64,000 nt of DNA from positions 62,001-126,000 of the forward strand of contig CM074816.1 of NCBI GenBank assembly GCA_037447605.1, in the 5' to 3' direction. Source of the DNA: Zygnema circumcarinatum SAG 698-1b (lineage: Eukaryota > Plantae > Zygnematophyceae). Numbering within the stretch: position 1 is the first letter of the stretch; each line of letters opens with the position of its first letter. The translations under genes were made by a program, and so were the position numbers. The notes below the pieces were generated by a model. The model saw only the letters and a list, made by a program, of their open reading frames with translations. It made no database searches and was not told the origin of the DNA. Positions 1 through 64,000 of the stretch are shown piece after piece.

Positions 1-2643
1 GGTTTGGGCGTCGCTACGGTGACTGGATTGGATCAAGGGTCATATTTAAGAAAGCCATACATTACCAAGCGTTCTGGTTTTTCTGTCGAGGAAAAGGCTT
101 TGGAAACACAACCGGACGCAACTGATACTCTTTGCTACTTTACTCTTGTTCCCGATGGTAATTCGACGGCTCCGAACTGTGGATACAGGGCAAGTCAGGT
201 AATATCACCTTCGTCTACATAACCATTCTGATGCCTGGAGAGGTGAAATAAAAATCTCGGTCACGGAGGTAAGCATTGCTCGCCAATCGTCCTGGCTGCT
301 ATGTGTGCACAACTGCATTGGAACACTCTGATGCCTTGTAAGAAGGCTTTGCGTCCTCCTGACACCCTAACCATTTGAAGACTTCATGAAACTCTGTAGC
401 TCACACCACAAAGACGCTCCTTGGAAGTCAGATAACCCTGTTTGTTTGCAAATATTTATTCTCTATTTCCCTCCTTATAGCGTAACGAGCACGTCCTGCA
501 TCGTTCAGCTGACCATGAAAGGCTCCTGATACAGTCTAGATGATGATCATCTAGAATGCTCAATAAACTGATTTACCGTCCTTATGGACCTTGATGGCTC
601 TTCTTTGTTTTGCAATTGTCAAAGTCACAACTTAGCACAGAGCTTGTTATCGTATGATTCATCGTTTTCATAGGGGCGAGCTGCTTGATAAGCTTTGCAG
701 GATAAAGCGATCATCGCGCTGCCACTTTATGTTTTGGCTGGAATAAAAAGGTGGTGTTATGCTCCTTTTTGCTGCTTGCAGATCCGCACAGCCTACGGAG
801 TTCCATCATGGGCTCAAGGAGAGGGACAATCTGTTGCAATCATTGCTGGTTATGCCTCTCCATTTATACAAAATGATCTCAATACGTGGGCTCGCCAAAT
901 AGGAGAAAACTCCACACAAATCACGAGCTTGTTTCCAGATTACACATACACCTATGAAGAAGCTCTTTTCAACCCAGCACCAGGGTACAACCCGGGTTGG
1001 CAAACTGAGGAGAACCTTGACATAGAGGTAAACAACCTACGCATGATGACTTCCTCCCTTTTGAGGCCTTATCTTTTTCTTTTCTCGAATTGATAAGTAA
1101 CTTCAGGTGAATGGATGAAGCGGTCCCATTTCCTTCAAACGAAAATTTTCGTTATGATGACAGACTGTCCATGGAATAGCTCCCAAGGCATCCATCTTCT
1201 ATATCGGTGCTGCAAGTACGGCCGATTCAGATCTCATTGCCGCCCTTGCTGCTGTTCTTGACTTCGGCCTTGCGACAATCGTAACGAACTCCTACGGGAG
1301 CCCTCTTCCTCCACCTGCTTTACAGGATCCAGCAACTACGATTCGCCAAAACCAGGTACCGGTTTGGCTATTATAAATCTTGCAAATATTCAAGGCAAGC
1401 AATGTTTAGGGACCTCGAGCAGCAGAGAATTGGCCCATGAAAATCGCAGGACATTGTATACAAAAAGGACTTCTCTATTCAGTGAAAACGTTCTTGAGAA
1501 TGTGCTTCATGGAACTCCTGCTTCCTCATTGAGAGAATAAATTCCCATTCATGACAACCACTAATTCGACTTAAGAGTTGAGTTGAGAAGTGATCTTTGC
1601 AACAGGTCTCCTTTCGCACCCAATTCCTTAAAGTTGCAAAACCTTGAAAACTCACTCGCTTTCATGTTGCAGCCATGGACAGATATCCTTATTCAAGCAG
1701 CTGCACAAGGTGTGGGTGTTTACTTTGCTTCTGGTGATTCTGGAGATGATTCCCCGATTTATGGCTATCTAGGATACCATGCGACGGATTACCCTGCCTC
1801 AGATCCATGGGCCATTGCTGTCGGAGGGACTTCGCTGGGAATTTCGGAGGATGGCGGAAGGGAATTTGAGGTGTACTGGGGCAGCCTCAGCCGTAATGCA
1901 ACTTCCCAGACATTTCTAGGTGGCGGTGGAGGTGGAATTTCTGTTTATGGAGTCCCATTTTACCAGGAGGGAAGCAGTGCTGTGACAACATTTCTTGATG
2001 CTTATGGAAACGGTGTTCTGGGCAGGGTAGTTCCTGACATCAGCGGAAATGCAGACCCGACAACAGGGTGAGGATTTTCCACAAAAAAACTGACGTCGTA
2101 AAGCATGCAATTTTCAAGCCATCAAATCTAAAACTTTACTTTACTCAGAATTTAGAACGCTCATGCCTTGAAAAGCTTTCAGCTGCAGCGTGCGCTCGAG
2201 ATACCTGTCCAAACTCCTGTTGCATGCTCCCATCTCCTCTCGTTTTCTCCAGATATTTCATCGGACTCTCTCAAATTGAGTTGGCCCCGGGCACCGACTA
2301 CTACGAAGGTGAAAAGTTCTTGCAGCCAGTGTACGGTAACGATGTCTATGGTGGCACCAGCTTGTCATGCCCAATGATGGCGGCATTCATAGCTTTGGCT
2401 CAGGAAGTCTCTGGACGACAATTCGGATTCATAAATCCGCTTTTATATAGCTTGCCAGCCTCGGCATTCGTTGACATCACCGTCGTTTCTCCGCCAATTC
2501 AGACAAACTCCAGCTCGGGCTCTACCTTACAGTATGGTGAAACCCTCACACTGTCCTCAGTTCCCGGGTATGATGACTCCACAGGCCTCGGAGTTCCAAG
2601 CTTTAACTTTTGGTCTGAATCGTTTTGGAATTCGCTGGCCTAG
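1..2643 (+). CDS. Peptidase S53 family (sedolisin/kumamolisin-like) serine-carboxyl protease; 5' end (signal/pro-domain) lies upstream of the window
   Basis: In-frame GT-AG exons <1-198, 782-1027, 1164-1355, 1673-2067, 2253-2643. Motifs: WQTEENLDIE (Glu/Asp of the Glu-Asp-Ser triad), TVHGIAPKA, ATIVTNSYG, FASGDSGD (oxyanion Asp), YPASDPWAIAVGGTSL, VVPDISGNADP, GGTSLSCP (catalytic Ser), GYDDSTGLGVP (Ca-binding loop). Confidence 0.92.
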
Positions 2644-3840
2644 CTGTGAAATGCAGCCCTTCAAGAAGGTCAGATAACTTCTACTTGCTCATTCTTGAAC
2701 CGAGAATAATGGAGCAGATGGCGAGAACATGATGTTGGGGAAGTTGCCGCAGCATAAATCCTATTCTGTAAACAAGGTAGTTTTGGTTTACTGTGCGTAG
2801 AACAGGAAGGGAGAATTAATCACTGATACCAGGATGAAATTATTATTGATTTCGGGGGGCGAAGATGACCATTGTTCGAGAAAGACAGGAATTTAAACCA
2901 GGGATAGCTTGCAACCATTCTTGGATTCAGGCGGAGAAGTCGACCATTCAGGGCAGGGATAACTTCCAGACAGTCTGAACATGTGAATCAATGCCAGTCC
3001 AGCAGCATGTGAGATGTACATTTCCATTACAATGTTCGAGCTTCTTCTCGTGTTTATAAAATTTCCAGTACATGTCTCCACTGTACTTAACAGAGTATTT
3101 TCCTTCTGAAGCAAGCAATGAAAAAGAACACTAGAACTACAGCTTCGATGTTTCCTGCTTAGAGAGGAGCGGCATAGGAGAAAAAGAGGACATGAATACC
3201 TCCCTAACTTTGGCATAGTATTAACATAACACGATGACGTGACATGACATAACCATGCCTATAGTTCATGTCTGCAGTCTGCTGGACCCCTATCACACAC
3301 TTACAAGAAGTCAAACAATTGAATTTTATTCTTGACCATTTGGTGACTTTCAACAGATTTAAGAACTGGAGCAGCATACAAACCCGTCAATTCACTGAAA
3401 GCAGGCTAAAACTGGCAAAACAGAAAGGACAAATCCTACATATAAAGCAGTCTGGTCTATCCGCATTGAAACTCCCCACGTCTACCAACTCTAAACTCCT
3501 ACACAGACATAAATAGCTTTTGTATTTTTCTCCCACTTTCCTAAAACCCTAAAATTTCAAGCCTAAAGAGACTATGAACTGTAAAAAAGCATAGCAGTGA
3601 ATTTTACCAACGAGTCATCTATGCCACGAGCTATAGCTCCATTGCAGACGCAAGAACAAGTCCCCATAGAAGAATGTCTTCGTACCTTCAGCACCAAATG
3701 AATAGCGGCTCCTACAATTTCTAGGACTCCCTATAAGCAGCTGCAGGCGAACCTACACCCCTCCTAATTTTCTCCTAATCAAAACCTAAAAGCAGAAAAG
3801 AAAAACTATTTTTTTAAGTTTTATTCACACCAAAACTGGC

Positions 3841-6800
3841 TCATGGAACCGCTGCTTGTGCTGGTGTGGGCTCTGCTTCCTCCCTCTCTGAAAGAGAATG
3901 GCTGAGTCCGTTTGAAGTCAGATTGGTGTCCTCCCCACCATTGCTAGGTTTGGCTTTGCAGTCATAGGTTCGGCGGTAAAGGGCGTCCACTCCCGCAAGG
4001 AAGAAGGTGCCCGGCCTCAAATTTTCAAGGGAGGTTGAAGGTATGAAATCGCAGGCTCCATAGCGCTTCTCCATGAGCTCCATGGTGCTAACAAACTCTT
4101 CCGGCGGCACCTGTAGACGGTAGGCCAACAAAACCATCTTTCTTCTATGTTCATGTCCAGTTCCGTTGACATAGAAACAAAAACATATTTCAATGTTCAT
4201 GTCTAGTCCTGTTGCTGAAGTGAAAACAAGGCCAAGTTTCTATGTTCATATTTAGTTCCGTTCACATGAGCCACGCAGTCCAAACCTAGTCTGGAGATGT
4301 ACTGAATCTTTCGAACGCACTCAGGAACTCAAAGTATCCTGAAACCCTCAAAAAGTTAAACCCTAAAAATGTTTCCATGGACTCTCAGACGAACCTTCAC
4401 TCGAGTCGCCAGCAACGTTGGCACGTCGATGGCCTCCACGAGTCGGCTGAAGGTAAAGGGAGGAGAGACTTTTTGAACTTGGAAGGAGAACATGGATGCA
4501 ACTAACCCACTGCCGTACGAGAACATGAGTATCCTCTTCCCCTCCTGCACCGACCACTCCCACCCTCCCTCAGTCATCGCTCCTCCAGTCTCCTCCTTCC
4601 AATTCATCTCATGTAAAGGAAGAAGCAGAAACGTGAGCATCTGCAGATTGCTTGCGTTCCGGGGTCTTTAACGATCCTAAATAATTTAAGAAAAATAGCA
4701 AATCTTTAGGGTTTAAGTGTGGTTCAACTCACCGAGTTGGGTCCCATTTGCCAAAGCAGAGAGGCAAGGCTGACATAGAGAGAAGCTGTGTAGCTATTTC
4801 CCGTCTGTTTGGGGAGAATAGTGGAGGGGGCGACCTTAGCCGCATAAGAGCTCTTTGAAGCTTGCATGGCTGCCTGCTCCCCTCTCCCTTCCACTCGATC
4901 ACCTTCATGTCCACACATGTTTACTATGTATGCATGCGTACAACAAGTGCATATAATGTGTACAATGTATTGTGTGTACATGACATGCATGAGCAACCCA
5001 CCTTTTCTAAATCTCGGTCTGTATAGCTCTCCTCTTCAGACATGCTTTTGAAACGCTCCCACGATGAGGTGTCTTCAACTCCGTCTACTCTGTCCAAAGA
5101 AAGAGAATTTCACATATACCAAAAATGAGATAAGGGCGGCGGCAAGGGTCATAGCAGCTCCCCGAGCCTGTGTGAAGTGAGACGAGGAAGAGCGAGAGGG
5201 AGGGACAGAGGAAAGGAGTGAGGGAGAGGGGGAGAGAGCGAGCGAGAAAGAGAGAGGGGGAGAGGGAGAGAGAGAGAGAGGGAGGGAGAGAGAGACTACC
5301 TTCCTAATCGTAGGAAGTCGTTGTAGAGAAGTCTGGCGAAGCTTTTTTGGACAAGCTGCCACCCAAACAAATGTTTCACAAACTCAAAACATTGCTTCCT
5401 CCTGTTCATAATGCATTCTTTAAATTAGGACATGGGGTTTTAGGGTTTGCTTAACAAAATTGGGACTCCCATGGCTTTTGAAAGCTCTTCTGTTCTTCAC
5501 TACTGAAAAGCCTCGTTCCATCTTCCTAAATATGATACACTCCGATCTAAATAACTCTTTAGACTTCCCCCGTTACATGCAGTTCCAATTCTATGGTCCA
5601 GTTTCCATTGAAACAGAACTGACTCACCTTATTGTACGGACTATGAAACGCCACATAATCTGTATCTTTCAGCGAAAATGACTCACCCTCCTGCTTCTTG
5701 AATCTGTTTTCAAATCAACACCAAAATCGCTGCCCCCGAATTAAGCCCCTTACAAAGTGAGGTTTCAGGATTCCGGAACAGTTACTTTTAGAGTTTCCCG
5801 GGTATCTCGGGGTTTTAAGCTGAAAACTTTAGGCCAAGCAGGAGTACAGAAACCTACTTGGAGCAGAACCCTGCATAGCATTTGTCCAGCGCCTTCAAGT
5901 AGCATGTCTGCGATAGCTTTCCATCCACCACCTAGCAAGTCACCACCACAACGACGGTCAGAAAGAGAGATAGGCCGAGAAAGAGAGAGAGAGAGAGAGA
6001 GTGAGAGAGTGAGTGAGTGAGAGGGAGAGAGAGAGTGAGTGAGTGAGTGAGTGAGTGAGTGAGTGTGAGTGACTGACAGAGTGAGTGTGACATACGTGGG
6101 CTCGGTCTGAGAGAGAGAGAGAGAGAGGAGACGAGATAGAACGAAGAGAGAGTGGTACAGAGAGAGGGGAGAGAGAAGAGGGAAGGGAGAGGGAGAGGGA
6201 GAGGGGGAGCGGGAGAGAGGGAGAGTACTCACTGGGTACTCGCTGGCCAGCTGCGGCTTATAGAAGTCGTACACGTGTGCTGCGTGCGTGGCAGAGAGGG
6301 AGCGGTGCATGGCGAGCGGCGCGTTGGGGCCCACCAAGAGGGCCACTGCGCCGGCGCCACCTGTCGGCCTCGCAGGGCCCTCTGCGTACACCTGGCAGCA
6401 CCTCACAGGTCAGGAGAGTGAGGAGGGACAGAGAGAGAGAGGGAGAGAGAGAGAGAGAGNNNNNNNNNNGAGAGAGGGGGGGGGGGGGCAGGAAAGACAA
6501 GACTCCATGGCAGAGCTTCTGGCGAAGTTCTTGCACTTGTTTTTGATTTACATGGGAGATAGCGGTCCTAAGCCTGCAACCCTAAACCCTAAACCCTAAA
6601 CTGCCAAAGATTGTGAAGTTACCGCGCTGTCTGCTGCCACAACGATGGCGTAACGGCCGTCCCATGCGGAGCTCTCTATCCAGTTGAGAGCGTTGAGGAG
6701 AGCAGCCGTCCCGCCATAGCACGCGTTCGTGGAGTCCACTCCTTCAATGTCGGAATTTCCGCTTTTCTGCACATTACCAAAAGCAAAACAGAGCGCATAC

Positions 6801-6980
6801 AATTTAAGGATACTTTGCAGGAGAGTTTGCAGGAGCTAACAGAAAAGGAGAGAATCTGATTGGTGAATAAGGAAGGGAGCAGCTGTGCAGTTTGAAGTCA
6901 GAGGTCAGTGCTAATTGCATGATCAATGGGGGAGTTAAATTTTTAGTCACGAGATGATGTTTTCAAGGTGGAGAGAGAGA

Positions 6981-7031
<51 letters not shown>

Positions 7032-7530
7032 CTCTGGTTATAGTACGATTATGCGCATTTTGGGAGGGGATTTTGAAGGGAGAATTGGAGCTTATTGGCT
7101 AACCTCGAAGAGAGGCATGAGGGCTGACTTGATGGACTTGCTTTTGTCAATGACAGTTTCCGATCCGACTTCGAGACGGCCAACGGAGGACGGATCGATT
7201 CCATGCTTCTCTAACAGCTGTTGAACTACCGTCAAACTGCGGCGGAACTCAGCAACAAAAATCAGAAAAAGAGAGAATCTTCTCTTTCTGAAATGAATAA
7301 CTGAAGTCGGCTTTCCTGTCTGATGATTTGAATTTCTTAACCACGCAAACTAAGTACTATGAAAAACCATAAAGAATGCAAAAAACAGGGGTGGAAGTAC
7401 ATTGAATGCACCTCATGGAAATGACATCTTCCTGGTCGCAGCAGTACGCCAAACTGTCCTGTCCAAGTCCAATGGTGTACTTCCCTGCACTCACGCCATC
7501 AAAGGCTTCCAGTTCCGACTGTTGGGGGGG

Positions 7531-7568
<38 letters not shown>

Positions 7569-7579
7569 AAGAGAGAGAG

Positions 7580-7631
<52 letters not shown>

Positions 7632-8657
7632 GGGGAGAGAGAGAGAGAGGGAGAGAGAGGGAGAGAGGGAGAGGTAGAGGGAGAGGGAGAGGGAGAGAGA
7701 GAGTGAGAGAGAGAGGGGGGGAGGGGAGGATTTAGCAGACACACATGTTTCTGATCCGACCAACATTTCAGATCAGATAAATCAAGAAGGACCAAAAACA
7801 GATCAAATTCTGTAGCTGCAAGGCGAGCGACAAAAAAACAGAGGGAGTGACTAAACGCACTGAATTAAAAAAAAGAAAGTCACTTTTCAAACTTTGGGAT
7901 GACAAAATCAAAATGCTTCCATGGATTGGGACCGTGAAAAAGTTGCTCTTCAAAAAAGGGACAGCTGGGAAAAATGGGAGATCCAGCAGCTGAAATGAAA
8001 AATTTGAAGAGAGGTCAAGGAGCACATGAAAGAGTTAAATAAAGCTAAAGGTTAATGTGACAATTGGGGGAAAAGCATCCGCTTGAATGAGCGAAGATAT
8101 TAAGGTTAAGCATCTGCTGAAGTCTGACCTGCTGTCTGGACTAAACACTTGGTGACGGGCAGAGGGGAGAGAAAGAGTGAGAGGAGGGGGTGGGGTGTGA
8201 GAGGAAGTTAGGGAGAAGTCAGCGCAGTGAGAGAGTATGGGGAAAAGAAAGAGGTGGGCAGAAAGTGAGGGGAGAGGGAGAGAGGGAGAGTGGAGAAGGG
8301 GCAGGGGGAGAGGGGAAGAGTGTAACGGAAAGCGCGAGAAAGTTAGAGGAAAGAGGGAGGGATGAGAGAGAGAGAAAGAGTGTAGGGGACAGCGAGAGAA
8401 AGGGAAATTAAGAGTTGGACACAGGGGGAGCGAGACGAGAAGACGAGAAAAGAGACCGATAAACAGATGCATAGTGCAAGGGAGAAAAGGAAAGGAGAGA
8501 AAGAAAGAGAGGCCGAGAGAGAAGGAGCGAGTGGCAGACGATTAGTGAAGTACAAAAAGGAAAAAAGAAGAAGACTGAAGATCACCTGGAGGACGTATGT
8601 TGGAGGGAAGTACAGCTGGAGAGCCAGAATACCCACGGATTTGGGACGGGCTTCCAT
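3841..8657 (-). CDS. HMGS: Hydroxymethylglutaryl-CoA synthase (cytosolic mevalonate pathway), 12 exons
   Basis: Exons (minus): 8586-8657, 7412-7518, 7104-7236, 6623-6766, 6233-6391, 5858-5931, 5628-5703, 5300-5355, 5002-5089, 4733-4873, 4395-4544, 3841-4110, all GT-AG with consistent phases. Motifs: [34 protein letters not shown] (catalytic Cys), [32 protein letters not shown]. Confidence 0.96.
6460..6469. other. Assembly gap (10 N) inside a (GA)n tract in an HMGS intron
   Basis: Run of N visible in the sequence. Confidence 0.99.
6580..6600 (+). repeat. Short interstitial (CCCTAAA)3 plant telomere-type repeat / telo-box
   Basis: cctaaaccctaaaccctaaa in an HMGS intron. Single aaaccct(a) motifs also occur near 3545, 4360, 12800, 21040, 37710, 39350 and 44135. 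Confidence 0.7.
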
Positions 8658-9090
8658 ATTGTCGCTCTATCTCTCTCTCACTCCTCCTCTCTCGTCCCTC
8701 TCTTGCCTGCCCTCCCTCTTCCTCTCGATCCTCACCTTCTCTCGTCTCCCTCGATCCCTCCTTCCCCTTCCTTCGCTCTCTCCCTCTCTCTCTCTCCTCC
8801 CTCTCACCCTTTCCTCTCCCTTCTCTCCCTCTCGGTCTCCCTTTCAGCCTCGCTCTCTCTCCCTCTCTCCTCCCACTCACCCTTTCCTCTCCCTACCCTC
8901 TCGCTCTCCCTTCCAGCTTCTCTCTCTCTCACTCTCCCTCTCTCCCTCCCCTCCGCTTCCTTGCTCTCCACTCCCTCTCCCTTTACGGACACAACGACTA
9001 GTCCAAGTCGTGACGTCATCAAAGTCATGTGCTGACGGAAGGCAACTTCCGTAACCATTGGTCGAGTCAGACTTAAGGAATCAGTATTAC

Positions 9091-9251
9091 TAGGGGGTGT
9101 CAGACTTAACAAAATCTTACGAAAAGCGTTACGAAAAAAAAGGTTACGAAAGTACTCCGCCGCAGGAGGATCGCGATTATACTGGAGTACTCGTTCTGAT
9201 GTCAAACTTACGAACACGCGTACTGAATTTTTTTAAGTCTGACACCCCCTA
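9091..9251. mobile_element. 161-bp MITE-like element, copy 1
   Basis: Perfect terminal inverted repeats TAGGGGGTGTCAGACTTAA / TTAAGTCTGACACCCCCTA; the outer TA may be the target-site duplication. No coding capacity. A near-identical reverse-complement copy lies at 59482-59642. Confidence 0.85.
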
Positions 9252-10254
9252 CTGCAGAAGGAACTTCTTCGTATTCCGTTACAAATCGAAATAAGTAATC
9301 CAAAGATATAGTTATCGGCCAGCAACAGAGTATGCAATCTAAGTTCAATTAAGTACTACTGAAAATCATTTCCCGTTCGATTCCTGCTAGGTCTGACACG
9401 CCCACTGTCAAGCCCATCCGTGTCAGAGCGCCCTCGCTGTGTCAGTTCAGTTCCCAGTTGAGCTACGAGCTCCATGCGTTCCCGTAATATAACGTGGCAG
9501 TCCAGGAGTGGCTGCTTACACCTGTCACGGCGCAACGTGATTGGCCGGAGCGGGAGGCACATTTTGTGGGCGCCGGGGTCTGTCCGAGTTTTTAGCATTT
9601 TTTTTTGTGGCTGTGACGTCATCTCGACATTTGTCCAAGGAATCGATCGTTCGAAAGTTTCGAACCTGGCGTCACTTTTTGTCGGATCGCGTCAGCGCGC
9701 CCTGTGCAGTGTCTGTCGGTGGCGCATCGACCCGTCACGGCCGTTCGCCTGCCCCAACCGTCGGTTCGGTTCGGCTCGGTTCGGTTGCTTCGGTCAGCGC
9801 GCCAGAGGGGACGAGGCATTTGTCGTTTGTGAGGCTTGAAGTTGGATCGATCGGGGCCGTGTTTCTCGTGGTTTCTCATGATGATTTTGTCCATAAACAT
9901 GTGATGCCATTGCCATGGTGAAATCAATGACATATCCCTCCTACGACGTAGCTTCAACTCGAAAGCATAAGGGAACCCTAATTCACTTTCTGAAATCTCT
10001 CTCGTACAATCGTTTGTGGAGCTTTACATGGACCACCGAACCATGTGAACAACTTACGCGAGTTTCTAGTTTTGTTCAACATTGTGTTGTTCAACATGCT
10101 CACAGCATAGACACCGTCTTTGCTTCACGCTACAACGAGGTTCTATGTAGCAATTCCCGTTCGATTCTACAGCACAGAGCCGCATAGAACCTGCAGGCTG
10201 CCCGCCCGCCAACCGAACCCACTACTGACAAATGCTGACTTGTCAGAGCTCCTT

Positions 10255-10345
10255 CATTTTGACACGTGGCAGGCATGCTGACGCATCAACCTCCATCGCA
10301 CGCCACATCAGAAAAAAAGATCCGTGACCTTCCACGTGTCAGCTC
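10255..10345 (+). promoter_or_regulatory. ABRE/G-box-like motifs upstream of the lysozyme-like gene
   Basis: tgacacgtggcag (~10259) and ccacgtgtcag (~10332) match the ACGTG(G/T)C ABRE core, 230-310 bp upstream of the ATG. Function is untested. Confidence 0.3.
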
Positions 10346-10572
10346 CAGACGGCCCTGCGCAGTCTCCAGAACTTCCACTATCTCCCCTGCCAGGAAAACA
10401 ATCAATCGCCTTGATCTTGTCTGGCCAATCCACACCTTACACGTAGCCGGTCAGCTACAGAAAAGTTACTTATCTGCCCGTACGCTCTCATATAAGTTCC
10501 TGCACCCTTTTCATTGTTGAAGCGTTCTCTATTTGTCCCCCTCTTGATAGACGAGCTTCCTGAAAGGCAGAC

Positions 10573-12199
10573 ATGGCGGCCATGGTGAAGTCCACAGGAG
10601 CTCTCCCGTTATGGGCACCTCTCCTTCCCTTCCTCCTCCTCGCTGCTGTGAGCGCTGTCCATGGGGGCATCGTTGACAGCTTGCAGAGCCAGCTGAGTGA
10701 CACGTGGAGCCGGCTTAGAGGGGAGAAGCCTGTGCTTGCGGGCACCACTCTGTGCATTCCCACGGCGGCAAAGGTGTTGGAGAACCACGAGGGCCGACAT
10801 AGCTGCGCGTACGATCACCCCAGCGGGTACCGCGCAGTGGGGGCGGGCTACAACTTGGATGCGGACAGAGACAGGGCGAGGGGGGAGCTCAGAACCGCGC
10901 TTGCTGACTATGATAAGGTGGGCTTCAGGGAGGTGCTTTTAGCTCCTCTTTAGTGATCAGATGGGGTTGAAATGATTTCGTTCTTGGTAGAGTATTGGAG
11001 TTGAAATGGGTATTTAATGGGGTTTTTGTGTTTTAAACTGCTATGGATGAGGGGGGGGGGGGGGGGGGGGGGNNNNNNNNNNGGGGGGGGGGGCGATTTT
11101 TTTTAGCTGTTTGTATTTTTTTATTCTGCTGCTTTTTATGGAGATTGATTTGAACGATGCTTCCACCCTCTTTTTCATAATTTAATGGTTTCTATGACGC
11201 TGTTACGTGATGCAGGTGTACAAGGGCAAGAGCTGCTTGAACAGTGTCCAGATTTCTGCGCTTCTGGCTCTTGATGCACGACGGGTACGCTCTGGGCTCA
11301 CAGTAACTATTTTCCACGAATCGTTTGTGCTAACTAACTGTTTAAGTAGTTAACTGACTAATCAACAAACTAACTAACTAATAGAACAAATAGAACTCGT
11401 ACTGGAATTAATCTGCATGCCAGCAAGGTAATAAAACTTCGACAAGAATCCTGCTTATCGAGTAATGCGAGAAAGGTCTGTTTGCAAGCCGGGCCGGAAA
11501 GCGATTAAGAATGAAAAGGAAATGTTTTTAAAATCAGATCATTTTCGAGGGAATTGGTTGTGGCCGCGGATTTCCTGATCCTTGCTTTAGAGCACCAGTG
11601 GAGATGCGCATCTTCTAAGTATTTTTCATTTCATTTCATTATTTTGCATCTTTGCATTGTTTTCTTAACTGAAATCTTGCAAAATTTTGGTGATTCTAAA
11701 TTATTTTTCGCTGTGTTTGGATGGTACTGCAGGCCTTGAACGCTGCTGCGGAGGAGGTGAAGGCCCTGGACGAGTGGTGCTGTGACGTACAGGCGGCCTT
11801 TGCTGACGTCGCCTTTGCTTCCGGTGAGAAGCTCACTCCATTCACCACTCCTTCGCTTCAAACATTTTCCAAAAGCAATTGTCTCCAACCTTTCTGTTCG
11901 ATTCAGACGTTAATGTAAAGCTTTTATTGTTCCAATATCCTTTCTCTAATATACTACTGCTCCTATTCCTGTAATGCTTTCTCCTCCTTTAAAATGCAGG
12001 TCAAAAGCAACTTCGAAGCAAGGAGTTCGGTAGCATCACTGCCTTTGCCCGCGAGGAGAAGTGGGAGAAAGCCGCCGATGAGCTCCGCGAGGCAAGTTGG
12101 TGTTCGAGCCATCGAAAGAGGTGCGAAGGAGACGAGGATGCCATCCGGAAGGGATGCGGATATGGCCATGGGGGGGAAGCCATGCCCATCATCGTCTAG
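10573..12199 (+). CDS. Secreted T4-phage-type (GH24-like) lysozyme-fold protein, 234 aa, Cys-rich
   Basis: Exons 10573-10917, 11216-11284, 11733-11823, 12000-12199 (GT-AG, phases 0,0,1; 705 nt). Hydrophobic signal peptide. HEGRHSCAYDHPSGYRAVGAGYNL aligns to T4L [33 protein letters not shown] aligns to the AL.NMVFQMG helix; EKWEKAADELREASWCSSHRKRC aligns to [23 protein letters not shown]. Confidence 0.85.
11073..11082. other. Assembly gap (10 N) within a poly-G run in lysozyme intron 1
   Basis: Run of N flanked by G homopolymer. Confidence 0.99.
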
Positions 12200-13535
12200 G
12201 AATACGGTTATTCGCTCTGGTAGAAAAGGAGGGGGGGGACTTGTGGGAGAGGGTTGTGTGTGAGATAAAGGAGAGGGAGTGGAGTGGAAAGGGAGAGGGG
12301 AGATGGGAGAGAGGGGGGGGAAGGAAGAGGAGGGAAATGGGAGGGGGAGGGAGGGAGTGAGGAGGGAGAGATGGGAGGGAGAGGAGGTTAACATTTTGGA
12401 GCTTTGCTTTCTCGTGCATGGGGAGGAGGGAGTGTACACTAGTTTGGGTATGTGCAGTGTGAATAGAGAAAGTGGCAGGCAGCAGGCAGGTTGTCCCTTT
12501 GTACGGTATGCAGGTTTTGGGGTTGAGTGGGACAATTGCCATTTTGTGTCATTGCCAAGAGGGGTTGAGATGCGGCCTTAGGCGATAATCCATAATTGTA
12601 TTAAAAAGCAGTTTTTTTTAACAATCTGAAAGTTGTACTTTTCGTCTTCTGCCGTTTCCTTGGCCGATCATTCGTATGCCCTCATCACAAAAGATATAAG
12701 TTCAAAGGACTGACCCTCAACTGTCTTCAGCCACCGCACATAAAACATTCCGGGACTCAATGCCACATGCGATAAAGTAAATAGTAGTAATATATTAAAC
12801 CCTAAAAATAATAATGAGAAGGTAAGCCAAGCCCTGAACTCAGGCAGTCGTACCCGCCCCTTCATTCCGATTACTTTTCCCCACAAGCTGTGAGTAAAGC
12901 TACTTGACATGCCATCATCTAGTAGGGGAAGTCAGATCTTGACCATCGCTTACGAAATTCCCGAATTCCTTATACTAAAAGTCACTTCGTTCGTGTACGA
13001 ATTCCGGGTCGGGATCCGCGGCTACTGAGAGTCCTGCTGTACCGAAATGCGTACCTAGCCAATGCTTAATTCGCCCTACAGGCTTACGAAATTGATTTGG
13101 CGATGGTCAAGGTCTGACTCCCCCTATTCCCGCCGGCCGGCTTGATCAATACAGTGAATCACTTCAAAAAAAATTCCGCCCGGTCGCCGGCCGGCCAACG
13201 GCGTAAAAACAGCCGGTTTGAAGACCGCCGGCACAGTTCCAGCCTGGCCGACTATGTATTACGTGTCGCAATGTGACTGGTCCACGTGGCAGGCATTTTA
13301 TTTCCCTACAACATTGGACTATCGGCTCTTTTTTTTGTTCAGGTGAGAATTGCGCCAATACGAGCAGGCCACGTGCTACCTTTGGACACGGGGTCTTCTC
13401 TGATTGGCTTGGCTCCCCTGGTACCTTGCAGGAAGCCCTTGCTTGCTCCCTTCGAAGAGGGAGGAAAGGGGAGAGGAGAGGAGAAGGAGAAAGGGCCATC
13501 CCTTGCAGGAGGGAGGAGGAGCTTGGAAGGAAGGA

Positions 13536-15498
13536 ATGGCGCCCGTGGACCCGCACTCCTTCACAGACGGCAGCCAGCCCTTCACCGCCGCGGTGGACCT
13601 GCACCTCAAGATCGACTTCGCGCAGAAGCTCATTGCGGGGACGGCCACTCTGCACCTCGCGGCCAAGGCGGGCCTCCATCTTGAGCTTCATCTTCATTCA
13701 CCTTGCTTCCAGTTTTCCTGATTCGTTGTTGTCTCTTTCGTGTATACAGAACACGATTTTTTTTTTCATGAAAATCCAGGGAATTTTCAGACATGTTGCC
13801 GTCGGAGGCATCTTTGCGTGACCTTTATCATTACTTCAGCGGTTTCTTTTCTATCCTCTATTTTTATTTTTATTTCCGGTGCTCCTTTTCTTTCCATTCC
13901 GCTGAGAAGTAAACTATTCATGCATGCACGGATGCAGGCTGAAGGCATCCTGAACCTCGATACAAGAGGCTTGATCATTGAAGGCGCTAAAGACAGTGCT
14001 GGAAATGAAGGTAAGCAGAGGTCAATGTCATCAGACCAGTAGAACCATTCTTTAGTTGTTCCTTAAAATCATTATTTCCATAGCATCATTTACAGCTGTC
14101 TTGAATTTTTCTTTAAAATGGCTGCGAATGCAGACGTCGTAGGTGAATAGCAGCATCTAGTCTGAATGACCTTGGCAGTGCAGCCTGGAAATAGTTTCGG
14201 TTCGTGTGAACCTATCGACAATATTTGAAGCTGCACACAGAGGGTCGGTTATTAAGAAAGTGTCTTCTGTAGCTGTCGTCGGACATTATCAATTTATATG
14301 GCATTAAATAAGTTTCTTGCTTGTCAAAGCTAAGTTAGAAAATGATTGGAATAACATCATCAAAACGCCGCTCATTGTTTGCACGTTTATGTAAGGTGGA
14401 GTGTATCAATAAGAAATGAGCAAATAGTGAAGATGAACTTAAAACCTGCAATTCAGAAAGTCATTGCATGTGTGTAACCCTCTCTCTCTCTCTTCCTCCC
14501 TCCCTCCCTCCCTTCCTTCCTTTTTCTTTAAGCACGTCAAGCTCAACGATGGATGGTAAGCAGTCCATTTTTTCGACCTGTCTAACTCCTTTTTTCGGCG
14601 TGCAGTGAAATTTGAGCTGGAAGAACCTGGAGATCCCATCAAGGGAACGCTTCTGAAGGTCTTTCTGAATGACGATAAGGTCTCCATCAGTGGGTCTTCG
14701 TGCCTTGCACTATCATCTTGTCACAAAAGAACTATCTCGCAAGTTACCGTTGAATCATAGGGAAGGAAAGGGAAAGAGAAGGGGAAGTAATTCTAGGGTG
14801 TTGGTCACTTTTTTGGGGGGACACAGCCTACAAGACGACAGCAAGGCGACTGCCTTGCAATGGTTAGAACCTTCACAAACTGCGGGCGGAAAACAGCCCT
14901 ATGTGTTCACTCAATGCCAGCCAATTCACGCTCGGTCAGTGTTTCCATGTCAGGATACACCGCAGGCACGTATCAAATATAAAGGTAAAGTCCCAAGTCC
15001 TTTTCAAATGCTTGAAAACTTCCTAAATTTCCTCTTTAAAGCCGACAAGGCTTTCCTGAGGATCCATTTTCCTTCTTTGCAGACTTCTGTCAAATCTCTC
15101 TCCCTCTTTTGAGCGTTATCGATGTTTCTGTCAGTATATAATGGAGCTTTCTCAATTCAACAATGAGCTTAACCGGTTCATGCGAAGCGAAACAACTTTT
15201 TCTTGTCATGCAAAACAAAAGCAGCATAACTGGACAGGTGTTCGAGATTCAGCTGTTTCCTGTCATACATGTTCACTCCCAATGCTGAAACCACTCACTC
15301 TGTTCGCTGTGCTCCCTCTGCAGCTCGTGTTGAGGTTCAAAAGGACACACGAGTAGTGATGAGTGCAGCTCATGTTCGTCGTGAAGAAAGCGAGGACTTC
15401 GCAACTGAATTCTTCGACATGGAACAGGCTATTCCGCCGTATCTGTTTGCTTTAGCAGCCGGCGATATTGTATTTGAAGACCTGAGCACACGCTCTCG
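13536..15498 (+). pseudogene. Partial direct duplicate (exons 1-5) of the LTA4H gene, ending at an N gap; probably an unmerged contig overlap
   Basis: 13525-15498 repeats at 15509-17484 (offset 1984, then 1986) and is truncated by 10 N at 15499-15508. It carries a -1 indel in exon 4 relative to the intact paralog. Confidence 0.6.
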
Positions 15499-15519
15499 NN
15501 NNNNNNNNGGAAGGAAGGA

Positions 15520-18500
15520 ATGGCGCCCGTGGACCCGCACTCCTTCACAGACGGCAGCCAGCCCTTCACCGCCGCGGTGGACCTGCACCTCAAGATCGAC
15601 TTCGCGCAGAAGCTCATTGCGGGGACGGCCACTCTGCACCTCGCGGCCAAGGCGGGCCTCCATCTTGAGCTTCATCTTCATTCACCTTGCTTCCAGTTTT
15701 CCTGATTCGTTGTTGTCTCTTTCGTGTATACAGAACACGATTTTTTTTTTCATGAAAATCCAGGGAATTTTCAGACATGTTGCCGTCGGAGGCATCTTTG
15801 CGTGACCTTTATCATTACTTCAGCGGTTTCTTTTCTATCCTCTATTTTTATTTTTATTTCCGGTGCTCCTTTTCTTTCCATTCCGCTGAGAAGTAAACTA
15901 TTCATGCATGCACGGATGCAGGCTGAAGGCATCCTGAACCTCGATACAAGAGGCTTGATCATTGAAGGCGCTAAAGACAGTGCTGGAAATGAAGGTAAGC
16001 AGAGGTCAATGTCATCAGACCAGTAGAACCATTCTTTAGTTGTTCCTTAAAATCATTATTTCCATAGCATCATTTACAGCTGTCTTGAATTTTTCTTTAA
16101 AATGGCTGCGAATGCAGACGTCGTAGGTGAATAGCAGCATCTAGTCTGAATGACCTTGGCAGTGCAGCCTGGAAATAGTTTCGGTTCGTGTGAACCTATC
16201 GACAATATTTGAAGCTGCACACAGAGGGTCGGTTATTAAGAAAGTGTCTTCTGTAGCTGTCGTCGGACATTATCAATTTATATGGCATTAAATAAGTTTC
16301 TTGCTTGTCAAAGCTAAGTTAGAAAATGATTGGAATAACATCATCAAAACGCCGCTCATTGTTTGCACGTTTATGTAAGGTGGAGTGTATCAATAAGAAA
16401 TGAGCAAATAGTGAAGATGAACTTAAAACCTGCAATTCAGAAAGTCATTGCATGTGTGTAACCCTCTCTCTCTCTCTTCCTCCCTCCCTCCCTCCCTTCC
16501 TTCCTTTTTCTTTAAGCACGTCAAGCTCAACGATGGATGGTAAGCAGTCCATTTTTTCGACCTGTCTAACTCCTTTTTTCGGCGTGCAGTGAAATTTGAG
16601 CTGGAAGAACCTGGAGATCCCATCAAGGGAACGCTTCTGAAGGTCTTTCTGAATGACGATAAGGTCTCCATCAGTGGGTCTTCGTGCCTTGCACTATCAT
16701 CTTGTCACAAAAGAACTATCTCGCAAGTTACCGTTGAATCATAGGGAAGGAAAGGGAAAGAGAAGGGGAAGTAATTCTAGGGTGTTGGTCACTTTTTTGG
16801 GGGGACACAGCCTACAAGACGACAGAACAAGGCGACTGCCTTGCAATGGTTAGAACCTTCACAAACTGCGGGCGGAAAACAGCCCTATGTGTTCACTCAA
16901 TGCCAGCCAATTCACGCTCGGTCAGTGTTTCCATGTCAGGATACACCGCAGGCACGTATCAAATATAAAGGTAAAGTCCCAAGTCCTTTTCAAATGCTTG
17001 AAAACTTCCTAAATTTCCTCTTTAAAGCCGACAAGGCTTTCCTGAGGATCCATTTTCCTTCTTTGCAGACTTCTGTCAAATCTCTCTCCCTCTTTTGAGC
17101 GTTATCGATGTTTCTGTCAGTATATAATGGAGCTTTCTCAATTCAACAATGAGCTTAACCGGTTCATGCGAAGCGAAACAACTTTTTCTTGTCATGCAAA
17201 ACAAAAGCAGCATAACTGGACAGGTGTTCGAGATTCAGCTGTTTCCTGTCATACATGTTCACTCCCAATGCTGAAACCACTCACTCTGTTCGCTGTGCTC
17301 CCTCTGCAGCTCGTGTTGAGGTTCAAAAGGACACACGAGTAGTGATGAGTGCAGCTCATGTTCGTCGTGAAGAAAGCGAGGACTTCGCAACTGAATTCTT
17401 CGACATGGAACAGGCTATTCCGCCGTATCTGTTTGCTTTAGCAGCCGGCGATATTGTATTTGAAGACCTGAGCACACGCTCTCGTGTTCATGCAGGTATT
17501 TTTTTTACTTTCTAATCTCTAATCTAGTCGGTAATCTTCTGTCAGTGAGCTATAATGCACATCCCTCCCTCCCATATTCAAAATTGAGCTTCCCATCATC
17601 GCAACTCCTCCCTCTCTTCCTCTCTCTCTCTCTCTCTCTCTCCCTCTCTCGCTCTCTCTCTCTCTCCCTCCCTCTCTCTCTCTCCACATGGCGGTCATTT
17701 GCAGAGCCCTCTGTGGTGAAAGCTGCCGCGTACGAGTTCGCAGAAGCGGAAACAATGATCGAGACCGCTGAAAAGTTGTTTGGTAAATATGAGTGGGATC
17801 GTTTTGACCTGCTGGTGATGCCCCCCTCCTTCCCGTACGGCGGCATGGAGAATCCGCGAATGACCTTCCTCACTCCCACAGTGATAGCGGGAGACCGCTC
17901 GCTGGTGGGAGTGGTCGCGCATGAGCTCGCGCACAGTTGGACGGGCAACCTTGTCACGAATGCATCCGCTAATGATTTTTGGCTCAATGAGGTGAGTGAG
18001 CCGGTTCATTTTTGGATTTAGCATCACCGATTGTATGGAAAACGTCGGCTAAGTCGAAGGAGGGATAAGTTGATGAGTCGATTTCCGACAGCATGTGTTC
18101 AAGTCCTGTAAACAGTTCTGCAAGCTCTGTTCATGATAGAACTGAAATGAAGGGACAGGAAAATTTGGTTACAAAGACACAGTGTTGTCTAATGCATATA
18201 CTGGCCATCATCTCCCTGCTCGATCTAAGTCGCTTGTCTCCGACTTACCATCTTTAACTTCCGTGAAATCAACAGCCGTTAACTTAACTGATATACTATG
18301 TCAGCATCATATGAAAATCAGTATGCTGCAATAGTGTCGGTTCAAAGTCATGCTTTGTTTGATGCAAGTTCTATGTTAATCGTAGAAATTTCTCTAGCTT
18401 TCCCTCTCTCTCAATCCACGATTCACCCTCCCATTCCGTCCCTCTCCAGGGGTGGACCACGTATGCGGAACGGCGCATTCAGGAAGCTATGGAAGGTGTA

Positions 18501-20022
18501 GAACGGTTTCAGTTGTACGCAGCCATTGGATGGAACGACCTCCAGCAGGCCTTAGAGCAGTACAAAAGTCAGCCTCAGTTCACAAAATTGCGAATGGATC
18601 TGGAGGGAATAGATCCGGATGAAGTGTACAGTTCGGTCCCATATGAGAAGGGATATCTTTTTCTGAAACGATTGGAGTTAGAGGTATAGGAATTCATTCT
18701 GTCTTCACCCTCCCCTTTTCGCCTTTCGTTTCCTCTTCCTTCGAGCCTCTCTCCCTCTCCCCTCTCTCCCTCTCCCCTCTCCTCTCCTTCCTATTTCCGT
18801 TGCTTTCTCCATCCTCCTTCCTCTTCAAGGGAACGAGGAAGCAGAGAGAGGAGGGAAGCGAGCGGAAGAGAGTGAGGGGAGAGATAGAAAGTAAGGGAGA
18901 GTGAGCGGGAAACTCATTATCTTGTGAAGAGCGACATCTTGCTCTGAACATTTCACCTGTCCAGATTTTAGTACTCGCTGATGAATCTCATGCCTCTCTC
19001 TCCATGCAGGTTGGAAGACCAGCCTTTGACGAGTTTATTCAGAAGTACATCAGCAGCTTCCGATTTCAATCTATCTCAACGGAGACGTTCCTTAAATTTT
19101 TGATAAGTGAATTTCCTCACATTGCCAAGTCCGTGGACCTTCTCACTTGGCTGCATGGATCAGGTCTTCCAGAAGATGCTCCCAAAGCAGAGTCTAAGGA
19201 GCTCTCTACCATCCAATCTCTCGCATCTGAATATGTATGGGGCCGCATCTTGAAGCCGTCCGATTACAAGAGCTGGAAAGCCACTGAATGGCAGGTCTAT
19301 CTGGCAAAGCTCCCTCAGCTTATGTCGCACGATAAAATCGCGGATTTGGATTCGCAGTTTTTTTTCGCCTCGGTAAGCTGCCTATCTGCCCAATATGAGT
19401 AAGAATAAGGGAAAGTGGGACCAGTGTACTTTAAGCCTTGCAACCCTAATAGTTTCATGAATCTGTCCCTCGGAGTTGTTTTCTTGTGGAAACTAAGGGG
19501 GTTTCAGAGTCCAAAGAGTATACGGATTTGAAGGGTTCAGATTTGGAGGAAGCAGACTCTATGTTGATTGATGTTCGTTCTGGAAATTTATTTTCAAGGC
19601 CCTTTTTATTACTGTGGAGCGAGCAGTAGGCTCTGAAACTTAAAACTGTTTCTAGGTTCCACACCCAATCTTCGGCTCTCTTGAAGAGTTCGGACCTTAC
19701 CCCCCATTTCTCTCCTATCTATCTATGGCCTGACTTTATTGAAAGAGCGGTCGTATTACAGAGCAAAAACTGGGAGATACGAGTTGGGTTTTTAACGATA
19801 GCAGCAAATTCTGCGTACGAGCCCTCGTACCAAGCCATAGAGGCGACTTTGCTGAGTGTTGGGAGAATGAAGTACCTGAAGCCGCTCTATGCGGGGCTCG
19901 TATGCGGAGGGGCGAAGGCGCTCGCTGTGGAAATCTTCCAAAAGGCGAAACCCAAATACCATGGGATCGCTCAGCAAGTTATCGACGGGCTGCTGAAGAA
20001 GGAAACGCTTACATTTGGCTGA
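15520..20022 (+). CDS. LTA4H: Leukotriene-A4-hydrolase-like leucine aminopeptidase (M1 family), copy 1
   Basis: Exons 15520-15651 (GC donor), 15922-15994, 16590-16673, 16811-16970, 17310-17495, 17705-17991, 18450-18683, 19010-19372, 19762-20022. Motifs: [47 protein letters not shown]..18..E (HEXXH zinc site), VPYEKG, VGRMKY. There is an apparent +1 indel at ~16826 in exon 4. Confidence 0.92.
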
Positions 20023-21199
20023 TCTCAGTTCAGCTCTCAGTTCCGGAACGGCAGCGAAGGGTGCCTTTAGTGATGAGGGCAGCGTTGTGTAACTAACTGC
20101 CATGTTCATGTTTCATATTGATCCCCCCGTTTTGCAGTCAGTAGGCATGTTATGTGACATGTCAGTTTTTCAAATACAATGCTTACAGAATCGAATATAA
20201 GGAAGTAGCTACAATTCCCTCATAAAAAATTAATATCCAAGCAAACCGGAAAACGTCCGAATAAGTTTTTTCAACAAAGTAATTTGTTTTCAGAACGAAG
20301 ACGAGCCCCTTCATTCCCCTTCATTACTTTTCCCCACAAGCTGTGAGAAGAGCTCCTTGACATGCCATCATCTATTACCGGCCACGCCTGTCAATGGGAG
20401 GGAGTTCAGCCATCAACTGGCGGGTCTCCAGGTATGTCAGTAACGGATTATAGCCAAACCAAACTAAACCCCTTGTTTAACAAGCAGCTGAAAGATTTAG
20501 CCAAAGCGTTTGCACTGCAGCATACAAGAAATTAGGAATTATCCAGCGCGTTAACCATATAAATTCGTCTACTTTCTTTTTTTAGGTGACACCATTCTCC
20601 AGTTGCAGAATTGGCCCCTGAACTCTGAAAGGCATAGATAACCGCCGGCAGGCTTGATCAATATAATAGATTACTTCAAAAACCAATGAAGAAAAGCAAG
20701 TGAGGTTTTTGACAGGGCCTGCACAAGCACGCGCTGACACGCATCCACACATTTTAAGCATTCTCAAATTCGTCGCATATCCATTTCCGCATCGCCATTC
20801 AGAAAGTTGTGAAGAAAAGCAGCAGCAGAGAGACGCAGAATTCCACGCAATTTAACACAAAACTTTTTTACCAAAACAAGAAAAACAAATCGACATCCGA
20901 AGGACAAAAGGGGAAATTGCCGAATAATTATTTTCCACAATGTTAACAAAGTAATTGGTTCACCGTACAACCAAGGCGAGCTTCCCATGTGGCTTCTACA
21001 GGCCGCCTGTCTCCATGGCAATAATTATTAATAATTTCCTAAACCCTAGGAATGATGCAAGCGAAGAGGGCAAAACCCTCGTATTCCAAGAGGCGGACGC
21101 TCTGCCTTCCGCCGCCTCTGTCCGGACGCCTCCCGCGTTCCGTGCGCGTGTGCTCGCCGTTCTCCGTGCTATCCCGTTCCGTGGCGCGGCACGGCACTG

Positions 21200-22589
21200 C
21201 TACTGCACAGAGAAGCCGTTGTACGCGACCGTGTACGAGGGCTGCGCCCACGAGGCCGTGCCCGCCCACGAGCCGCCGTTGATGCCGGACGCGTCCCAGA
21301 TGCTCTGGTAGAAGTAGACCGCCTGCGAGGGGAAGGGCTGCCCCGCCGCGGCCGCCACCTCGTGCACCTGCGCGCCGTCGATCCACCACCTGCAGGCCCT
21401 CCTCCCCGCGCAGACATTGAGCAAAACATTGGGCTTCTTCTCTCAATCTCGCGCACTCCCTTGCTCTCTTCCCGTCTCTCTGCCACCCCCTTTCCATTGC
21501 ATTGCACCCGGGTGGAGGGCGCGCTCACGTGATTCTGTCGGCGCCGTAGTAAACGGTGTAGGTGTGGAAGTCCGCAGAGCAGTCGAACCCCAACGCGACA
21601 ATCTTCTCGTGCCCGCCCGCTCTGCACACGACACGTGGCAGGCCGAGTGAGCCAGGGAACTCGACATGACGTGACATGACACGACATGACATGACATGAC
21701 ATGACATGACAGGACAGGACATGACATGACAGGACATGACACGACAGGACAGGACATGACATGACATGACATGACATGACATGACATGACATGACCCATG
21801 GAACGAATCCCTCTGAGCAGCCCTCACCCGTTGACGTAGTAGTTGAGCTGTACGGAGCTCTTGGAGTTTCCGAGCCACTCGAAGTCGATCTCGTCCTGCG
21901 TCTTGCTGCCCTCCAGGGAGGAGAGGTACAGCGAGGAGACCAGCCCGCTGCACCCATGGAACCGCGCGCTGACGTCAGCCTCCGCCATAGCAAGCGAGAA
22001 AAGGGAAACGCAGGGGGCGAGAGAGCGCCTCTCTCTCTCTCACTCTCTCTGTCTCTGTCTCTCTCTCCCTCACCTGGTGTCGCCCGCGGGACATTTGGCC
22101 CTCGCGGAGAAGGTCGTGCCGGGCGGATACCTCACACTCGTGCGCGCCCTGCCAGCTGTCAGCTCTCACAAACGCGCCATGTCAGCATCCGCAAACCTCA
22201 CGTGCATAGCTCTTCAAAACTGAAGGAGGGCGAGAGGGAAAAAGTTAGGGAGGGAGGGAGGGGCCGCACTGGAGGTCCTGGTGAGGGTGATGGCGAGGGA
22301 GTCGCCCGCGATCACCACACTGTCGGGGTCGCCCGCATCGAACACGATGGTCGGCGCTGCGGCCACGGCGGCGCTCTGCACGTGCTGCCGCAGACCGGGA
22401 GGGATACCGCGGCCATGGCAGCTGCGCAAAGAGAGGAACCAACCAATTTGTCAGAACAACTACCACTCACTATCCCGCCCCTCCCTCTCTCTCTCTCCAT
22501 ACGGCTTACACTACTGAGGCCCTGCTGTATTCCCGCACTGACCTGGCCACCACTGCAGCGAGTATGGTGAGAAAGAGAGCGGGAGCCAT
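21200..22589 (-). CDS. EG16: GH16 endo-glucanase 16 (EG16-type, XTH-related, no XET C-terminal extension), with signal peptide; left copy
   Basis: Reverse complement of 24251-25571. Same motifs: CPAGDTSGLVSSLYLSSLEGSKTQDEIDFEWLG, LGFDCSADFHTY, SIWDAS. Confidence 0.9.
21662..21795. repeat. (CATGT/CATGA-type) pentanucleotide microsatellite in EG16 intron 4; shorter in the other copy (25045-25105)
   Basis: gacatgacatgacatg... visible directly; it produces the SCHVM repetitive ORFs. Confidence 0.9.
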
Positions 22590-24250
22590 GGCGGCGGGCG
22601 GGCCTCCTGCGAAGGGCGGAACGCGGCGGAGGGCGAAGGGAGGACGAGGCAGAGGAGCTCTGACTGCCTTCGCTGCCCTCCCTCCCTCCCTCCCTCCGGC
22701 TTCATGCGACCCCGGGCGGCGCGCAGCGGAGGGTGCCGCGTGGCGGGGAAGTAAAGTGCTCCGCGCCTGCGGGAGCCAACCGACGCGCGCCACGTGGTGA
22801 ATCGAATCTGAGGGCCAATCGGGAACTGCCCGGGAGGATTGCGCCCGCGCCGGGCGGTTGACCGACTCGTACGGGCACCCGACCGTACGGAGCCGACTGC
22901 GGACAGAATCGGTGACGGGCGGCAGCGGAAACCGTTGGAGGAGGGAGGCGCTGAGCCGTCCGATCAGAAGGCGATGGAGCGTACGGGCGCCACGTGGCGA
23001 GGCGGTCGCTGGGCGCCATTTGGCGCCTGGGGAGCGGATTGGCCGCGGGGCAAACGCTGTCGCGTAGCGAGGCCGCCGGCGGCCTTTAACGGTCGAGTTA
23101 TGATGGGCTCCGGCGACGCGAAGGAGGCCGTGCGATACCGTACGACCAGCCATGCGACTGGGAGTCCAATGGTGAAAAGCTGTGCGACCAAGCGTGCGAC
23201 GGATCATGCGACAGTTTGTGCGAGGGTGGAAGCTCGCCTGGTCTCGCTTACGGATAAGGTACGGACCGGCATGGAACGTGAGAGCACGCGCTTGAGCCAC
23301 ATGGCATGGGTCCAAAGGAGGTGGGGGATAGGCATGGGGATTGGGATGGGGATGGGGATGCGTTTGTCCATCCCCATCCGCATCCGCATCCCCATATTCA
23401 ACCCATCCCCATGCCCATCCCACATCTCTATATGACCCATGCCCTGTGGCTTGGGATTTTTTGTGAGAACCGAGGATTCCCATCCCATCCGCATCCCAAT
23501 CCCCATGCCTATCCCGCACCTCCTTTGGACCCATGCCATGTGGCTCAAGCGCGTGCTCTCACGTCTCATGCCGGTCCGTACCTTATCCTTAAGCGAGACC
23601 AGGCGAGCTTCCACCCTCGCACAAACTGTCGCATGACCCGTCGCACGCTTGGTCGCACAGCTTTTCACCATTGGACTCCCAGTCGCATGGCTGGTCATAC
23701 GTTATCGCACGGCCTCCTTGGCGTCGCCGGAGCCCATCATGACTCGACCGTTAAAGGCCGCCGGCGGCCTCGCTACGCGACAGCGTTTGCCCCGCGGCCA
23801 ATCCGCTCCCCAGGCGCCGAATGGCGCCCAGCGACCGCCTCGCCACGTGGCGTCCGTGCGCTCCATCGCCCTCCGATCGGACGGCTCAGTGCCTCCCTCC
23901 TCCAACGGTTTCCGCTGCCGCCCGTCACCGATTCTGTCCGCAGTCGGCTCCGTACGGTCGGCTGCCCGTACGAGTCGGTCAACCGCCCGGCGCGGGCGCA
24001 GTCCTCCCTGGCAGTTCCGGATTAGCCCGGAGTTTCGATTCACCACGTGGCGCGCTTCGGTTGGCTCCCGCAGGCGCGGAGCACTTCACTTCTCCGCCAC
24101 GCGGCGCCCTCCGCTGCGCGCCGCCCGGGGTCGCATAAAGGCGGAGGGAGGGAGGGAGGGAGGGCAGCGAAGGCAGTCAGAGCTCCTCTGCCTCCTCCTC
24201 CCTTCGCCCTCCGCCGCGTTCCGCCCTTCGCAGGAGGCCCGCCCGCCGCC

Positions 24251-25571
24251 ATGGCTCCCGCTCTCTTTCTCACCATACTCGCTGCAGTGGTGGCCAGGTC
24301 AGTGCGGGAATACAGCAGGGCCTCAGTAGTGTAAGCCGTATGGAGAGAGAGAGAGGGAGGGGCGGGATAGTGAGTGGTAGTTGTTCTGACAAATTGGTTG
24401 GTTCCTCTCTTTGCGCAGCTGCCATGGCCGCGGTATCCCTCCCGGTCTGCGGCAGCACGTGCAGAGCGCCGCCGTGGCCGCAGCGCCGACCATCGTGTTC
24501 GATGCGGGCGACCCCGACAGTGTGGTGATCGCGGGCGACTCCCTCGCCATCACCCTCACCAGGACCTCCAGTGCGGCCCCTCCCTCCCTCCCTAACTTTT
24601 TCCCTCTCGCCCTCCTTCAGTTTTGAAGAGCTATGCACGTGAGGTTTGCGGATGCTGACATGGCGCGTTTGTGAGAGCTGACAGCTGGCAGGGCGCGCAC
24701 GAGTGTGAGGTATCCGCCCGGCACGACCTTCTCCGCGAGGGCCAAATGTCCCGCGGGCGACACCAGGTGAGGGAGAGAGAGACAGAGACAGAGAGAGTGA
24801 GAGAGAGAGAGGCGCTCTCTCGCCCCCTGCGTTTCCCTTTTCTCGCTTGCTATGGCGGAGGCTGACGTCAGCGCGCGGTTCCATGGGTGCAGCGGGCTGG
24901 TCTCCTCGCTGTACCTCTCCTCCCTGGAGGGCAGCAAGACGCAGGACGAGATCGACTTCGAGTGGCTCGGAAACTCCAAGAGCTCCGTACAGCTCAACTA
25001 CTACGTCAACGGGTGAGGGCTGCTCAGAGGGATTCATTCCATGGGTCATGTCATGTCATGTCATGTCGTGTCGTGTCATGTCATGTCATGTCATGTCATG
25101 TCATGTCGCGTTCCCTGGCTCACCCGGGCGTGCCACGTGTCGTGTGCAGAGCGGGCGGGCACGAGAAGATTGTCGCGTTGGGGTTCGACTGCTCTGCGGA
25201 CTTCCACACCTACACCGTTTACTACGGCGCCGACAGAATCACGTGAGCGCGCCCTCCACCCGGGTGCAATGCAATGGAAAGGGGGTGGCAGAGAGACGGG
25301 AAGAGAGCAAGGGAGTGCGCGAGAGTGAGAGAAGAAGCCCAATGTTTTGCTCAATGTCTGCGCGGGGAGGAGGGCCTGCAGGTGGTGGATCGACGGCGCG
25401 CAGGTGCACGAGGTGGCGGCCGCGGCGGGGCAGCCCTTCCCCTCGCAGGCGGTCTACTTCTACCAGAGCATCTGGGACGCGTCCGGCATCAACGGCGGCT
25501 CGTGGGCGGGCACGGCCTCGTGGGCGCAGCCCTCGTACACGGTCGCGTACAACGGCTTCTCTGTGCAGTAG
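24251..25571 (+). CDS. EG16: GH16 endo-glucanase 16 (EG16-type) with signal peptide; right copy
   Basis: Exons 24251-24297, 24419-24570, 24685-24766, 24893-25012, 25150-25242, 25382-25571 (GT-AG, phases consistent). Catalytic DEIDFE motif. LYLSSLEG.K.QDEIDFE is typical of plant EG16. The protein ends shortly after the WDAS strand. Confidence 0.9.
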
Positions 25572-26014
25572 CAGTCCTGTCCCGCGCCACGGGACGGAAC
25601 GGAGAACGGCGAGCACACGCCCACGGAACGCGGCAGGCGTCCGGACAGAGGCGGCGGAAGGCAGAGCGGCCGCCTATTGGAATAAGAGGGTTTTGCCCTC
25701 TTCGCTTGCATCATTCCTAGGGTTTAGGAAATTATTAATAATTATTGCCATGGAGACAGGCGGCCTGTCGCAGCCGCATGGGAAGCTCGTCTTGGTTCTG
25801 CGCTGAACCAATTACTTTGTTTACATTGTGGAAAATAATTATTCGGCAATTTCCCTTTTTCCCTTCGCATATCGATTTTTTTTTCTGGTTTTGGAAAAAA
25901 AAAGTATGGTGGGGAAGTCTGCGTGGTTCTGCTTCTCTGCACAACTTTCTGGAGTGCCGGTTCGGAAATGGACATGCGATGAAACTAAGAATGCTGAAAA
26001 TGTGTGAGAGCGTG

Positions 26015-26490
26015 ATGATTCCCGCCCCACCCAATCATTGCCAATGGTTGCAACCAGTGGCTGGCTACCCAGCCAACCATTGCCAATAACTGCAACCATT
26101 GGTCCATTGATTCCCGCCCCACCCAATCATTGCCAATGGTTGCACCCATTGGCTGACCACCCAGCCAACCATTGCCAATACTGCAACCATTCGACCATTG
26201 ATTCCCGCCCCACCCAACCATTGGATCCAATGGTTGCAGCCATTGGTTGTCTACCCAGCCAACCATTGCCAATAACTGCAACCATTCGACCATTGATTCC
26301 CGCCCAAACCAACCATTGGATTTAATGGTTGCAACCATTGGCTAGCTAGACGGCCATCCATTGCCAATGGCTGCAACCATTGGACTATTGCTTTCCGCCC
26401 CGCCCAACCATTGGATCCAATGGTTGGCTGGATCGGGAACCAACGGTTTGCAAATCGCGACCATTCCAATGGTTGATCCAACCCATGGTC
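26015..26490. repeat. Minisatellite, ~5 units of 91-95 bp built from AACCATTG/CAATGGTT sub-repeats
   Basis: Units start at cccgccc at 26021, 26113, 26204, 26299 and ~26394. Contains the perfect palindrome aaccattggatccaatggtt. Confidence 0.9.
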
Positions 26491-26534
26491 CGTCCAGCCC
26501 TTGGCCCGGAATGTTTTCGGCTACCCTTCGCGGA

Positions 26535-27090
26535 CGTCCGCGATTGGGTGAGTCGACTCGGGCAGCTGAAGTCTGGCTACGGGCAGATCGGAAATGGTTT
26601 TGGCTGCCCCAACCTTGAAGCAAAGGTCCACGATTGGGCGTGCGTCGTGCGGGCAGCTGAAGGTTTGGTAAGGGGCAGCCCTAAACTGTTTTCGGCTGCC
26701 TCGTCCTCGAAGCAAACGTGCGCGATTGGCCGAGCGTCGGCCGGGCAGCTCAAGTTTGGCGCCGGGCAGCATTCAAATGTTTTATTCTGCCCTTGCATCG
26801 AATCAATCGTCCGCGATTGGGCGAGCGGCGGCCGGGCAGCTTTTTCTGGTCCGTCGATCAGGTGTTTCAGCCCCCCTACGGCGCGTCCCGTCACGTCGCG
26901 CGCACCGTACGGCAGCATTCCCCCACGGCGGTGGCGCCACCTGTCCTTCATTACAGGCTTATCCACACGGCAGATGAGGTAGGCGCGCGGCTCGCCATTT
27001 TGGGCCACACCTTTCTCCTGCGGGCAGCTCGTTGCCAAACTTGAGCTGCCCGGCCGACATTCGCCCAATCGCGGACGCTTGCTTCGCGTA
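26535..27090. repeat. Second degenerate ~91-bp-period array (4 direct units) plus one inverted copy
   Basis: The cgattgg...gggcagct core occurs at 26542, 26632, 26724 and 26815. A reverse-complement copy at ~27035-27086 matches 26708-26759. Confidence 0.8.
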
Positions 27091-27279
27091 TTGGGCAGCC
27101 TGTATTACGTTTGGGCTGCCCGGGGCCCTCCAAGGCCTCGCCCCGCGGTCCGGGCTGTCATGTCTCCCTCCCTCCCTCACCGACCACCCGCTCTCTCTCG
27201 CTCTCTCGCTCTCACTCTCACTCTCCCTCTCTCTCTCTTCTCTCGCTCCCTCTCTCGCTATCTCTCCTCCTGCTCATCC

Positions 27280-28242
27280 ATGGCTTTCTGCGCCTTCTGG
27301 CTGCACTTGATGCAGCTGCTCGCAACGGCGTTGGGCGGCGGGCTGAAGGCTGTTGCAGCCGCCCGCTCGCACCTGGAAGACCTTTATTTCGTTTTCTGCA
27401 CCGTCTCCTGGCATGCGCTGGCTGCCATGGCGGTGCTTGGATACAGCGCTTGGGCGTGGCTGCTTGTGGGCGCCACGGAACTCGGAAAGGCCTACCTTTT
27501 TGCTGTGGACTGGTTGCACGAGGAATTCGCAAAGGAGTTAGCGAATCCTCGCCGGGTATGACCTGCTGCACCTTCCAAATATTTCAAGCTTTTTGTTCCT
27601 AGGGCTGTTAGCATCGGAAAGTGCTTTTTGCGTTGATGCTGCTTGCTTTTGTATGGGCAAGTTTTGAAGGTTTGTATGCATACTCTTGACTGATTCGCGT
27701 TTGCTGATCTCTTGTTGGCAATACAGCCCCCCCGGACCGTGAAGACATATCCCACTGTCCGCAACTCGAAGGATTATCATGAAAAGTCCTTGGATTACCC
27801 GAGCTTGAAGGCGCCGCTCTATGATGAGCCTGAGCCGCTCTTCAGCGCCAGGCGGCCTGTGTTCCGCGACTCGTCGTCAGTGTTCAGGGCGAGCCAAAAG
27901 CCATTCGGTGAGCCGCAATACAGCCGCCGGAGTGGTCCTGGGGAGGGGAAAATGCAAATAGGAGGAAATTTGCACAATTTCTCGAATTGGAAAAGGAAGC
28001 AGGGAGGCGACGACCTGCAAGATTTGGTTACTATCCATGAAAGGCTGAACAGCGGGTGGGATATGGAGGCGAGCAATGCGGCCTTGGCGCGGGAATCGGC
28101 TCTTCTGCGCCAGGCACTTGCCCGCTTAGACGAATCGCTGAGAGTCAAGCAGAAGCCTCTCCATCCGATGTGGACGGATCCGAGAGGAGTTTTTTTGCCA
28201 TCTGAGGATGGCCGGGGCTTCAAGTGTCCTTTGTGTCCTTGA
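27280..28242 (+). CDS. Hypothetical two-exon protein (~263 aa): hydrophobic N-terminus, short coiled coil, terminal CPLCP
   Basis: Exons 27280-27555 and 27727-28242 joined in phase 0 by a GT-AG intron (CGG|gtatga ... atacag|CCC), preceded by a CT-rich 5' leader. No family recognised. Confidence 0.55.
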
Positions 28243-29245
28243 GTCCAAATCAAATTACTGAAGGTTCAAGATCATTAGAAATGATTTTTACTCATTTTCT
28301 GAGTAAATAATTTTCTGGACAAAATTTGGCATGTATTTATTGAAATTTCATCTCTAGCAACTTCCGTTTTAGTTTCAAAAGGAAGTAGCAGAATAAGTGT
28401 GTCAGAAATTGCCAGCTGTAATTTTGTTGCCTTAAAAGGCTGTCCTTTTTTGATGAAGAAAGGGTCTTTTTTCATTGTATGACTCTCTCTATGCCTGTTT
28501 TTTGCAGCACTATTTTGGTGTGTTCATGCTGCTGTTGCGTGCAGAATCCCCCTTTCTCCCTCTATCTCGCCCTCCTTCACTCTCCCACTCCCCCTGCAGC
28601 TCTGTCAAAAACCTTGAGTGCCTTTTTCCATTGTTTTTGAAGTAATTCATTCTGTTGATCAAGCCGGCCGCCGGGGATTTATGTTTTTCAAAGTTCAGGG
28701 TTTCAGAGTTTCTCTATAATCCGGTACTGACATGGCTGGAGAGCCTCCACTGAGGGGCAGGGAGCGAGACAGAGGGAGAAACAGAGAGAGAGAGAGAGAG
28801 AGACCGAGGGAGAGAGAGAGAGATAGCTGGACTCCCTCCTATTGACAAGCGTGGCCGATGACAGATGGTGGCATGTCAAGTAGCTCTACTCACAGCCTGA
28901 GGGGACAAGTAACCGGATTGAAGGGGCTCGGCTTTTTCTATAAACAAATTACTTTGTTTACTTCGTGGAAAAAAAAAATATTCGGAAGTTTTCCGGTTTG
29001 CTTGGATATCGATTTTTTATGAGGGAGTTGAAGTTATTATATTCGATTCTGTAAATATTGTATTTCCAAAACTACCGTGGCAAATAACATGCTCACCGAT
29101 TGCAAAACGGGCTCCATATGAGGAACACGAAACACGCCAGTTAATTACACAACGCTGATCGCATCTCATCGCATCATCTCTCATCATCATCACTCAAAGG
29201 GCTTTTCCCTTCGCTACCGTCCCTGAACTGAGAGCTGAACTGAGA

Positions 29246-35016
<5,771 letters not shown>

Positions 35017-35104
35017 TCCTTCCTTCCTTCCAAGCTCTTCCTTCCTGCAAGGGAGGGCCCTTTCTCCTTTCCTCTCCTCTCTCGCCCTCTCGTTCTCCTC
35101 GTTC

Positions 35105-35290
35105 AAGTGTCCACGTGGCATATCCACGGTTTGAATCCTTTTCCAGGTGTACACGTTACATATCCAACGGTGGAAGTCTCTTTCACGTGTCCACGTGGCA
35201 CATCCAACGGTCATATGCCCGCCATTAGGGACGCCCGTATCCAACGGTCAGAGTGTGCCCTGTCCGCGTGGCGTATCCAACGGCCGTACG
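35105..35290. promoter_or_regulatory. Repeated composite G-box + ATCCAACGG module in the 430-bp divergent promoter between LTA4H copy 2 and PLR1
   Basis: gtgtccacgtggcatatccacgg (35107), gtgtacacgttacatatccaacgg (35147), gtgtccacgtggcacatccaacgg (35187), gtatccaacgg (35238), tgtccgcgtggcgtatccaacgg (35261). Confidence 0.55.
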
Positions 35291-35360
35291 CGGCTGCCAC
35301 CCCTTCCAACAGTTCTTGGAAAGCCGAGTCTGTCGATTGCTGTTACACAGCTCTCTCTCC

Positions 35361-35432
<72 letters not shown>

Positions 35433-35446
35433 CGACCTCGGCATCT

Positions 35447-38400
35447 ATGGCGGCAGCTGCGGTCTTCCCGCCTCCCTCTGCCATCCTGCCGAGGGCAGAA
35501 GTGGGATTCCCTTCCTTCCGCCATGGCGACGGCCCCGTAGCCGCTGCCACCTGCACCCCTCCATGCTCCTTTTACGGGAGCACGTTCAAGGGAACGGAAC
35601 TGAGGCATAGAAACCCTCGATCTTTGGTAGTGGCGCAGCCTAATGGCAGGCATTTTCGGAGGGTTTTGGACCCTGTGAGGTCTTTGCTCGATCTCTTCTC
35701 TCGCCCTTCACCCGGAGGCATTCAGGAGAAGCGGAGTTATGCTCCTTGGGATATGGTATGCACTAAATGTCGAATGCCTGAGAACCCATGTTCCATATGT
35801 ACCCATGCTAACTATGGTAATGAAACAAAAAAGGTACATGAACAAACGAATACACATTACATAAGCAAATTAATAAATGATTAACTAAATAAGTCGAACA
35901 AATCAATGTATCTAGTGAAGCAATGTCTTTCTGTGCGCAGGTGAAGATGGGACCCCTTCAAGTATCTCCCATGGGCTTCGGAACTTGGGCGTGGGGGAAC
36001 CAGTTTTTGTGGAACTACGATGAGTCCATGGATGCAGAACTCCAATCCGTTTTTAATTTGGTTGTGAGCCGCGGAATTAATTTATTTGACACCGCGGATT
36101 CCTACGGTACAGGCCGGCTGAATGGGAGGAGCGAGCAGCTTCTGGGAAAGTTCACGAGCGAGTATCCAGGTAGGCGATACTGCATGCTGAATTTTTGAAT
36201 TTCTATCTCTTTGGAAATTTGGATACTTTACGGCGTACTGGAGTTTCGGGGGTCCTTGCTAATAGGAACAAGTTATGAAGGTTATGAAAATCCTTAGACC
36301 GTTTCTTTACTAGTGGGTTTAGTGTCGACCCATTACGGCAGACAAAGTGACAGATTTCACAGGAATGTCGCATTGATAATGGCCTGGTAATGTAATGATG
36401 TGGGAAATATTAGGGTTTGTCATGCAGGTTCAAAAAAGGTACAGGAAAGTATTTGCATTGCCACAAAACTGGCAGCCTATCCCTGGAGACTAACCCCCGG
36501 CCAAATGGTGGGAGCGCTCAGGTAATGTCAATTTTCAGCATACTCAGAAAACAGATTTCTTTCCCACCCCGCCTCCCCTTTCTTTTTCATTCTCTAATCA
36601 GAGGATTTAATGTAAAATCCGATATAAAATCCAGCACATCGAAGTACAAGCCAGCCAGAGTAAATTGACACGTCTGTGCAATTTCAGACTTAGGTTCGAA
36701 TGAGGAGACCCCTCTCTGTATCTCTCTGTCTAACTTGCCTCCTCTGCTGCTCGTTCAATTTCCCTTTCGTTTCACTCTCTCCTTGTCGAATTTTCCCCCA
36801 GTTCCACCCACTCCTCTCTCCTCCTCTACTTCCATTTCTACTCACCTGTCTCTCCCCCTCCCACTCTCTCCCGGTCCTATCCCCCCTTCCCCTGTTGTTC
36901 CCCTCTGCTTCCACCCCTCTTTTCTCCCCATCTCTCCTCCTCCCTTCGTCCCTTCTCTCTCTCTCTCCCTCCCTCTCTCTCTCTCTTTGAGGTGGCAGGG
37001 GCTCTCTCCGCCGCCTGGGGCAGGAGAAGCTCGCCATTGGGCAGCTCCACTGGTCGGCCTCCAATTACAATCCCCTGCAGGAGAGAGTTCTTTGGGAGGG
37101 TTTGGCAGCCATGTATGAAGAGGTGAGGGGAGCCTGCTACTACGACGCAAACCCTTCATTTTTTTATCGAAACGGAACATATTCACCTATACGTAGCATA
37201 CTCTTTTCATACAGAGGTGGCCAGTTAAAGATTAAGAAGAAAATGGTTTACAGAACAGTAACAGTTATGGTTTCTTCAATAAAACTGGTCCTTTTTTTCT
37301 CTCCTCTTCTCCTACCGCTTAAGGGGATTTGGGACAGGGATTGGTGGAGTGTGTAGGAGTGAGCAACTACGGTCCAAAACAGCTTCTGCGAATATACGAA
37401 TTTCTTTCTTCTCGTGGAGTGAAGCTCGCTGCTGCCCAGGTCTGAGTTTGAATCAAAACTTGAACCCTGAAAACCCGAAAACCCTACTTATGAAGCATCT
37501 CAACCCGCACATGAATCCTATTTTTTTCCCTTTCTCTGCACTCTGCAGGTGCAGTTCTCCCTCCTTAGTACGGGACCTCAGCAGGAGGAGCTCAAGCAGC
37601 TATGTGATAGCTTGGGAATTCGAATTATCGCCTATTCTCCCCTTGGGCTTGGAATGCTGACTGGAAAGTACAGTCCAAGCAATGTCCCGAAAGGTCCTAG
37701 GTGAACCCTGAAACCCTAAATTCATAGAAGCCTTAAAAGGCCACTTTTGCCATAAAGAGAATGAAAAAATGAAGAATTCCACTTCGAGGAACAAATGGGA
37801 GTTAAGAAGCATAAGTGTATCAGTAATGAAAGGATAAGCAGGTTGCTGCAGATAATGGGAAAGTTGGAATGTACGGGGATGAGGAGTTGGGATATTGGAA
37901 GGAGAAGATTTGTGTTCCATCTTGCAATGTCTACTTTGAAACGAAGCTGAACAAGAAGCAGGCACAAGTAAAGAGGTGGAATAACATCTGCCTTCTTCTT
38001 GTAGCATGCTGTATAGAGTATCACTGAGAGAGAGAGGCTATGTTGAGCATGCAGAGGACTTCTTTTCAAGCAAATTCTTCCTGGCATTGAGCCCCTCCTT
38101 AAAGTGCAAACTGACATTGCAAAGCGGCGAGGGAAGACTCTCTCACAGGCAGGTCCTCCCCCTTTGAATGGTGCCATATTTCTGTCTGCTAAAACTTAGG
38201 ATAGGCGAGGGGGAGGAGAGGGATATCTATTTTAGAGGTAGGGGGAGATGACAGATTCGAGGGAGGACGAGGGGTTGTTCAGCGAGACTCAGATAAGAAG
38301 AATAAAAGGGAGTGTCATGTTATCGTGTTAGGCTGCTTCTCTGTACCCTTCCGTGCTTGTTTATCTTCGTTTATGCCTCTATGCCTTTCCATGGTCTCCA

Positions 38401-38908
38401 TTCCCTCCCATGCCCCTTACCTCTGAAATGACAACCGTCATTCTTAATGTGGAGAAATGGTTTTTTATAATGCAACATTCTAATAGTACTTCTTAATAGA
38501 TAACACACAATTCAAAGACAAAAGATAAGATGCAGAGACATGCCCTTCGATTCCTTCACCCTCTTCTCTTTCACCCCCTCTCTGTCTCTCTCTGTTTTCC
38601 CTTTCTCTCTCTCTTCCTCTCTTACCCTCCCTCTCCCCTTGGTCTCCAATGTTTTTTGCACCACCGGTGAGATGAGACCCCAAACCTAATACCCTTCATT
38701 CCGCTCCGGTGTGTGCCGCCAGGTGGCGCTAAACTGGTGCATGTGCAAGGGCGCTGTGCCCATACCCGGTGCGCGGACGATAAAGCAAGCGGAGGAGAGT
38801 TTGGGGGCACTCGGGTGGCGGTTGGGGGGTGCCGATATCGCGGCTCTGGACGAGGCAGCAGGCAGGGTCGACAGAGGGATGGTGCAGAACATATTCCAGA
38901 CCAAGTAG
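35447..38908 (+). CDS. PLR1: Pyridoxal reductase, plastid-targeted aldo-keto reductase
   Basis: Transit-peptide-like exon 1 (35447-35755), then VKMGPLQVSPMGFGTWAWGNQ, NLFDTADSYGTGRLNG, ATKLAAYPWRL, GQLHWS, GVSNYGPKQL, QVQFSLLS, YSPLGLGMLTGKY, VALNWCMCKGAVPIPG and MVQNIFQTK, matching recalled Arabidopsis PLR1. Confidence 0.93.
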
Positions 38909-39414
38909 AGAGGAGGGGGGAAGGGTATCGGGGGAGGGAGAGAGGGAGGGAGAGAGGGAGGGGGGGGGGGGAAGAGTGGGCGAGAGAGAGTTACAGAGAG
39001 GGACAGAGAGTAAGGCAGGTCTCTGCCTTGTTGTTTTGACTTTGGATAATGTATGTGGCGGTACTATCACTACTACCCCCACCCCTAGCTCTGTAGGTTC
39101 TAACGCCAAAGTCGTGCACATGATCAAATGTGGCCTAATATGTGCCAACTCATGAGGGTTTCAGAGACTATCCTGCTCTAGGGTCTTGAATGTATGTTTC
39201 TCTTAAAAATGTCTTATTTTTATACTCTGTAGTACTTTTGTACTCTCAACTACTTAAACTTCAGCTTCTTAATTGTCATAAAAAAAAAACCAATTAAAGC
39301 GTAAAACACTCATCTACTGGCAAATATCCCAAATATCCATGAATCCAACCCTAAACCCCAAATTTCTAACTTTGTTCTCCTTCGCATAGTCCTCATGTCG
39401 CAATCCCCCAAACT

Positions 39415-42426
<3,012 letters not shown>

Positions 42427-44902
42427 TCCAGAAACGTTCTAGAACGTTACAAATTAATTTTGCTTCAAAAATCTGCAGTCTCGAAAAACCCAAAATCGTT
42501 AGCCTCTCCCCTCTCTCCCCCCTCTTCCCCTTCTCCCTCCTCCCTCTCTCCCACACTCTTCCCCCTTCCTATAATTTTTCGCTCTACTTTAATTCCAGCA
42601 TTTCCAAACCCATATCGCAGCCTTTCGTCTTTCGAAACTCAAATTCAATCATTTCAATTTTTGGCCTAATTCCTCGTTTCCTTTCTGCGTCTCAGCCAGC
42701 ATTCCTTCCTACATATGGAACGTACCTTGCAGGTGGTTCAATAAGATTGTTTACATCGAGCTTTAAAAAAACGATGCAGATTCCAGATTTTTACGCGGAG
42801 TAAAACCGACACCGCATGACACCCTCAGAAAACTGAAATATTTTACTAAAATGAAAAATGCCCTCTTACCAATCAAAACCTCATATTTTCTCTCTCCTAA
42901 TACACCTCTTCCTGAGGACCCATCCCTTCTCCCACCTCTGTCCCTTACCTTCCTTCCTACACTCTCCTCTCCCTCCCTCTCTCGACTACTCCGTCCTCCC
43001 TCTCTCCTTCCCCTCCCTCCCTAGTTAATATTTACTCTCCTTCTATTTATATCCTCTTACCCTATCTCTCCCCTATCCCTCTCTCCCCCTCCCTTCATCC
43101 TCCCACAGCCGCCATGGCCGGCTCCTTCCGTCCCCTTCCCCCTCCCTTCCCTCTTCGCTCCCCCTTTCCCAGCGCCCCCTTTTTCCCGCCGGCCCCCCTC
43201 CTTGTTTTTTTGTCGGCGGGCGGCTTCAACCGCCGGTCTGCCAGCCGGCCGTCCCTCTCCAAATCGGCCGTTCGTTTCCTCTTTGAGCCCTTTACAGCCG
43301 TCGATTACACGCGTGAACTATCGACACCGTCGATGTTTGCCGGCCGGCCGGCCTCCCCCTCGTCGACGTCCACGAACGGTCAGCCGGCTGGATGTCTCGC
43401 ACGTGTAACAGAACATTTGGATTGGATTAGAGGCTCATTTTGCTGACCGTGAAAGAACGCGCTCCCGAAGGGGGCGAAAATTAAGCAATGGACCGTTCGG
43501 AGGCGTCACGTGACGGAAACCGTACTGTACGGTCATTTCTCGTTACGCGACACAAGACTGTACGGTTTCGTACACGCTAGCGGGTTTGGTTTGAATGTTG
43601 GAGGTAAATTGTGCATGATGGTTTCATGTTGTATTCAGGTTGTTAGAAAAATGCATATAGCTAATCATGCACAATTCATATAATATGTATTTTTCCCCTT
43701 TACCATAAATATATGGAACTTGGTCACGGCCGAGGGCAAGTGACCGAGAGCGAATTTAGGGAAACTTTTAAGTCACTTTGGCATAAGTTTTCGATGAAAA
43801 CCGTCACTCGTGAACTACAAAAAGTGAAAAGAAAGGAAGTTGTATACAAAAAGAATGAAGACTCGTCACATGTGTAGCAGAACAACCTTGTTCTTACGCT
43901 CATGTTCTATGTCTAGCAGTTCTGTTGGGACTCTCGCACAAACCAACGAGCGTAGAAGCTCTGGTGAAAGATTTCAACAGAAAACATCTTTCAGAGAGGT
44001 TCTTTCAAATGGGAAAAGGACGCAAGATAAAAAAAACTAGGGTAAGGAAAAAAGTGAAGAGAAACTTTTTCATTGAATGGAACCCAAAAACTCATAGAAA
44101 TCGTTCTCAAAATTTTCTCAATGCTTCAAAAGCAAACCCTAAAACCCCAAAGGCCTCCATCGGTAACTGAACCCTAGGGGCACTTTTCCAGCCAATCGCC
44201 ATCTACCACCTCCCACTCAATCCCACCCCGATTCACTGCCAGGTTATCCTTGTTCCGCAGACACACGTTGCCTCCTAAGCACAGGTCAGGTTTGACCTTC
44301 CTTCTTATACCCTGAAAATCCTAAAAATCCCAACTACATACTATTCAAGGGTTTCCTTAGGAGCAGGTGTTTCCCGTAGCTTAAACGAATCCTGCAACCT
44401 TTTAATAAAGATAAGACCTGAGAGACTGCAAAAATGTGTGCTCTGCTCATTCTCGGAACCGACATTCATCCCCATCCATGGCAATGAGGCTTACCTGCAA
44501 CCCGGGCTGCAGCAGCATGATCCTCCTCTCTCCCTTCCCCCCATGGATGCTCTCTGCCCCCCCACGAGTCTGTCGCAGTAGCCACTCAAAAGCTTCCACA
44601 TGGACAGCAACTTGTCTGCTCCACCAACCATGCTACAACATGTGTGAACATGGTATAAACACGTCACCGAAAGAGAGAATCTACGTTCAGCATTCTGGAC
44701 ACATCAATGTAGGAGCAAGGCTGACTGCATTGGCTTCCCCACCCGCTTTTCTCTTCCCTTTGTGAAGGAGGGAGGGAGAGAGGGAGAGGAAGCCTTTCCT
44801 CTTTCCCCCTCCAGCCCCTCACGCTCCCTCCCCCATTTTCTCTGGAGAGGAAAGGTATCCCAAATTTGTGCAAGATAAAGTGTGATTTGTACCTCACGTT
44901 AC

Positions 44903-46906
44903 CGCACTGATGGGTCTTTGCATGCTGCCATGCTTGAAGGTAAGGGCTTTTTGTATGAGTTCCATAGGTCCCCGAATTGCAAGAATTGCAGGTTGTGATC
45001 GAACAGTGGTAAACCAGCGCATCACCGAGGGTACATTGGCACGTGCTTCAGAATCTATGACCTACGCCAAAGTGCAGAACAGAAATTAGAACAAAGCCTC
45101 GTGTAAAGACATCATTCAGCAGCTTTGGCTGACTGACTAGTATACACTCCATGTGATACATGGAGCGTCTGCTGATGTAAGACCATGACTTACAGCAAAC
45201 AACAGACTATCGACATTTTCTGAACACTCACCGTGGTAAAGAAGAGTTCTAACGCACACATAAGCACAATATCTGCCAGCGTGAGTTGTTGACCCACAAG
45301 AAACGTTACATTTCTGCAAAAAAACACACACACAAATTGAGTCCGAGAGGAAATAACCAAGATTTCATAATAGAAACTTGTACTTTTTTCGTCCATGACA
45401 TTTTACGCCAACTCACTACAAAATTACAACCATTGAACAATAGTAATCGATGACACCTGCATTTTCAAGAAGGATCCTACGCAACTGGAAATCATGAGAA
45501 GGGCGAAAGTTTCATCCTACCTCAAATACATATCCAGAGAGTTCAACAGTGCACTCATTTCCGCCTTGGCTTCCTCCTCGAGCTGCAATCAAGCCCACAA
45601 CTTTGGATGACTTTGCACAAAGAGGCCCAAAGTGATGCTCTCTTCTTGGTAGTAAGGAAAAGGAGACTGACGAAATCCTGTGCGAAGGATGGCCAGAATG
45701 TTTTACCTCTGCGATTTGACCTTTTCCTGAAATAATGGGTCGAACCCAGTCAGAGAACAATTGCTGGATTGTGTATGATGACATGTCCAGCCACGCATCA
45801 ATTTCGCCCTGCAGGCATCCAAATGGTCTGAGTCAATGCATTTTCTGCAGCTCTGTTCTGATAGAGATACGTTAATAAGACATGTGCATCATTTAGTCAC
45901 CAACATGATGACAACCTTCGAGCTAACTTTGTTTGAAAAACCTGCGAAAATGCTTGTACCACAACAAGGAAGAATCGTTAAAGCGAAAACAATGTGAAAT
46001 GTTAACTTACTCGAATATCCTCATAGGGAATAAACGATGGCGGATACAATGGTGCTTCATGTAGAGAAGCTACTGCAAATCCAGACACGAAGGAATGTAA
46101 GGCTCTGCGTATACATTGAGTGCCAGAAACACCATGCGAAGGAAAGGATTTTCTGCCTGATTAGGGAACAAAAGTGCTTGAGAAAGAAGAGCAAGGTCAC
46201 GAAATTATGCTCATCTATAAAGACTTTTGCTTAAAGGTTGTAATGGCTTGGTTTACTGCAAAGGTTGAGTTTACAAGTACGCACCATATCTCGCTATAGC
46301 GTTACCTTCAAAAACAACGCTATCAGAAAGCTCCAAAACAGGAGTCTACAAAAGCCAGAATGACATGTATCAGCCACGGATAAAAATGAAGGCAGGCGAT
46401 TGCTTCTTTGTTAAATTGTAAATAGATACCCCTAAGCTTCTCCGGCTCTGCTGGCCTTCAGCAACTCCTACATCCAAAGGTAGTACGCTAAGTTTAAAAC
46501 CTTGTACAGAAACATTTTGCATCGTACGTTCTTAATGACGCATGCCGGAAAACTGCCAAAACGTACCCACTTTCCCATCAAGGCAATGCACAGTGCACAG
46601 TGCTATATTCAGGACGAGCTATGGCAATATTTGTGGGCATAAGTATCACCTTTCCTGTGGGATTCATAGCCAGGAACTCCGGCTTCCTATTTGTAACATG
46701 ATGCTCATAAGGAGGAACATCGATGTGAACACCCGTGTAGGCTGCGGCAATGAGGACGCTTCTTGCAAAAGGGCCGTGGCCGCCCCACAGCTTCTGCACG
46801 CACGAATGCAGTTCTAGGAGCTCCGTTAGAAATTAAGCTATAACACCAATCATTCGGGCAACGGATGTAACTTATGCATACTCTAAGCATTTCTTACGCC
46901 AATCAT
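44903..46906 (-). CDS. GST-fold protein resembling the N-terminal GST-like region of eEF1B-gamma; 3' end unresolved
   Basis: Spliced frame (M-I-G)|KLWGGHGPFARSVLIAAAYTG...PEFLAMNPTGK|TPVLELSDSVVFEGNAIARY|VASLHEAPLYP..|GEIDAWLD..|..LNSLDMYL|RNVTFLVGQQLTLADIV..|..NVPSVMRWFTTVRSQP. The 9-nt first coding exon (46898-46906) is inferred from a strong GTAAGA donor. Confidence 0.75.
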
Positions 46907-49049
46907 CTCCTAACAATTTTTTTTTAGATTGTACCAAAAATAAGCCCAGTCAATGAAAGTCGGTAAGACAACTGGCCCAAATTTTCATACATATTTCAGA
47001 ATACAGGCCCCCGTAGACATGTATCAGACAATGCAGGGGCCAAAACAAGAGCAAACGTGCAAGTAGTAGTAAGTATCTCTGCCGTTGCCTCAACCATTCT
47101 TCAAGTCTGCAGGTTGGCTTGCTCATTCACCGCCCTTCCTTTCACCCTTTTTTCAATACCTCTCAGCATTTCAGATCTCTCCATACCCTTACGAGTCTTT
47201 AGTCATTCCGATTCCAATCACAGCTGAAAAGCCATATCAATAAGCATTAAAAATAGAAAAATCCAGCTCAGAGAAAAAATGAGTTACTAGCTTAGAGCAG
47301 GTTATCGCAAGAGTCATCAGTAGCGTGCGAAAATCGCAGTAGTTGTTGTCTGATATACGACTTGGGACTGCATACTATGGAGGGCCATTGACCTCGAGTA
47401 GTCACCATTTTTAAGTTGACAAGTGACGTCCCTGCAGCAGAAACTGAAGTCAGCGGGAGGGATGCTTAACATTTGCGCGCGGAGGTGGGCCGTCGATTGC
47501 AGGCGCAGAAGAGTGCAGACAGATTGGCTTCAACCATGGATTGGTGACAGAAATGCAACCAACCTTTCCAAAAATAAGGGAGAGAGAGCGCAGAGAACAG
47601 AAATGAAGCAGGAGTGTGGTGCACTCGAGCTTCCCATGTAAGAATCAGAATTTGCTCGCTACGGATTGTGATCTTGGAAAAGTTCAAAACTGTAGTAATC
47701 CGTACCGAGCAAGCTCTGATTCCATATTCCCGGGACTGGATGTCCCTGGAGTTCCATGAGCTGTGTTGCCGAGCAGTCCACGTTTAACTTTACGGAAATT
47801 CCCTGTTAGGTTCCAATTTTCAACTACATGTAGAACATGGAACGGCTCGGCTGCTTCAGTTCAAGGAGAGTTGAAAAGGTAAGATGAGTTCGGCGATTCG
47901 GTGGTTCTTGTGAACGCTTTGGCGCACAACACTTGGGTGAAGGCAACACCATGTTGTTGTAGTTCTTGTTGCGCATGTACATTTGATGGCACCACCAGCG
48001 TGAGTTCAATGCCAATTCATTTGAGACTTTGATAAATGGAATGCAACAAAGTCATGAAAGGTTTGGCTCTCACTAGCCCAACAGTTAGCGAGAATTTCAT
48101 CGTGTACTCAACAATGCTGCGTGGAAATGTGAGAAGTGGTTCCAACGGTCCCAGACCGCAATTGGGCGTGCCATAGTGCGCAATACTGCATGCAGTCTCC
48201 TTTGCCCAAAGCATAGAAAAGTTGCGACACATTTGACTACGATACCATCCACCTGCCATAGTACAACGTTGTGCAGTATTCAATAGAGAGTCCTTGAAAG
48301 AAGCATGCACAAGCATGCATGCATACACATGGCAACAAGGCCGATGAAAAGTAGCACTGATAAGGACCCAAGAGTCCAAAACAAAACCTCTCAGAAGTTT
48401 GGTTTTTCTTAGTTCAGTTGGTTCTGTTTGGTGCCTTTCTTTTCCTTTGCCTTCACTTTGTTCAGTCTAATTCAGCTCTGTGTTGATAGGTTTCGTTTCG
48501 TCGTCTTTCAGTTTCTTTCTGCTTCACAAAAAAAAGATTATTTTCTAAGTTCGTGTGTTCCTCCGTTCTTTATCATCGAGGCGCTGTGTCTTGTCCTCCT
48601 GCGAATCACGGGTACGGTATTTTGTTAAGCCTGGCTACCCGGTATAGTATCAGAGTTTTCCCGCTACCGATTCCGACCCCGCACAGTTCCAATCCTCAGT
48701 AAACCGTACTGCGCAAATCCTGATTCCAACGCGCAGCCTGGTCGAGGGAGGTCGCGCCCCTCCCCTTCCGGCGAGAGCACTTCCGGACGGAGCGCCCTCG
48801 CACGTGCGGCGCCGCCCAGTTGCGAGCAGCTCCCCTGCTTCCCGCGCCAGCTGGAGCTTGCTTCCGCCATGGACATGGCTGCCTGCTGAAGCCTGAAGCT
48901 TGAAGCACAGGTCAATACCGTCCCATGCGCGCCCATGGACGCCATGGGCGCGACGCTCTCGACTCCAGGCGACGGTATTGAAGGGACAGCAGCAGCTGGC
49001 AGACATAGAATAGTTGTGTGAGGGCGCGGGTTGAGCTTGCAGGAGGAGA

Positions 49050-52000
49050 ATGGCGCCCGGGAGGGCCAGGAGAGTGCGGACGGACTGGGCGTTGGGCGAC
49101 CTCGTGCTGGCGAAAGTGAAGGGATATCCCGCATGGCCGGCGCAGGTGGAGGATGCAACAGTGTGGCAAATACGGTCTGTGAAGAACAAGGTTTTTGTAG
49201 TCTTCTTCGGCCCGGGAAAGCAAGTGTAAGGTTTTGCGTTGCTCTAGCTTTTAAGCTTTTTTTTTTGACGGGGCTACCCGGATGCTGTATGCTACATTGA
49301 AATGTTTCGTGCATCGCTTGACGAGGCCTGTTGGTTGCACAGACGCCATTGCCAGCCACACGAGCTCTCTTCCTTTTCTCTGGATACAAGAAATGAGCTT
49401 CTCGAAAAATTGCGCGCAAAGGCTACTCCCGGGATGTCTGAAGCTCTTGGAGAGATTACTGAGGAGCTGGAATGGAGAGAACACAATCCGGGTCAAGCTC
49501 GTCGGAGAAATCCAGATGGAAGTACCTTTGCAATTCAAAGAGAGACAAACGATGTGAAGGAGGAGGTATGATTTCATCCTTGAGCCGCGTGTTGCTTCTA
49601 TGCCATTCTTAATTGGAGGGACGCCAACAAATGCACTGGCAATGCTTCTGAATGATTTTAGAGAATGGATGGATTTACAGGTTCCTAGTGCCAAACAGAG
49701 CGAAGGCAACCACGTAGTCGCAAATCGGGACACTGTGGTCAGTGTGCCTGTTGAACTACATCAAGATGGAGCCACAATTCCTGGAGGTGTAGATGCTTCA
49801 GCAATTTGCAACGAGATTGCCGGCAGCAAACCTGGAGAGTCCAAAGTTGGTAGTCCACTCGCTGAGAATCTGGGTAAGCCTTATGCCCGCACTCATCATC
49901 GCACCTCCCTCCATAATGATTTCCACAAAGGAAAGGCTTGAGCTCAAGGCTCTCAAAGCATAGCTTCGCTGAGAGCTTGCCAAGAGTAATTATATAGATG
50001 GACATCACCTTTGGTGTTCATCATCTAGCAAACAAAGAAAATACACCAAATCGAAGTGTATGCAGGGTGCAGTGGATTTGTAGCCAGCATAGAGTTTGGC
50101 GGTTAATCTAAATCAGAGCAAGAACACGCTGCTGCTTCTTTGGTGGATGCAGGGACCTTTGACCATTCGAATAGAGAAACTCAAGTTCTTGTTACTAGTT
50201 CTGGCGGTATCACTGAGATTTTGTATAGCAGGAGGCAGCGGAAACGGGAAGCTGATACGCATGGGGGGGAGCTAGAAGAGGGGCAACAAGTTGCAAGCAA
50301 GACTTCGGATTCTCAAGTGGTTGATGCAATCAAGGGAGGGCATCCTGTTGACAGCACTTCTGGCCTTGAGCCTTCTAGTGGTTTGCACGGTGAACGCCAG
50401 GAGTTGCAAGCTACCAGTGAGGCAGTTCTAGTTGAATCTCGGGAAGTTGTAGCAGAAATGGGACACGTGTTAGAAGATCAGGGGAAGAAAAGGCGTGGAA
50501 GGCCCAAAAAATCGGCACCTAAGAGGATATTGCCTAAAAGAGGGTCCAGTGCACGGAAGGTTGCTACTGTAGCTGAAACCATAGGGGGGGAGCCTTCGGA
50601 AGGAGTCATTCATGTGGCTATCCAGGCTGAGGCTGAGACTCTGCCGAGCGTCGGTGAGAAAATGTCAGAGGTGCCGTGCATCCCTGCTCCTGAAGCTGAG
50701 CTTCATCGGCGTTGTGCAGATGGTCTTGGTGCTGAGCTAAGCAGTGGGACTTACTCACTGCCAGATACAGAAAGGCCTCGGAAGACTGGTTCTTTGAAGG
50801 CAATTACCGACAACGTTATGTCACCAAACTGTTCATCGGCTCGCACATCAAGCAGGCCTGACCTTGCCGAAGGCATGACTGAATTGGCAGAACATGGAGA
50901 ACCACACGAACCACCACCTTTAGCCGGAGGGGACGAGCTTGGTGCTTTCGCTCAAAAAGGGCAAGCAGTGAATACTGAGCACACAGTGCAGATGGATAGC
51001 TTGGAGTTGTTACGGGGGCCCTCCTCATCTGCAATAGACGAAGTAGTAGTGGAGAAAGCAGTCAGTGATTCAGGAGCAAGTAAAGTTGATGGAGCAGCAA
51101 CTTCTCTCGGCAAACGAACAGCGTCTTGGGAAACATTGGAATTGGAAGTCAATAAAGGCAAGCGGAGAATCGAGTACAACGACGAGCCATTGTCGGCTCC
51201 GGTTGCTGCTCTGGACAAAGAGGAGACATCTCTCGCAGAGAAGTCTCCGGCAGATGTGGTACTGCCACTGCCACATCTGCCAAGAAATTCTGAGGGGAGA
51301 GGGAGAGGGCGGGGACGGAACGGAAGGCTTTCCAAAAGGAAGTCAAATGGACAGAGTTCGGAGGTTCCTCCTGTAGAGCCTCGTCTCACAAGGGCGAGCT
51401 CTCAACGCCGTAACATGAAAGAAACTGCTCAATTGGAAGTAGGCTCCAATGATGGGGCAGAACCCAACACTTCTGTAGGTCAGGAAGCAAAGAGCAAGTC
51501 TAAGGCTTTACTTCAGAAGAAGCCACTGGAAAAGTCTGGGGGTAAGCTAGTGGAATCTGAAGATAAGGTCTCTCCAAGCCCTAGCAGTCATGAGGCTGAT
51601 CAGACAGGATCAGAAAGGGTTCCAAAGGATCTGGGCCATAGCCATACTAGTTCTAAAACAGATACGCCTAAAACCCCTGCGAACAGTTACCGTGCTCCTC
51701 GTGAGGAATCAAAGGCCTCTTCGGCAGGGCTGAAGAGGAAAAATCCGGCAACAAGTACAAATCACTTAGCGAATAGCAGTGTACTAGCATCCCCTGATAG
51801 ACCAATGGGAAAGCGACCCAAAGTAGGCACTCCGTTAAATTCTCGGTCTTCCTTGCCTTCCCCAATCGGAAACCATTTACGAGAAGCCCAAGAGCCATCT
51901 CGATCTCGGCAACTTAGTGGCAAAGTACTGCCAACTTTGGATAAAGGGGATGCTAGCAAAGTCAGAGATAGCAGTCAAGGGAAAGTGGGTGAGCCACATT

Positions 52001-55000
52001 CTGATAGGTCGAATGTTAAGGTGGAGCCTGAAGTGGGGAGAAAGGCAGCCCCTGATGGAGCTGAACATGGACGAGCTCCTTTACACAGTGATTCCGTGGA
52101 AGATGAGAAACAACAGAGCAATTCTACACCAAAGAACTCAGCTGTGGGAAGTTTGCAAGAAGCAGGAGAGAAGTTGCGGAAAGGGTATGTCAGTTGTTCG
52201 CAAGCTCAGTTCCTTGCTTTCATAAGTATGCATTTTTTACATCGAGTTTTTTATTGCAGCCATTCCCTTGTTTTGATTGATTAAGTTTTGACCATAGGCA
52301 CCTGGAATCACACCGTTGCCTCACATTGTTGACAAGTATTACTTGCTGTTGTCTCCCTATCTTTTTGTCTTGCTTGTGCATTTAAACCTTTTTCGTCCCT
52401 CTAATGTTTTCAATCCTTTTGATTGTTTGCATGGAAATCAGTGCACTCATTTTGAAGCTTTCAGAAACTAACATGAGAAGGAAGTTTTCAGAAACTAACA
52501 TGCGTAAGAAGTAAGAGTTGGATCAAGGCTACACTCATGTCATAGATCTGAAGTTCCACTGGCCCTTACGTTCCCGTTTCCTTTTTCTTTTTTGTTTTTC
52601 AATCAGATACTTACGAGAAAAGGTCCAGAAACATAATGTCAAGATTTTGGAGCCCGAGTCAACTATGCGTTCACTGTTAGAGGCGGCCCGAGCTCGAAAG
52701 GAGCAACGGAGTTTAGTGCGTGTGAGCGGAACACCTCCTCCTGCCTCTCACTTGCGAGGAGAGGGAGAGGTCCCAATTCTCCCTACCTCACCTTCAGATA
52801 TTCGCCCTTCAGCACAGCTTTCCCCAGACTATTCCCGATTCAACACGTTTGCCAATGTTGAAGGAGCAGAAGAGGCAACTGCTGTTATCGGGGATGGGAC
52901 TTCTGCAGACAAACAAGGCCCCAGTTCAGAAACAAAGCCTGCTTCTCTCTCTCCATATGAGAGTGGAGCGTTAGAGAAGACGGGAGGATCTTTGGGAGTA
53001 GAGGGGTTGGATTTTCCGGCTGATTCTCACTCATCCCCTCCGCCTCCTGAGCAGCAACCTTGGGCCAATATTGTAGGGAAAGGGCAGCTTATGGAGGCTG
53101 AACTCAATGCCCCAACAGACGACTCTCAGTCTCTTTTGGAAGCAGAAGTTGCACGAGATACTCTGGCGAGCATGTTGGAGAGCTTGTCTAGAACAAGGGA
53201 GAGCATTGGCAAGATTACACGCTTTGCTATGGATAGTCTACATAGTGGAACACACCGACAGGTTAAAATACACAAAATGCATCCTTCCTTCATTTCCTGC
53301 TGCCATCCATGCTAGTAAATCCGTGTGGATTTTCATTCAGCTGTGCTTTAGAACGCCAAAGTATGTGTCTCCTTACTTAACCATTATTAATCACTGCATA
53401 ATTTTATTCTTACGGACATTAGAAGATGTTTCCGCCTGTGGGGTATAGTCGAAGTGGACCTAATATCTGACACTCGCCTTTGGGTGGTGTTACAGCTGGT
53501 CGAATTAATCGTGGTTAAAATGGAAACGGAGGAGAGTTTACATAAGCGGGGAGACCTCTTTTTATTGATCGACTCTATCAGTCAAGCAAGCAGCAAGGCC
53601 ACCAAGAGTGAGATACATATTGCAAATTCTCAATTTCCTGCCTTCATTGCAATCTACCTGTATCCGTTCTCTGCTATTTACACGCCTTAGCATACCTTGT
53701 GTCATTACTTGTCGTTGACCATATCTTGTGTCACTTTGTTCTTGTAAGTGGTTTCAAATGCGACAGTCTCCTTTTCAGGGTTGTCATCGAGTTTCCAATC
53801 ACCCATTTTAATATCTTATTGGCATCTCGAATTGTGTTTGGACAGTAAATCTAGAGACTTACAAACCTCATCTTTCCAATTCTAATTGTGCGTCCAATGG
53901 CTTCTAGTGCATTCTCATCATTTCCAATCTCGTCCGCTTGTCAAGGTTTGTATCGGTCTTTTGTCACAAGTGCCCATTATCGTTAAAGATTACCATCACT
54001 CTTGATGAGCAAAGAATGAGCGATTCTATGAACGATTTCCTAAAGCCTCAAGCCTCACACTGCTTTTGTTTCTTTTTGTTGGCTCGAGCAGGTGGGTCGC
54101 TTGCAGCCTCCTTTTTGTCAGATGTGGAATCTCGGCTCAAACGCGCTTTGGCTGCTGCTGCCCCTCCTGGGAAAGAAGCGCATCACAATCGCCATACATG
54201 TCACAAGGTCAGCCAACTGTCCATAATACAACATATATGGCATACATATGGCTTTTTTTCATAGAATAATTCGATTTGCGTTCAATATATCTTGAAGATT
54301 TGAGGATGTATCCGCTGTATAGGTTCTGCATCCATAATACAACATATATGACATACACGCTTTTTTTCATAGAATAATTCGATTTGCTTTCAATATATCT
54401 TGAAAATTTGAGGATGTATCCGCCTGTATAGGTATACAGAATCTTGTTCTTGGTTCTTCATTTCCTCAGACCTTTCCTAGCATAGGTACTACGTGCACAC
54501 GTCCTTTTTCCCATATTTGGAGCCTTGTTTTTGGACTTTTGCAGTGTCTTGATTTGTGGCTCCAACGAGAAGTATTACCGGCCGATGTGTTGAAGCCGCT
54601 TCTTACAGAGCTTGAAGAGCGTATGAAGAATGATGAGGCAAACAAGGAGGCCCTTGTTGGGGGAGGCTCGCGTCGACCGCTTCGTAGTGAGAGGGGATTG
54701 GATGATCCACTCCGTGAGATGGGAGACATTTTACTGGATGAGTATGGCAGGTGGGTGTGGAGTTTTCCTGATTCTTTGAGTTCAGCCTTGTTTCGTGTTC
54801 ACGAACTCGAGAAGCAACCAATCCCTTATGGACTGCTCTCACACTGCGAGAACTTCGAGAATGATCTCGTCCTTCACCGGAACATGAAATGCAACCGCAG
54901 ACAGTTGAATTTGTCATATGCCAAAGCCAGTTTCTGATTTCGTATACATAGAATCCGAAGCATGATAGCTACATGCATTTGGATAGTGTAACAAACATAT

Positions 55001-57229
55001 AGTGCAAGTTTTCACTGAGTTGTTATGTTTTGATGTGGGGCTATTGCAGCAATACATGCTTTTCATTGACTAGCGCACTTGGGCCTAGTCCTGAGGATGT
55101 GGAAGAAAGCGGAGTTCCCACTCCTGACCTAAATGCGGCCTATGAACGAGTAAAGGAGGAAGCATTGAACAGTGATTTGGAGAATGCGGAAGGTGTGGAG
55201 AATGAGCACTCTGCTCTCCCTACGGATGGTCCAAAGGGAGGTCATGGAGGAGGGGAAGCTCAACTGAGTAAGGTACAAAATGAGCAGGACTATTCCTATT
55301 GGATGCCTACTCCTTCTTTGCCTCCTCCACCGACATCACCTCCTCCCTCTCCACCTCCTCTCCCTTCTTCACCGCCACCATCCCCACCACCTTTGCCTCC
55401 ATCCTCTCCATCCAAAACTGTCACCGGTAGTGCTGCCCTCGTACAAAGCAGCCCCAGCTCCAATCCTTTACGTCCACCACCTGTTTTTGGGGAAAATTTC
55501 CGACCTCCATCGGCCGGATGGCAGCACAAGGAGCAGTCTGTTTTGCAGCAGTCAGCAGGACAACCATCTCTCTATCCTGCTTTTCCAGCAAGCAGTCAAG
55601 TCACTTCACATTTTCCATATGCCCATGCAATGCAGGCTGGTGTTAAGCCCATGTTACCTCCGGGCAATTCCCGCATGCTTCCCCCTCTCCCTCCTCTCCC
55701 TCCTGCCCCTCATTCGGCACCAATTCCTAGACCACCTCGTCCTCCTTTACCCGAGTCGTCTCTCTCACAGGGCTCTGAGTTGATTGGAAGCAACTCTGTC
55801 CCACAAAAAGCTCCAAATCCGCCCCCTTTACCTCCATCTGCTCCCCGCCCTCTCCCTCAACCTCAGCCTTTTCCTCCCGTCCGCCCCCCTCCCCCACCAG
55901 GAGCACCTCCATCACAGCAACAAACAGGTATCCATGTTCCACAATCCCTCCCGCAGTTCCGAGGCCAGTCAAACCCTCCACTTCCGCCTCCCTCCCTCTC
56001 GGCACCCTTCAGCACTCCTGGAGAAGTGGAGTTGAGTGGAGGTCGGACCCATGTGCCCCCATGGATTCAAAATTCTGTTCCAGTGTTAGAACAGCAGCAA
56101 CAACCCTCTACCTTTTCGACCGGTCCTCAGTCTGTAGATTGGGCTTGGTCGAATTTCTCCGACAGAGGGAGAATGGGTCAGCTCCAGCAGATGGACTCTG
56201 CAATGAGATCGGCTGGTCAGGCACACCCACAGGGTAAGCTTTTCTCCTTGACAACTTGATATGCTAGTCACCCATCGCCTCATTTTACTATTGGGTTTTA
56301 CTTAAAAAGCAAGAATGTTAAAGTTTTCTGTGAGTTTGCTGTCATTGTAGGAGGCAAAGCAGGCCCAGGTTTGCAGCCAGGAAGTGCTGGAAACCCCCCT
56401 CCCCCTCCCCATGGGAACAGGCAGCCTCCTGGTTTCTCTCCCTCTGCTCCTCTCCCGCCTTATGGACCCCCTCGCCCTGCTGTTCCTCAGCAACAAATGC
56501 AGCAGCCTATGATGCCTTCACTCCCATTCATGCCCTTCACAGGAGGAGCTGCCCCTCCTCCTCCAATGGTGCCTTATCCACAGGGAGGGACTGGCTTAAT
56601 GCCACCTCATATGACAGGCGGCTTGCATAATATTCCGCCTATGCAAGGCAAGTTGCAAGACCTGCGTGTTATTGTTAAGGACCAGTTTGAAGTTGTTTTC
56701 TTATACTGGCCGTCTTGAAGTATTCGTTCTTAAGGGTCGGAATTACTTCTTTATTCGGGAATGCCATGTTTGTGTCGATGTTCTTACCCGATTTCTAAGA
56801 GAGGAGTCTTAAGTTCGTCAATCATCATTTGGCCATTCTGATTCAGGAAGAATTGCTTGATGATCTAAGAGAGGTTAGTACCATCCGACACTTAAGTTCT
56901 AGAAGCACGATGGCAGAAAATCAAAAGGCTGACTCGTTAATCTACGACCTCCTCCTACAATTGAATCAAGTATCTTTTTTTATTTTCTGCCTCACTTATT
57001 TCTGCTGCTTCTGACAAACACTAAGAAGCTATCATTTCCCCTCTCATTCTTGCCTGCTCGATAACTAAAACTCAAACTAAAAGAAACTCGTAAGAGCTCG
57101 TATTGATCTGTTTTCGACTTATGCAATACTCTGGCAGGGTTAGGCCCACAACAGCAGCAGCAGCAGCACCTTGGCGTGCAAGGGAACCGTCCTCCGAGCC
57201 ATCACACGTGGGGAGTCAGCCCCCCATGA
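49050..57229 (+). CDS. HUA2: HUA2/HULK-family protein (PWWP domain, long acidic linker, CID/RPR domain, Pro-rich C-terminus)
   Basis: MAPGR...LGDLVLAKVKGYPAWPA (PWWP); MLESLSRTRESIGKITRFA, METEESLHKRGDLFLLIDSISQ and LDLWLQREVLP (CID); RSERGLDDPLREMGDILLDEYGSN; poly-Pro exon 55048-56232. The final exon 57138-57229 is inferred via a GC donor at 56648. Confidence 0.92.
54221..54433 (+). repeat. Intronic tandem duplication, ~111-bp unit x2
   Basis: ccataatacaacatatatg...gaggatgtatccgc(c)tgtatagg occurs at 54221 and 54332. Confidence 0.85.
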
Positions 57230-57956
57230 GGGAGAGAACTGCAAGTTGGGGCTGCTTCCAAAGCTTTTCCATGCAGGTATAATGCTGCAAGCGATAATGT
57301 GAGCTTAACGGCAAGTTTTGTCCTGTCTGAAGTTCGAAGGCTGAGGTGCACACAGGCTTTCCCAACCAAGGTGGCTAAGTCTCGCGGGCTTGTACGGTTC
57401 TCATGTTTTGTTTGGCGGGATTAGGCAGTGTGCAACAACCCTACGTTGATTGTCCCTACTTAAATGGAGGCAGAGATGCCGAAGTCTCAGTCCCCGTTAC
57501 AGCTTTAAAGTTACTCCGTGCACTTTCCAGAGACTAAGGGACACCACATTTAAGTTTCAAGACGAATTTCGAGGATGTGCCACTTGGGGTTCTTGTGTTG
57601 TGAGACGAACTTGAAAGCAACGCTCACGCGTAGAAGCAGTTCAGGCTCGTGTGATCCAATTCTCAGAGAAAAGTGCGGGGCAGACTCCACTTTAGGAAAG
57701 GGTATGAGGGGAGAGCCTCAGCAGCAACAGCAGTGCGCAGTGATGCAGGGAGCTCCTCCACCCCTGTTGTTTTTCAAGTTTGCAGAAAGTAAACTGCATG
57801 GGACAAGTTTTGGACAATAATGTCTGTCTCATGGCTATCACTGTTGACTACGGCACACTGTTGGCCATATCTCAAGCCTATATAAAGCTAAGGGTGGCTG
57901 CTCAACCCACTGGGAAAGCCCAATTTGGCCTAGTTTGGAGATAAAGGAAGCACCTT

Positions 57957-58751
57957 TCAAGTGTATGTGGCCGCAGTCGATCTCTCAGAAAATCTATTAT
58001 GACTCATTGGGAAGCCTGCCTGTAAAGCAGCACAGCACTTGCTGTTTTTTTTGGGAAATCCTGATGGTTTTACGCTGTCGGAGGGTAAGCTGATCCCAGC
58101 AGGCGCCGTTTGTGGAGTCAATGGATATGCCTGTGGTACACCATGAAGGGAGACAGAGATTTCCGGAAGCGCTTGTTCTGAGAGATGTTGTCTTAAGAGA
58201 GGGCTTGAACTCGGTACAGAGGCCCCTTTTTGGAGTGTGTACTCCGGTTCACCACTAAAATTAGCAACTTGTAATCCTTGCATTTTCCTCAAAGTGCGAG
58301 ATTTGAAAAACTTGTCGTTGTAAAGGGCCTTGCTTGAGAGTCGCCCTAACTCTTTCCAGTTTTGGTTGTTGCGAACCCAGAGGGGTCGTTTCGGAGTGCT
58401 GGAAGATAGGGTTTGAAGGGACTCCCGCAGCCAATTGATGCTCTTTTCCTTTCCGCGGTGCAGCGGCACGCTCACGATGCCTCTCTCAACAGCATTGAGA
58501 TCCCTCCACTTTTAAGGATTGGGCTCAAGGACAGGCAAGTCATTGTTTGACGTCGACTCTATTGCCACTAAAGGGCCATGTCTCGTGCTGCTCTTAGATG
58601 AAGGGCTTTGCTGTAACACGGTAAGATTAGGCTGACCAGTGGAAGCGGACTTGAGAGTTCCTTTCAGTTTTTTGCCATCAGATTGAAATGTTGGACTTGT
58701 GGTGTTGCTTTGACTCCAACCGCTGGACAGATCGCAGTGAGTTTGAAGTGC
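57957..58751 (-). pseudogene. Possible exon of an unknown gene or pseudogene: 265-codon frame with one in-frame TAA
   Basis: After a ttctgtag acceptor the minus frame is open to the stop at 57957 except for TAA at 58512-58514. No family recognised and no upstream exon found. Confidence 0.3.
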
Positions 58752-59481
58752 CTACAGAAGGGAGGGTCTTCGCCAGCCTTCAAAGCATCGCCTTTTCCAC
58801 AAGCAATGAATTGAGCAGAATTTTTTTGCTGTTAGTTTTCGCTGTATCTATTTTTAAATGACCCCGCTCACGTGAAAGGTCATTAGGTCAGACTATACAG
58901 CACAAAGTTAAAGCAAGTAACTTTTCGCCACGTTGAAATGGACTGTCAGCTTTTCAACAGAAGTGCCGTTGTGCAGTTTCACATAAAATAGGTTTTTCCT
59001 CCTATTTTCCCTTCTATTCAAAACCGAATTGACACACCTATTCATCATTTTATGTATCTGCGTCTGCCAGCCGGCCGGTCCCTTCCCTTCTGTCCCTCCC
59101 TTCCCTTCCTTCACAAGACAACAAGCTGGACCAAGCTCGCTCTTTGGACGACGATGCTGCTGCCAGCATCCACGTCAAGCGGAGAAACGCAGTAAGTATC
59201 GAAAGGAAAGATCTTGGTTGGCGGAGGCCGTAACGGGAGAGATTTGATAGTTTGCAAGTTAAGATTCAGAGCCATGCTTCACTCCAAGGCACTCGCATTC
59301 CTGATAGGAATGATTCTTTACTAGCTAGATACGCTCAATTTGCATGCCAAGACCTACCAGCACAAAGCATCCAACACTGACCATAAGCATGAATGTATGC
59401 GCGACACGCGTAGCGGCGCTCACCCAAAAACAAGAAATGGCATTAACATTGCGATCTGCAGTCTGGATGGCACATTATCAC

Positions 59482-59642
59482 TAGGGGGTGTCAGACTTAA
59501 AAAATCTCAGTACGCGTGTTCGTAAGTTTGACATCAGAACGAGTACTCCAGTATAATCGCGATCCTCCTGCGGCGGAGTACTTTCGTAACCTTTTTTTTC
59601 GTAACGCTTTTCGTAAGATTTTGTTAAGTCTGACACCCCCTA
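59482..59642. mobile_element. 161-bp MITE-like element, copy 2 (opposite orientation to copy 1)
   Basis: Same TIRs TAGGGGGTGTCAGACTTAA / TTAAGTCTGACACCCCCTA. The internal sequence is the reverse complement of 9091-9251. Confidence 0.85.
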
Positions 59643-59698
59643 CTGGCCCTAAAAAAATATTAACCAGTTTCAATAAGGAAAGCAATTTTGGGCAAAGA

Positions 59699-59770
59699 TG
59701 TCGGTGCTGGGATTCGAGCCCAGGTCTCCACGGCCACAACGTGGAATTCTAACCACTAAACTACACCGAC
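59699..59770 (-). tRNA. trnH-GUG: tRNA-His (GUG)
   Basis: Minus strand GTCGGTGTAGTTTAGTGGTTAGAATTCCACGTTGTGGCCGTGGAGACCTGGGCTCGAATCCCAGCACCGACA. Perfect 7-bp acceptor stem, anticodon GTG, A and B boxes, downstream T-run. Nearly identical to recalled plant nuclear tRNA-His. Confidence 0.95.
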
Positions 59771-60071
59771 TTGTTGGGGGGTTTATTTTACTTTTTTATT
59801 TACTATTTTTTTAGTACAAAACTCAATACTGAAAACTCAAAATGAGGTCATCGAGTTTCCGGCCGTATCTTTACGACGTCATAAACCGTCACCTCGGTTT
59901 AGTCAGCGAAGGTCGCGATCACTCTCCCTCTCCCTCTATATATCTCGCTCCCGCCCTACCGCCTTCCCTCTACTCCCACCCCCCCTTTCGCCCTCCCTCT
60001 CTCTCCCTCCCTCCCTCCCTCTCTTCTGGCTCAGCAGTCTGCCCTGCCCGCCATAGCTGCGCGCCGGCGGC

Positions 60072-63000
60072 ATGCAGCGGCGCAATGCGGGCGCCATCTC
60101 CCGCACGCGCGTGCTCTGGGTGGGCCGCCTCCTCCTCGCGCTCGTCTCGCTGCAGGCGCTGCACATGTTCCACCTGCGCCACTCGGGCACCTCCCAGGAC
60201 CTGCCACGTGGCACCGACCCCGTCTCTAAGGAGAGAGGGGGGGACGGTGAGGGGAGCTATGACCGGAGCCGTTTGCAGGAGACACACGCCGCCCATGGAG
60301 ACGGCCGTTTAACGGACCCAGGGACTGAGGGCGGAGGGGTGCATGTAACGGGAGGGGGAGGGGGAGGGAGGGAAGTTAGGGTTGTGGGTGGCAGGGAGCG
60401 GCTGAGAGGTGGGGCACTTCAGGCCGGTGATGGTAATGCTGAAGGGGGTGACACGGAGGCTTTAAGGGAAGGAATTCAAATGAGATCGCCCATGCGGCGA
60501 ACTGCTCAGGCTGATCGTGATGGAGAGAGCATGGAGGGGGCTCAGAGAGACATGGACAGAATTAAGGTTTCAGGCGACAGCAGAAGTTTTGGGCTTCCAG
60601 GAATCGATAACAGCGGCATTTGGAGCGTTCCGTTGACAGAACCGCCAGCAGGAACGACATGCGAAGCGTGGTTGGAGGACACGGATTCTGTTCAGTACAG
60701 CAGAGATTTTTACAGGGAACCCATAGTTATAATTGCGGGTGAACGGAAGAGATGGGAGTGCAATGTCAGCTGCCATTTTGAATACGAGGCTAAAGCAGGA
60801 AGGCTTTTGGATGGGCATCTGGGGGGAATGGGGTCGGGGCAGAACGGCATTCTTAGGTCTATGGAACCGCGGTCGTATTATTCTATCAATGATGTGAACG
60901 CGGCGAAGAGAGGGGGATACAAGGTGAGTGGGAGAGGGAGTGGAAGGTGTGTGGGAGGGGGTGGAAGGTGAGTGGGAAATGGGTAGGAGGTGAGTGGGAG
61001 AGGGAGTGAAAGGTGAGTGGGAGAGGGGGTGGAAGGGGAGTGGGAGAGGAGGGGTTGAAAGGTGAATTGGAGCGGGGAGGAGAGGAGGACGGGAGGGATA
61101 AGGAGGATTTGAGCTTATTGAGTCATTAACTAGAACAAATCATATCGTCTGCTTGAGAGGTAAAATCCGAAAACTTTCAAGTATCTTATCAGTGAGACAG
61201 ATATCCTTGTAACAATAGTACCCTAACTAGACCCTTTTTTATTCATCGGGAGATTGTTTTGCTGACATCCACAAAAAAATTTTACCAGGTGGTGATGACA
61301 GTTCACTTGGATTCGGATGTTCCGGTCGGATACTTTTCATGGGAAGAGTACGACATTATGAAACCCATCACTATTAAGAAGGCCTGGCCGGCACTAGCGG
61401 TCGCCTTCATAAGCAACTGCAATGCCAATAATTTCAGAATTGAGGTACTTTTCTCTATTCATCAACACAGAAGAAGACAGGTTTTTAGGAGAGCCTTATT
61501 TTCAGAAATTTATACCCTCTCCAAGTGCTTAATCTTGAGGGTTGAGTAATGGACAAAGTGTTTGGAAAGGTCTTTTCCTTTACATCAAGAATAGCTTCTC
61601 TCTACTGCGGGAGTGAACGTTGAGTTTCAGCTGTGAATTGCTGGTTCCTCTCCCTTCGTTTTCCTCTTTCCTACTCATCTCTCAGATTCCTTTCATAGAG
61701 ATTCGCATCTTATAGTAGTATATAGCAGCCCTTTGATTCTGCTGTTGTGATGACTCCTCATTTTTAGGGGGGGCTACATTGCAGGCTGTAGAGAAGCTTC
61801 AACATACCGTTGCAGTGGACTCCTATGGCCGCTGTGCTACTAATCGACCGCATCAATCAGATAAGGTATGTTTTGATCTCATACTGGATTCCCTTCAAGA
61901 CTTACACCACTCGTTTTTTTTTTTTAAACAACGTCAGTTTATAGAGCTAAAAGACGTGGCTCTAATTGCCATCCATGGTTGCAGTTGAGCAGGAAGTGGA
62001 GAGAGAAGACGGAGAGGGAGTAATAGTTGAGAGAGAGATAGGAGGAATAGAGACGCTGATGAGAGTAGGAGGGATCGGCAAGCGATGGTCGTGCAGATGG
62101 AGACTATCTCCAATTACAAGTTCTGTCTCGCGTTTGAGAACTCGTGCGAAGATGATTATGTGACTGAAAAGTTTTGGCAAAGTTTAGTCGCCGGCTGTGT
62201 ACCTATCGTCGTGGGAGCACCCAACATTAAGGACTTCGCGCCTGCGGAAGGCTCATATGTTCACATCAAGGTAAGCCGAATTATAGGGCTCTCTCTCACG
62301 ATTTGAGGGGATTCCATAGAACATAAAAGGTTCGGTTAATTGGGACATATGCAAGAGTAGTGTTCAGAGAGGAAACTTAGCTTCACTTCCGGCTTATAAA
62401 CAATCAAAACTTTCAAAAAAGCAAGTTGAGATGATTGTAGTATGAGGGAAGTTCTCCACTTTCCGTGGATTGTGTTCGGACTGCCCTTAGGGCTGTAATT
62501 TGTGCCCAAATTCCTAAAGCCATAGCACCTTGAAAGCAATAACCCCATTTACTAAAACTATCCGTTGCCTGAAATCAGAGTGCGAACGAGATAGAAGGGG
62601 CCGCCCAGAAAATACAGGAGATAAGCAACACTCCGGGAGCGTGGGAACAAATGGTGGAATGGAAAACAAAGGGACCTTCGACCCAATTCAAAGCTCTCCT
62701 TGACATGTCAGCAGTTCATTCCTCCTGCCGGCTGTGCATATATTTGGCGGACGAAAAACATGTGAAGGATGAGCAGATGGTGAAGCAGCGCAGGCCATGC
62801 AGGTCACACCTCTTCCTCTTTCTCTCTCTCGCCACTCTCTCCCTCCCAATGTCCCACCCCTTTCTCCCTTCTTTTCTTCCCCGGCTCTCTATCGCCCCCC
62901 CCTCCCCCCCTCTCTGTATCTTACTCTCCCTCTCTCCTCTCCCCCTCCCTCTTCCTTCCTCTCACTCACCCACTTTCTCCCCCCTCCCTCATTTTCCCTT

Positions 63001-63573
63001 TCTCTTCCCGACTCTCCTCGTCCGTCTCTCTGCCCCCTCCCCCCGTCCCCCCCCCCCCCCCCCCCCCCTTCCCCCTTCTCTCTCACTCCCTTCCCCACAC
63101 CTCTCCTCCTTCCTTTATCCCTCCCTTTGGGCTCAGCGCCAAATGCGGTGATCAATTACCAACACCTCAATCTCCTCCTTGCTCTCTTTTTCGTCCCTCT
63201 TTACTTCAGGTGCAAGGAAAGAACGCCGGAGGGGCAATCCCAAGTGGTATACCACATCTATGTGAGAGAGAGAGGGCGCTTCTACTTCTCCTCCCTCTAC
63301 CTCAGAGAGAGTACACAGCTCACCCTAGAGGCCCTCAAGGAGGCCATCAGAGCCACGTTTAGGGCCACAGGGCACGAGCCCATTTGGAGGAGTAAGCGCC
63401 CTCCTGTTCTTGTAGGGGAGAGCGATCTTGAGCTTAACATATACAAAATTTATCCGGCGGGGTCGACTCAAAGGGCTGCTTTGTATGGAAATGCTGCCTT
63501 CAATAGCGACGACGACTTGAGAACCTATCTCGGAAGCCATCCTTGTGCAAAATTAGAAGTTATTTTTGTGTAA
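60072..63573 (+). CDS. FUT11: Glycoprotein core alpha-1,3-fucosyltransferase (GT10, FucTA/FUT11-like)
   Basis: Exons 60072-60923, 61289-61444, 61785-61865, 62097-62270, 62579-62802, 63210-63573 with consistent phases. Type-II TM anchor; [85 protein letters not shown]. Confidence 0.95.
60924..61068 (+). repeat. ~22-bp purine-rich tandem repeat reiterating the 5' splice donor of FucT intron 1
   Basis: AG|GTG(A/T)GT or AG|GTGAAT at 60924, 60947, 60968, 60990, 61013 and 61062. Confidence 0.8.
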
Positions 63574-64000
63574 TATACGGAACTCTCGTTCTTTTAAACT
63601 AACCAAATTTTGTTGTTTAATAATTTTGAACCTGTTTAATTCTTTTCAACCGGCTCGGACTCTGATTGGGGGATGTTTTTCGAACATTTTTTCTTTGAGG
63701 GTGAATGTGTACCATCAACAGCTTACATTCGCGAAAAGTCAGTATTTACAGAATTGACCCGACACTTTACAACTTATTGCATGGGATAACCGAGTACTGA
63801 GTAAACCACCGCAAGCGCCCTGAACCCTTACGCAAGCATTGCCAAAGGAGAAATCCTCCTGCTCCGCTTTCAGTTCCTCTCTCTCAGCTCATGTCTCCGC
63901 TCTCCTTCCTATCTCCTTTCTCTCATCGCTTCTCTGTCAGCTCCTCTCTTAGCTCCTCCCTCTCTCAACTCCACTCCCTCTCGCTCAACTCCTCTCTCTC

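What the first reader, a model, noticed from the sequence alone, without database searches (positions are those of the whole stretch)
10573..12199. Secreted T4-type lysozyme in a green-lineage genome with two of three catalytic residues changed
Seen: signal peptide, a T4L/GH24-like fold across four exons, and 8 Cys in the mature part. Aligned without gaps to T4 lysozyme, Glu11 is kept but Asp20 becomes His (an Asp is shifted to position 19) and Thr26 becomes Ala (EGRHSCAYDHPSGYRAVG). Established: T4L uses E11/D20/T26, and Cys-rich secreted T4-like lysozymes are known from bacterivorous protists, while land plants are not known for this family. Inference: either a muramidase with rewired chemistry or a non-catalytic peptidoglycan-binding sensor or effector shaping the algal microbiome. 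This is the best candidate for an undescribed system in the window.
Basis: partly seen in the sequence, partly recalled or inferred. Interest (0 to 1): 0.78.

Follow-up and report, generated by a model that had tools for sequence, protein, structure and literature searches.

The report
Secreted T4-lysozyme-like protein, altered active site
This is a real, expressed four-exon gene for a secreted, disulfide-rich protein with the fold of phage T4 lysozyme; its unstudied family, found in streptophyte algae, liverworts and Sphagnum, keeps the catalytic glutamate but never has the other two classic catalytic residues.

Summary
The gene has four exons on the + strand (10573-10917, 11216-11284, 11733-11823, 12000-12199; 705 nt, 234 aa). 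The N gap lies inside intron 1. Spliced contigs from three public runs (two studies) remove exactly these three GT-AG introns and match the window letter for letter. The His and Ala codons are therefore not assembly errors.

Single exons hit nothing in Pfam or PDB. A profile of about 50 relatives hits T4 lysozyme (E 2.6e-4). An AlphaFold model of the closest relative matches T4 lysozyme (Z 17, rmsd 2.6 Å over about 150 residues).

In 50-51 aligned family rows:
- The Glu11 position is Glu in 45 and Asp in 6.
- The Asp20 position is never Asp.
- The Thr26 position is never Thr.
- The Arg145 partner and eight Cys are mostly kept.

Members occur in Chara, Closterium, Spirogloea, Marchantia, Riccia, Calypogeia and Sphagnum. 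I found none in vascular plants, viruses or prokaryotes. Two introns are shared with Sphagnum.

The most likely function is a secreted peptidoglycan-cleaving enzyme that works with the Glu alone or at reduced activity. A non-catalytic binding role remains a serious rival. No paper describing the family was found. This scan had already noted a paralogue on another piece of the same genome.

The parts
10490..10495 (+). TATA-like ATATAA, about 45 nt upstream of the 5' ends of two transcript contigs (inferred promoter element)
   Evidence: Sequence read directly. Contigs of X1 and X3 begin at 10537 and 10542. A contig of X2 runs further upstream, past 10400, so the transcription start is not settled.
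10573..10917 (+). [quoted passage not shown]
   Evidence: Donor GT at 10918. The joint 10917 to 11216 is seen in three runs.
10573..10665 (+). Signal-peptide-like segment, residues 1-31 (the cleavage site is approximate)
   Evidence: Hydrophobicity profile. All full-length relatives have a similar N-terminus. UniRef names two Riccia members 'Secreted protein'. In the model of P0001 this part has low confidence and lies outside the domain.
10789..10791 (+). Glu73 codon (GAG), at the T4 lysozyme Glu11 position (general acid)
   Evidence: Alignments. Family column: Glu 45, Asp 6.
10816..10818 (+). His82 codon (CAC), at the T4 lysozyme Asp20 position
   Evidence: Family column: His 28, Ser 8, Leu 8, Lys 4, Thr 1, Glu 1, never Asp. 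Transcript contigs are identical here.
10834..10836 (+). Ala88 codon (GCA), at the T4 lysozyme Thr26 position
   Evidence: Family column: Ala 45, Gly 4, Cys 1, never Thr. Transcript contigs are identical here.
10918..11215 (+). Intron 1 (phase 0, after Lys115), containing the assembly gap 11073-11082 within a poly-G tract
   Evidence: An intron at the same position and phase occurs in Sphagnum fallax.
11216..11284 (+). Exon 2: residues 116-138, with Cys3
11285..11732 (+). Intron 2 (phase 0), not present in Marchantia, Sphagnum or Chara
11733..11823 (+). Exon 3: residues 139-168 plus the first base of the Gly169 codon, with the Cys-Cys pair
11824..11999 (+). Intron 3 (phase 1, inside the Gly169 codon)
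   Evidence: Same position and phase in Sphagnum fallax; one codon further on, same phase, in Marchantia polymorpha.
12000..12199 (+). Exon 4 (coding part): residues 169-234 and the stop codon, holding the C-terminal lobe helices and Cys6-Cys8
12119..12121 (+). Arg209 codon, at the T4 lysozyme Arg145 position. That Arg145 pairs with Glu11 in T4 lysozyme is from my own memory of the structure.
   Evidence: Alignments. Family column: Arg 38 of 43.
12200..12500 (+). 3' untranslated region, at least to 12500, purine-rich and of low complexity
   Evidence: A contig of X2 covers 11999-12500 and runs on beyond. Sequence.

Best explanation
The locus is an intact, transcribed nuclear gene for a 234-aa protein. 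The protein has an N-terminal signal peptide, a short linker, and a roughly 165-residue domain with the two-lobed fold of phage T4 lysozyme (GH24, viral type), probably braced by four disulfides. It belongs to a vertically inherited family restricted to streptophytes (Charophyceae, Zygnematophyceae, liverworts, Sphagnum). Since its origin this family has kept the general-acid Glu, its Arg partner and the beta-hairpin glycines, and has lacked the Asp20 and Thr26 residues of the T4 triad. I infer that the protein enters the secretory pathway and acts outside the cell or in an acidic compartment on bacterial peptidoglycan. There it would cleave the glycan strand using the single conserved Glu, either as a slow 'attenuated' muramidase like SpmX or by Glu-only chemistry like lambda-type lysozyme, goose-type lysozyme or GH184 enzymes. 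Its likely role is antibacterial defence or release of peptidoglycan fragments. Shown: gene structure, expression, fold, family, residue pattern. Inferred: secretion, substrate, activity, biological role.
For: Gene and expression: (three exact splice joints in three runs from two studies; high word depth of spliced contigs against about 10 for intron-bearing ones). Fold: the family profile hits T4 lysozyme over profile 61-215 = T4L 5-156, E 2.6e-4. The AlphaFold model of relative P0001 has core pLDDT above 90. Foldseek puts T4 lysozyme first with probability 1.00 and TM about 0.74. VIA-align gives T4L Z 17.0, other GH24 enzymes 12-14.5 and chitosanase 8.2. ESM Atlas neighbours are all PF00959 clusters. 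PF00959 and the PHROG T4 gp5/endolysin families give sub-threshold hits. Constraint on the catalytic centre: Glu 45 of 51, Arg145-equivalent 38 of 43, Tyr18 50 of 50, Gly28 50 of 50, across lineages as far apart as Chara and liverworts. Precedents for activity without Asp/Thr: SpmX (Glu11 kept, D20L, T26X) retains reduced muramidase activity (bioRxiv 10.1101/418723); lambda-type GH24 has no general base and Asp97 of GH23 is only partly conserved (PMC2976769 Table 2); in GH184 and phi29 gp13 the Asp position is Gly and the Glu is essential (PMC10394673). Secretion: hydrophobic N-terminus in all members and eight conserved Cys, with Cys2 and Cys3 lost only together in 12 Riccia paralogues, which indicates a disulfide. 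Eukaryotic co-option of phage-type lysozymes for antibacterial use has a precedent in bivalves (PMC5303276).
Against: No activity data exist for any member. The Glu-X8-(Asp/Cys)-X5-Thr motif, reported in all structurally characterised T4L-like endolysins (PMC8228626), is not met. Position 20 of T4 lysozyme tolerates only Cys or Ala. One moss-type clade has Asp in place of the Glu (6 rows), and Closterium lacks the Arg partner, so catalysis is not strictly required in every member. The domain is acidic (pI 4.6-5.7, against 9.6 for T4 lysozyme), unlike typical cationic bacteriolytic lysozymes. The structure was predicted for the relative P0001 (56-80% identical per exon), not for the window's own joined protein. 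Model coordinates could not be inspected, so the geometry of the cleft is unverified.
Confidence: 0.5

Rival explanations
1. The protein is a non-catalytic peptidoglycan-binding (or other glycan-binding) protein. A domesticated lysozyme fold would serve as a secreted sensor, lectin, decoy or scaffold, with the Glu and Arg kept for ligand binding or fold stability.
For: Two of the three triad residues are absent in every member. There are Glu-to-Asp rows, and rows lacking the Arg. The pI is acidic, unlike lytic lysozymes. The Riccia paralogue expansion, with disulfide loss, resembles diversifying recognition proteins. In SpmX the remodelled domain mainly serves localisation.
Against: The Glu is the best-conserved polar residue of the cleft over a very deep divergence (45 of 51). 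The closest precedent, SpmX, is still active and needs its Glu. Glu-only lysozyme-superfamily enzymes exist.
Confidence: 0.28
2. The protein is an active glycosidase on a substrate other than peptidoglycan, such as chitin or chitosan of fungi, or a polysaccharide of the organism's own wall.
For: The lysozyme superfamily includes chitinases and chitosanases with the same core, and a GH46 chitosanase is a weaker structural match (Z 8.2). The T4-specific catalytic and some cleft residues have changed (Gln105 position is Ala, followed by an invariant Asp).
Against: The structure is much closer to T4 lysozyme and other GH24 muramidases (Z 12-17) than to GH46. All ESM Atlas neighbours are phage lysozymes.
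Confidence: 0.13
3. The protein is an endogenous remodelling enzyme for the peptidoglycan layer that streptophyte algae and bryophytes retain around their plastids.
For: The family occurs only in lineages that, by established knowledge, keep plastid peptidoglycan synthesis genes.
Against: An ER-type signal peptide and eight Cys point to the secretory pathway, not the plastid. No member was found in other lineages that, by my own knowledge, keep plastid peptidoglycan, such as Physcomitrium, hornworts, lycophytes and ferns.
Confidence: 0.04
4. The feature is an artefact: a contaminant, a pseudogene, or a misassembly across the N gap.
For: The locus contains an assembly gap, and a phage-like fold in a eukaryotic genome could suggest contamination.
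Against: Spliced transcripts in three runs are identical to the window. There are three spliceosomal introns, two shared with Sphagnum. The neighbours are ordinary eukaryotic genes, HMG-CoA synthase and M1 aminopeptidase. The reading frame is intact and the residues are conserved. Family motifs gave no match in viral, bacterial or archaeal collections.
Confidence: 0.01

Closest known systems
Phage T4 lysozyme (gene e product; GH24 viral type, Pfam PF00959)
   Same: It has the same two-lobed fold over the whole domain (Z 17, rmsd 2.6 Å over about 150 residues). The following are in the same register: the Glu at the end of helix A, Tyr18, the Gly28/Gly30 hairpin, Phe104, Trp126, Trp138 and Arg145.
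   Different: Asp20 is His and Thr26 is Ala, and neither position is ever Asp or Thr in the family. It carries a signal peptide and eight Cys. It is acidic rather than basic (pI about 5 against 9.6). It is a spliced nuclear gene. Sequence similarity falls below the Pfam gathering score (17-19 against 22.3 bits).
SpmX muramidase domain of Caulobacterales (PDB 6H9D), a co-opted and 'detoxified' phage GH24 domain
   Same: It is a GH24 fold taken over by a cellular lineage (Z 12.3). Glu11 is conserved while position 20 (Leu) and position 26 (variable) have lost the triad residues. It retains attenuated, Glu-dependent activity (bioRxiv 10.1101/418723).
   Different: SpmX is the N-terminal domain of a bacterial membrane-anchored polarity protein. 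It has lost Tyr18 and has no disulfides. The streptophyte protein is a stand-alone secreted domain that keeps Tyr18.
Eukaryotic secreted GH24 lysozymes: bivalve co-opted phage lysozymes, and fungal GH24 muramidase (Trichophaea saccata, PDB 8B2S)
   Same: These are phage-type lysozyme folds resident in eukaryotic nuclear genomes. They have acquired introns and undergone duplication (PMC5303276). The fungal enzyme is a structural match (Z 12.3).
   Different: Those enzymes are demonstrated muramidases. The streptophyte family lacks the Asp and Thr, has its own eight-Cys pattern, and is untested.
Glu-only members of the lysozyme superfamily: lambda-type lysozyme (a lytic transglycosylase), goose-type GH23 lysozyme, and GH184 / phi29 gp13
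   Same: Their active sites rely on one essential Glu with no conserved general base (PMC2976769 Table 2; PMC10394673). This is the chemistry I propose here.
   Different: They belong to different sequence families and differ in fold detail. The streptophyte domain is structurally a T4-type domain, not a lambda-type or goose-type one.

Membership tests
GH24 viral-type (T4-lysozyme-like) lysozymes | Two-lobed T4-lysozyme fold, with the catalytic Glu at the end of the first helix and a beta-hairpin facing the cleft | tested here: met
   The model of the closest relative P0001 (core pLDDT above 90) matches T4L at Z 17.0, rmsd 2.6 Å over 151 residues, and by Foldseek with probability 1.00. The window's exons align to P0001 without indels in the domain. 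The window's own joined protein was not folded.
GH24 viral-type (T4-lysozyme-like) lysozymes | Significant match to Pfam PF00959 Phage_lysozyme (gathering score 22.3 bits) | tested here: not met
   The window's exons give no hit. Relatives give 17.1-19.2 bits (E 0.0017-0.007) in 2 of 14 members scanned, and nothing in the rest. The family profile does hit T4 lysozyme in PDB at E 2.6e-4.
GH24 viral-type (T4-lysozyme-like) lysozymes | Catalytic general-acid Glu (T4L Glu11) | tested here: met
   Window Glu73 (10789-10791). Family column: Glu 45, Asp 6.
GH24 viral-type (T4-lysozyme-like) lysozymes | Asp or Cys eight residues after the Glu (T4L Asp20), part of the Glu-X8-(Asp/Cys)-X5-Thr motif (PMC8228626) | tested here: not met
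   Window His82. The family column is never Asp or Cys. Motif definition.
GH24 viral-type (T4-lysozyme-like) lysozymes | Thr five residues further on (T4L Thr26), which positions the catalytic water | tested here: not met
   Window Ala88. Family column: Ala 45, Gly 4, Cys 1.
GH24 viral-type (T4-lysozyme-like) lysozymes | Muramidase activity on peptidoglycan | not testable with these tools
   This needs recombinant protein and peptidoglycan digestion assays.
Streptophyte T4-lysozyme-like family (unnamed; members include Marchantia polymorpha MPTK1_5g10000, Chara braunii CBR_g48602, Sphagnum fallax BDL97_17G008200) | Shared domain with the family motifs (Cys-Ile/Val-Pro, His-Glu-Gly-Arg, Arg-Ala-Val-Gly-x-Gly-Tyr-Asn-Leu-Asp, Asp-Tyr-Asp-Lys-Val-Tyr, Cys-Cys, Phe-Ala-Asp, Trp-Cys, Arg-Cys, Gly-Cys) and eight Cys | tested here: met
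   Exon 1 finds 20 true relatives at E 1.5e-23 to 3.9e-4 (two further hits are repeat proteins). All four exons align in order to full-length members at 51-80% identity to P0001. All eight Cys columns are filled.
Zincin metalloproteases (His-Glu-x-x-His motif) | His-Glu-x-x-His within a helix of a zincin fold, plus a third zinc ligand | tested here: not met
   The window has His72-Glu73-Gly-Arg-His76, but the motif is present in only 25 of 51 family rows. The fold is T4 lysozyme, with the helix ending at the Glu. I take this as a chance motif.

The most novel reading that the evidence does not exclude
The family is a mechanistically new subclass of T4-type lysozymes and the ancestral secreted antibacterial glycosidase of streptophytes. 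It would have been acquired before Charophyceae, Zygnematophyceae and land plants diverged, and later lost in vascular plants. It would cleave peptidoglycan with Glu73 plus a relocated carboxylate, or as a lytic transglycosylase. Candidate carboxylates are the near-invariant Asp of the Tyr-Asn-Leu-Asp motif and the Asp of the Phe-Ala-Asp motif beside the Gln105 position.
Probability: 0.25. Interest if true: 0.7.

Novelty: new variant of a known kind. Interest (0 to 1): 0.55.

Why it matters
Plants are not known to use phage-type (GH24) lysozymes; the one plant peptidoglycan hydrolase I know of (Arabidopsis LYS1, from memory) is a chitinase-type enzyme. This locus shows an old, vertically inherited, expressed family of secreted T4-lysozyme-fold proteins in the algal relatives of land plants and in bryophytes. 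The family is unannotated and, as far as the searchable literature goes, undescribed.

If active, it would be a natural test of how much of the T4 triad is really needed, with more than 50 natural sequences that have Glu only. It could also be a component of early plant antibacterial defence that vascular plants later lost. If inactive, it would be a eukaryotic parallel to the bacterial SpmX case, where a lysozyme fold was turned into a binding module. Marchantia polymorpha has a single clear orthologue, which makes the question directly testable by knockout.

Tried and rejected
- Single-exon searches. Pfam on each exon and PDB phmmer on exon 1 and exon 4 gave nothing meaningful. The exons are too short and too diverged.
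- Word-indexed search with the 126-aa read-through ORF. It found nothing, because full-length relatives fall outside its length window.
- Two hits of the exhaustive search. P0003 (1950 aa, 25 stretches, not inspected) and P0021 (876 aa, 6 stretches, a repetitive protein when read) are taken as spurious.
- hhalign against the single T4 sequence. It gave a low probability (3.6%, E 0.012), as expected for a one-sequence template. I used it only to confirm the register.
- Scans for relatives outside streptophytes. Alignment A1 was too gappy. With A2 there were no relatives in viral contigs or in bacterial and archaeal genomes.
- Paralogues in the window. None found.
- Asp81 as a shifted catalytic Asp. 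Rejected because the column is Asp, Asn, Glu, Lys or His.
- His-Glu-x-x-His metalloprotease reading. Rejected.
- Literature searches. No paper links GH24 with streptophytes, bryophytes or Mp5g10000.
- Closterium gene structure. It could not be fetched.
- Organism identity. It was not determined. Run names are coded, and earlier notes of the scan call the organism a green alga, which I did not verify.
Full report
**Gap and gene model.** Read on the + strand, the region holds an ATG at 10573 and four exons with canonical GT-AG borders: 10573-10917, 11216-11284, 11733-11823 and 12000-12199. Together they give 705 nt in frame, or 234 aa. The assembly gap (11073-11082) lies in a poly-G tract inside intron 1, so it does not touch coding sequence.

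I laid contigs of public runs on 10400-12500. Three runs from two studies carry spliced contigs that skip exactly 298, 448 and 176 nt at the predicted borders. One 717-nt contig spans 10537-12175 through all three joints with no differing letter. No variant letters were reported anywhere. The gene is therefore transcribed and spliced as modelled. Exons 1 and 2 are continuous in the mRNA despite the gap. Spliced contigs have word depths of about 1000-3500 in two runs, against about 10 for intron-bearing contigs. This suggests good expression, but contig depth is only a rough guide.

**The protein.** Residues 1-31 look like a signal peptide: Lys6, then an uncharged hydrophobic core, then small residues. 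No dedicated predictor was available. The rest holds eight Cys, at residues 61, 78, 122, 154, 155, 203, 210 and 221. The mature part has a net charge of about -3.

**Is it like T4 lysozyme?** From the window alone this cannot be shown. Each exon searched on its own gave nothing in Pfam or PDB.

- An exhaustive HMMER search with exon 1 found a small family, 22 hits of which two are spurious repeat proteins. Word-indexed searches with the closest relative and with a family profile brought the set to about 50 sequences.
- The four window exons align in order, without indels in the domain, to full-length members. Identity to P0001 is 56, 74, 80 and 51% per exon. No exon is hidden in the gap.
- A profile of this alignment hits T4 lysozyme as the best PDB family (E 2.6e-4, profile 61-215 = T4L 5-156).
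- Individual members give sub-threshold PF00959 hits of 17-19 bits against a cut-off of 22.3. They also give weak PHROG hits to T4 gp5-type tail lysozyme and to endolysin.
- An AlphaFold model of P0001 built with the family alignment is confident over the domain (pLDDT above 90 for residues 51-217). Its best structural matches are T4 lysozyme entries: Foldseek probability 1.00 and TM about 0.74, and VIA-align Z 17.0 with rmsd 2.6 Å over about 150 residues.
- Other GH24 enzymes follow: P22 lysozyme at 13.6, SpmX at 12.3 and fungal GH24 at 12.3. Only then comes chitosanase at 8.2.
- ESM Atlas neighbours, by shape and by language-model features, are all phage-lysozyme clusters.

The fold assignment is secure for the family. 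It applies to the window protein by close homology.

| Window residue | T4 lysozyme position |
|---|---|
| Glu73 | Glu11 |
| Asp81 | Lys19 |
| His82 | Asp20 |
| Ala88 | Thr26 |
| Arg209 | Arg145 |

The family columns are as follows (51 rows).

| T4L position | Residues found |
|---|---|
| Glu11 | Glu 45, Asp 6 |
| Asp20 | His 28, Ser 8, Leu 8, Lys 4, Thr 1, Glu 1 (never Asp) |
| Thr26 | Ala 45, Gly 4, Cys 1 (never Thr) |
| Lys19 | Asp 32, Asn 12, Glu 3, Lys 2, His 1 |
| Arg145 | Arg 38 of 43 |

Tyr18, Gly28, Phe104 and Trp138 are almost invariant. The loss of Asp20 and Thr26 is therefore an ancient property of the whole family, not a peculiarity of this gene. The 'shifted Asp' is not a conserved substitute.

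The motif Glu-X8-(Asp/Cys)-X5-Thr is described as present in all structurally characterised T4-like endolysins (PMC8228626). It is not met here.

The family has its own near-invariant acidic residues. One is the Asp of Tyr-Asn-Leu-Asp, at T4L position 34. Another is the Asp of Phe-Ala-Asp, next to the Gln105 position.

**Disulfides.** Of 38 rows that cover all eight Cys columns, 26 have all eight. Twelve Riccia paralogues lack Cys2 and Cys3, always together. This indicates a Cys2-Cys3 bond, Cys78-Cys122 in the window protein. The other pairings are not established.

**Distribution and history.** Named members come from these taxa:

- Chara braunii
- Closterium (two tandem domains in one protein)
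- Spirogloea muscicola
- Marchantia polymorpha and M. paleacea
- Riccia fluitans and R. sorocarpa (many paralogues, some from consecutive gene numbers)
- Calypogeia fissa
- Sphagnum fallax and S. jensenii

All are annotated 'hypothetical' or 'unnamed'. The exception is a JGI pair auto-named GH24 lysozyme.

No vascular plant, chlorophyte or non-plant sequence appeared in the exhaustive search. Scans with family motifs found no relatives in viral contigs or in bacterial and archaeal genomes.

A maximum-likelihood tree puts the algal sequences on one side. On the other it places the window gene plus P0001 as sister to a bryophyte clade, which splits into a Sphagnum group and a liverwort group. 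This broadly follows the species tree (only exon 1 of the window gene was used).

Gene structures vary:

- The Chara gene is intronless.
- Sphagnum shares the window's intron 1 (phase 0, after Asp-Tyr-Asp-Lys) and intron 3 (phase 1, in the Gly codon).
- Marchantia has an intron of the same phase one codem further on than intron 3 — that is, one codon downstream.
- Several short database entries end in read-through right after Asp-Tyr-Asp-Lys-Val, as expected if that intron is widespread.

The neighbours in the window are ordinary nuclear genes: HMG-CoA synthase upstream on the - strand and an M1 aminopeptidase downstream. There is no paralogue in the window. All this points to an old, vertically inherited nuclear gene. 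Its ultimate source (phage, bacterium or other) is undetermined.

**Mechanism.** Shown: the fold, the conserved Glu and Arg pair, the conserved hairpin, and the loss of Asp and Thr. Inferred: function.

Three published precedents make Glu-only or attenuated cleavage plausible.

- The SpmX domain keeps Glu11, has Leu at position 20 and variable residues at 26, and still hydrolyses peptidoglycan weakly. It needs its Glu in vivo (bioRxiv 10.1101/418723).
- Lambda-type lysozyme has no general base, and the Asp of goose-type lysozyme is only partly conserved (PMC2976769).
- In GH184 and phi29 gp13 the Asp position is Gly and the Glu is essential (PMC10394673).

I therefore rate a secreted, Glu-dependent peptidoglycan-cleaving enzyme as the most likely reading (about 0.5).

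Several points weigh against it. In T4 lysozyme, position 20 tolerates only Cys or Ala. One moss-type clade has Asp for the Glu. Closterium lacks the Arg. The domain is acidic (pI 4.6-5.7), whereas T4 lysozyme is basic (9.6). These facts keep a non-catalytic binding role alive (about 0.28). Activity on another glycan (about 0.13) and a role on plastid peptidoglycan (about 0.04) are less likely. The plastid idea is weakened by the secretory signal, the disulfides, and the absence of hits from other lineages that also keep plastid peptidoglycan.

**Comparison and novelty.** By fold, this works like a T4-type GH24 domain. By the family's usual criteria it fails three tests: the Pfam threshold, Asp20 and Thr26. 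I therefore file it as a new variant of a known kind rather than a plain member.

I found no paper that links GH24 with streptophytes, bryophytes or the Marchantia gene. Subscription journals are not covered by that library.

This scan had already noted a two-exon paralogue on another piece of the same genome, with the same conclusion (note s1-350934). My results agree with it and add several things: the splice evidence for this locus, the wider family census including Sphagnum and Marchantia, the shared introns, the disulfide covariation, and the residue statistics.

**Limits.**

- The structure is that of a relative.
- No coordinates could be inspected.
- Secretion is inferred from sequence alone.
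- The organism was not identified.
- All functional statements are inferences.

Noticed in passing
window 10786-10800: The catalytic Glu sits inside a His-Glu-Gly-Arg-His string, which matches the zinc-protease His-Glu-x-x-His motif. Only 25 of 51 family rows have it, and the fold is not a zincin, so it is probably chance. Even so, up to three His (72, 76, 82) cluster near the Glu in this protein.
   Followed up: partly
window 11040-11095 and 12215-12400: A long poly-G tract flanks the assembly gap in intron 1. The 3' UTR is a purine-rich (G/A) low-complexity stretch, and some contigs break or mis-join there (table 5c).
   Followed up: no
window 10207-10572 (approximate): One transcript contig (run X2) extends at least 193 nt upstream of 10400, while contigs of X1 and X3 start at 10537 and 10542, just downstream of a TATA-like ATATAA at 10490. 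This could be two transcription starts, or read-through from upstream.
   Followed up: no
window 5765-6403 (-), 14669-15109 (+) and 17545-18018 (+): The neighbouring ORF pieces match HMG-CoA synthase (- strand, upstream) and an M1-family aminopeptidase (+ strand, downstream). Both are ordinary eukaryotic genes.
   Followed up: partly
relatives P0017, P0030-P0032, P0045-P0049, P0051-P0053 (Riccia): Riccia fluitans and R. sorocarpa carry many paralogues, several from consecutive gene numbers on one chromosome (R1flu_026328 to 026334). Twelve of them have lost Cys2 and Cys3 together.
   Followed up: partly
relatives P0002, P0033, P0034 (Closterium): The Closterium proteins hold two tandem copies of the domain in one polypeptide, and both copies lack the Arg145-equivalent.
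   Followed up: no
L003:3001-3909 (Chara braunii): The Chara member is intronless and has a long acidic N-terminal extension. Its T4L Lys19 and Asp20 positions are Glu and Thr.
   Followed up: no
relatives P0004, P0006, P0016, P0036, P0038, P0039: One clade that groups with Sphagnum sequences in the tree has Asp instead of the catalytic Glu (His-Asp-Gly/Ala/Lys-Arg). These paralogues may be inactive.
   Followed up: no
C-termini of the window protein (12170-12196) and relatives: After the last Cys, many members end in a short hydrophobic tail (for example Pro-Ile-Ile-Val here). It is loosely reminiscent of the C-terminal vacuolar sorting peptides of plant chitinases. This is a speculation from memory and was not tested.
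   Followed up: no
family domain as a whole: The domain is acidic in every member tested (pI 4.6-5.7), the opposite of T4 lysozyme (pI 9.6).
   Followed up: partly
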